Source: Octopus vulgaris (taxonomy: Eukaryota). Taken from it: a stretch of DNA of 64,000 nucleotides. A program made the translations under genes and the position numbers. This document shows positions 1 to 64,000 of the stretch, one piece after another (position 1 is the stretch's first letter; each line of letters starts with the position of its first letter). The stretch lies in NCBI GenBank assembly GCA_951406725.2, contig OX597818.1, forward strand, positions 36,642,001 through 36,706,000, in the 5' to 3' direction. Under the pieces are notes generated by a model. It was not told the DNA's origin, did no database searches, and worked only from the letters and a program-made list of their open reading frames with translations.

Positions 1-518
1 TTATAAGTTAATTAGGGTAAGGTTAATTTGAAGTCCTACAGCTGTTTCTAGGATATCCCAAGTGTCAGGCTAGCCTGTCCGTACACTGGGTATTCCCTTA
101 TCAGAAACAAAGTGAGTAAGAAAATTCTAGACAGGGAACTTCACAGTTTATAAGGGATAAAATAGAAGAATAAAGAGTTAATGTAGATATGAGAATACAG
201 ATAAGATAATAAAAGTTCACGATTCATCTTTTTTCCAGAGGGTATAAAGGTTGGTCGTATTTCCGTGAAGGTATAGGTCCTTATACTTAATCCCAGGTAA
301 TTCCTGGCAGACTTTTAGCAGTATTCTTATATCTACTTTTACTCTTTATTCATCTATTTTATTCCTTATAAACTCTCAGTTTCCCCGTCTAGAACTTTCA
401 TACTCACTTTGTTTCTGATGGGGGAATATCTAGTGTACCGACATACTAGACTATCACTTGGGATATCCCAGAAACGGCTGTAGGACTTCAAATTAATCTT
501 ATTCTAATTAACTTATAA
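1..518. mobile_element. Penelope-like non-autonomous element with inverted ~200-bp arms, each carrying a degenerate hammerhead
   Basis: 1-198 is an imperfect reverse complement of 321-518. Plus arm: gttt-CTGATGG-stem II-GAAACGGCTGTA-ggac (411-486). Minus arm: CTGATAA...GAAACAGCTGTA. Followed by (TA)n. Confidence 0.7.
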
Positions 519-580
519 ATGACTTGGGTTTTGATGTCCTTTCCCTCAAATGTAATATATATATATATATATATACACAT

Positions 581-643
<63 letters not shown>

Positions 644-745
644 TTGTACCTCCAACCGTGCTGTCTTCTGCTGTGATTTTTGCTACCAAGGTATCGGTTA
701 AACTTTTGATTAATCTGCAACAAGATTATTCATCTTACTATTTCA

Positions 746-777
<32 letters not shown>

Positions 778-780
<3 letters not shown>

Positions 781-949
781 CGTATGAGCGGCTGTGTAGC
801 AAGTAGATTGCTTACGAACCACATGGTTCCGGGTTCAGTCCCACTGCGTGGCACCTTGGGCAAGTGTCTTCTACTATAGCCTCGGGCCGACCAAAGCTTT
901 GTGAGTGGATTTGGTAGACGGAAACTGAAAGAAGCCCGTCGTATATATG

Positions 950-990
<41 letters not shown>

Positions 991-1200
991 TTCTGTGTCT
1001 GTGTTTGTCCCCCCAACATAGCTTGACAACCGATGCTGGTGTGTTTACGTCCCCGTAACTTAGCGATTCGGCAAAAGAGACCGATAGAATAAGTACTAGG
1101 CTTACAAAGAATAAGTCCTGAGGTCGATTTGCTCGGCTAAAGGCGGTGCTCCAGCATGGCCACAGTAAAATAACTGAAACTAGTAAAAGAGTAAAAAGAG
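778..1200 (+). mobile_element. tRNA-derived SINE family A (CORE-like), near full length
   Basis: A-box-like ggctgtgtagc and B-box-like ggttcagtccc, accttgggcaagt CORE-like motif, internal (TA)/(TG) tract, gtaaaaga tail; more than 10 copies in the window. Confidence 0.9.
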
Positions 1201-1224
1201 TATACACATACATATAACATACAC

Positions 1225-1298
<74 letters not shown>

Positions 1299-1710
1299 GT
1301 AATAAAATAGGTAGATAGGTATGTATGCATTAATGTATGTATGTGTATATATATATATATATGTATGTATAATGGATCCTGTAACGCACGCGAGTGTATG
1401 TGTACGTATATTAGTTCCAGGATTCATTAGAATGTAAGCATACCAACAAGTAGGACTATCTGGGTACCATAATACTGGGTTCACAGTAACAGAAAACAAA
1501 TATTAGTTACCATTTGTTGGTAGTGTACTGCAGGTATGTGTGTGTGGATGAGTGTGTGTATGTGTGTGTGTGTGTGTGTGTTGTGTGTGAGTGTGTGTGT
1601 ATAAACTGTACATCCGAATCCATGGTTGGTTTCAGGTGTGGCGTGAAAGAACGTAACTATGGTCACCGCCCTAGTACCCATGGATAATTTTTCTTTGAAT
1701 TTTTTGCTCA

Positions 1711-2090
1711 AGGGGTAGGAGTGGCTGTGTAGCAAGTAGCTTGCTTACGAACCACATGGTTCCGGGTTCAGTCCCACTGCGTGGTACCTTGGGCAAGTGT
1801 CTTCTACTATAGCCTAGGGCCGACCAAAGCCTTGTGAGTGGATTTGGTAGACGGAAACTGAAAGAACTCCGTCTTATATATGTATATGTGTGTGTGTGTA
1901 TGTGTGTGTGTGTGTGTGTGTGTGTTTGTGTGTGTTTGCGTGTCTGTGTTTGTCCTCCCAACATCGCTTGACAACCAATGCTGGTGTGCTTACGTCGCCG
2001 TCACCTAGCGGTTCGGCAAAAGAGACCAATAAAATAAGTACTAGGCTTACAAAGAATAAGTCCTGGGGTCGATTTGCTCGATCGACTAAA
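1711..2090 (+). mobile_element. SINE family A, 3' end replaced by an inverted family B SINE
   Basis: Same sequence as 778-1200 up to gactaaa, then switches to family B on the opposite strand. Confidence 0.88.
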
Positions 2091-2778
2091 CACAGAGGGG
2101 ACAAACAAGGACAGACAAACGGATTAAGTCGATTGCATCGACTCCAGTGCGTAACTGGTACTTAATTTATCGACCCCGAAAGGATGAAAGGCAAAGTCGT
2201 CCTCGGTGGAATTTGAACTCAGAACGTAACAGCAGACGAAATACGGCTACGCATTTCGCCCGGCGTGCTAACGTTTCTGCCGGCTCGCCGCCTTAAGTCA
2301 GCTTGTAATAATATTCTTTTCTACTCTAGGCACAAGGCCCGAAACATTTGGGGAGTGGGGGGCCAGTCGATTATATCGGCCCCAGTATGCAACTGGTACT
2401 TATTTAATTGACCCCGAAAGGATGAAAGGTAAAGTCGACCTCGGCGGAATTTGAACTCAGAACGTAGCGGCAGACGAAATACCGTTAAGCATTTTGCCCG
2501 GCGTGCTAACGATTCGGCCAGCTCGCCGCCTTCCGCTTGTAATAATATTTATTTCTTTATTGCCCACAGGGGGCTAAATATAGAGGTAACAAACAAGGAC
2601 AAATGGATTAAGTCGATTACATTCACAATCCAGTGTGTAACTGGTACTTATTTAATCGACCCCGAAAGGATGAAAGGTAAGGTCGATCTCGGTAGAATTT
2701 GAACTCGGAACGTAAAGACAGACGAAATATCGCTAAACACTTTGCCCGGCGTGCTAACGATCCTGCAACTTCGCCGCC
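2086..2778 (-). mobile_element. Three adjacent copies of tRNA-derived SINE family B
   Basis: Minus strand ggcggcgagctggcagaa..gttagcacgccgggc..gagttcaaattcc..gtcgactttgcctttcatcctttcggggtcgata..gtaccagtt repeated. Confidence 0.88.
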
Positions 2779-3085
2779 TCCGCCGAGGTTAACTTTGTCC
2801 TTTATCCTTTCGGGGTCGATAAATTATGTATCACTTACATACTGGGGTCTATCTAACCGACTGGCACCCTCCCAAAAAATATCGTGCCTTGTGCCTAGGA
2901 TGGAAAAGAATAATATTACACTTACAAATCCTAGATTTTTACAGTATTTGGTCCATATTGAGTATGGCAGACTTGGATTAGTGTCGTTGCAATGGCCTTC
3001 AAACACAAACACAAAGACTCACACACACACACATAGATACGTACACACACACGCACACGCACACACACACGCACACACACACTCG

Positions 3086-3140
<55 letters not shown>

Positions 3141-3142
<2 letters not shown>

Positions 3143-3306
3143 GATGGGCTTCTTTAAGTTTCACTCTACCAAATCCACTCACAAGGCTTTGGTCGACCAG
3201 AGTCTGTAGTGGAAGGTACTTGCCCAAGAAGCCGCACAGTGGGACTGAACCTGGAACTATATGCTTGAGAAGCAAGCTTTTTACCACACGGCCACACCTG
3301 CGCCTA
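3141..3306 (-). mobile_element. SINE family A, 5' portion
   Basis: Reverse complement of the family A head (gggactgaacc, aaatccactcacaaggctttggtcg). Confidence 0.8.
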
Positions 3307-3758
3307 TGAGCATTTATTTGTGCGTATGTGTGTGAGTGTGAGTGTGTGTGTGTGCATGTGTATAAATATCAATGGCCGTTTATCTTAATGGTACAAGCGC
3401 TCATCCAGAATTTCAGAGGTATAGGGTTCGATTCTAGCCACTTTTTGACCGGGGAAGATTTGACTGTGAGAAAAGAAATTTAATTCCCAACTACATGGTT
3501 CCGGGTTCAGTCCCACTACGTGGCATCTTGGGCAAGTACCTTCTGCTCTACCCTCGATTCGACCAAAATCTTGTGAGTCAACTTTCAGGAGCAATAATAA
3601 TTCTTTGGGTTCAAACTTTGTGGGATTCTCCCCATATCGAATTTCGATAAGCTGAAAGATTTTTTTTTATTTATAACTCACGGTTATCAACTTGTGTTGC
3701 TATGAATGCGAATAAAAAACCAAATTGATGGAGTAGAGCAGGTAAAAACTAGGCTTTG

Positions 3759-3983
3759 TATGTTTCCTAGCTAGCATATCCTCTGATCTAATAAGGACTT
3801 AACGAGCAATATTCAGCTAGCTAATCAGCAGGCCAGAGATACCTTAATTATGTGAAGGTTACATCGTCGTTAAGGAATCCTATTGCCGTTAAGGTATCTT
3901 CAGCCATATGTGTAGCTAGGAGTAACTGAGTATCCTCCATTGAGTAATTATTACATCAGAGGATATACTATCTAGGAAACATA
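3759..3983. mobile_element. MITE-like foldback element
   Basis: tatgtttcctagctagcatatcctctgatctaataa pairs imperfectly with ttattacatcagaggatatactatctaggaaacata; inner IR agataccttaa/ttaaggtatct. Confidence 0.6.
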
Positions 3984-4039
3984 TGTAGATCGGATTTTAC
4001 CTGCTCCACTGCCTTAAATTTCGATGTGAATATATATAT

Positions 4040-4175
4040 AGGTGCAGGACTGGCTGTGTGGTAAGTAGCTTGCTTACCAACCACAAGTGTTTTCTACTAT
4101 AGCCTCGGGCCGACCAAAGCCTTGTGAGTGGATTTGGTAGACGGAAACTTAAAAGAAACCCATCGTATGTATGTA

Positions 4176-4250
<75 letters not shown>

Positions 4251-4452
4251 TTGTGTGTCTGTGTTTGTGCTCCCAACATTGCTTGACAACCGATGCTGGT
4301 GTATTTACGTCCCCGTCACTTACCGGCACGGCAAATAGACACCGATAGAATAAGTACGAGGCTTACAAAGAATAAGTCCTAGGGTCAATGTGCCCGACTA
4401 AAGGCGGTGCTCCAGCATGGCCGCAGTCAAATGACTGAAACAAGTAAAAGAA
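4040..4452 (+). mobile_element. SINE family A with an internal deletion covering the B box
   Basis: Matches family A, but ccacaagtgt joins the head directly to the CORE-like part. Confidence 0.88.
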
Positions 4453-5105
4453 TATCGGTGCTATTATGTAAAAGTGTCGTAAGTCCAGAACTTTGCTTTT
4501 TCAGAAAACGAAAAAACAGTTTCACCATTCCAGTTCTTTTTCCATTACCAACAGTTTCACCCTTAACAATAACAATTTGTTGGGAGCATAAAATCGTAAC
4601 TCCCGCCTTCTATGATATTCTCAGTCAGAAATATTCCTGCAAAACTGTCGAATCCTTTAAAAAATGCTAAACGTTGTACTACACTTTGAAAATGTTTATC
4701 TGAAGCAGCTAGAGATGGGATAATTTGAGCAAAAGAACCGTTTATTGCAAACAAAATTAAAATTGAAAGAAAACGCCTTTAGCCAAATTTAGACATACGA
4801 CAGTTTAACATAATAGCAACGATATATATTTTTTTTAGGGCGGTGCATGTGTGTGTGGGTGTATTGTAGGCCTTGCACCAAAATTTGAAACCAATATTGT
4901 TCTTGTGAAAAAAGTAATATATTGTGCTCTATAAAGAGTTTTGAGTAAAACTTCAGTTTAATTAAAATTGTTTTTTTTTTATTATAACTTAACATGCTGA
5001 AACTTTGTTTTCAGCCTCGCAGGGTCGATAAAATAAGTACCAGTCGAGCACTATGGTCGACTTAATCGGCCTAATCTCTACCACCAAAATTTGAAACCAA
5101 AATAC

Positions 5106-5142
<37 letters not shown>

Positions 5143-5276
5143 AACAAACCGCAATGGCTATATTGTCGACACTTTGTATTTTCTATTTTGTGCATGCACA
5201 TTGTTTGTTTTTAATTTTGTCGACTACACAGCATAGTGGAATCAGTTGGGCACCGTCTGTGAGAAAAACAGCACCA

Positions 5277-5965
5277 TGACGCAATTCACTCTGTATTGCT
5301 TGGCATTCGCACCGGCAGCTCTAATACGAACTTTTCAGACTGTTTTGGTGTCAAAAGCAGTGCAAATGATTCGGCAAGAGTTGAGTGAGTCTAAATGGGG
5401 ATTACGAAGGTACAGCAGCTCGGAAAACACACTCCGATCGTTCTGATAAGAAAAGAGCTCCTGGATTTATTGATGAGATCCAGGCTATGATTCACAATGA
5501 TGGCTTCAAGTCAATGAGGTCCATCGCCAGAGACATGGGAGTGTCTAAGTTTCTTATCATGTAGGTAATGCATCAAGACATTCGGTATTCCTCATGGAAG
5601 ATGAGAAAGGGCCTATTTTTATTCTAAGCTATCGAGGACGAGAGGAAAGACCGTGCTACGAAGTTTTTGAACAAACTCAAGCATCCCTTGCAACCGAACA
5701 TAGTTTAGTTTTTCTCAGACGAGAAAAATTTCTGCCAGGATGAGACGGGGAACACACAGAGCAAACGTTGGCTTACTGTGTCCCCAAAACATGTACTGAG
5801 AGTGAAAAAATCAAATATCCAGTCAACATCATGGAGTTTTCAGTGATCATTAGTGATGGCGCATTATGCCTCCATTCAACTTCCCACACGGTCTCAGACT
5901 CAACTCTGAGGCCTGAATCAAGTGCCTGAAGGAAGCAGTGATGCCCTGAGTCAAGAGGGTGGCCT
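5277..5965 (+). pseudogene. Decayed Tc1/mariner-superfamily transposase (maT/DD37D-like)
   Basis: Translation from 5487 gives MIHNDGFKSMRSIARDMGVSKFLIM*...KFLNKLKHPLQPNIV*FFSDEKNFCQD...KYPVNIM: HTH plus first catalytic Asp motif FSDEK, with in-frame stops. Confidence 0.8.
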
Positions 5966-6300
5966 AAAGGCTGCATCAAGCGACTTCTAGCGGCAGGAGC
6001 CTGAACTACAGCGGATACCTCCCCGTGTATATATATATATGGGGAAGGGGGCGCCACCAAAGGGGACCAATATTATCGTTTAAGGCGCAAAATTGCGTTT
6101 TACCCTCTGTCCATTTATAATTTGCTTTTAACTTATAGATGTATATATGTATGTATATTTCATATATCAAGACTCAGCTGGAGTCCTCTTATAGCCAACT
6201 TTTACACCGCGGACTCCAGAATGAAAACTCAGTCATTTAAACACTACTACATGTTTGTTAGTGCTCTGTGCATCGCGCTGGATCTCACCTGTATATATAC

Positions 6301-6381
<81 letters not shown>

Positions 6382-6385
<4 letters not shown>

Positions 6386-6597
6386 AGATATGGTGCTGCA
6401 AAGTTCCTGGCTTTGGGTAAAAATGATACAGGAGGATCAATCAATTATGATTTTTTTTCAATATGTTCAGATTCACACACTTATTGCTCTGGACCTTCAG
6501 ATTTTTTTTTTTCATCCCTGTAAAAGAATTTGGAAGTTTGAGCCCCCGATTTGGCCTCTCGCGGTACCCTTAGAGCCACGAACTTTTCAGCACACCT

Positions 6598-6601
<4 letters not shown>
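6382..6601. mobile_element. mariner-derived MITE
   Basis: TIRs ggtgctgcaaagttcctggct and agccacgaacttttcagcacacc; inserted in a TA/TG tract. Confidence 0.7.
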
Positions 6602-6637
<36 letters not shown>

Positions 6638-6969
6638 TTGTGTATACAAATACTTATACATATAATTTCAGACAGAGAGAGTGGACTATACCTACACAGT
6701 GACACACAAACATATAGGTACACACATGTGTATGTATACGTGTATTATACTGGGTTGGCTTCCAAAATCGTTAGGACGTTCGACAGTGTACCTTCTGGTA
6801 TTTGGTTTCATCTTCTTATATCCTGCGTTCAAATCCAGCTCAGTTCCACTTTTCGGTTCTTTTCCTGCATCGATAAAATAAGAAATAGAGTCGATGTTAT
6901 AAGAAAGAAAGAAAGAAAGGAAAGGAGAAATAAGAAGAAAAGTGACTGAAAGGAAAAGAAGAAAGGAGT

Positions 6970-7005
<36 letters not shown>

Positions 7006-7390
7006 AGGAAAGAAAAAAAGAAAGAAAGAAAGAAAAAAGAAACAACATTAGAAAAACCAGAAAGCAGGGAAGCAAGAAAGCGAACAAGAATGCAAGAAAA
7101 AAAGAAAGAAAATGAAAAGTAAAAGCAAAACACGGAATGAAGTTAGTCGAAACACCCATATAGAACAGCAGGAGTAAAACGATAAATTTTTTTTTCGAAA
7201 AAAAATTTTATCAATGGCCAGCATATCAAAAAATACATTTAAAGGTTAAAATATATAAATAACTTATAAAATAAGGGCAAAAGAAAAATTCTAATGCCAA
7301 ATATGCCGAAAAAAAGACAAAATTGTCAATAACCATTATAATTTATGCGTCCCGAAACATGCCGATAGAAATTTCTAAAAAATTCTGTTA

Positions 7391-7451
7391 TTACCGTATT
7401 GGTCCCAATTTCGGGATTAATTTATAAGAATTTTCCCTTCGTCAGCGATAA
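7391..7451 (-). ncRNA. Type I hammerhead ribozyme in a Penelope-like element
   Basis: Minus strand: ttatcg-CTGACGA-a-ggga..tccc-GAA-ATTGG-ga-CCAAT-A-cggtaa; all three helices and the core are intact. Confidence 0.8.
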
Positions 7452-7571
7452 ATACGTAAGACATAAATGAAATACTTACTCATACCTATGGAAAAAGCAA
7501 GCACTAAGTCCTGAGCAGACCTAAGTACCCCAAATATATCCAAAATAGAAAATCTTCAGCACATCTGTGTG

Positions 7572-7745
<174 letters not shown>

Positions 7746-8452
7746 GGCAAGAGAGGCAAAGAGACTGAGAGAAAGAGAGAGTGAAAGAAAAGAAGAGAAA
7801 TAAGGAAGAATCAATACCAGTAGAGGAATATTATTTATCGTCCAACCCGGACGATAAATTAGTTTTAACTCAGTGCGTAACTGCTCATCAGGCAGTTCAG
7901 AGAGCCTGAGGATCGGTTCCGTAAATCTTTGAGTGATGATTTGGGAAGTTGACGATCGTGTGCAATTTCTTTTAATTTGTTTGGCACCTGTGTGCTCACC
8001 TGTGCGTGTTTGTGTAGGAATTGCGAGCGCGCGTAAGTGTATGAATGTGTGCATTTGTGTATGTATGAGTTTGCGTGTTTACAGTAACAAGGTGCTAAAT
8101 GAACGATAATTTTTATATATATATTACACAAATCTGTGCTATAGTTTTGGATGGGTACAGCTGCTCCGCTAGAAGTTCGATCTTGCAATTTAGTTCGAAG
8201 TGGCTTCATTGCTACCACACGCATTGACTTGAAAATTAAAACACTTCTTGAAGACTTGACCGCGCGTTGAGCAACGCCATGTATGACCTTCTGATGACAA
8301 ATAGAATTGCTTTCATTTGCAATCTTGTTACAACTAATCTGAATGTGCAACATATCAGAATGTTTATTTCTGGTCTTCAGTTAAGTTCAAACCAAATTCC
8401 AGCTGCCCTTCGCTATTTTGACAGTTTTGCTGTTTAGAAGTAACACAATATA

Positions 8453-9050
8453 TCTATTTCTTTACTACTCACAAGTGGCTAAACACAGAGAGGACAAACA
8501 AGGACGGACAAACGGATAAAGTCGATTGTATCGAACCCGAGTGCGTAACTGGTACTTATTTAATCGACCCCGAAAAGATGAGAGGCAAAGTTGACCTCGG
8601 CGGAATTTGAACTCAGAACGTACCGGCAGACGAAATACCTATTTCTTTATTACCCACAAGGGGCTAAACACAGAGAGGACAAACAAGGACAGACAAACGG
8701 ATTAAGTGGATTTTATCGACCCCAGTGCGTAACTGGTACTTATTTAATCGACCCCGAAAGGATGAAAGGCAAAGTCGACCTCGGCGGAATTTGAACTAAG
8801 AACGTACCGGCAGACGAAATACCTATTTCTTTATAACTCACAAGGAGCTAAACACAGAGAGGACAAACAAGGACAGACAAACGGATCAAGTCGATTGTAT
8901 CAACCCCAGTGCGTAACTGGTACTTAATTTATCGACCCCGAAAGGATGAAAGGCTAAGTCGACCTCGGCGGATTTTGAACTCAGAACGTAACGGCAGACG
9001 AAATACTGCTAAGCATTTCGCCCGGCGTGCTAACGATTCTGCCAGCTCGC
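8453..9050 (-). mobile_element. SINE family B head-to-tail trimer
   Basis: Three ~184-bp units joined at aaagaaatag|gtatttcgtctgcc (minus strand). Confidence 0.9.
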
Positions 9051-10295
9051 CAATATATCTGCAAACTCCCTTCTTCCTAGATGCTCCTTAAACTGCAACG
9101 GTATTATTACTTTCACGGTAATCCTGGAGGAATAAGTTCAGACAGGCTGCATTCGCATTTGGTCAGTAATTGTTGGCCATGTGAGCAGTTTGTTCATTTT
9201 TACTTTTTGTGTGTGTTTTGTGTTTTAGTATCACTCATTTCTACCAATATCAGTCATTAGTATATTTACTCCTGTTCACGTGTATCAGAGCAAAACTTCT
9301 AGCATTTCGTTTTTATTATCGCCAAACATTGAGTGCTTGCTAACAAAGATCAATGAGATGGTCAAATTTCTTTCTTTTTTTTTTGTTTTTTTGCATCAGT
9401 AACTATCAATCAATTCTCTTCCTGTCCTGCAGTAGCCACAATTCTTTTCCTCTTACATTTTTTTCGGTACCTTCTAGCCACACTGTATTCAGGTTAAACT
9501 CCTTTTTTTCTCCAAGATGAATCTTAGGCTCTTGAAAATGGGTCAATGTCATTTTTATTACCTGTTCTCTCTTACTCTCTCTCTCTCTCTCTCTTATTCT
9601 CTTTCTTTCTTTCTCTTTCTCTCTCTCACTCTCTTTCTCATATCTCTGTAGACTGCTAATTGATTTTCACTGAAAATTCTTAAGGCCTTTCTTTTTTAGA
9701 GACTCACATCTGTTATCAGCGTTTGTCACTGACACCCTCAAACTCCTGTTTGCGTGTATCAGAGCGAAACTTCAAGCGTTTCGTTTTTACGATCTCCAAA
9801 CATCATTTCTATTTATTTTTCAATTTTTGCAGCAGAGAAGCGTAATTATTTGCCTACGTACATGTAGTATCGCCACATAAACGCTAGTCTTCAATAGATC
9901 AATAATGGCATGCAACTTTTTTAAATGTTCTGGCTTTGTGTATTGTCCTCATGATACTGCTAAGCAGTTGTGAAAAGCGCATATAAATAGGAATATGTTC
10001 GCCAAAATGAAGTGATATTAGTCTTTTTATAAATATTTCGTATCTGTATCATAAATCATTAACGACATCAACTCACTGCGTCTCTTATCAACGCTGATCA
10101 GGTAAAGCTTACCTTGTACCTGGTGTGTCAAAACAAAAATCTTCTCTTGAAGTATTTCATTAAGAATAAATTACAATTACTTACAATTCTTCCCACCTCA
10201 TAGTAATATACTTATTATCGTGGTTGCTACTATAGTCACTGGCAGTTGGATATGAAACATGAGGCTTACTGCAAAGGAACATAGCAGCAATTAGA

Positions 10296-10686
10296 GTGGA
10301 CGCGATATGGCCCAATGGTTAGGGCAGCGGACTCGCGGTCGGAGGATCGCGGTTTCGATTCCCAAACCGGGCGTTGTGTGTATTTATTGAGCGAAAACAG
10401 CTAAAGCTCCACGAGACTCCGGCAAGGGGTGGTAGCGACCCCTGTCGTACTCTTTCGCTCCAACTTTCTCTCAATCTTTCTTCCTGTTTCTTGTCCCCGA
10501 CTTCCTACGCAACCGCTGAGCCTGGATGCGCATTCATCCATCCGTCGATGCTCTCGGTGTCGGCGGTTGACCTGCTTTCTCTTTCTGCGGGTCTTACGAA
10601 TAGCAAAGGACCACGTTTCGGACTTCTCCCATCTTGCGAGCTCTGGGACGAAGACCGTTCGCTCAACAACAACAGCAACAGCAGCA
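10296..10686 (+). mobile_element. tRNA-derived SINE family C with (CAA)n tail
   Basis: tggcccaatggttagggcagcggactcgcggtc...ggtttcgattccc tRNA-like head with A/B boxes, unique body, caacaacaacagcaac tail. Confidence 0.8.
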
Positions 10687-11632
10687 ATTAGAATCAGGTT
10701 TGTTGTCACACGTAGAGTCCGCATATGTATTCCAGGAATTTACTTCACCTACTGTACTCTTCGTACTTTGGGGTGTAGAACTACAATCATCAACGCTTTT
10801 CCTATGTTCAGCAAATGTTGCCTGTTAGCGTAACAGTTTTCTCATGAAATACTTCAACTCTGAGTGAAGTTCGTCTCAGTAGACTGTCATTCAATTCACA
10901 TAGCCGAGGGAACCTTTTGCCATTTTATAGCAATTATATAAGTCATTATTGAGTTCTACTCTAAGAAAATGTGTTTTCTTGTTTCAGTTTCTTCTATAAT
11001 TACAATTTACCTTTTACAATACCGTTTCTTCTTTCCTCCGGTGTCGCTATTGTTGTGTCCAGCCTGTTGCTTGTAACGCATCTCTGCAAGGTGAATGCAA
11101 GTTTCAGACATGTACCACTACGACGTTGAATAAAAGGTTGATTTAGCAAATGTCTTCAGAAGAATAAGCAGTTATTTAGTAAAGGTAGTAGTCGTACCAT
11201 TATTGTTTGAGAATAGATATTGTCGAAAATTCAATGAATACTCTCCTACGTTAAAGTTTGCGTCTGTTCACGCCGGGTGTCTACGCATGAACTTATGTAT
11301 GTATCCATGTCTATCCGTATACATACATACATACGTACACTCACACACACACACACATATATATATAAATGTATGTATATATATATATAAGTATATAGGC
11401 GAGGGTGCGTGTGTGGGTTTTACGTACGTTAGTAAGTACATATGTCTACGAGTCTGTGTGTATAGATGGATGGATATATATATAGGAGTATATGTATGAA
11501 TGTTAGATTGACTGCGCAATTGATAGACCGTTGGACAAAAGAGCTTTAGATTCTGAGTTCAAATTCCTCCCAGGACTGTTCGCATTACATCCCTCTAAGG
11601 TCAGTAAAATAAGTAATGAAATGGTTGGAATC

Positions 11633-11858
11633 CGCGAGCTGGCAGAATCGTTAGCACACCGGGCGAAATGCATAGCCGTATTTCGTCTGCCGTTACGTTC
11701 TGAGTTCAAATTCCGCCGAGGTCGACTTTGCCTTTCATCCTCTCGGGGTCGATAAATAAAGTACCAGTTTTGCACTGGGTCGATGTAATCGACTTAATCC
11801 CTTTGTCTGCCCTTGTTTGTCCCCTCTATGTTTAGCCCCTTGAGGGCAGTAAAGAAAT
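11633..11858 (+). mobile_element. SINE family B
   Basis: Full match to the family B consensus seen elsewhere in the window. Confidence 0.9.
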
Positions 11859-11932
11859 ATATATTAGAAAGAAGTACTCCAACACAGCGACAGTCAAATA
11901 ATATAACCCTAAAAATAAAAACTTGTGTGTGT

Positions 11933-12014
<82 letters not shown>

Positions 12015-12494
12015 AGATATTAATAGCTGAGCTGGTTAAGACACATCTACGTACATTTACAGGAGAATTTTCTCAATCTCCAATCGCAATTTTGTGGCAT
12101 ATGGCTTCAAAGTCGAGACAGAGAAAAATGTGTGCAAGCTCTCTGCTACATACACTGCTGCTTGTGAAAATCCCAAAGAAAGAGCCTCTACTTGAAATAG
12201 CAGCCAAGTCTCTATCAAAGAAAGGACATTCAGCATAACCTATTCTTGGATATAGTATATCTGAGTAAGGTTATGGAATCGTTACAGCAGGAGAATATTT
12301 GAAAAAAGGTTTTCTCGACGATCCAGTAATGAGATACACGCTTATAGCTCATATACACACTCACACATACATATAAGCATATAAACATACTTATATTCAT
12401 ACATGCGTATGCATATTCATACATACACTTATACATGCATTCCATATAAAACAGATCCAAAGTGCCTAGTGAAATTGTCGTGATAAATGGAGTA

Positions 12495-12526
12495 TCCAAC
12501 GTTTCGGATAAAGTCCTTCTTCAAGG
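12495..12526 (-). ncRNA. Minimal hammerhead variant (UUGAAGA core)
   Basis: Minus strand: tcc-TTGAAGA-a-gga-cttta-tcc-GAAACGTT-gga. Confidence 0.6.
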
Positions 12527-13239
12527 AAAAGGTGACAGAAAGGAAATAAAAGAAAAATAGCAAAGTTTTATATCCTCTATGTTTGAGGAACTGACTGCAG
12601 AAGATGGGAAACGTGAATCAACGTGAGCTTGCATACATAATCAGGAAGTATTAGAAGTGAGAAATTGGATACAGGAAGGAGAAAGGAAGAGATATGCATA
12701 GTGATCACGGCTGTTTTGATTTACATGTAGAAACATATAAACATTTCGTTGTATTTAACCACACATGCACGTCAACGGTGGTACTGGAGCACTTTGAAAA
12801 ATGAACAAAAAGTAGATAAATACATCATTAAGGTATTTATGACAATTGTGCTGTAAGTATATGATGTAAGGCCCGTCCAGATTTCCATTATTGTTACAAT
12901 GTTTATACATTCTTTTATGGGTAAGCTGTGTTGTCGATTAGAATGATGTCAGGACTGTAAACAGAACTGAATAAATACCACAGTATTAGGCAATATTCAT
13001 CATACTAGTGTATTACCCGTCCTATGACAAATAACTTAAAAAGCATGCTTTTGTCACTCTGTTTTATATCAAGTAATATGGCATATATACGTTAACTATC
13101 GTTTAACTTTTATCAAATTTGCCGTTCACTTAGCCTCTTTTTCCTTTCCCATGCTGGCTCTGTTAGTTTCCTCGCTTACTTTCTTCAATTTTGTATTTCA
13201 TAAAACAATAAGTTGACAAAATCTTTATTTTTTTTTTCT

Positions 13240-13639
13240 CTCTCTTTTACTTGTTTCAGTCATTCGACTGCGGCCATGCTGGAGCACCGCCTTTAGTCGA
13301 GCAAATCGACCACGGGACTTATTTTTTGTAAGCCCAGTACTTATTCTATCGGTCTCTTTTGCCGAACCGCTAAGTGACGGGGACGTAAACACACCAGCAT
13401 CTGTTGTCAAGCAATGCTAGGGGGACAAACACAGACACACAAACACACACACACATATATATATATACATATATACGACAGGCTTCTTTCAGTTTCCGTC
13501 TACCAAATCCACTCACAAGGCATTGGTCGGCCCGGGGCTATAGCAGAAGACACTTGCCCAAGATGCCACGCAGTGGGACTGAACCCGGAACCATGTGGTT
13601 GGTTAGCAAGCTACTTACCACACAGCCACTCCAGCGCCT
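13240..13639 (-). mobile_element. SINE family A, full length
   Basis: Reverse complement of family A from head to tail. Confidence 0.92.
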
Positions 13640-13958
13640 ATATATATATCAAGTGTATATATCAAGTGTATATATCAAGTGTATATAAAACCTTTATATA
13701 CACTTGAGTAACGTTCATTTCTCTCGATAATATATTCCAAGCATTGTAAATATGATGTGCTTGCTTAGAGATGGTATATAAGTTGTTTAGATTGATTTAA
13801 TTTTTAACAAAACAATAATTCCTTTTAGCTGGAAAGGAAAAGCAAATTCTGAAAAAAATAGTGTTTACTGATGTTATATTTTCGTATTCAGAATTCGGCA
13901 ATAGAAAGATTTTACATGCCGTAACAATATATCGGTTGCTCTTAAGTCACGTGATAGG

Positions 13959-14013
<55 letters not shown>

Positions 14014-14147
14014 TTCTCTCTCACACACATACACACACACACTCTCAGTCTCTCTTCTTTCTCTCTATCTCTCTCTCTCTCTCTCTGTAACGATCGTTAA
14101 CTCATTTGCCCACCAATTACTGATCCAGCATGTTATATCTCTTTCCC

Positions 14148-14190
<43 letters not shown>

Positions 14191-14491
14191 TCCTCCCTTT
14201 CTCTCTTTCTCTGTGCCTGTGAGTATGTCTGTGTGTGTCTCTCTCTTCTAATTTTCTCCCCTTTTCCTTATACGACTTAAAGCGTGGGGAAATCATTCAA
14301 CCAGCCAACCAACCAACCAACGTTTATATATATATATACATCGATTATTATTATACAGAGATATTTTATTTTTTCATTTTTTTAAAATGAATATTTTGAA
14401 GGAAATGCGCATACAAACTGCAACGGGTTCCATTGTTACTTTGTAAGACAGCTAAAATTTCTAAAATTTAAATGCGAATTAATTATATTGT

Positions 14492-14866
14492 TTACCAACC
14501 ATATGGTTCCGGGTTCAGTCCCACTGCGTGGCACCTTGGGCAAGTGTCTTCTATTATAGCCTCGGGCCGATCAAAGCCTTGTGAGTGGATTTGGTAGACA
14601 GAAACTGATAGAATCCCGTCGTATATATGTATATCTGTGTGTGTGCATGTGTGTGTGTTTGTATGTCTGTATTTGTCCCCCAACATCGTTTGTCAACCGA
14701 TGCTGGTGTGTTTACGTCCCCATAACTTAGCGGTTCGGGAAAAGAGACCGATCGAATAAGTACTAGGCTTACAAAGAATAAGTCCTGGGGTCGATTTGCT
14801 CGACTAAAGGCGGTGCTCCAACATGGCCGCAGCCAAATGACTGAAACAAGTAAAAGAGTAAAAGAG
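14492..14866 (+). mobile_element. SINE family A, slightly 5' truncated
   Basis: Matches family A. Confidence 0.9.
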
Positions 14867-15459
14867 TATGTGTTAGCGCATACGTTGTTGATTATTTTCC
14901 ATGTAGATGGTGCCCTCTGTCGTTGTTGGTGCTTAATTTGAATTTCATGAACACCAGATTGGTACATATGAATTAAATTTCTTTAATGAAATACCTTCTT
15001 ACAACTGATTGATATTGATTTAAGACATTTACGCTGTAATTTATGTATTTTTGGCTCCTATGGGTAACATCACTTTGGTGTCATGATTCCAACCAGTACT
15101 GAATAATGTTGTTGCAATGGGAATTTTTCTTTCGAAACATAATGTCCAGGTGAGATTTATAGTTTTGAGAAATGCTAACCTAGGATTGAGTATTTACTTC
15201 AATGTTCTTCAGGTGTTCTTGCATGGAAGTATAATTCAATAGTAAAAATAATGTATTCTTTGTAAAATCTCAGTATGAAATGAGAGTAGTAAGTATACTA
15301 ACAAGTAAAGTTAATCACCACACCAATATAACAGTTCAATGATACTACTGTTTTAATCTCAGTCAGATCTTCCGCTAACTGTTTATAGATGCAGCCTGCA
15401 CCCTGTATTTATGCTGCAAACAGGGGAGTGAACCCCTACCACCAGCAGATAATGGGATC

Positions 15460-15505
15460 GCGAGCCTGTCTCACTTTCGAGCTGGTTTTGCTCATCCTCA
15501 GTCGC
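15460..15505 (-). ncRNA. Degenerate type I hammerhead
   Basis: Minus strand: gcga-CTGAGGA-t-gagc-aaaacca-gctc-GAAA-gtgagacaggc-tcgc; stem III is two substitutions away from a perfect ACTG/CAGT-C. Confidence 0.5.
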
Positions 15506-17303
15506 TAGAGAGATGGTCAGAGTCCGCTCCAGCAGACAATATATTGACCAGAATAGTCTACACGTACAATAAAAAAAAACTGTCATTCAAAATATGTGGA
15601 AGTATTGATTTATAATAAAGAATGGTAAGCAAAAATTCAAAGCAATATGGTAAAACAGGTGAAAGATTCACTGAAATACACCTGGAAACCTTCGCACAGG
15701 AGAGGTACAAATCTACCATATGGCAGGATCAGGGTAAAGCACGGCTCCAATCACCATCCATTCCGATTTCCTTTTGCTTATCGAGTCCTCCTTATTTAAT
15801 TGTGAGTATCTTTGGTCGTGGTTGAACCATAAAATGACCCATATCTTCTGGCTAGAGACTATCTTTTAAGAGCAGCTAATATTCAAGTTCTAATTGTGAT
15901 TCAGTTACCACTTATTTTGTCTTCTTTTAAGTTCATTATCAAATACTATTAGCTATGCTAATTCCTTTGGATTACTGCGAAGTTCGGGCATTCTTTGTAG
16001 AAGCATCTCACCAAAAAGTATGCGCACTACTTGGAGGGGGGACTCCCAGCTTCTTTCTTGCCTTTAGTTCCGGCTAACCTTTACTCCTATCACTTTTTGC
16101 ATATCTCTAATAGCTTTTTTTCCTCATGGTTCCATCTACCCATCATCGCAAAGCGATAGAGTAAAGCTGCACTCCGTTGCTATTGCATGTACAGGATGTA
16201 GAGCACCTTCAGCACCCCGATGGGCTGCTTAGTCCTTTTTTCCTCTAATTCCTTCTTTGGTTACCCTCAAATATTGATACAGTTGCTACTGTGAAGACTA
16301 TTGTCTTCACTTCAGGGTCCTGGTTTTGTCGCCGCATCTTCTAATATATGATCTCCTTTCTTTTGCTGTCGCTATTTTTTCCTATTACTTACAATCCCTT
16401 TAGTAGCCTCCAGAACTTCACAAGCAACAACCAAGGTCTTCCACTCCGCATCATTTGTCCGATTGGCTTCTCCCTCGGTTTCATGTTGCGCTATTACACC
16501 GAACCAACTCTATGGATTTCAGAGACCACCAGAATCAAAATTTCATTTTGGCTGCATGCCGTGGTTCATCTCCGCAAGACGATGAACCAAGGTTCCAGGT
16601 CAGCATTCAATATTTCTGACTGTAACCCCATTTCAATTCCTACCCACGACCTGGGTTATTATCAGGTGGGCAAGTTTATAGCAAACGACATCAACATGTT
16701 TTCTCGTTTCGTCAATTTTAAGCACCGTGCTCTCTTTTCTATACGCCTGTTTCTGCCGGAGGATCTCACCTCCAGCCACACAACGACTACAGCTTTATCC
16801 AAGTCTACCTTCATGATATATGGAAACTCTTACAAAACGGATGTACGTTACGTTCCTCTTTGCTCTTACATTGATAAATTCCTCGATGAAGATGACACTT
16901 GATTTTGTGGCATACATCTTCCACATTTCTGTTGAATTGCAACTAATCCTTATCTACTTTTTCCCTTTGATTTGCAAAGCTCACAAGAGTTGCTGTTGGT
17001 ACCTTAGTTGCTTTCTATATTCTTTAGGCACTTTGTCTTTTTTCGGTTGACGTTTTTGCCTTTTATTATTGTTTATGCTTTCAAATTATCGTTATCAATG
17101 ATTGTTTGAAACTTTATTTCATCATAAAGTTCTTTAGGTTTTCTTGGATATCTGGCATTGTATTTACAAAAATTCAAGGGTGTACCGACTGCTTTGTTTG
17201 TTGTGGCTACCATCTCCTCCTTTTGTTGGTGAGAAATCTAAAAATAAAAGCAGAAAATATACATGTACGTATAGACACATACACACACACACGCACACAC
17301 ACT

Positions 17304-17348
<45 letters not shown>

Positions 17349-17488
17349 TACAGATACTCTCAAACATCCATTTAAATGTAACATTTACACATATATATAT
17401 CGATATATAAATGCATACATATACACATATTCATAGACAAATGTAGATATATATATATATATATATATATATACATGTCTATATGAGC

Positions 17489-17560
<72 letters not shown>

Positions 17561-17664
17561 GTGTGTGTTTATATGGATATGTACATACATATAATTCATA
17601 TACATATGTATATGTGTATGTATATATATATATACGTATATATATATGTATATATATATATATG

Positions 17665-17710
<46 letters not shown>

Positions 17711-17727
17711 CATATACATACACATAG

Positions 17728-17777
17728 CAAAAACTGTCTGATGAACGGCAACGAGAAACTCAGAGTAACAGATTTTG
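17728..17777 (+). ncRNA. Minimal type I hammerhead
   Basis: caaaaactgt-CTGATGA-a-cg-gcaa-cg-a-GAA-ACTC-a-GAGT-A-acagattttg. Confidence 0.7.
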
Positions 17778-17957
17778 TTGAATTTTCTGCTGCTTAAAAT
17801 AAAGTATATATATATATATATATATATAAATACGCTCATATAGACATGTATATATATATATCTACATTTGTCTATGAATATGTGTATATGTATGCATTTA
17901 TATATAGATATATATATGTGTAAATGTTACATTTAAATGGATGTTTGAGAGTATCTG

Positions 17958-18012
<55 letters not shown>

Positions 18013-18066
18013 CATATGCATATTTATATATACATACATGCATACATACATGCATACATACATACA

Positions 18067-18098
<32 letters not shown>

Positions 18099-18723
18099 CA
18101 TATGCACATGTAGACATACATTCACACATGCGCACGTGTGCACAAATGACATTTCCTTACATGAATACATACATATCTGCGCACACTTTTGTATGTGTAC
18201 ACGTTTGTGAATCAGCGGTGAATACCTGCGTGTTGGTTCGTAGTGAGTAAGCCAGAAAGAGTTCTAAATTTAAAATAAGCTTTGGAATCCGTCTTCGTGC
18301 TAATTCTTTTGGCCATTGAAAAACGCTTTTAATCATCACTTGATGTAAAAGAACGAAACGGATATAATACCTGGCCTTATCGTCTATACATTAGCCATCT
18401 GTATAGCAGCTACATACGCAGCAATAATAATATAAACTAAAAGAAAAACTTAATATTTAATAGGCAGTAGTGAATCATATCTATAAAATGTTGCTATTTA
18501 ACTTAGGGTGTCTGCTGCTACTGGCACACAAAAAATATGTAGGTAACAAGTTCTTGAATCTCAGATATAGATAAGCTACGGTTTACTGGGAAGAAATAAC
18601 TATTCGCCTCGTATTTGAGTAGGCGTAACATGAATGAGAAGAATAGTCACTTCCGGTGCGAACGACCGAACTGAATAAGTAGCACAGATGAATATAAGTA
18701 AGCAAGATGCTGTAAATTTGGGG

Positions 18724-18778
<55 letters not shown>

Positions 18779-19657
18779 ATGTATAAAACTAGGTCATGTC
18801 TATTGCTGTTTGTAACGTAGAGTTCACTTGGACTATTTCTGTTCTGAACAGGTGTTGTGTTAATTTAGACTTTGTATATAGACATAGTGTTTCAAATCTA
18901 TTAAATGTACGGTTAAATGGGACGCTCGGGGCCCTTTATCTCAAGTGGAACAATTGACGTAATTGAAATGATTGATTGAAGTCACTTAATTGTAAACAAA
19001 TGGCAAATACTTTTCATCTAGCGAAAAATAAATATATATTAAATCTATTAAATCTATTACACATGGATAGAGGCGAAATTATGTTACTATGGTTGCTGTT
19101 ACTGTTGATGTTGTTGTTGTTGTTGTTTTAGTTGTTCTTTAGTAGCGTGTAAGGTTTGATCAAGCAAACCTGTTTTTCTTATGATTTTCTTTCACATGTT
19201 TCAGTCATTTGACGGCAGCCATGTTGGAGCACTACCTCAAAGGGTTTTAGTCGAACAAATCGACACCAGAACTTACTATATTTAAGCCTACTACTTATTC
19301 TATCGGCCTCTTTGTCGAACTACTAAGTTACAGAGACATAAACACGTTATGATGTATTTTGCCCTGCGGATTGATAATACCTCATTATTTGTTTTATATA
19401 TATATAGGGTATTGGATTTTTACAAATTTACTACCAGTGACGTAGCATGCATAAAAAGTCAATAGACGACATATTATTCAATATAAAATAGTGTACATTT
19501 AAACACAAAGAGAAATTACCTAAAACGGGCAATTTCTACACGACAGAAGCCCACAAAAAAATGTATACGTATATATATGTGCATGTATATATATTATATA
19601 TACATACACACACCTATATTTATATACACGCACACATACATAAATATATATATATAT

Positions 19658-19694
<37 letters not shown>

Positions 19695-19748
19695 TAAATA
19701 TATATATATTTATACATACATATATATATATGCATATATATATGTATG

Positions 19749-19814
<66 letters not shown>

Positions 19815-20321
19815 TGTGTGTGTGTGTTAGCCAATTCCTTCTATATTACGTGCCACCAATTCCCAATTCCAGATAGATCTATCTTTAATCATGAAAATAG
19901 AAAGGGAGAGTCAGAGAATCAGAGAGAAAAGAGGACAACGATGATGAGGAGGAGGAGGAGGAGAAGGAGAAGGAGGAGAGGAAGAGGAGGAGGAGAAGGA
20001 GAAGGAGGAGAGGAAGAGGAGGAGGAAGGAGGACGATGTGCATCAGCAGCAGGAGGAAGAAGAGGAGCAGGAAGAGCAGGAGGGGGGGATTCTACAGTTC
20101 TACAGAGATGGGAGATAAAGCGGAGGGAGGATATAAAGAAGTCGATGGAAGGGTGCTGATGTTCTTGTCTGTGATCATGATGGTGATGATGATGATACTC
20201 GTGAGAATGATGGTAAGTTGTTGGTGCTACTGGCTGTTCTGCTGGGTAGTATTTATTGTTGACGCTATTGCCGTGCACAGACAGAATTATTTAGAGCATC
20301 GGAATAAAATGTTGTGCGGTG

Positions 20322-20550
20322 TGGCGAGCTGGCAGAAACGTTAGCACGCCGGGCGAAATGCGTAGCCGTATTTCGTCTGCCGTTACGTTCGGAGATCAAA
20401 TTCTGCCGAGGTCGACTTTGCCTTTCATCCTTTCTGGGCCGATAAATTAAGTACCAGTTACGCACTGGGGTCGATATAATCGACTTAATCCGTTTGTCTG
20501 TCCTTGTTTGTCATCTCTGTGTTTAGCCCCTTGTGGGTAGTAAAGAAACA
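20322..20550 (+). mobile_element. SINE family B
   Basis: Full match to family B. Confidence 0.9.
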
Positions 20551-20624
20551 GGTACTACTTCTGGCTCTTTATGTTCTGATTGTAAATCTCACTTTGACTT
20601 TCAGGGTCAATAAAATAATATACA

Positions 20625-21178
20625 TCGATCCCAATCCTCAACTGGTACTTAATGTATCGACCCCAAGAAGATGTAAGGTAAAGTCGATCTCGGCGGAATT
20701 TGAACTCAGAACGTAGAGACGGGCGAAATACCGCTAAGCATCTCGTCCAGCGTGCTAACGATTCTTATTTCTTTGTTGCCCACAAGGGGCTAAACATAGA
20801 AGAGACAAACAAGGACAGACAAACGGATTAAGTCGATTACATCGACCCCAGTGCGTAACTGGTACTTAATTTATCGACCCCGAAAGGATGAAAAGCAAAG
20901 TTGACCTCGGCGGAATTTGAACTCAGAACGTAACGGCAGACGAAATACCTATTTCTTTATTACCCACAAAGGGCTAAACACAGAGGAGACAAAGAAGGAC
21001 AGACAGACGGATTAAGTCGATTATATCGACCCAATGCGTAACTGGTACTTATTCAATCGACCCCGAAAGGATGAAAGGCAAAGTCGACCTCGGCGGAATT
21101 TGAACTCAGAACGTAGCGCCAGACGAAATACCGCTAAACATTTTGCCCAGCGTGCTAACGTTTCTGCCAGCTCGCCGC
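20625..21178 (-). mobile_element. SINE family B trimer
   Basis: Units joined at aaagaaatag|gtatttc and aaagaaataag|aatcgttagc (minus strand). Confidence 0.88.
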
Positions 21179-21186
21179 CATCATAA

Positions 21187-21559
21187 TAACAAGAGAACTC
21201 AGAGAGTACAAAATTCCGCCAAGCCAACACCAACATCCTCTCAATGATTAGCCGGAAATGATTTTTAAAATGAGAATATCTGAAATAGACTCGACTACTC
21301 CAACAAACGAGAATACTAAAAATGAGCCCGACCGCTCTAAAAAATTAAGTAAAAGACAAAACGAAAAAATAATCTAGAATCCTTGCCTGGGATCCGATCG
21401 ACCCCAAAATTTAATCAGTTTATGCCAGTAACAAGGCCAAACTTTCCTAAAAGTTTCATCTGAATCCATTCAGTGGTTCTTGGGTGATCTTGTCCACGGT
21501 CAAACAAAGAAACATTTTAAAAGGGAGTTTGAATACCTTCGCTAAGGCGGATGTAATAA
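21187..21559 (+). mobile_element. Helentron-associated non-autonomous (HINE/DINE-like) element
   Basis: aacaagagaactcagagag start, subterminal IR tccgcc(aag) / aaggcggat near the 3' end, aagtttcat..atcca..(caaa) core typical of such elements. Confidence 0.5.
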
Positions 21560-22081
21560 TCCTTTATACAATAGGCATAAGGCCTGGAATTTGGGGTATG
21601 ATAGGTGAAGTCGATTCAACTGACCCCAATACTCCACTGGTACTTAATTTATCGACCTCGAAAAGATGAAAAGCAAAGTCGACCTCGGCAGAATTTGAAC
21701 TCAGAGCGTGCAGACGGGCGAAATGCCGCTGAGCATTTATGCCGGTATGCTAACGATTACTGGTACCGATGGTGTTAATTTACGAACTCCACCCTAACTG
21801 AGCACAACTGGCCTCGTGCCTAAATCAGAAATAATTATAGCAATTATTATTAAAGCGGTTAACTGGCAGAATCGATAGCATACCGGGACGAAACGCTTAG
21901 CTGTATTTCGCCCGTTGCTACGTTCTGAATTCAAATTCCACCGAAGTCGACTTTACCTTTCACCTTTTCGGGGTCGATAAATTAAGCACCAATTTAGTAC
22001 TGGTATCTAAGTAGTCGACTTAGCCCTCCCACCAAATTTTAGGCTTTGTGCTTATGATAAATAGGATTCTTCTTCTTCATC

Positions 22082-22122
<41 letters not shown>

Positions 22123-22185
22123 GCTATTATTTTTCCTTATTTCTTCAATTTTTTTTCATCATCATTATTATTATTATTGCTTTGC

Positions 22186-22901
22186 GCAGCTTCTAACGTT
22201 GGAGATGTACTATTTTGTCAGCTGTTCACTACCAGTGAACTAAGGTAACACCACGTATTTTTCGAACAAATTCCAAAGTATTCGGACGGTTCCAAGCAAT
22301 GCTATTTTCTGCAAGTGCTCCACCCTTATGCAGCCCCTATTTGTTCCACGTACTTCTCGAGACTTTTGCTTACTGTTCCCAGGGCTCCCACAATTATTTT
22401 TCATCGACCACAACTGCTTAACTTCCCAAGTTAACCTGTCATATCTCTCGACATTTCTTTCTTCTTTATCGCATACTTTGTTGTCAGCTGGGCATGCAAT
22501 ATCTATGATCCAGCATAGTTTGTTTTCTTTCTCAATTAAGACTATTTCTGGTTTCCTATTCTCTATTTCATAGTCGCACTGAATCATAAAATCCCATAGG
22601 ATCTTTGCATTTTTATTTTCAACGATGCATTCGGGTTTGTTGTCGGACCAATGTTTTGCTCTGTCAAGTTCAATCTTGTTGCGAAGTGTCCAATGGGCAA
22701 ACCTGGGTATATTGTCGTGGTGTCCCTTATATTCCTTCTGGGCTAGTGGCGTACATTGGCTGGTAATGTGCCATACGATTTCACATCTTTGTCCACAGAA
22801 TCTGCACTTACCACTTTCTGATGTGTTGTCTATTCTGTATTTTATATAGTTTATCCTTAGTGATTGCTCTGGGGCAGGACAGATTAGAGCCTCCGTTTCA
22901 G

Positions 22902-22902
<1 letters not shown>
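22186..22902 (-). pseudogene. 5'-truncated R4/Dong-like non-LTR retrotransposon (CCHC + REL endonuclease)
   Basis: Minus-strand translation gives CRFCGQRCEIVWHITSQC (CCHC) and KILWDFMIQCDYEIENRKPEIVLIEKENKLCWIIDIACP (PD-D/ExK-type); flanked by (TAA)n on both sides. Confidence 0.88.
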
Positions 22903-22958
<56 letters not shown>

Positions 22959-22976
22959 TTTATTGTTATTATTATT

Positions 22977-23470
22977 GAGTGAGAGAGGAGTGCATGCCAT
23001 CAAAGTGGAACTGGGGTAAAATATATGAAGCCCAGTATACCCATCATGACTACCCGTCTGCTAAGGGTACACTAGGCACATGCATCACAACCATATGAGC
23101 ACGACATGGTGATCTCATATCAAGATAAACAGCACATGAACTTGCAGGTGGGGTCCAGTTAGAGTTTTCTTCTTGTTGAGTAATCCATCCCGCTCAAAAG
23201 GTCCCTGAATAAGGGTTGTTCAAGGATGTTGAACGGAACACCCATGTTTCCAGAGGTGAATTATTCAAACCCCAAAGAATCCCTCTCAATACATGACTAT
23301 GATTGCCCCCTCCTACTTCTGCTCGTCATCAGAGATGCACATATCATCAGCCACTAAGGGACATGCTCAACTGGTTACGGTCAAAGAACTGACAAGCAAA
23401 TCTGTGGTATTGAGCAGAATATTTGCTGTAGCCTATGTATTATACCAAGACAAAACAATGTACATGCTGT
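22977..23470 (-). mobile_element. Non-coding ~560-bp (TAA)n-associated repeat E, partial copy
   Basis: Matches 27741-28309 and 28434-28987; strand inferred from (AAT)n tail polarity. Confidence 0.85.
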
Positions 23471-23559
23471 AACACATCTTTTGTATTCTTAATTATTATT
23501 ATTATTATTATTATTATCATTATTATTATTAAGGCGCCAAGCTGGCAGAATCGTTAGCA

Positions 23560-24960
23560 CCCCTGACATTTTTTCTGCTCGTATTTTGTAGCTACATGTT
23601 TTAACTTTCCATCGTTGTTTGATAAATATTTTGTAATCCAGCATTTGGTATTTTATGATAGTATTCTAACGGCAGATGGCCTTTTCATACTTTATTCACA
23701 GTAAACATAATCTTCCTGCATCAGATTTTGGGTGGTATATTCTAAATGTGGTCAATATTTTTCTTGTTTTACTTTCTAGCACAGCTAGTTTATTTTACAC
23801 TAACTTATTATTTAGCTTTAACTTATCATTGGGACTACTACAGTATTGGGGCCTGTTATCTTGTTTTTTACATTGGGCTCTGTTTTAAGTATTAATCGGC
23901 TGTATCTATAATATTCCTTCCTGATCTTTTCTTTCATTTGTGCACGTTTTACTTTAGCTAATTCATTACTTGTAGCTATCTATATGTCTGTGTTTTATCT
24001 AATTCTTTTATCTCCATTTCTTTATCTAACATAATATTATTGCTTTTAATTAATTTTCCACTCTTTTAAGGTTGTCTTGGCACATTTTTTAAAATCGATT
24101 CATATATCATTTCGTCTAGAATGTCTACTGTCTGTAGCAGTGTTTCTACTTGTTTATCATCTGCGGTGAACATTCTGAGGCTGGCCAAATAGAAAAGGTG
24201 GTTATTTGGCACTTTGTCTTACTACCCGTTTCTGTGTTCGTAATGTGTGCGCAACATTTAGTTTTCTGGATGTAAAATTGTATTTGCTCACTATATCGGT
24301 TTTGCTTTGTTGTGAAATTTCTTTTGTTTATCTCTAATATCATTTTATGTTTAGACAGTTGTGAAGTACATGTGCGATATGAGCTGTGTTATTTTGTTGT
24401 ACGGTGCAGGTGATTTATATATGCCGTGTGATTGGAGTTATGCACTTTAGCGTCGGGTGTAAATTTTGTGCTGCTACAGAATTGAAAGCTTATTGCTTGG
24501 GATATCGCCTGTGCCTAACGGGGTTATATTTGGACTCTGCGTAAAGTCCTAATCCATGACATCAATATTATCTGTTATTTCTTCTTTTATCACAATAGTC
24601 ACTATTATCACAATAGTCACTAGTATTGCCCATATTTTCATGCTTCACATCGTGTTTGTTTCAGTTTTAAGATTCTTGTACTTTTACAGTTCCCAGTTCC
24701 TTTTGGGCAATATTTGGGTCAGATGAAATTGTAATGTCTATCCGTAACATTTTGTTTTCAGCTTTGATAATTATATCTGGACAGCCTGCATTGGTATCCT
24801 TTCAGTCTGGACAAACATATTCTAGATTATTGCAGCCAAATAGTTGCCATCTAAGATTTTTTGTATATATTTATAACACTTTTTTGCTCGTAAATTTGTT
24901 GGCATATTGCCCAGTGGTCATAGTTGCCGACACGTTCGACTCCGAGAATATACGCTTTTC
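23560..24960 (-). pseudogene. Old R4/Dong-like fragments (RT thumb and REL endonuclease)
   Basis: Minus strand: LESKTRKILTTFRIYHPKSDAGRL (~23700-23780) and CPDIIIKAENKMLRIDITISSDPNIAQKE (~24700-24785). Confidence 0.6.
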
Positions 24961-26458
24961 AGTTATAATAATTTTGCTACAAGGATATACCACTGTTTGG
25001 TGGGAGCGATTACAGTCAATCATATCGACTCCAGTATTTGCCTGATGTTTTATCGATCCAGGAAGGTTGAACGGTGGTGGTATTCTGATTAATACCACAT
25101 GCTATTTCATCCTCCCACCTTACGAATTCTGCTAAGCCATCACTCTTCTTTCTTCGTTATATGAACGAAATATTGCTTGTAAGTGACATCTCAAGTCTCT
25201 CACCAAAAAATGTAAAGAATACTAGAATATATACTAGAATATATTTAATTTCTATTGATAGGAGTAAGAGTAGAAAGAACAACTACAGCAGTATGAAGAA
25301 CAATAAGGACTGAAATGTTTTTCCTTGTGATGTGGAACTTGTGTGATGGTTTCGACGCTTACAGCATTATTATCATATTCAAAATTATGTTCCCTACAGC
25401 AGTACCAATGGTAGATTTCAACAATTCAAAATAGAATATTGTCAACATAGAAAAATAAAATTAACGGATGAGATATTTTCTTTTTGTTGTTTTAATTATC
25501 ACTTTTCACTAGTGAACCAACCGCACGCATCATTAGCGGTCTTAGTGACAACAATGTTTGCCTATATGATTGATGAGAAACTGATTGCAACCAAGTATAA
25601 CAAGCTGATGCCAACTTCGTTCTCATTTATAAATTTTACTCCAAATTGGTGCAACTTCACACCCAAATTGAAGAAAATTAAATAAGATTGTCAGAAGACT
25701 TATGAAGTGACAAGATGTGACTAAACATAATTAAATATAACTCTGAAGAAATTTAATAGAAACTATAATACGGCTACAAGGAACCAATTTTAAATGTACA
25801 CGCTACCGGAAACAAATGGTAAGCTAGTGTTATTTCAGCATGTTGGAATCTAACAAGACAACCACAACCATAAAGTAGAAAGAATTTGTAGTGACTAATT
25901 TAAGATATAAAACGGCCGATTAGCAATATTTTAATTCCTCTCTCTTTCGCTCTCTCAGAATCTTCTACGCTGAGTGTGAAAGGGTCACGTGGAACCACTC
26001 ACAGTCTCTTCTTCTCTTCTAAGAAATGGAATCAAAGTTGAGTTTAGAGATGGCAATTTCTTCTCAACTTGAATGCTACAGCAGTCGACAGTCTTATAAG
26101 TTAATTCATTCATAACAGAAAAAAATATTTTTTTATTAATGTTGTTTCATAATCATTTGTTAAAATGAAAAAAAAATTTTAAAAAATATTCTGGACTTCT
26201 TTCAGTCATTCAGAGATACCAGACTGAATGAACATTCAAGCAGACAAAGCTATGAAGCCAACAAATGTGATAGTATCAGAGATAAGGAAAAGTTTTACGA
26301 CAACATCTCCAACAGCGAGGCCTTTTAGTTTGGTGGTCGCATTACTCTCTTTTTAAACAATTGGCGATGTCTGTCGAATTGAATATAATGTACACAGTCT
26401 ACGAATTGTCAACCTTCGAATATGTGCATATTATATGCCTATATCGCATCGATTTGCG

Positions 26459-26537
<79 letters not shown>

Positions 26538-26554
26538 TTATTTATTTATATTTA

Positions 26555-26587
<33 letters not shown>

Positions 26588-26626
26588 TATATTTATTTAT
26601 ATATATATATATATATACACTCACAT

Positions 26627-26669
<43 letters not shown>

Positions 26670-26674
26670 GTGAC

Positions 26675-26719
<45 letters not shown>

Positions 26720-26769
26720 AATTAATTTTATTATTATTACTATCCTCTTCTTTCAATTTTGTTTCCTTT

Positions 26770-27730
26770 TCTTGCCAAGTGTTCTCCCGACACCTAGCGC
26801 AAGGAAAATTACTACATTAAAATAAACACACTAGATTGTTCATTTACAAAGTCATGTGATATAAAAAGGGAAAGAAAGAAAGAAAGAAAAAGGGGAAAAG
26901 AAATTATAAATGAAAGAAACAGGGAAAATATGAAAAATAGAAAAAGAAAATAAAAGAGAGAAAGGGTAAAAAATTTCCAGGCAATAATGCTCTTCTCAAT
27001 AAACGTGACGTACCAGCTAAAACAGTCTTTTGCACTTCTTCCATGGATAGTAAGCCCGGGATCGTCCAAGAATAATTTTCAGTTCTTTTTTCGATCATTC
27101 CAAGAGCTCCTAGAATCATTGGTATTGTAACCGTCTTGTGATGCCAAATTTTTTAGATTTCAATCAGCAAATCGTTATATTTTCTGAGCTTATCAAATTC
27201 TTTTGCTGAGATATTATGATCACAAGGTATGCCCATGTCAATCAATAAACGAACTTTATTATTTTGGTCTTTCACAACAATATCAGGTGTATTAGCTTTG
27301 ATTATCCAGTCTCTATGTAGCGGAAAGTCAAAAAACTTCGTTACATTTTTTCCCTCAACTACAGACTCAGTGTGGTGCTTCTATCATTTGTCAGCAGTTT
27401 TGATTTTATAATGCCAACATATTAACCAGTGTGGTGGTGACCACCTTCGGTCAGACACTGACCATGTGTTTGCACCTAGAGAGTTACCCTCTGAGGTACA
27501 AGTCTGGGTAAGATTGTTTTATGGAAGACCAGCAGTCGCCTATGCATACCGGCCTCCCCTCTCCACGTCACCGATGTTGTCCAAGGGAAACGCAAGGGCC
27601 GATACAGCTTGGCACCTGTGACGTCGCACCTCATTTCTACGGCTGAGTGTACTGGAGCAACGTGAAATAAAGTGTCTTGCTCAAGAACACAACACAACAG
27701 TGTAGATATTGGCCAACTCGGTCATGTATT
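26770..27730 (-). pseudogene. R4/Dong-like 3' fragment interrupted by a SINE-like insert
   Basis: HDRVGQYLH (27700-27725), then KANTPDIVVKDQNNKVRLLIDMGIPCDHNISAKEFDKLRKY...IPMILGALG. Confidence 0.85.
27433..27697 (-). mobile_element. 5'-truncated CORE-like SINE inserted in the R4 fragment
   Basis: Minus strand tgtgttcttgagcaagacactttatttcacgttgct is shared with 46250-46285; possible cagtgt target duplication. Confidence 0.6.
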
Positions 27731-27740
27731 TCTTATCACT

Positions 27741-28309
27741 GAGTGAGAGGGCTGTGCAAGCCAGCAAAGTGACTCTGGGGTAAAATATACGAAGCCCAAT
27801 ATACCCATCATCACTACCCGTCTGATAAGGGCGCAGTAGGCACATACATCACACCCATATGTGCACCACACGATGATATCATATCAAGATCAAGAGCTCA
27901 TGACTTTGAGGCCCACTTAGAAGTTTCTTCAAGCCGAGTAGCCCATCCCGCTTAAAAGGCCCCTGAATGAGGGTTGTTCAAGAGTGTTGACGAAACACTA
28001 ATGTTTACAGAGGTGAATTATTCAAACCCCAGTGAATTCCTCTCAACACATGCCTATGACGCTCCCCCACTACTTCCGCTCGTTCTCAGAGATAAACATA
28101 TCGTCATCCACTCAACTGGTTATGGTCAAACAATTGACATACTCAACTGGTTATGGTCAAACAATTGACAAGTAAATCTGTGATACTGAGAAGAATATTT
28201 GCTGTAGGTCATCTTTTATACCAAGACAAAACAATTTAGATGACAATACTTCCAATCAGTTAAGATCAGATGCTCTGAGAGCCAGTACCTGGTACTGCAT
28301 CAGGGTATT
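27741..28309 (-). mobile_element. Repeat E, full copy
   Basis: Collinear with the other two copies; contains an internal ~30-bp tandem duplication (actcaactggttatggtcaaacaattgaca). Confidence 0.85.
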
Positions 28310-28323
28310 TAGTATTATTATTA

Positions 28324-28433
<110 letters not shown>

Positions 28434-28987
28434 GAGTGAGAGAGCAGTGCATGCCATCAAAGTGGCACTGGGGGAAATATACGAACCCCAATATACCTAT
28501 CATCACTACCCGTCTGATAAGGGTATACCAGGTGCTTGCATCAAAACCACATGTGCACAACATGGTGATCTCATATCAAGATAAACAGCGCATGACCTTG
28601 CAGGTGAGGCCCAGTTAGAATTTTCTTCAGGTCGAGTAGCCCATACCGCTCAGAAGGTCCTTGAATAAGGGTTGTTTAAGGATGCTGAACGAAACACTCA
28701 TGTTTCCAAAGGTGAATTATCCAAACACCAAAGAATTCCTCTCAACATATAGTTACGATGCTACCCCACTACTGCTCGTGATCAGAGATACACATATCAT
28801 CAGCCACTAAGGGACATACTCAACTGGTTAAGGTCAAACAACTGACAAGTAAATCTGTGGTATCGAGCAGAATATTTGTTGTAGACCATCTTTTATACCG
28901 AGTCAAAACAATGTACGTGATAACACTTCCAATCAGTTAAAATCAGAAGCCATGAGAGCCACTGCCTGATACTGCATCAGGGCATTT
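28434..28987 (-). mobile_element. Repeat E, full copy
   Basis: Tandem to the previous copy across a ~120-bp (TTA)n tract. Confidence 0.85.
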
Positions 28988-29277
28988 CTTCTTCTTCTTA
29001 TCATCATCATCATCATCATCAACAACAAGAACATCATCACCATCATCATCATTATCATCATATTTTTTCCTTCTTCAAATTTTCTTCTGTTTCTCGCTGA
29101 ATGTTTTCCGTACACCTAGGGCAGAGAAGCTCATTGTATGCATTCCCAGATTACACACACAAATTCACAGGTAAAATATGTATTTTAAAAAATTCATAAA
29201 TAAATAAATTCATGAATGGATGTTGTTTTCACAGTTGACACGATTTATTATTATTATATTTATTATTATTATTATTA

Positions 29278-29314
<37 letters not shown>

Positions 29315-30419
29315 CATTTCAGAGACAAACAACAGATGTGCCTAAAAGAGAATCTTCACAAGCTGCCTATGAAACTTCTTCTCACAAACACTTCATTCCA
29401 TATAATCGTTCTCATCTGTAAAACCTCAATATCCAAGTAAGTACACCAAATTGGACATATCGTAAAGCTGGTATATTACCACATCATTTATTGTATGCAT
29501 CGCTTTATCTTGTTTTTCTATTATTAACGTTGGACGAAATGCCTCGTAGTACTTGGCTATGGTGTTTTTGCGTTCGGATTCGGGTTTCGGATTTGCGTTC
29601 AAATTCTGGTTGTGTCAAATTACCATTCACCCTTCTGGGATTACTGCCGCTGTGGCTGTGGTTGTTGTATTTAGCCCCAGGACAACTTTGAGCTAACCTC
29701 TGAACGTAGCTGTTTTATACATTTTTTTTTATATTTAAGGTAGTCTTAGACATAGTATTTCTATGACTGCATTGACCAGTGTATCCAGTAGTGTAGTGTC
29801 TCACCAGCGTCCGGCACTGTAGTTGGCTTACCAGCGATGCAATAAGTGCCAGCCAAATGCTGGCACCAACAATACTCTACAAGTCTACATCTTTAAATAT
29901 ATAGCATTAAGATTTCGTAGCGAAAAATGACGGCGATCATTAGATCGTCTGTGAAAAGGCTTCGCAGCATTCATATCGGACCTTTCGATAAAATCCCGCC
30001 GAGGTTAACATTACATCTCATTTTTTCGAAGTCGATAGAATGAAGTAGTTGTGAAATAGTGAGGTCAAAAGCATCGACTGTAATCCTTCCCCTCCCCTCA
30101 AAATGATTGAACTTATACCTAAGTAAAAAAGTAAGAGATTTTAGGGAGAAGTTATGATCTTAGTTTTGAGGTTACAGGATGCTTAGTATTTGATGTTCTT
30201 GACAAAAATATTATCATTTTTCTACTTTATTCCACCGACCTTTTGGACTTTTCTGCAGGCTCATGCATACAGATGCACACACACATACTCAAATGTATGT
30301 ATATATAGATATGCATATTCACATATATATATACTCGTAATTTGTTTCACTACACGGTAAATTTACGCGTTCCTGTTCGACTGTATGTTATTTGCATATA
30401 CTTATATATATGAATATAC

Positions 30420-30470
<51 letters not shown>

Positions 30471-30522
30471 TGTATGTATGTATGTATGTATGTATGTATG
30501 TATGTATGTATGTATGTATGTA

Positions 30523-30568
<46 letters not shown>

Positions 30569-30574
30569 CATACA

Positions 30575-31094
30575 TATTAAAGGTTTCAAAGAAATGGAAC
30601 AGAAAATTTTATTTCACAAGGTTACAGCAAATGTTTAATGTGTAAACTATCATTTGCAATACAGTTACGACATCGTCCAATTATTAAATCAGCTACTTTT
30701 TTGCACACCTCCGGCGTAATATCTTGCCATGCATTCATCATGCTCTGTTTCAGATCATTCAGATTTTGGGGGATTACGCTGAACACCTTATTTTTTAGTA
30801 CTCCCCAGAGACTCTCCGAGGGGTTGAGGTCTGGGGACCTTACAGAACATTCGCGTGTCCGCGGCGGCCTATTCATCTGCCCGGAGCGGAAAATGTTCAT
30901 CAAGCCAGTTTCGAACTGTTAGACCATAAGGAGCAGGGGCACAATCCTACTGAATGTACGAATCAGCATAATTTTCATATTGAGAGACTGTAGGCCACAA
31001 ATTTTCCTTTAGCATTTTTAGATATGATTGGGCCATCACTATACTATCAAAGAAAAATATTCAGTAAGGTTTGGTTACTTCTGGGCCAACCTGT
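30575..31094 (-). pseudogene. Internally deleted Tc1/mariner element, transposase C-terminus
   Basis: Minus strand: YIQ*DCAPAPY (QQDGAP-like) and RSPDLNPSESLWGVLKNKVF..PQNLNDLKQSM; TIR-like tacaggttggcccagaagtaacc at 31094. Confidence 0.8.
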
Positions 31095-31108
31095 ATATAC
31101 ATACATAC

Positions 31109-31160
<52 letters not shown>

Positions 31161-31163
31161 TTT

Positions 31164-31292
31164 ATAATCTCTGACGAAGCCTAGAGAAATACCCAAGTAC
31201 CTCAATTTCATCTACCAATTACTTCAGTCTACTTGAATAATAAAGATAGAAAGAGGTATGTTTACGTCATGACTGAAACAGCTGTAAGTTAT
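31164..31292 (+). ncRNA. Type I hammerhead with a ~95-nt stem II domain
   Basis: ataatct-CTGACGA-ag...ct-GAAAC-AGCT-GT-A-agttat; inner helix tacctc/gaggta. Confidence 0.6.
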
Positions 31293-31496
31293 TTTCCCAA
31301 TTTATATTCATGTATGATATTTTATAATAATTACTTGTATCCTTATATATTAATATATTTTATATCTTATATGTAAAGCATATGTTATACATGTATCTAT
31401 ATTATTGTAATTATCAGTTTAGTAAATAAATCAATGAGTTAACATAATATAATGTCTAAAAGTTGATGAACCACCTATTGATCCCCTCCATTTTCT

Positions 31497-31545
<49 letters not shown>

Positions 31546-31559
31546 TATATATATGTATG

Positions 31560-31591
<32 letters not shown>

Positions 31592-31619
31592 TGTATGTAT
31601 GTATGTATGTGTGTATGTA

Positions 31620-31700
<81 letters not shown>

Positions 31701-31753
31701 GTATGTAAACAAAGTTAAATTTGTTTTTGAAGCTTTGAAATGTATAGTAGAGC

Positions 31754-31933
31754 AAGTAGAAAGATATATTTTTTCAACACGTAAATACTGAACAGTATAT
31801 ATAAAGGATAAAATCCTTTTAAGAGCAGAAATACTTGCTGGTTGCCGGCAAATTTTTCTGTTCTTGAAAGGTTTTTATCCTTTATATATTATTGTTCAGT
31901 ATTTACTTGTTGAAAGAATATATCTTTATACTT
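31754..31933. repeat. ~180-bp imperfect AT-rich hairpin (MITE-like)
   Basis: aaagatatattttttcaacacgtaaatactgaaca...agaaatacttgc pairs with gcaaatttttctgttc...tgttcagtatttacttgttgaaagaatatatcttt. Confidence 0.75.
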
Positions 31934-32414
31934 ATATAGTATTTACTAACTGAGTAAGGACTTGCTCCTTCCCTCAAAATGTGTGACCTTGTTCCGAAAT
32001 CAGAATCCTTAATAATCATTATTATTGCTGTTGTTTTTGTTGTTCGTCATATTATTATTTTTCGTGGGGTTTTCCTGGGGTAAATTATGAGCTTTGTTTG
32101 GACATTCCCGGATTTCCGAAGACAGCGCCATTCGATTCAATGGCACCACATTATCAATAAAAAAAAACAGTGTTATAAAAATATCGTCAAAATCCATGCT
32201 AGTTTATTGTACGGATTAAAGAAAATATTCTGGAAATTAACGTGGTTGAGCTGCAAATTATTAGAAAACTGGAATATGCTGTAGTATATTTTAGAACTGA
32301 GATTTATTAACTTCTCTTGTAATGTCTATTCAATTAGTCATATCCAAAGATTTTGGTCGAATTGATAAAGATATAGGAAGACAGAGAAAGAAATAGATAG
32401 GTGGTTAAGAAGGC

Positions 32415-32467
<53 letters not shown>

Positions 32468-33221
32468 CATACATACATACATACATACATACATACATAC
32501 ATACATACATACATACATACATACATAGCACTCTGAGGATTTTACAGGTATACTTTTAAGAGGCTTCGAGAGATATGATGAAGACAATATTTGACTAGAA
32601 TCTGTGAAAATTTATTTAAGATAAAGGAAATAATGAGGAAAAGTTAAATATTCTGCTCTTTTGTATCTGTATTATGCCAAATAGAACCGCAGTTTGTTAG
32701 AGAATACAGCAATTCGATTGAGTTTAAACTTGTCCGACTAGACAAACAGCATTTGTTGGTCGGCCAAACTCAATGATATTGAAGATTGATCAGTCTTGTT
32801 TTGAAATGAAGCAATTAAGTATGTTTCTATAGTTTAGCTGATGAGAGTTAGTTAACACTGACGTGTAGGGCCATTGTTTAGATTTACAAGATCCTGTTAC
32901 AGTATATATTTAGGAGTATGTCATATTGAAAACAGACAAACTGTGTCAAATCATAGCTTACGACCGCTGTACTAGCAAAGGTAATGCCTCAGATCAGACA
33001 TGCATTATTTGATGCCTAATTTTAGTGAAATATGTTTTTAAAAAGTCCAATTAGAAAAATTGTTATTGTACACGTAATTACTATGGCAGTCGACTGATAG
33101 ATTCGTTACATCAGAGCTTCAGACTAATCTCCACTGAGAGTCGTTCCAGCTCCTTGCATTTTGTGTTCAAATTACGCTGAGGTCAACTTGCCTTTTCCAG
33201 ATGTGGTATCATCCCCAACAA

Positions 33222-33455
33222 GGCGGCGAGCTGGTAGAAACGTTAGCACGCCGGGCGAAATGCGTAGCCATATTTCGTCTGCTGTTACGTTCTGAGTTCA
33301 AATTCCGCCGAGGTCGACTTTGCCTTTCATCCTTTCGGGGTCGATAAATTAAGTACCAGTTACGCACTGGGGTCAACGTAATCGACGTAATCCGTTTGTC
33401 TGTCCTTGTTTGTCCACTCTATGTTTAGCCCCTTGTGGGTAGTAAAGAAATAGGT
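33222..33455 (+). mobile_element. SINE family B, full length
   Basis: Full match; ends aaagaaataggtat. Confidence 0.92.
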
Positions 33456-34421
33456 ATCATCTCTATTCTAGTACGAGGAATGACTCTCTCTCTCTTTCTC
33501 TCTCTCTCTTTCTGTATCTCTTTCTCTCTCTCTCTTTATCTCTCTCTCTTTTCTCTCTCTCTTCTCTCTCTCTCTCTTCCCTCTCTCCCGCTCTTTCTCT
33601 AACACACATACACACACGTTCTCTCTATCTCTGCCTCTCACTTTCTTACACGCAAACTCACACACACAACTTCTCTCTCTCTCTCTCTCCTCTTCTTCTC
33701 CGTGAAAGAGTCATTATGGACGTCCACTCATAGTATCCCTTTCATTCACAAAAGATAGAGTGTGAGCCATGTGCTAACAACCTTTTCCCTCACAGAATAC
33801 TACATAAAACCGTCCTAAAGTCCTGTACAGTATAGTTGATGTCGACAGATCGATCCATTGTACAATGCGAAACGCTATTATAAAAATACTTAATCAACAT
33901 AATGACAGCATACATCATTAATACGAATGTGTCGGAGAAATAACAATTATAAATAGCTTTTCTGCCCTTGCAATATATTCAAGGACAATATTAAATATAT
34001 TACTTTGAAGAAGCCATTTGCTGACTGTAGAAAGGTATTTTAGCGAGTTGTTGCAAAATAACATCAAGCATACTCATAGTAATAATAGGTTTAATTATTA
34101 CAATTAATAATTATTTTGTAATCTTGGCACAAGGCCAGCAATTTTAAGGAGAGAGGGCAAGTCTGTTTAACCGGTCTCCGTACTTGACAGGTCTCTGTAC
34201 TTGACGTCATTTTATTAATACTGAAAGGACGAAAGGCAACGTCTACCTCGGTGGAATTTGAACTCAGAACGTAAAAGCTGCAAGAATATAATGAATAATA
34301 ATTTCTAATAAATTTTATATTTTTCGTTTTTTTTTCTATTTATTTTTTAAACAACTAGGCGGTTTTTATATAGATTTTTCGTAGTATCTGAGAAAAAAAA
34401 CAGACATAAATCCGTATCATA

Positions 34422-34634
34422 AAAATTGTTCGAAAGCAATTATTTGAAAAGCAGTTATTCGAAATAAATATCACTTGTGTACTTGGGTTTTCATTTTATC
34501 GTTTTTGTTTATTAAATAAAATAAAAAATTAAGAATAATTAACATTTCGTATAATTGTCCTTTTAAATAATTTTCATTCATACAATTCTTCATTCGAATA
34601 AATGTTTTTCGAATAATTGTTTTCGAACAATGTT
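34422..34634. repeat. Small foldback element with reiterated TTCGAA motifs
   Basis: ttgttcgaaagcaattatttgaaaagcagttattcgaa is inverted against ttcgaataaatgtttttcgaataattgttttcgaacaa. Confidence 0.55.
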
Positions 34635-34820
34635 CGCATAATCATATAAATCACTGCAATAAATCTCATCAAGTCTGTGTCTTTAGAAACACAGGACGTT
34701 TTTTTTTAATACTTTTCTCAGTATTCGTCAGATCGTTTGTATGGTACTCTCATTGCACGACGTTTTCGTATGACATCGTGAGAACGTTTTGGTGTGTTTA
34801 GCCCTGTGTTTTGGTGCCCA

Positions 34821-35251
34821 GGATCTTTTCGGTTTGAACGGCAGTTTTTTAAAATAATTTCCACGTAACTAAACACTTTTAAACTTCGTATACTGTTAGA
34901 ATATGTTTATAAAGCATCTTTTTCTCTTGGCTTTATTGAGAAAATTCTATAATTTGTAAGATATTTGTTGTTTTATTTCTTCAATTTCTGCAATTTCAAC
35001 CAATCAATGACGTCTATTGAGGTGAAAACATTCTGTACCGTATGAATATGTCCCTCGTTTAAGAAACAGATTGGGTTTGTTTACATTTCTGAATAAAAAA
35101 GATACCCTTCCCCCCACCCCTAACCCTAACCCTAACTAACCCTACCCCTAAAATAGATTGAAATGCAATAGATCGATACTAGGGTCATAATTATGGGTGA
35201 TAATTTCATATGACACCGCTAGAAAAACTACCGTTTAAACCGAAAAGATCC
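34821..35251. mobile_element. MITE with ~28-bp TIRs and 8-bp TSD (Merlin-like)
   Basis: TIR ggatcttttcggtttgaacggcagtttt; TSD ggtgccca/ggtgtcca; second copy at 46716-47137. Confidence 0.85.
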
Positions 35252-35289
35252 GGTGTCCATTTCGTTCCATTCCTTTCTTGATAATCATT

Positions 35290-35890
35290 GATTTTAAGTT
35301 AACCACAGTGGCCCACATTTCAAGAGGGGTACAACACACACATACAACCATCGCCAGAAGATTAATGGGCAAAGTATAGACCAGCGGTAGTTGAATACAA
35401 CATTTAAACGTATGCAACGAAATATTACAAGCAGAGGCACACATTTTCACAGAAGAACACACGCCCGAGAAGTTGAACACAGTCACTGGGACCAGCAGGA
35501 TTTGAACCTGGCATTTAAACGCATGCAACAAAGTACTGCAAGTACTCTCCCCCCACCTTCTTCAAGAACAAACACACCCACGGGAATTAGAACAGAGACA
35601 CTGGGATAAGTGGGATTTAAACCCTAAATTTCTATGTATTCAACAAAATATTGCAAGCAAACCCCCAATACTTTACAGACAGACACATCCCCGGGAGATA
35701 GAAGAGAAACGTCGAGACCAGCGGGATTTTAACTTGGCATTTAAACGTATGCTTCTCATACAAACATACCCCCGGGAGGTAGAACACAGGATCTGGGGTT
35801 AGCGGGATTTGAACCTGGCATTTATATGTATGCAACAAATACACTGCATGTAAACTCCCAATTCTTCACAGACAAACACACCCCGTGATG
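35290..35890. repeat. Degenerate ~110-115-bp tandem repeat (about 5 units)
   Basis: Recurrent gaccagcgggatttgaacctggcatttaaacgtatgcaacaaa motif near 35380, 35490, 35605, 35716 and 35800. Confidence 0.75.
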
Positions 35891-36189
35891 TACAACACTG
35901 CAAGGTGATTTGAGTGTATTTACACCATTTGTCTGTAGCGAGAAATTTTCTCCTTGACAAAACAGTGAATGCTTTTTTTACAAGTCCGAACGTGCTTACA
36001 AGTCCGAACTAATAATAACATTCCATACGTATATATATAGTGGGAGCGCATGGCCTTGTGGTTAAGGTGTTGCACTCACGATTCACCTTGCCTATAGTAA
36101 GCTACCGGACAAACTGAAAGAGTGAATAATACGCTCTTGCAGCACTATACCTGGAAGTTAAAGCAGCTGCTCAGCAATTCAAGCGTAGA

Positions 36190-36680
36190 TGGAATATATC
36201 TCGACCTTGCAAACCCTTTCAGAAAGTAAATCATGGTATGATATGTGACAAGCTGTGTAATCTTCGCATAGTCAGAAAACTTGGAGAATGGTTACATGAC
36301 TTCCTAAAAGATAGAAGTGAAGTAGCTAACGGGGCCACCTCCGAGGAAACATAAATAGTGTTGTGTTCCACAAGGCACTGTCTTGGGGTCGCTGATACTC
36401 ATAGTGGCCCTATCAGACATGACCTCAGCTGCTCAGATAGCCATCTTTGCTAGCTGTCTAAATGACACAAAAGTATCTCAAAGAGTAGAGAACCCTGAAG
36501 ACGTTGTGCTTCTGCAGCGGGAGCTGGACGCAATATGCAGGTGGTCTGAGGAAAATAACATATAGTTTAATGCTGAAAAATTCCAAGCCCTGCACTTCCA
36601 ACAGAAAAAGCTCAATGAAAATCAAACAAGATACACTGGGTCAAGAGAGATTGCGATCCTTGAACCAAAATCAGTGCCCC
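36190..36680 (+). pseudogene. CR1/L2-type LINE reverse transcriptase fragment
   Basis: DLAKPF-QKVNHG, LGEWLHDFLKDR, VPQGTVLGSLILIVALSD, NDTKV, LQRELDAICRWSEENNI*FNAEKF; contains stops and frameshifts. Confidence 0.88.
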
Positions 36681-36882
36681 AACTGAAAGTAGATTATATA
36701 TATATATATATATACATATTGTTCAGAAAAATTGTTATGAGACTAGGATATTTTCTTAATTTTCTGAACATGAAACCAATGGTATCCCTAATTCATTCAC
36801 AAATAATGAAATTATATCTACCAATGCAGTATTGAGTACACATTTTCATTGTTCGACATTTACGTATATATATATATGTATG

Positions 36883-36916
<34 letters not shown>

Positions 36917-36947
36917 TGTATGTATGTATGTATGTATGTATGCGTGT

Positions 36948-37112
36948 GGGCGATTTTTTTCCTCCGTCTTCCTTTTCTCTTGGACTTTCCCTGTCTCCTG
37001 TCTCTGAAGAAGAGCTTTGCACCAAACGTAAAACTACCTTTGAGCGTTGTTAATACTCTGCATGTACCACGTACTCGAATTATTTGTTTTTCCTGGTGTT
37101 TTTTTTCTTCAT

Positions 37113-37115
<3 letters not shown>
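36948..37115 (+). mobile_element. Small TA-embedded element with a decayed minimal hammerhead
   Basis: Homologous to 62603-62790 (ggcgattttt..ctccgtcttcc); CTGAAGA-agagc-ttt-gcac-cAAACGTA at 37004-37030. Confidence 0.65.
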
Positions 37116-37206
<91 letters not shown>

Positions 37207-37209
<3 letters not shown>

Positions 37210-37690
37210 AATGAATGTTTTTATATATAATGAACGTGAAATACAGGAAGGGACGAACACGGAACACAGACAAATCATTCGGAGCCTTCAATCTTCAGTC
37301 AGACACCGAATCATCATAGCAAATTTCGGCTGTTCAATTCTGATATTTGCTCCAACTCGGCCAGCCCCAAGAAAAAAAACTAAGCTGTAAGCATTAGATT
37401 TCTTGGTAGAAGACAGGAATGTGAACGCACAAGACGGATGTAAATACAAGAGACGAAAACGAAATTGAAAACAGTAATGAATAAACAAAATATATATAAC
37501 GGTGGTTGTCATACGACTTTAGACCAAATGAGACAGAAACAACAACAACATAGCAGCTGGCGTAGAAATAATTACCGTTTCGGTAGCGGGGACACATGTT
37601 GGTCGAGATACGATGGCCAACAGAATGGTTAAGAAGCAGCAGGTTGCAGGAGAGAGAGAGAAAGAGAGACAGAGAGAGAGGGAATCAATA
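37207..37690 (-). mobile_element. Permuted-hammerhead element, copy A
   Basis: TA-flanked; shares a structured domain (37276-37421) with 59078-59218 and 63102-63248. Confidence 0.75.
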
Positions 37691-38527
37691 TATATCGACG
37701 GCCCTGGCTTAAGGCCTTCTCTTCCTCAACATGGACTATAGCAAAACCAACTGCACTATAGACAGCATTACCTTTAAATAGTACAGAAACTAGCAGTTCG
37801 AAGGAATATTTAAACACTGCTCTTTGCATGAAACTTGACCGAAGGATCGCCACCACTCTAATTGCGGGAACCCTGAAGAGCTTTGGTTTACGTCGATCCA
37901 TGACTCAAATCGAAAGGAAAAGTAGCGAATTCATTCGTTCCTATGCTTTGATTAAACTACAAATTGGATTATTAGGCCATATATTCAAAGAAGAGACTAA
38001 AACACAAAAAGGCGAAAAAGGAACCAGTGGCTCAATGGAATCCGAGAGGGTCGTGGTGAGCTGTGAGAGAGGAAAATAACAAAACAGATGTCACCTCTTT
38101 GGAGAACTGTGAGCTCAAGGAGAACAACAGCAGCAAAGCAAAGGTCCAGCAGGAAAAGCATAAGCCAAAGACGAAGATGAAAGTACGAACGAACAAGCTG
38201 AGGATGGCTACAAGTCCAAGGCGAACGCAAAATCAATGAGGTAGAAATTGCGAAGAAAAGGGCTCTGGAATAAAGAAGGCCTATTCAGTCTGTAAGTTCT
38301 ATACAATGGGTACCTACTGGAATGAAGATATTGGGACACGTTGTAGATTTACTCGGAAAACAGTCTACGAGTAAAAAAAAAACAACTCCACAAGGATCAA
38401 CGAGGACACAACCCCAGGTCACAAAACGTGATGCCTTCACCTTGGAAATATATGATTGATGCACACGCTGCTCCTAAGAGGAAACAATATGTAGGCGCAG
38501 TGCAGATAGCAGGTGCAGAACAACGGT

Positions 38528-38870
38528 CTTCTTTATTGCCCACAAGGGCAAAAAAGGGGCAAAACATAGAGAGGACAAACAAGGACAGACAAACGGATTA
38601 AGTCGATTACATTGACCCCAGTGCGTCACTGGTACGTAATTTATCGACCCCGAAAAGATGAAAGGCAAAGTCGACCTCGGTGGAATTTTAACTCAGAACG
38701 TAACCGCAGACGAAATACCTATTTCTTTACTAACCACAAGGGGCTAAACACAGAGGAGACAAACAAGGACAGACGCACGGATTAAGTCGATTACATCGAC
38801 CCCAGTGCGTAACTGGTACTTATTTAATCGATCCCGAAAGGATGAAAGGCAAAGTCGACCTCAGCGGAAT
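38528..38870 (-). mobile_element. SINE family B dimer, head truncated
   Basis: Two units with the aaagaaatag|gtatttc junction at ~38718. Confidence 0.88.
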
Positions 38871-40793
38871 TTTTTACCGTTCAGTCTACACAGACCACCT
38901 CATCTTTTCTTGGAATTCTACGCATCTCAGTTTTTTTTCTTCTTATTCACCTTCCGTGTCTTCTCATTTAAATCTCAGCACCTTTTGTTGCTGACACCAC
39001 CAAACTCAACAATATTGTTGAAAGGTGCTGAAATTATAATGATATTTGGTCGGCAACTGATGAGGAGTTTAGCTTGTCTGCGTCCATTGTGTCTGATTTT
39101 TCTGTTTTTCATCACATTACATTTTTATTATTTTCATTTAATTTTTAATTAATTTCAATTCCAGAGTACTCTCTCTTTCCCGTTTTAAAAAACTTTCCAT
39201 TCACGCCAACTAAACTTTCTTCTCATTATAGGTGTAATTTCAAATGATTAAGTCATTTCTTTTGTCTCGCGATATTATTTATGTTAGGCCACACAACACT
39301 AATTAACTCACAGTACACTGCTAAACAAGTAACTTGGTCTTCATTTCACCATCACTCTCGCCAACTAACTCTCTTCCTAACTAAATCATATCAAGCTCAT
39401 CTGTCAGCAACACAAACCAACCAGCCACCGCTAAATCATACCACGCTCTGCACTTCGTTCGGTATTTTACACCAATCAGCGATGTATTGGAGAAGTCGCC
39501 ATCTCGTCGAATAAGAAGCCTTGTGGTGTTTGTTCTAATTCTCTGTTTTAACTTCAAATCCCACCTAGGTAAAATTTGCCCTTTACTCTTTCAAGATCGT
39601 TAAATTTTTCAATTTCGGGTGAGAAATTGGCGGATATCTAACAATGTGGAACTGGATCCTTTGTGGCATTTGTTCCAGCATTTTTTTTTTGTTTTGTTTT
39701 GGTTTCAAATCCTGCTTTAAGCTACATAGGTGTGTAGATTTATCTTGTCACTCGTTTTAACGTCAACTTCTGGGACCCCATGTGGATTTAGAGAATGCCT
39801 GAATGCTCGTAACTCTGATACAATGATTCGGGTTAGGTCATTCATTTGAGTACACAACCCACCAATTTTGAGATCTCTGAGAAAAGTTACGGACACTACT
39901 TTTTCCCTGACTAAAAGATTTTAAAAAAAAACACCATTCTCTTGGCCCTGCCACACTTTACTCTCTACATCTTTAATTCACTTGTGATTACCTCTTCATC
40001 TATTTCTTGCCTGTACCATTTACCACATTCACGCTCTTATTTACTTCCATGGGCCATTATCTGACCATCCCGTCAAAATAACTTAGTCTAAAACATCAGA
40101 TTGTTCCATTTCTGATCGCAACCAAACTTACTGACACCAACAAGCTAAATTGTTTGACTATTCTTGCTGACTGAGATCTTCAACGCTTTACTTGACTCTT
40201 ATCAAAATGAGGGTGCCTTTATGCGGTCATTAGTCCTGCTAGAAATAGCAACCTTAGCTTGCACTCTACCGTCATCAGGAAGGAAGGACAAAGTAGATAA
40301 CGTAGTCCTCGATGGGCAGTATGTGACAGAAATCCGGTATGGGCATGACTAAGGTCTATTCAGTCAAGTCTAATTTGTAGCTAAACAATATTATCAACAA
40401 CCTCACTAATATTCAACATAAACCTGATGAATATCATGTATACACCTACTTCTTGAAGAGAGACGAAGAGTGAGATGGTAAAGGCACCTTTCACTTACTG
40501 AGTGAATGGCTACAGATGGCACACACGATGCATTGTCGAATTTAAAAGTGACCTCAGAAGTATTTACGCCTTTTTACTTTCTGAGGTCAAACTTTGCTGG
40601 GTTAACGTTGGTTTTCGTCCTGAAGTAAAATACTGTACGGCAAATTATGCGAAGTCCTTCAGTGCCTTTTAAATGTGCATTTCTAACTGTTTTGCACTTC
40701 GTTCACTGACTGATACAAAAGTATTAGTAATATTTTAATCAGCTGACATAAATGTCCAAAGTTCACATGATTAATTAATTAGTTCATTCGCTG

Positions 40794-41025
40794 GTGGTGG
40801 CGATAGTGGCGATAGCAGCGGCGGCGGTGGCGATTGTGGTGGTGGCGGCGGCTGCGGCGATGGTGGTAGTGGTGGTGTTGGTGGTGGTGGTGGTGGTGGT
40901 GGTGGCGGCGGCGGCGATGATGGTGGTGGTGGTGGTGGTGCTGGTGGTGCTGGTGCTGCTGCTGGTGCTGGTGGTGGAGATGGCGTTGTTAGTGACGGTA
41001 ATAGCGGTAGTTGTTGTTGTTGTTT
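40794..41025. repeat. (GGT/GGC/GCT)n trinucleotide tract
   Basis: Direct reading. Confidence 0.9.
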
Positions 41026-41715
41026 AACTGCAGATCAGTAGACTTAATATCAAATGTATTTTATCTGTGGCCATCCCTGATCTTATCAATATGCCTTTCC
41101 TTATTTACGACGGTGGATTTCATTTGGAAATAACATGGCTGATATCTCCCTGTAAATTTGAGGCTTTATATTTCCTTCACAAATTTTAGTCCCATGAATA
41201 TTTCCTATACAACTATAGACAGTTTCATTGTATCACTAAACAATTTCATCTATAGTAATAAATGCCAAAACGAATGTCTGTGTGTCAGTGTGTCACACTT
41301 TGAACCCCACCTCTCTCGCTATTCAGTGACACTTCTACTATTCCTCTTGTAGGGGTGAGATTAGTAGCAGGCATGGAGACAGTGAGGGCGGTAGTAGATT
41401 GACGGTTGTGATGGTAATAGGGTGATAATAATAGTATGAGCTGCAGTTGTGATAGAGGCGGAGGCGATAGTGATGATGCTGGTAGTGGTGGTAGATGACG
41501 TGATCAGGGATGACGGTAATAGTATGCAATGTGAAAGACAGTGGTGATAGTGATGGAGGGAAAGGCGATGAAGTCAACGGTATTGGTGGTGGTGGCGTCA
41601 GAAGTCTGAAAGGTGTGTGTACGGCAGTTGTGGTGGTGGTGGTGGTGGTGGTGGTACTTGTGATGGTGATGGTTGAAAACAATAAACAGAAAGAGAGAGA
41701 GAGAGAAAGAAAGCG

Positions 41716-41746
<31 letters not shown>

Positions 41747-42069
41747 ATGAAAGAAAGAAAGTAAGAAAGAAAGAAAGAGGTTAGGTAGAAAAAATTCTAC
41801 TGACCCCCGAATGGGAAGACAAAAAACAATGCTGTTTATCACGCAGCTTTGCAATAAGTTCTAAGTCGACAAATTATATCATTGTTTTAATGAAAATTCT
41901 TCATTGCCTAAAAGATATAGGTCAAGTTTAATAAAATTTGATAGGTAATGCATGAAATGTCATTGTTGAGCCCACAAGGCTCAATGAACAGCCCTCTACA
42001 GGAGCTAGTATGTAATATATATATATAGCTTTTAAGCTAGTATGTAATGTAAAAACATATATATATATG

Positions 42070-42115
<46 letters not shown>

Positions 42116-42119
42116 GTAT

Positions 42120-42266
42120 AGTAAGAAACAAGCGTCCGAACCACATGATTCCGAGTTCAGTCTCACTACGTGACATCTTGGACAGGTGTCTCTTACTATA
42201 GCCTCAGGGTAAGCAAAGGCTTGTGAGTGGATCTGGTAGACGGAAACTGAAAGAAACCCATCGTAT
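42120..42266 (+). mobile_element. SINE family A, 5' portion
   Basis: Matches the family A head through gaaagaaacccatcgtat. Confidence 0.8.
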
Positions 42267-42291
42267 ATCTATCTACAGATAGAGAGATAGT

Positions 42292-42333
<42 letters not shown>

Positions 42334-42375
42334 CATACATACATACATACATACATACATACATACATACATACA

Positions 42376-42435
<60 letters not shown>

Positions 42436-42490
42436 CGGAGATGCACTTGCATAGCAAGTGATTTGATCTGAGATCGTGTGCTGAAACGAA

Positions 42491-42594
42491 AACAATTGCA
42501 GCGTGGAAGGTGTTTGTAAGCAATTTAAGAAACACACAAAAGCTTTTGTGTGTTTCTTAAGTTGCTTACAAACACCTTCCACGCTGCAATTGTT
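42491..42594. repeat. 104-bp spacer-less palindrome
   Basis: 52-bp arms centred on aaaag|ctttt, one mismatch. Confidence 0.95.
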
Positions 42595-42688
42595 ATATAT
42601 ATATAAGGAGGAAAATCTTATAATGATTTATCAAGTAGCCAGCATGTAATAAAAACTATATAGGTAATAATTAATGTAAATTATATAA

Positions 42689-42759
<71 letters not shown>

Positions 42760-43283
42760 GAGCCATTTAGCGTCTATCTCTAGCATGTGGTGCTATTTAT
42801 TAGTGCCCGTATTATAATTATATTTAAGTAATTATATATTTGTATTAATTACGTATATGTTATTTATTACATGCTGGCTACTTGATAAAATCGTTATCAG
42901 ATTTTATCCCCAATTATTTATAAATATAAATTACTCCGACCAATATATTCATTTCAGTATTATTTTTGGTCGTAGACGCACGTGGTTGAGGTGAATAAAT
43001 TAGATTTAGCTCCTATATACGTGTGGATATCTGTATATATTTGTATGAATACGTGTTATTCGTATGGGTACGTATAAATATTTGCATTAATCTATATTGT
43101 GGTATATTCTACTGATGACAGCAAAGGGGTTTTATATCTCTAAGCTAGAAATTTATCTTTAGTTAACCCTTTTTTATAAAGTGTTCTTTGTTCACTTTCC
43201 TCGATTTCAACCCGTGTTAATGGAGCACATAATGTAGATTTTAGAGCCATTTGGCGTCTATCTCTGGCATGTGGCAGATTATT

Positions 43284-43341
<58 letters not shown>

Positions 43342-43361
43342 TATAAACCCTTAATTACTTA

Positions 43362-43451
<90 letters not shown>

Positions 43452-43455
<4 letters not shown>

Positions 43456-44010
43456 GTAAATATAAGAGAGTGACCACTATGTGATCGACTCTAGCACTAA
43501 AAATAGATCCACTACGGTTTCAGACACGAAGAATTGTTTCCGATGAAAGTTAGCACAACTATTAGCGTAAACGAACAGGGCAAATAAAAGATAACAAAAA
43601 TGCAGATTAATTCTGGACAATTGTTTCGCTATTAATAAAGTATGTAATTTTACTCACATAACATATCTGTAGCTCCTCAGCAGAATTTGTCTAGAATACA
43701 ATTTACTCAACCGCATGCCATATTTTACCATAAAGATAAAAACACATGCGGTTCAGTCGATTGCATTCACCGTTATAATTCAAGTGCCCCCGCTAAAGCC
43801 CGCCAAAATTCACGGAAACAGATACTGCATCAAAAATTAAATGCAGTATAATTACAATCAACTAATAAGGGTGAGAAAATTGGATACTAATTTAATAGTA
43901 CCATCAATTTAACACCAAGTGGCTTAGTGCATAAAAACCAGGAATACAATAAAGTTTATACGTAAATATAAGAGAGTGACCACTATGTGGTCGACTCAAG
44001 CACTAAAAAT
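43452..44010 (-). mobile_element. Retrozyme/Penelope-like element: 506-bp unit plus ~53-bp terminal direct repeat
   Basis: cgtaaatataagagagtgaccactatgtg.tcgactc.agcactaaaaat at 43455 and 43961; (TA)n on both sides; contains an intact HHR. Confidence 0.85.
43609..43687 (-). ncRNA. Intact type I hammerhead ribozyme
   Basis: Minus strand: aattctg-CTGAGGA-gcta...tagc-GAA-AC-aatt-GT-C-cagaatt. Confidence 0.88.
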
Positions 44011-44086
44011 ATATATATATAATTATAGTATATATATATAATTATATATATATAATTATAGTAAATAGTGCCATATGCCAGATACA

Positions 44087-44161
<75 letters not shown>

Positions 44162-44311
44162 TTTTATACATATACATATATATATATATATTTATATATA
44201 TACATAAATACATACATATATATATGTAGAGAATTCACAAAAAAAAACAAAAGACGAAGACAGCTAGTGTAGAAAACATATATTAGTATAACGTTTGGGA
44301 ATTGAAAAAGT

Positions 44312-44347
44312 CTTTAACGTTTCGAGCCTACGCTCTTCCACAGAAAG
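44312..44347 (-). ncRNA. Minimal hammerhead variant (CUGUGGA core)
   Basis: Minus strand: cttt-CTGTGGA-a-gagc-gtag-gctc-GAAACGTT-aaag. Confidence 0.6.
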
Positions 44348-44689
44348 GAACACTGAAAGAAACAAGGAGAGAAACAAGGAGAGAAAAAATGTGTGTAGTG
44401 GCTAGCGATCTATCATGGCGAATGCCGAGCAGAAGGGTCACACAGGCGAGCTAAATTTGATCTGAAGGTTACAGACGTGATGATCACATCTCTTTTTGTT
44501 AAAAAATTACTTGGACTAAATGATTTAACATATCTTTTCTGTTTTAATATGGCGAGGTTTCATTAGAGGAAGACTATTTCTAGCAGTGTGTGTGTCAACG
44601 TAACGGGTTCCTCTTTAGCACGATGGATCAAATTGTGTGGGTATATTATATACGGTTTAATCGTCACTAGTATTAATCTATCGACCCAA

Positions 44690-45870
44690 GATAAAAAAAT
44701 GGCCCATTAGGCCTTGTCAGAATTTGAACTCGCAACGTAACGGGAGTAAAGCTAAACAATAATACTTTATACAAGAGCAATACTGGAATATTTTTTAAGG
44801 GATGGGAGGAAAGGAAGGTCGAGTGCATCGAATCTTGATCGGAACTATAGTGGTTCAAAACACAGTTTACCCTGACGGGTTTGAACCCAGGATTCCATGA
44901 CCAGTAATATATACGACCGTAAGGTAGTTCGATTCGACGCTCAAACGATTCTGCCAATTCACTGTTTTTACTAAAACTAAATAATGGTTTCTCATTCTGG
45001 TACATTGCCAAAATATTCTGAGAGTAAGGGATTAGTCGAAATTCATCGACCCCAGTACTTGACCTCGAAATTATAAAAGACAAAGTTAACCCCAGCGGAA
45101 TTTGAACTTACATCATAAGGAGTTGAAACAAGTTTTTTTTTGTTTTTTGTTTTTTTACCCTTTTCGACCTTGTAACAAGCTCGTCTCCTTACTTAACCAA
45201 AATGAGGGATTCACATTTTGGCACAGGGCAAGCAAATTTAGGGGAATTGAATAAGTCGATTACATCTATCCCAGTACTTGACAGGTACTTTGTTTTATCG
45301 ACCTTAGAGAAATGAATGGCAAAGTCGATTTCGGTGGAATTTGAACTCAGAACGTAAATAGCCGAAAGCAATACCACCAAACATTTTATTCGACCTGGTA
45401 ACATTTCTACCAACTCATCGCCATACCAAAGCCATAGAATTTCTTTAATCGGCACAAAGTCCTCGAATTTTGGGTGAAGGAGCTAGTTCATTACATCGAC
45501 CTCAGTACTCGACCCGACCCCCAAAGGATGAAAATCAAAATCGACTTTGGTGGAACTTGAACGCAGAACATTAAAGAGTCAAATGAAATGTCGCTAAACT
45601 TTTTGTTCGTCACGCTAACAACTCTGCCAGCTCACTGCCGAACTAAATTTTGAATAATGATTTCCGATTTAGTTACAAGACTAACAGTTTTGAGTGTAGA
45701 GGGGTTACTCAATGCCATCGATTCCAACACTTGACTGGCACTTTGTTTCAACGACCTCGGAGGAATGAAATGCAAAGTTGGTTTCGGCGAGATTTGAACT
45801 TCAGAATGTATGAAGCCGAAGCAAACACTGGAAAGCATTTTCTTCTCAGCGTTCTAACAATTCTGCCGAT
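44690..45870 (-). mobile_element. Cluster of old, diverged family-B-related SINE copies
   Basis: Repeated ggaatttgaactc, cgacc..gaaa and aaagtcga motifs with ~20-30% apparent divergence. Confidence 0.65.
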
Positions 45871-45879
45871 TTTTCGCTC

Positions 45880-46131
45880 TATTAGCGAAGTACTGTCACG
45901 TGTCCTAAGGTTCATCGGATCAGTTACCCGGAGTAAGAGACTAAGACCACAGCATACTCACGGAACGGGACGCCGGTCCACTGCAAAGTTACTCACTCAA
46001 GACTAAGTCAATTGAAGAAGCGTAAAATGAAGTGTTTTGCTGAATGACACAATGCATTTCCCGGTCCAAGAATCGAAACCACAATCTTGATCATGAATGC
46101 AACAACGTAACCGCAAGGCCATGCACCTTCG
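45880..46131 (-). mobile_element. Old SINE family D copy
   Basis: Minus strand: tRNA-like head ggtttcgattc, and ggaccggcgtcccgt shared with 46165-46405. Confidence 0.6.
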
Positions 46132-46164
46132 CCTGCCATTTAATTAAAGCTAAATAATACCAGT

Positions 46165-46405
46165 GTGGAGGCGCGTGGGACTTAGTGGTTAGGGTGCCAG
46201 CATCATGATCGTAAGATTGTGGCTTCGGTTCTTGGACCGGGTGACGCGTTGTGTTCTTGAGCAAAACACTTTATTTCACGTTGCTGGAAAAAATGAGTAA
46301 CGCTGCGATGGACTGGCGTCCCGTACAGCTGGGGAACACATACGCCATTTAAACCGGGAAACCGGGCCCATGAACCTGGCTAGGCTTTAAAAGGGCGCGT
46401 TTATT
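46165..46405 (+). mobile_element. SINE family D (tRNA head, CORE-like and V-domain-like segments)
   Basis: ggaggcgcgtgg..tagtggttagg head, tgtgttcttgagcaaaacact, ctgcgatggactggcgtcccgt. Confidence 0.7.
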
Positions 46406-46715
46406 CATTATTTTAAATAGCACCAGCATTAAATGAGCATTGTGAAAGCGGCGAGATGGTAGATTCGTTAGCTATCTGACAAGATGCTTAGCGGCATTCC
46501 TTCCGGCTCTTTATATTTTGACTTCAAATTCCGCCAAGGTCGACATTGCCTTTCATCCAATCTGGGTCAATAAAATAAGTACCAGTCGATCACTGAGACG
46601 ATTCAGTCGACTAATTCTCTCTCTCTCCCTTTCTTCCTTTCTCTCTCTCAAAATTCCAAGCTTTGTGCCTGTAGTAAATTATTATAAGCATTGTATCCTG
46701 TTTATAACAGTAATG

Positions 46716-47137
46716 GGATCTTTTCGCTTTGAACGGCAGTTTTTTTCTAGCGGTATCATATGAAATTGTCACCCATGAATTATGACCCTAGAATCGATAT
46801 ATTGCATTTCAATCTCTTTTAGGGTTAGGGTTAGTTAGGGTGGGGGTTAAGGGTATCTTTTTTTCTTCACAAATGTAAATAAACCCAATCTGTTTCTTAA
46901 ACGAGGGACATATTCATACAGCACAGAATGTTTTTTCAGTCAATAGACGTCACTGATTGGTTGAAATTGCAGAAATTGAAGAAAACAACAACAAATATCT
47001 TACAAACTATAGAATTTTCTCAATAAAGCCAAGAGAAAAAGATGTTTTATAAACACATTCTACCAGTATACGAAGTTTAAAATTTTCTAGTTACCTTGAA
47101 ATTATGTTAAAAACTGCCGTTCAAACCGAAAAGACCC
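46716..47137. mobile_element. MITE (Merlin-like), second copy in the opposite orientation
   Basis: Same TIRs as 34821-35251; perfect 8-bp TSD cagtaatg (46708-46715 and 47138-47145). Confidence 0.88.
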
Positions 47138-48413
47138 CAGTAATGCTTCCATATAGTGAACCAAGTCAGTTAATTTGTTTGGGGTGAAAATATTATAACA
47201 CAATCTTAGCGATGCACAACAAAACAATTGGAATGAAAACAAAAAAATAAAACCTTATGCTGAACTCGTTGGGATGCGAACTCAAAATAGATAGATATAT
47301 AAATAAGTAGACTTTCTGACCCAACATTCCACAATCCTACCCACTACTAAAAATTTCTGCCCCCTATAAGAGAATCGGATCGATTCTATCCTATAGTTAT
47401 GACGTCACAGTAGAACCAGCCAATTATCGGGCTAGTTTCGGATACAGACGCCTACACTGGGTTAGATGACTCAATCCTTAGTAATAAAAAAAAAAGAAAA
47501 ACTTCTAGAAACTTATACAAACCGAACCCAAGCACTAAGACAGAAGCGTATGCACGCAGAGGTATATGTATATGTCCGAACACAAACAGCCACACAGGCG
47601 CGCACTTACAGGCAGATTCATACTTCAACAGAGAAACAATGAGCCCGCGAGTGCGTATGTGTTTATCAGTGAGTATGTGTATGTGTGCTACACTAAAAAA
47701 AGAAACCCCACCAAAAGAGAAAATAAAAATTAAATCTAAATCTAAATAGAAAAACAAAGAGAAAACAAAATGCTAATCAAATAAAATGACAGTGAATGCC
47801 TATGACCTCAGCCAACAGCTTTGAACAGCTGCTGACACAACTTCCGGCTTTCGCGGCCCGGGGTTTTTCAATAAAAGAACAAAAAACTCCCTGGCGCTCC
47901 TTCACCTTAGAGCTCGGTTTTAAATGGGATGCATTGGTGCTGTGTGTTCTGCTTGCTTATTGTTGCTATAGCTGTTGTTGCTGTTACTATTAATGCTATT
48001 ATTATTATCATTATTTATTATCATTATCATTATTATTGCTGTTGTTATCGTTGCGTGTTTGTTTATGTTGGTAAATCTCTAATAGGCTGTTACCGTTATT
48101 GTTACCTGTTGTTGCTGTCGTTGTTATTCTTGTTCTTCTTGTTGTTCTTGTTGTTGTTTAGCTCACCCACCTCCGTCAGTCTTCGTTGATCTTGTCTATG
48201 AGCAAGAAAACTTTTTGTATATCTGCGTGTGTGTCTCTGGATGTCTAGCTGTGCATTTTATTTTTATAAATCACGAATTATGACCTGTTATGATCTCTCT
48301 CTCACACACACACACACACACACTCGTACAAACATAAAAACGTGTGAGTGTGTGTGTATATGTGTGTATGTGTGTATGTATGTTTGTATGTATGTATTTA
48401 TGCGTATACATAA

Positions 48414-48815
48414 TGTAGGAGTGGCTGTGTGTAAGTAGCTTGCTTACCAACCACATGGTTCCGGGTTCAGTCCCATATGTGGCACCTTAGCCAAGTGTCT
48501 TCTACTATAGCCTCGGGCCGATCAAAACCTTGTGATTGGATTCGGTAGACGGAAACTGAAAGAAGCCCGTCGTATATATGTATATATATATTTGTGTGTG
48601 TGTATATGTTTGTGTGTCTGTGTTTGTCCCCCCACCATCGCTTGACAACCGATGCTTGTGTGTTTACGTCCCCGTAACTTAGCGGTTCAGCAAAGTAGAT
48701 CGATAGAATAAGTACTGAGCTTACAAAGAATAAGTTCTGGGGTCGATTTGCTCGATCGACTAAAGGCGGTGCTCCAGCATTGCGACAGTCAAATGACTGA
48801 AACAAGTAAAAAGAG
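48414..48815 (+). mobile_element. SINE family A
   Basis: Full match. Confidence 0.9.
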
Positions 48816-48854
48816 TATATATATATATAGATTATATATAAATACATATATACA

Positions 48855-48936
<82 letters not shown>

Positions 48937-49391
48937 TATATACACTTATATATATATATATAAATATTATAAATATATATTTATAATATATATCATATAC
49001 ATGTTTGTGTGCGAGCGTATGTGTGTGGCATTTTTGCTTTATATAATGTACTGCGCTCATAACTTTTGCTAACGTATCGCACTTTCTGACACACCGTTTG
49101 GAGTGTGTGTGTGCGCGCGCGCGTCTGTATGTACACGCACTCTCAGTCACGCAATTTCTTTCGTTTTGAAGACAGTATGGATATGAGGGATGTTGACCAA
49201 CTACGTATGGCCTCCCTCGGAAATAGCTACAGCTGGTCCATTTATTTTCTTCCTCCTCCCTCCCTCCCTCTCTCTTTCTCGCTCTCTCTCTCTATCTTTC
49301 CCTTTCTCTCTCCCATTTTATTACCTTATTTCGATAGTTTTGTTGTTATTGTGTCCGATGTCTGATGTTGTTATTGCTATCAGTGTTGTTA

Positions 49392-49844
49392 CTTATTTCT
49401 TTATTACCCACAAGGGTCTAAACATAAAGGGGACAAACAAGGACAGACAAAGGGATTAAGTCGATTACATCGACACCAGTGCGTAACTGGTACTTAATTT
49501 ATCGACCCCGAAAGAATGAAAGGCAAAGTGGACCTCGGCGGAATTTGAGCTCAGAACGTATAGACAGACGAAATACTGCTAAGCATTTCGCCCGGGGGTG
49601 GGGTAACGTTTCTTATTTCTTTACTACCCACAAGGGGCTAAACATAGAGGGGACAAACAAGGACAGACAAACGGATTAAGTCGATTACATCGACCCCAGT
49701 GCGTAACTGGTACTTAATTTATCGACCCCGAAAGGATGAAAGGCAAAGTCGACCTCAGCGGCATTTGAACTCAGATCGTAGCGGCAGAGGAAATACCGCT
49801 AAGCATTTCGCGCGGCGTGCTAACGTTTCTGCCAGCTCGCCGCC
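49392..49844 (-). mobile_element. SINE family B dimer
   Basis: Junction aaagaaataag|aaacgtta at ~49610. Confidence 0.88.
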
Positions 49845-51228
49845 TTTATTGTTGTTACTATTATGCTCATAATTAACGATGATGAAGATGACGACGACGA
49901 AAATGATGACGATGGTGACATGATGACGACAAGGAGGAGGAGGAAGAAGAATAGTCAAATGTGGGTAACAATTTGTTCGATGGCGAATCGTGGTAATGGT
50001 CATAGGTATATACAAATAGTTTGTGAGCGAGAGGTAAAAGAAGATTCGTAAGATTTCCATTGATATTACAGGGAGCACTACATAACACTAAGGCAAAGTC
50101 CTGTAGGCGTAATATAAGCCAGGCAAACTGAATAATAAAAGTAATAATTTAAATTATGACTGGAGTGTCGTGCCTTCTAATCATAACATCTGAAGAAGCC
50201 AATGGACTATACGATTACTATTACATATTTCCATATTTTATGTATTACATAACAGTATAAGAGATATGGAATAAATGATATCGTCCGTTTACGGAAACAA
50301 TTGTGATGTCGATTTGGCTTCTTTCCTACTTTAGATTATTGTACTGATTTACCTGGGATATATAATGCCGTTCAAGACAGCCCTGAGGAAAACTGCAGGG
50401 ATTTTTTCCAGTTCTGGATTTGCTAAATAAGTAAAAAAAAAACCTGCTGAAGATTTTCACTTTTTCCCTGGTTTGTTTGTTGTTATTTAAAGTGAAATAA
50501 ATAAATTGAAAGCAAAATTTTATATTGATATAAAATAGACAAATACAGGTATATCAAGTGTCATACACTATAGATATTTGTTTGTATTGAAACATATTTC
50601 CACCTCTAGAGAATACGTCACGATTACTAAATGGCAATTAAAACCAGCGCCTATTGAGAAAGGGATATAATTTCAACATTCAAGAGTTCTCCAAAACTGA
50701 CATGTCAATAAGGACAGAATGTGCTTCCTGTCTGGAGATCAGATGACAATTGTGGGCGCGTGATCTGGCAATTCTCCAACCTTATCTGCAGTGACTAAGG
50801 AAGTTCGACTTATACAAAAAAATCAGTTGAACACATACGAGAAACAATTCACAGTAACCAGTGGCTTGTATTTGGACAAGTTTTTGTGGACACTGCAAAT
50901 AATATTTTAATATATTATTTCATATTGAGAACATATGTTTATGTTTCGTCAGTTGGACAATGCAAGGATGGAGGGCCCACTAATGTGTAGCTGTGTTTAG
51001 AACGTCAATTAACCTTAATCCGGATACGGCTGTGATTGGTTCAGGCTGATAGCAGCAGTAGAAGCAGCAGCAGTAGTATTAGTAGAAGTAGTAGCAGTAA
51101 TAGCAGCAGTAATTGTTTACGGTACGATTGTGTATTTCGTAGTGATGGACATGAGTTTGCAATAATGCTGACAATAGCGACGAGTTGATGATTCATGGCG
51201 AGGCAGCATAATAATAATAATGATGATC

Positions 51229-51279
<51 letters not shown>

Positions 51280-51475
51280 TCAGGGAAACTTTGGAAGGAG
51301 TCCAGAATTTACTCGAGGAAAAATACTTGCAACAAAGACTATGACTGTGTTTTGGGAGTGACATTGTTTTTATTGGTTGGATTATCATACACAAATGCAT
51401 ACTTATATACATACGTACGCAATACATACATACATGCATACATACAGACATACATGCATGCGTACATATACACAT

Positions 51476-51790
51476 AGAGACTAGAAACTGTGTACAGTTG
51501 TGGAAATCAGTTGCTCAGCGGATGTTAACATAAAGCTGAAGATCAGTGAAAAAGAGAATACCCACGCTGAACTATTGAAAAATCTGTTTTCATTCTATCC
51601 GGATTACAAGTTCAGGTCTATACCTGTAATTATTGGGGCATTGGGATATGTAACACACTGCCTAAATACCAATATTGGAAAATTAGGCTTCTCAAAACCA
51701 GAACGGAGAAAGCTAATTCGAAGATACGGATCCAAGCGATCACTGGAACTGTAAACATCTGTAAAACTTTCCAGATGTTTACCATTTAAA
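51476..51790 (+). pseudogene. 3' fragment of an REL-endonuclease non-LTR retrotransposon
   Basis: CTVVEISCSADVNIKLKISEKENTHAELL...YKFRSIPVIIGALGYV; embedded in (TACA)n/(TA)n. Confidence 0.8.
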
Positions 51791-51871
51791 TATATATATG
51801 AGCGTGTCTAGATATCCAGGTATATCTATGTATATATACATACATAAAGCAAAACATACAAATCTGCACGT

Positions 51872-51972
<101 letters not shown>

Positions 51973-52149
51973 CATACATACATACATACATACATACATA
52001 CATACATACAATACATACATACATACATACATACATACATACATACATACATACATACATACATACATACATACATGTGTGTGTTAGATAACTTAGATTG
52101 GTTTTGGCCATTATCGGCCCAGCCCATAACTAACTCAGTAGCACCACCA

Positions 52150-52557
52150 CGAAAAGTTTTTTAGTTAATCATTTCGGTACACCATGGACCATTCAAGCAG
52201 ATAGTTGTTGGTTGAGCCATATCTAGGTGTAGGTGGTTTATCCGATATTTCCTGCAGGAATCTGTCCAGGTACTGTTTGAAAGTTGTGGTGTCTTTTTCT
52301 ACTTAATTTCTTCCTGGATAACATCGAAAAGAGCAGGTTCATTTACAGTGAAGAAATTGTGTCGCAATGTTCTTAAGTGATGTGATCTCGAACTTTGTAA
52401 GGGAAGCATTGCACGGGGTCCTAGTCTTGGGTGAATTGTAAACATAATACCGATATCATTTGGATAATATTGGTGGAGTATTTTCCACATGGTGCAAATA
52501 ATGTATCGCTCACGGCGGCGTTGCAGAGAATAGAGTTTCAGTCGTTTAAGCCAAGCT
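52150..52557 (-). pseudogene. CR1/L2-type LINE ORF2 C-terminus
   Basis: LKLYSLQRRRERYIICTMWKIL...HPRLGPRA...FKQYLDRFLQEISDKP. Confidence 0.8.
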
Positions 52558-52837
52558 CAATAATCAAGTCTCATCATGCCATTTATTTTTTTAGTGATTG
52601 ATCTTTGTGGCGCTTCGATCCTCATTATGACTTGTGTTGTTTTGTTTTGTTTTGTTTTGAATTTTTGGTTTTGTTTTTGTAGGGGGACCACAATGGGCAG
52701 CAGTATTCGAGGTGGGGGCCTTGCGAATGTAGAAAAGAAAAGGATTATGGTTTCATGATCCCTAGATTGAAAAGTTCTGAGGATCCAGGAGCACATATGT
52801 GTGTGTGTGCGTGTATGTGTGTGTGCGTGTGTGTGTT

Positions 52838-52893
<56 letters not shown>

Positions 52894-54089
52894 TGTGTGT
52901 ATGTATGTACGTGTGTGTGTGAATGCTATAGATTTCCGTACAATGGTGTGTTTTGAAGGAGATTTAACTGGTATTTCTAGTAGGTCGTACGACCATGCAG
53001 AGGTTAGTTCCTTTGGCTAGCTCAGGTTCTTTTTATAACGCATTTCTTAACGTTCTCTTTCTCTGTTCATTACTCACTCTTCATCTTCTCTTTCCACTCA
53101 ATCTACTTTCCCCCGATCTTGCTCTTAATTCCACCATCATCATAATCACCAACTTCATCTCAATTCCACCATCATCATAATCACCAACTTCATATAAAAA
53201 CCACTTCATTAATTTTAAACATTACACCGAAGTAGTTTAAAGTTGAATCTTTTGGTCGGCTCTTGATGGCTGCTGCAGCTGCTGCTGCTATGGCCACACT
53301 CTCGCCTGTTACTAATCTTCCGGTTTATTAAGACCGCTCTAAGTGTAGCGAATGGGTCAAGGACTTGAGTTGAAGACATCTCAAGAGTCACCTGTCAGTA
53401 TACTGTTTAGTGGTAATTTTTGTGACCAAAAAACACTCCATAAAAGGTCAATGGTACCACTAGAACATAGCTAATAACTTACATTTAAGTTAATATGTCT
53501 GCATGTTAATTATTTTGAAGTTATCTCCCCCTTTTCTTTGGGAATTGCTCGCAACTGTCACTAGAGTTTTGGCTTTTTTTTATTTCAAGTTACAGAAAAA
53601 TTTCACTTCATTGGAGTTTATTTTGTTTTTTTCTTTTGCATACACTTTCAGCGCTTCACCACTTAACTGAATTATCAGTTTTCCAGTTGAGTTGTTTCTC
53701 TTAGTTCAGTCTATATTTTTTGTCAATTATGCAAATCACTACGGTTAAAAGTGTTTGTAACTATTTCCCTGCTTGTAAAATTCGTTGCTGACTGATCTGG
53801 CGAGTATGAAGTGACTAGGTTGATAGGTCTAATGAAACCAAAACATGCCAATAAGAGTCATTGTTGCTAGCAACACGATTCAATTGCGCCTTAAGCATGA
53901 AAACTATTTCCTGTAAAATTAATTCTCAGTTTTAATCACCGTTGCTTGGTTTGCTGTAAATTAATTAATTCTAGCTTGAAGAAAACTTAACCCACGCCAA
54001 TAAAGATAATTTTTGTCGTTACAAATACAAACATCAGTTCTTAGAAGGTTATGGGTGTATAATTTAAACAGAAATGAACTAAGAGAAAA

Positions 54090-54860
54090 GGCGGCGAGCT
54101 TGCAGAAACTTTAGCACGCCGGGCAAAATGCTGAGCGGTATTTCGTCTGCCGTTACGTTCTGAGTTCAAATTCCGCCGAGGTCGACTTTGCCTTTCATCC
54201 TTTCGGGGACGATTAAATAAGTACTAGTTACACACTGGGGTCGATATAATCGATTTAATCCGTTTGTCTGTCCTTGTCTGTCCTCTCTGTGTTTAGCCCC
54301 TTGTGTGTAGTAAAGAAATAGGTATTTCGTTTGCCGCTACGTTCTGAGTTCAAATTCCACCGAGGTCGACTTTGCCTTTCATCCTTTCAGGGTCGATTAA
54401 ATAAGTACCAGTTACGCACTGGGATCGATATAATCGACTTAATCCGTTTGTCTGTCCTTGTTTGTCCCCTCTGTGTTTAGCCCCTGTGGGTAGTAAAGAA
54501 ATAGGTATTTGGTCCGCCGCTACGTTCTGAGTTCAAATTCCACCGAGGTCGACTTTGCCTTTCATCCTTTCGGGGACTATTAAATAAGTACTAGTTACAC
54601 ACTGGGGTCGATATAATCGATTTAATCCGTTTGTCTGTCCTTGTCTGTCCTCTCTGTGTTTAGCCCCTTGTGGGTAGTAAAGAAATAGGTATTTCGTCTG
54701 CCGCTACGTTCTGAGTTCAAATTCCACCGAGGTCGACTTTGCCTTTCATCCTTTCAGGGTCGATTAAATAAGTACCAGTTACGCCCTGAGGTCGATGTAA
54801 TCGGCTTAATCCTTTTGTCTGTCCTTGTTTGTCCCCTCTGTGGCAGTAAAGAAATAAGAA
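54090..54860 (+). mobile_element. SINE family B tetramer (184-bp unit, 367-bp higher-order period)
   Basis: gtcgactttg at 54181, 54365, 54548 and 54732. Confidence 0.92.
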
Positions 54861-55447
54861 ATGACCTAAGAGAAATAACACAGTGGCCAAACGCATATAC
54901 ATGATCATCACTGACCAAGGATTGTACTCAATGACAAAGCCACCATTATTCACCGTAACAGAGGGTATTGAAAGTTGGCATGACTCTCGGAATAACAACA
55001 GTAGTGCCTTCCATGTAGACTCTCGCCTTTGATCTATCAAGTTTCCGATCGCGTGGGTAGAACAATGGCAATAATGTATGAGAATGTACACAAGGGTGGC
55101 CTTGAGGACAAAACAAGGAAGACAAAGACACGAGACATGGCGTCACGTAACCCATTGTAGAATTTTACCAGATGATTTGAACTGATGAAGTTTAGCCAGC
55201 AGAAAGGCGTGTCTTACTAACTGATGACGTCATTCATAACCCAGCTCGGTGTGTTTTCACACATATAGTCTATAAAAAGAATTTCTCTTCAGAGACAGTT
55301 ACCGCAGCGAACGTATTTCTTACGTTTGAGTGAACACAAACGTGTTAAATAAAAAAATATATGCAGCTTTGCTTTGCTCATTGCTGCTTAGTGTAACTTT
55401 AATTAATATATAATATTCAAATTTGATTAATATGTAACGTTGATATT

Positions 55448-55843
55448 CTTTTATTCTTTTATTGTTTCAGTCATTTGACTGCGGCCATGCTGGAGCACCG
55501 CCTTTAGTCGAGCAAATCGACCCCAATACTTATTCTTTGTAAGCCTAGTACTTACTCTATCGATCCAGTTAGCCGAACCGCTAAGTTACGGGGACGTAAA
55601 CACACCAGCATCGGTTGTCAAGCGATGTTGGGGGGGGGACAAACACAGACACAAACATATACACACACATACATATATACGACGGGCTTCTTTCAGTTTC
55701 CGTCTACCAAATCCACTCACGAGGCTTTGGTCGGCCCGAGGTTGTAGTAGAAGACACTTGCCTAAGGTGCCACGCAGTGGGACTGAACCCAGAACCATGT
55801 GGTTCGTAAGCAAGCTACTTACCACATAGCCACTCCTACGCCT
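55448..55843 (-). mobile_element. SINE family A, full length
   Basis: Reverse-complement match. Confidence 0.9.
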
Positions 55844-56524
55844 AGTAGTAACATTTTAAATTATTCAAGAGTGGATTGTACCTTATATAAATGTAGCTGT
55901 GATTATCTTTAACGGGTGAATTAGAGGGAGAGGAACAGCGACTATAACCGTACCCAGGTCCTCTATGACTGGTGTAAGGTATGAAGATCGGCAATTCGAT
56001 CAAGTCCGAATGCTTGCAGCAGTAGGAATCCGGTAAAAACAATCGACTGTTATGTAGTAGTGTTAAACAAAGAGTCCGATTACGTCTGTTACCAAAAGAC
56101 AGGAAAGAGCTACTCTGAAGAGCTTCCGTACAGTTACCACCTACTAAATTCCACACTATATCCATGTCATTCAGTGAGATCGAACTCGAAATGTCGTAAT
56201 TGAAACTAAGCTTCTCAGCACACAGCTGCATCTGTATCCACATTGCAATTAAGTCTGTGAAATACTTAAAATGAAAGGAAAAAAAAAAACGTTAGCAAAA
56301 ACCCATATATGCTCGGATATGACGTAAAATTTTAAGACGAGAAACCTTGGTTATTCATTAATGTTTAGAGAGAGTAAATATATCCTTCATCAATGGTTTA
56401 ACTGAATTCGTGAATATCTTCAACAACTGTTTATATAGTTTTTCAAGAAAAGATTTAATATAATTCCATTTCACTCAGCATAGAAAAGACTATCCTCGAT
56501 ACAGCCGCCATTGCAGTTGCTAAC

Positions 56525-56580
<56 letters not shown>

Positions 56581-56692
56581 CAGCAGCAGCATGAATAGTC
56601 ACATTAATATGGATTTCGTGGTCAGAAGACGATTATGTTGAAAGCACCGACAGCAACGTCACCAGTATATAGTGTGTATGTGTGTGCGTGTA

Positions 56693-56737
<45 letters not shown>

Positions 56738-56830
56738 ATGTGTGAGTATATACACACACACACACATATACATACAGACACACACACACACACACTGACT
56801 GACTGTCAGACAGAAACGGGGAGATAGATT

Positions 56831-56891
<61 letters not shown>

Positions 56892-57265
56892 AACTACACT
56901 GTTCTTCGCCATTTTTTTTATGAAGGCTTTCAGTAGCTCGATTCATCTACTATTAAGCACAGCCTTATATAAGTAACCTCGACTTTTATCTCCACCACTA
57001 CCACCACTACTACCACCAAGCCACCACCACCACCATAATTTCTGCTACAATAGTAACATCAAAACCCTTCACCTCTTCCCCTTTCTACAACATATCAAGC
57101 CCCAGAAGAACCAAACAAGGTAGATCTTTCAAACTCGTAACACACACCAACGCCATGGGCAGCACCACTTAACAACAGATAACCCTTAACTCCGACAACC
57201 GCTGACGATTAAACAAACTCTAACTTCCTGCTTCACAGATCTTCGTGTACGTGTGTGTGTGTGTG

Positions 57266-57315
<50 letters not shown>

Positions 57316-58160
57316 CACATACGCATACACCTATGTAACGCCTGGCTCTCTTTCTTCGACATTTCCTTTGTGACACCTGACCAAGTTTTGTTTTTTGTTT
57401 TGTTTTTTTTTTTATTTTTGCTCTTTAGTCAATTGCTAAATACATCTGACATATTTGTGTCTTTTCCTCACCTGGATGGAACATCAAAAGTTCAAACTTC
57501 CACCGAGCGACGTTTCACAAATCATCCAACTCTCCGGCAGTCGGCCATATCTGTCTATCTGTCTGTCTGTCTATCAGTTTCTCTCCCCCTTCTCACATTT
57601 TCTCTGTCCTTCTTTCTCTCTACCTGTTGACATTTAGTCCTTCGTGCAGCTGCACCACATGCCGAACGACCTCTGACACACGTTAGGTAATTAATACAAG
57701 CGAATACGGAATATGTTTTTGATGGCAATTTATGTGTGGTAGTCTTTCTTTTTTTTTTTTTTTGCTTTTCTTAAATCTAGATTGATAGCAGTATACTGCT
57801 TTGAAACCAGATTCAAATGTTTACGCAATCATTAATTCTTAAAACTGGATTCTTAAAGAATCGGCAGAGAGATGGAGATTGTTATATTTCTTACGGCTCT
57901 TTACCTTTCAGGGCTCAAATTTTACCGAGCCCACCATCTTTCCGAAAATTATGAAATATAAACACCAATCAGCTACTAGAGATGATACACTTGACTAACT
58001 TAGTGCCGTAAATTCCAAGACTGGTGTCTATATTAGAAACAGTTATAGTTCAAGAAGGTTAGATTAGAGAATCGGTAGAGCGTCGGACAAATACTTTTCG
58101 GTGTCTGTTCCATCTCTTTGAGTTCTAAATTCAAATGCCTTCGATATCAATTTTCCCTCT

Positions 58161-58530
58161 CATGCTTCCGGATTCAGTCCCACAGCGTGGCACCTTGGGC
58201 AAGTGTCTTCTACTATAGCCTCCGGCCGATCAAAGCCTTGTCAGTGGATCTGGTAGACAGAAACTGAAAGAAGCCCGTTGCATATTTATATATAAATATA
58301 TATGTGTGTGTGCGTGTGTGTGTTTGTGTGTCTGTGTTTGTTCCCCCCACCAACATCACTTGACAACCGATGGTGGTGTGTATACGCCCCCGTAAATTGG
58401 CGTTTCGGCAAAAGAGACCGATAGAATAAGTACTAGGCTTACAAACAATAAGTCCTGGGTTCGATTTGCTCGACTAAAAGCAATGCTCCAGTATGGCCAC
58501 AGTCAAATGTCTGAAACAAGTAAAAGAGTA
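58161..58530 (+). mobile_element. SINE family A, 5' truncated
   Basis: Matches family A from the B box onward. Confidence 0.88.
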
Positions 58531-58744
58531 TAAATACTTTTGCATTCACATCTCTAGTACCTCTAGTACATTTATTTACCTTCATATAAGTATATATGTA
58601 TGTGTATGCATGTGTATGTATACACACACACATATACATATACACATGTATATATATGTATATATATGTGTGTGTATATGTGTTTATACATGTTATATAT
58701 TGTTACATATAGTTACATACATACATGCATACATACATACATAT

Positions 58745-58799
<55 letters not shown>

Positions 58800-58804
<5 letters not shown>

Positions 58805-58891
58805 TTTATAGAAGGAGCTTCTACGGGACTAGAACTGTTTCATTCAAATGAAACAGTTCTAGTCCTGTAGAAGCTCCTTCTATAAAATAAA
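58800..58891. repeat. Near-perfect hairpin, 45-bp arms and 2-nt loop
   Basis: tttattttatagaaggagcttctacgggactagaactgtttcatt-ca-aatgaaacagttctagtcctgtagaagctccttctataaaataaa; one mismatch. Confidence 0.95.
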
Positions 58892-58979
58892 TTAATTTAC
58901 TCTGCTATGTATTGAGTACCTTATTTACTGTGGTTAACCCCGACTCAACCCGGGACCTACATATATATATATATATAAT

Positions 58980-59682
58980 ACAAGAATGGAACAATAGCAC
59001 GAAACATCCAGACAGTTAGGTGATACAAAAAAGGGACAACATACAGGCAGACGATACAAAGAAAACAAGGACGGGTCATTCGGAGTTTTCTATCCTCAGT
59101 CGAGTTCCAGATTATCTTTGCAATTTCAGCTGGTTATACTCGAGATTGCCCCAATCTTGTCAGCCCCAAGGAAGAACTAAGCTAAGAGCATGCATTAGAT
59201 TCCTTGGAAGCAGCGATGTATACGAAAAGAAGGACGGAAAAAATAACGGAGAAATGTTACACAAATACAAATACAAATAACAGGGCATATCAACAGGTGT
59301 CTTTCGACTAAGGACGTCTTGAATTAAGCTGGCGTGTGTGGAAGAAAAGCCTTACGGCAGGGACCTAGGATTTGAAAGGCACAGAGAGAAATATAGATGT
59401 TGCACGGATGGTAGTCGAACCAAGAAAGGTCAGGTTTGGCCGAACACCGGTCATGTGGGGAGAGAAGAGAGAGAGGTAGAGGCAGAGAGATAGAAGAATT
59501 AAGGAGGGGCGAGAAAAATGAAAGGGACACAATGAAGTGAAGGAGGAGGGAAAGTAAACATAAAGAGAAGGCCAGGAAATGTGAGAGAGGGGGAACGAAA
59601 GAACAAAGAGCGGAATGAATGAAGGGCTGATAGAAAGATGGAAAAAATGAAAGAACAGAAAGAATAATAGAGTCGTACAAAA
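58980..59682 (-). mobile_element. Permuted-hammerhead element, copy B
   Basis: TA-flanked; structured domain at 59078-59218; shares gtctttcgac..aggacg with copy C. Confidence 0.75.
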
Positions 59683-59684
59683 TT

Positions 59685-59715
<31 letters not shown>

Positions 59716-59832
59716 GAATAGTTGAATGAATTATCTTATTATGGATAATTCGGTTAACCGATACCTGGGTAGCAAATTCAAGTCAGAAAAAATTTTGTTA
59801 ATTCGTCGTTCAACTCCATTCTTTCATTTATT

Positions 59833-59923
<91 letters not shown>

Positions 59924-59994
59924 TTACATATAAGAGACCAAAGTGTACGTACGCCGCTATATTTTTGTATATATAAAAATACAAGTTAAATTAG

Positions 59995-60600
59995 TACCCG
60001 GATTGTTGCTATAGTAGCGAAGTTAAAGCCTACAGAGTGAAGTTGCTTGACACAGATTGACCTTGACCTCTGTTGTGCTTGTACACTAAGTTTTAATGTT
60101 CTGGCTCACTTTCACTGTTTACAGCACTGCTTCGAAATAACGTGAGTAGCGCGTGATCATCGCATTGACCATGACAGAGAAAGTTGTCATTGCAACACCT
60201 GCTCAGAGGCCTACGCAAAGTTGCAGAAAGTGTATGGAGAGGAGTGTATGAGTTGCACACAAGTGTATGAGTGGTTCAGACGTTTTGAAGATGGCCGAAC
60301 AAATGTCGATAGTGACGAAAGTTCTGAGAGACCCGCAACCAGCAGAACTGAGAAAACCATCGCAGGTATGCTTGCAGCTATGAAGCGAAATCGTCAAATC
60401 ACCATATGTGAGTTATCAGAGGATGAACAGATTATTTACGGTTCAGTTCAGTCCAATATCAATGAAGATTTGGGTATAAGATGTGTGTCTGCCACGTTTG
60501 TGTCCAGACGGCTTTCAGCTGACCAAAAAGACACTCGGCTTTCAGTGGCACAAGATCATGAATGAGTCGAGAGCGATGAAAATTTTTGAAAACTTTGCGT
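59995..60600 (+). pseudogene. mariner transposase 5' fragment (HTH domains)
   Basis: LQKVYGEECMSCTQVYEWFRRFEDGRTNVDSDESSERPATS...RQITICELS...EDLGIRCVSATFVSRRLSADQK (WVPR-like linker). Confidence 0.88.
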
Positions 60601-60812
60601 AAGCCTCTGGCAATATTTGATACAGAGTCACTGCTCAATGCGAGGAACACACCCTACACACGTTACTTCGAAGCACTGTTGTATACAGCGGAAATGAGCT
60701 AGAGCGTTAAAACTCAGTGCGCATGCACAGCAGAATTGAAGGTCAATCTGTGCTGTGCCAAGCGGCTTTACCCTACATGCTTTAGCTTCGTTACTATGAC
60801 AACAGTCCGGAT

Positions 60813-61030
60813 GCAGAACCGTTAGCACGCCGGGCGAAACGTGTAGCCGTATTTCGTCTGCCGTTACGTTCTGAGTTCAAATTCCGGCGAGGTCGACTTT
60901 GCCATTCATCCTTTCGGGGTCGATAAATTAAGTACCAGTTACGCACTGGTGTCGATGTAATCGACTTAATCCGTTTGTCTGTCCTTGTTTGTCCCCCTCT
61001 ATGTTTAGCCCCTTGTGGGTAGTAAAGAAA
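60813..61030 (+). mobile_element. SINE family B
   Basis: Match from gcagaaccgttagcacg to aaagaaacagg. Confidence 0.9.
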
Positions 61031-61114
61031 CAGGTATATATATATATATACATAGGAAATAGTAACACAACAAGGTACCAATGTTTGCAGGAAAATAATA
61101 CTATTTATTATCTA

Positions 61115-61161
<47 letters not shown>

Positions 61162-61758
61162 TATATATATATACACATATATATATACACATACACACAC
61201 ACATATATGTGTATGTATATGTGTGTGTGTGCGCTTGTGCGTGTGTGTGTGTATATATGTATATATGTACACGCACACACATATACGAGCTTATATGTTT
61301 GTGGGCGTATTAATGTGTGTGCGTTTTACGTTTGTGTGTGCTCTAAAGAGATATCAACATTTAAAATAACCATTTTCGGGGGTTGTTGTACTGACGTCAG
61401 ATCTGTTGTTCAGACATTCTGGTTTCTTTAGACATATTAACGACGATAAGGTAAAAGAGAAAGAGTGTAAGCATATTATATATGAATTAATGATGTGATG
61501 TGTGCGTTGGTCGACATATAAGAAGTGTGTTGGTGTACATGTGTGCTTCAATGTATGTGATGAATAGGCGATATATATATATATGTTTGCGTACCTGTCT
61601 ATGTGCATGTACGGGTGTATATGTGTATATATATACATGTGTGTTTTTGCCTAGAAAACACACACATCATTTATGACGCGGATTTCTTTCCATTCCATTC
61701 TCAGTTTCATTCTTGAAAATCTATGATTTTTCTGCTAGTTTGTCTTAATTTTCAATAC

Positions 61759-61808
61759 CCTCTCTCTCTCTCTTTTTCTCTCTCTTTCTCTCTCTCTCTG
61801 TCTCTCTA

Positions 61809-61839
<31 letters not shown>

Positions 61840-61987
61840 TTCTCTCTCTTTCTCCCTCTCTCTCTCCCCTCTCTCTCTCCTTCTCCTCTTTCTCTCCTCT
61901 CTCTCTCTTTCTCTCCTCTCTCTCTCTCCCCCTCCTCTCTCTCTTTCTCTCCCTTCCTCTCTCTCTCTTTCTCTCCTCTCTCTCTCT

Positions 61988-62035
<48 letters not shown>

Positions 62036-62062
62036 CTCTCTCTCTCTCTCTCCCTCTCTTCT
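61759..62062. repeat. Polypyrimidine (CT)n tract
   Basis: Direct reading; representative of dozens of (TA)n, (TG)n, (GATA)n, (TACA)n, (TAA)n and (CT)n tracts in the window. Confidence 0.95.
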
Positions 62063-62653
62063 CATTCTGTATCATTCACATGTTTTCATCAATCTATCTG
62101 GATTATCTGGGTAGGTTTATCTCAATCTCTCACTTTCGCTACGTCTTCCTTCCTTTCGTTCTTCCTTCTTTTACTCTTTCTTTCTTCATTTCCGTTCTTT
62201 TCATTCCCATTGTTTAAGCGCATCTCTCTCCCGCTCTCACACTCTACCTCCGACCATCCCTTTCCTCTATCTATCTCTCTCTCACTCAATATCCCTTCCT
62301 CCTCACTTTCTCTCCCTCCCCCTCTCTACTTCTCTCTCTCTCTCTCTCCCTCCCTCTCTCCTCCCTCTCTACTTCCCCCCTCTCTCTCTCTTCATATCTT
62401 GATATCTTGATATCTTAGAAATCTCAGATTCGCCACACAAATCACAATTCAGTTTCTCAACCATATTTTCTTTTTCTCTCTCTTTCCCCCTCTCTCTCTC
62501 TCTCTTTCTCCCTCTCTCTCTCTTTCTCTCTGTCTTATTTTCCTCTCACTATTATGTATATATATATATATATATATATAAATGTGACCGCATGTGTACC
62601 GTTGGCGATTTTTTTTCTCCGTCTTCCCTTCTTTGGATCTTTCCTTTTCCTAT

Positions 62654-62688
62654 GTTTCTGAAGAAGAGCTCCACTCGAAACGTTAAAC
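62654..62688 (+). ncRNA. Minimal hammerhead in a small TA-embedded element (62582-62790)
   Basis: gttt-CTGAAGA-a-gag-ctcca-ctc-GAAACGTT-aaac. Confidence 0.72.
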
Positions 62689-62785
62689 CCTTCTTCTTTC
62701 CTTCTTTCCTAGGCGTCCAATAATACTATACTTCTTCCACGTCCTCACGTTGTTGTGTTTTCTCTTTGTGTTTTCATGTTTGGAT

Positions 62786-62860
<75 letters not shown>

Positions 62861-62983
62861 ATCAGTCTTATCATTAAAGGCATGAAATGAAGATTAACTT
62901 TTCGGTTGATAACTGAAGAAGAGTTAGGATCCTTCTGTGCTTGTCCTCCTGTACGTTTTTTAGTATTTAATGCATTTTTCATT

Positions 62984-63020
<37 letters not shown>

Positions 63021-63025
<5 letters not shown>

Positions 63026-63946
63026 TAAACAGTAAAAATAATTACAGACATGGACAAGAACATGAAACGCCACAGAGACGACACAAGAACCACAGGACGG
63101 GACATTCGAAGCCCTCAGTCATCAGTCAAGAACCAGATCATCTTAGCAATTTCGGCTGATTAATCTTGAGATTGCTCCGATATGGGCAGCCCGCCAAGGG
63201 AAATCTAAGCCAAGTGCATTAGATCCCCTGGAAGAAAGCTTCGAATGTATACAACACGAGGACGGAAAACGAACGAAGTACACGAACAAAAATACAGAAT
63301 ACGTGACAACAATAAGAATACAAAAACGTAAAAACAATAACGGTAAAATAAAGTATAAAAAATAAACAACAAAACAAAACCAGGACGTAGGACAAGGGTC
63401 TTTCGACAGGACGAATTGAGTATGGGGCTGGCTTATGAAGTTGTGCCTAATGGCCACAGGGAGACGAACAAGTACGTGTTGCTTCAGCGGCTGCTGGAAC
63501 GAAAAGAGCGCTCAACAGCGGCTAGCGGTCACGTGAGAACAAAAGACAAGAGAAAGGGACAGATGAAAAGAGAGAGAAGGTGGACGAGGGAGGAGAAGAA
63601 AGAGACAGATCGAGGGGGCTGGAGGTGAGAGAGATAGAGAAACGTAGAAGGGGGGGGAAGACGGATGGAGAGGGAAAGAAAGGAGGGGGAATAAGGGAGG
63701 AGAGAGAGAGAGAGAAAGAAAGATTAAGAGTCGTATCAATGCTTGAGAAAAAATATACTTATCGTATAAGGACAAATGTGGATACGTAGCCGCCGATTAT
63801 ATAGGTAAACAGTAAAAATAATTACAGACATGGACAAGAACATGAAACGCCACAGAGACGACACAAGAACCACAGGACGGGACATTCAAGCCCTCAGTCA
63901 TCAGTCAAGAACCAGATCATCTTAGCAATTTCGGCTGATTAATCTT
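63021..63946 (-). mobile_element. Permuted-hammerhead element, copy C: 780-bp unit plus 146-bp terminal direct repeat
   Basis: 63021-63167 is repeated at 63801-63946 (1-bp indel); (TA)n flanks; structured domain at 63102-63248. Confidence 0.85.
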
Positions 63947-64000
63947 TTATATATACAGAGAGAGAGTTAGATAGATAGCTAGATAGATGATAGATAGATA

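Follow-up and report, generated by a model that had tools for sequence, protein, structure and literature searches.

One close described counterpart of the ribozyme analyzed here is the type-SGC hammerhead, represented by HRIMA-1 and its variants (Eckert et al. 2023, PMC10085705). In these RNAs the cut site precedes the GAAA box and the GAAA box precedes the CUGAnGA box, a short linker joins stem I to stem II, and a helix bridges the other ends of the two stems. The repeat in this study has the same order of boxes, the same core letters, a similar short linker and a similar bridging helix. Unlike the type-SGC RNAs as that report presents them in the parts drawn on here, its stem II 5' strand does not follow CUGAnGA, and it carries an additional helix V and hairpin VI and resides in an animal retroelement. 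The same parts of the report treat the CUGAnGA-stem II block as uninterruptible and describe type-SGC RNAs from metatranscriptomes, with none from the genomes of known organisms. The arrangement predicted here would extend the six published hammerhead permutations, which assumed that this block is unbreakable, and would place a non-circular permutation in an animal genome.

Animal non-LTR retrozymes are the second point of comparison. As described in the portions of the two reports used here (Cervera and de la Pena 2020, PMC7229834; Li, Clavereau and Pollet 2026, 10.64898/2026.07.22.740005), they consist of non-coding tandem units with one hammerhead each, occur as monomers to multimers, and are proposed to be non-autonomous partners of Penelope-like elements. 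The repeat family of this study, designated F1, resembles them in these respects, and its unit length lies within the retrozyme range of 51-972 bp (10.64898/2026.07.22.740005). In contrast, the hammerheads of the published retrozymes are of type I, as were the descriptors used to find them, so descriptor-based ribozyme and retrozyme surveys would have missed a split-core class. Circular RNA has been demonstrated for animal retrozymes, whereas the F1 repeat is known here from genomic DNA alone.

The third group comprises the Penelope-like elements, for which a pattern of insertions with a fixed 3' end is described in the consulted parts of two papers (PMC8557442, PMC11167929) and circles are proposed, in those of a third, as the origin of tandem copies (PMC4209133). 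Among them, Naiad elements (Craig et al. 2021, PMC8557442, in the sections used here) resemble the F1 repeat in (TA)n targeting, a fixed 3' end and partial tandem copies. Unlike the F1 repeat, which encodes nothing, Naiads encode a GIY-YIG endonuclease and a reverse transcriptase (RT), and the likeness of fold was judged by eye only. The minimal hammerheads in the pLTRs of Penelope and Neptune elements (Cervera and de la Pena 2014, PMC4209133) lie near the 3' end, as here. According to the passages used, they are type I ribozymes with short stems and often have one extra base between positions 9 and 10.1; in the F1 repeat, by contrast, this is the place where the whole domain begins and ends. 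Neither this split-core wiring nor a genomic test of 5' ends was found in the literature searched on permuted hammerheads, Penelope pLTRs and retrozymes, which included few subscription papers.

The window copy and its families

The window is the entire 64,000-nucleotide stretch that was analyzed. Positions within a unit are numbered so that +1 is the first base 3' of the predicted cut. The insertion near the end of the window has the following parts:

63018..63946, minus strand: whole insertion of the young, head-to-tail family F1, about 930 bases, 1.19 units of 780 non-coding nt
63798..63946, minus strand: 5' partial unit, +3 to +152, which forms the terminal redundancy and holds the 3' half of the ribozyme only
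62984..63023, strand not assigned: (TA)n target at the fixed 3' end, overlapping the unit's internal TATATA

Positions 63798-63946 and 63018-63167 agree at 149 of 150 bases, and the period is 780; the single difference is base 63108 of the full unit, which the second copy lacks. The duplication of 63801-63946 and 63021-63167 originally reported at this period is in the same register, less the overlap with the (TA) tract. In the full unit the predicted scissile bond lies between 63170 and 63169 on the minus strand. The 3' end of the window copy is at +152 of the next unit, where it runs into (TA)n. Its 5' end on the minus strand, 63946, corresponds to +3 relative to the AUC|U cut predicted in the upstream unit, which bears out the claim that the element starts 2 nt downstream of the predicted cleavage. 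Under a uniform model the chance of a single start within 2 nt of the cut is about 0.6%, a value that applies to a copy chosen after the fact, so the family-wide test of 5' ends carries the weight.

The 2.8-Gb genome was searched with a 27-base piece of the ribozyme, which gave 499 exact matches; the wider F1 family has about 3400 matches (289 + 3107). The first 100 of the 499 matches, once tandem neighbours were merged, were mapped as 84 independent insertions, a sample that requires +11 to +37 to be intact. The 3' end was at +152 in (TA)n in 76 of the 84. Across copies the common 3' end lies 146-152 nt past the predicted cut and the 5' ends are variable; 3' ends fixed in (TA)n were likewise found in families F3 and F7. 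The F1 insertions thus show a fixed 3' end, 5' truncation, partial tandem units and (TA)n targets, the signature of Penelope-like insertion, and the retrozyme or Penelope-type anatomy that had been put forward for this copy was borne out. Since the same fixed 3' end, variable 5' end and partial tandems recur at 84 independent loci on three contigs, the duplication in the window is not, in any likely sense, an assembly artefact.

The units are non-coding and tandem with one ribozyme each, as in retrozymes, and their lengths are 780, 718 and 835 nt among the families. No long open frame was found in the F1 unit, where the longest ATG frame is 68 aa, and none in F3 either. The largest arrays hold six ribozyme copies. 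Subfamily markers were common to all units in 20 of 21 multi-unit insertions, a private substitution was present in both units in 5 of the 21, and in one array six units were identical over 266 nt. The remaining multi-unit insertion (1/21), L035, is a mosaic that combines units from two subfamilies, and a circle of one unit therefore cannot have been the template in every case. The shared markers are compatible with a unit circle copied in a rolling fashion, but transcripts from uniform arrays would give a similar picture. Contigs from four sequencing runs cover the stretch, in a form that does not bear on ends, strand or circles.

Three relatives of the F1 copy were located in the window:

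59049..59279, minus strand: family F2, older, with the same fold and a different stem I
37200..37690, minus strand (boundaries approximate): family F3, young, with a 718-nt unit and an AUA cut
62860..62985, plus strand: 5'-truncated relative of family F4 with a GUC cut, tail to tail with the F1 window copy

The F4 copy starts about 6 nt before its own predicted cut, lacks one stem III base and shares its (TA)n tract with the F1 copy. Families F4 to F7 were found in the flanks of other copies and beside the window copy. In addition, a separate short element at 62580-62790 on the plus strand ends in (TA)n and contains, by eye, a canonical minimal type I hammerhead that is not reported by Rfam (core 62658-62664, GAAA 62677-62680, a palindromic loop III and a predicted cut after 62684). 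A SINE-like unit of 184-240 bp forms head-to-tail arrays at 2114-2783, 8450-9006, 20766-21132, 49388-49815 and 54137-54842, which are partial tandems like the F1 window copy.

Base pairing of the predicted ribozyme

The predicted domain in the full unit is composed as follows:

63102..63248, minus strand: complete predicted ribozyme domain, closed by helix V
63234..63248, minus strand: helix V 5' strand, 15 bp with 63102-63116, present in the centroid fold; 1 of 300 shuffles as good
63194..63231, minus strand: hairpin VI, with 2 nt between it and the stem II 5' strand; equalled by 1 of 200 shuffles
63187..63191, minus strand: stem II 5' strand GGCUG, upstream of the cut block and not after CUGAUGA
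63179..63185, minus strand: helix IV 5' strand, bridging stems I and II and pairing with 63133-63139; two-sided changes at 3 of 7 pairs
63170..63176, minus strand: stem III 3' strand and AUC triplet, cut at 63170/63169, where 5' ends pile up
63164..63169, minus strand: stem I 5' strand, pairing with 63126-63131; 4 of 6 pairs changed on both sides
63145..63158, minus strand: stem II 3' strand CAGCC, GAAA box and stem III 5' strand
63119..63131, minus strand: stem I 3' strand and CUGAUGA core box

The original prediction described this domain as a permuted hammerhead. The permutation itself stands, as the blocks in the RNA follow the order cut site, GAAA, CUGAUGA (S-G-C); the description has to be amended in that the wiring is odder, the stem II 5' strand coming from upstream. 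Along the strand the order is V-VI-II5'-IV5'-III3'-cut-I5'-II3'-GAAA-III5'-IV3'-I3'-CUGAnGA-V. Types I, II and III (C-G-S, G-S-C and S-C-G) were rejected on this order, and a type III reading was also rejected because no partner for stem III comes after the later GAAU/GAAA. Rfam gave no match at gathering score within the 64-kb window. The CUGAnGA and GAAA boxes are present in the representatives of all families from F1 to F7, with U, A, G or C at position 7, and the NUH triplet is AUC in F1 and F2, AUA in F3 and F5, and GUC in F4, F6 and F7.

In an alignment of 23 copies from F1 to F3, 92.2% of cells were paired and seven pairs had two-sided changes, none of them in stem II; because these are three related families, the shuffle counts overstate independence. 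Stem III has an extra paired A-U in F3 and differs in F4, F6 and F7, and the sequence of helix IV is different again in F4 to F7. A pair directly after A9 is impossible in 97 of 98 segments (68/68 in F1, 25/26 in F2 and 4/4 in F3). The strand that completes stem II sits 22-29 nt 5' of the cut and immediately precedes the helix IV strand. Stem II pairing is kept across four sequence pairs, GGCUG/CAGCC, GUGCC/GGCAC (F4), GAAGGC/GCCUUC (F6) and GAAGGA/UCCUUC (F7), and for this reason the upstream strand of stem II is regarded as settled. In F5, for which there are two copies, the upstream stem II is only 3 bp. In F4, 94% of cells were paired in 17 copies, a percentage no better than in column shuffles (77/500), and GUGCC/GGCAC is present in the full copies. 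A search for stem II variants that excluded C before GAAA returned mostly CpG-decayed copies.

The two additional helices vary in how well they are supported across families. All eight representatives have a hairpin ending 0-2 bases ahead of the stem II 5' strand. It was matched by no more than 4 of 200 shuffles in five of them and by 11 in a sixth, and in F4 and F5 it could not be told from shuffles. Helix V is formed by the bases after A9, which pair farther upstream over 15 bp in the window copy and 10 bp in F4. In the family test it beat shuffles in F1 and marginally in F3, and was no better than shuffles in F2 and F5 to F7 within the upstream window tested. Nothing rose above shuffles with an upstream window of 32 nt, which was too short. 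The base-pairing scheme described here is very probably correct as a model. The core is predicted to be that of a type-SGC hammerhead with a break between A9 and G10.1, at which helix V and hairpin VI are inserted.

Insertion 5' ends at the predicted bond

The original prediction held that truncation points would not be uniform around the predicted site if the ribozyme is active. Across the 84 insertions they form a sharp step. Fifteen 5' ends fall at +1 to +10, where 1.8 were expected (P about 8e-10), and none of the 84 falls at -24 to -1. The fifteen comprise four at +1, one at +4, one at +7, five at +8 and four at +10. Position +1 alone accounts for 4 of 90 at risk (P 3e-5), and the start hazard at +8 and +10 is 4-5% versus 0.35% per base at TA/AT elsewhere; in the subfamily to which the window copy belongs, +8 and +10 reach the height of +1. 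Most 5' ends are preceded by T, TA or AT. An earlier sample of copies that demanded the whole ribozyme was left out of this histogram, as it excludes copies starting at the cut. The other 69 of the 84 copies start elsewhere than at +1 to +10. Copies that stop at the cut indicate a cut template and copies that read through indicate an uncut or re-ligated one, and thus most templates were uncut or re-ligated.

The step was also seen in the wider family. Genome-wide, the C before +1 was absent in 289 F1 copies versus 3107 that read through. Inspection of 30 copies without the base before +1 identified 23 true 5' ends and 7 point variants. Among junctions with TATA on the reverse strand, 92 of 246 fell within 3 of 31 offsets, at the cut. 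Exact starts, counted by hand among the 76 loci listed, numbered 71 at +1 versus 5 at -3, although -3 offers a longer (TA)n microhomology. In 24 of the 71 junctions at +1, also counted by hand, the preceding bases were T, TT or TG. For this reason, and since F3 has no TCTC, slippage on the TCTC at the cut was rejected as the source of the +1 starts. The main sample needs +11 to +37 intact, and a comparison with +33 to +62 was therefore made: TATA junctions in reverse-strand copies numbered 74 of 454 at +2 to +31 versus 11 of 402 at +33 to +62 (P 5e-12), on the assumption of one reverse-strand match per locus, as the matches listed show.

The excess of 5' ends at the predicted cut suggests that the ribozyme cuts in living cells. 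The insertion ends would record that cut and provide genomic evidence on in vivo cutting by Penelope-type hammerheads. In contrast, one in vitro study of an Anolis element found hammerhead cleavage dispensable for insertion and, in the results drawn on here, no reads ending at the cut (PMC11167929). A ribozyme-made RNA 5' end had been proposed for the window copy in particular. At the level of the family the proposal agrees with the step at the predicted bond; for the window copy the 5' end is probably derived from cleavage, though not certainly, because +3 lies in the shoulder of the peak and on the second lap, where enrichment is weaker. By hand count, 1 of 17 other multi-unit copies reaching that lap stops at +1 to +10.

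The other families repeat this signal to different degrees. In F3, whose cut triplet is AUA, unlike the AUC of F1, 13 of 24 listed junctions are at the cut (P 2e-6; a hand count with a 3-base ambiguity). F7 has no BLAST similarity to F1 and no spike at +1, with 4 of 36 listed loci there versus 5 at -3 and 5 at -8. It joins at +8, however, in 8 of the first 100 matches, versus none among those listed for the same contig at -8, where the microhomology is stronger, and all three of the +8 junctions inspected were true. F2 starts at +1 in 5-6 of 34 listed loci (P 0.02-0.07) and at its +6 microhomology in about 3% (51 candidates versus 522, with 4 of 12 inspected being true ends). For F4 the corresponding test gave 16 loci, mostly an internal TATA, and thus no usable signal. 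Thus F1 and F3 have a step at the bond, F7 a partial signal and F2 a weak one.

Some individual loci have unusual starts. At loci L260 and L085, which begin at +1, the unit's first 10-25 bases occur once more just ahead of the copy, as if the reverse transcriptase had met the end of the RNA and re-primed. At three of the 84 loci (L048, L227 and L258) the 5' end is at -25 to -27, the base of hairpin VI, which is a possible stall site.

Parent elements, rival readings and proposed mechanism

A search for autonomous Penelope elements with the same domain had been suggested. None was found: by tblastn, no RT/GIY-YIG frame lies upstream of any ribozyme copy fetched, and no S-G-C ribozyme was found attached to an autonomous parent at 30 GIY-YIG loci and 10 wider regions. 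A ribozyme at L158 was rejected as that of a parent, being a separate F1-type copy on the opposite strand. The genome does contain many intact 781-aa frames with RT, a C-terminal GIY-YIG domain and a CX4CxxC linker, which are of the Neptune type (148 of 150 candidates scored, out of 6136, were matches). Such elements at L151-L160 (e.g. L151:1745-4087) are apparently active and have an overlapping upstream frame of up to 479 aa without a Pfam match.

For Naiads, the consulted parts of Craig et al. 2021 (PMC8557442) report the lack of canonical hammerheads, eight elements flagged "half core" in the supplement, and long inactivity in cephalopods. The last approximately 330 characters of 42 of the 54 consensus records in that supplement were viewed by eye. 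Six of the 42 ends read in the order of the window ribozyme with stems I-IV paired: Obim, Ovul, Esco, Anas, Movir-2 and the record before Anas (Aacu by table order). By eye, Esco has one stem II mismatch and the last-named record has mismatches. The six hosts are two corals, a box jellyfish, two octopuses and a bobtail squid, and among the six elements two are flagged "HHR_half_core" and one "HHR_core" in the supplement. Nematode Naiad ends have the canonical order by eye; the remaining ends have other motifs or nothing in view. The same fold therefore appears to be present in Naiad retrotransposons, a candidate answer to why these elements seemed free of hammerheads, and Naiad is the most likely parent clade. 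Whether Naiad is also the present-day mobiliser is an even call.

The step of 5' ends could in principle arise without cleavage, from (TA)n microhomology, a bias toward short insertions or stalling of the reverse transcriptase, the ribozyme being a silent relic. The T, TA or AT before most ends would fit such an origin, as would the microhomology sites at +8 and +10, the lack of a clear +1 spike in F2 and F7, and the three ends at the base of hairpin VI, from which stalls seem to exist. Equivalent microhomologies upstream are, however, used 10- to 15-fold less (-3 versus +1, and -8 versus +8 in F7), shorter lengths (+33 to +62) are rarer and not commoner, the 24 junctions with T, TT or TG before +1 cannot be slipped -3 junctions, and at +1 all downstream strands would already have been copied, leaving no helix to cause a stall; this explanation is very unlikely. 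If +1 were instead a transcription start site, a hard 5' end would likewise be expected, but the start would have to coincide with the fold-predicted NUH bond in families that differ in it (AUC in F1, AUA in F3), which makes this source highly improbable. The fold itself could be an ordinary type-SGC hammerhead, with stem II formed by a GGCU five bases past CUGAUGA and a 5-nt bulge at A9. This 4-bp pairing is possible in 49 of 68 F1 and 4 of 4 F3 segments, the families with the clearest spikes, and F2, where the spike is weak, has no downstream GGCU pairing. Yet the pairing is absent not only in F2 but also in F4, F6 and F7, where the upstream strand covaries; in F1 the downstream GGCU bases are held in the 15-bp helix V, and the upstream duplex is the more stable, with -7.3 versus -4.8 kcal/mol for the downstream one. 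We regard the ordinary type-SGC fold as scarcely probable.

The pairs could also form between two units or molecules, a strand-swapped dimer being the active form and the single-chain topology not. Minimal Penelope hammerheads work as dimers (PMC4209133, as given in the sections used), the short loops that join helices III and IV on both strands may strain a monomer, a puzzle similar to one noted in the part of Eckert et al. drawn on here (PMC10085705), and most templates were uncut (69/84). Against a dimer, all strands lie within 150 nt, and in seven families their register is fixed. In addition, the 5' strand of stem II leads without a gap into helix IV as in type-SGC, and the Naiad consensus ends hold one complete domain. 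A dimer appears unlikely. A different question is whether the family, as described, is moved by the intact Neptune-type elements and not by Naiad. These elements are numerous, have TTTAC(A)-TATATA ends and run into (TA)n like the F1 repeat, and cephalopod Naiads are reported to be long inactive. On the other side, Neptune-type elements have no DNA similarity to the F1 repeat (best E 0.18), their own motif is by eye a type I hammerhead variant with the core UUGAUAA and not CUGAUGA, and the ribozyme fold points to Naiad ancestry. Because ancestry and present-day mobiliser can differ, movement by Neptune is compatible with the main reading, and we give it a serious chance, slightly short of even.

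The preferred reading, judged from sequence and with good though not full confidence, is that of a non-autonomous Penelope-like element of the retrozyme type whose hammerhead has a new topology. The unit would be inserted into a (TA)n microsatellite, with a Penelope-like element as the likely source of reverse transcriptase and endonuclease. Reverse transcription would start internally, with the unit's UAUAUA on the nicked (TA)n target. On cut RNA, cDNA synthesis would run off at +1 and the cDNA end would join the target there or at TA/AT microhomology at +3 to +13. On uncut or re-ligated RNA, whether multimer or circle, it would read through and give longer copies of more than one unit. The window copy would fit best a linear transcript cut only at the upstream ribozyme. 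We lean somewhat toward a broader proposal, in which the hammerhead split at A9/G10.1 would be a seventh natural wiring, hidden in a share of Naiads from cnidarians to cephalopods and in at least seven retrozyme families here. This ribozyme would cut in the germ line, as thousands of insertion 5' ends would record, and its extra helices would hold the ends of the unit RNA together for re-ligation into circles and rolling reverse transcription.

Two further observations concern other species. The Naiad ends of bivalves and a hemichordate share another conserved 3' motif with no hammerhead boxes in view, which may be another structured RNA. In addition, 41-49% of the words sampled from 63024-63530 occur in sequencing runs whose labels name four other organisms, and close relatives of the repeat may therefore occur in other species.
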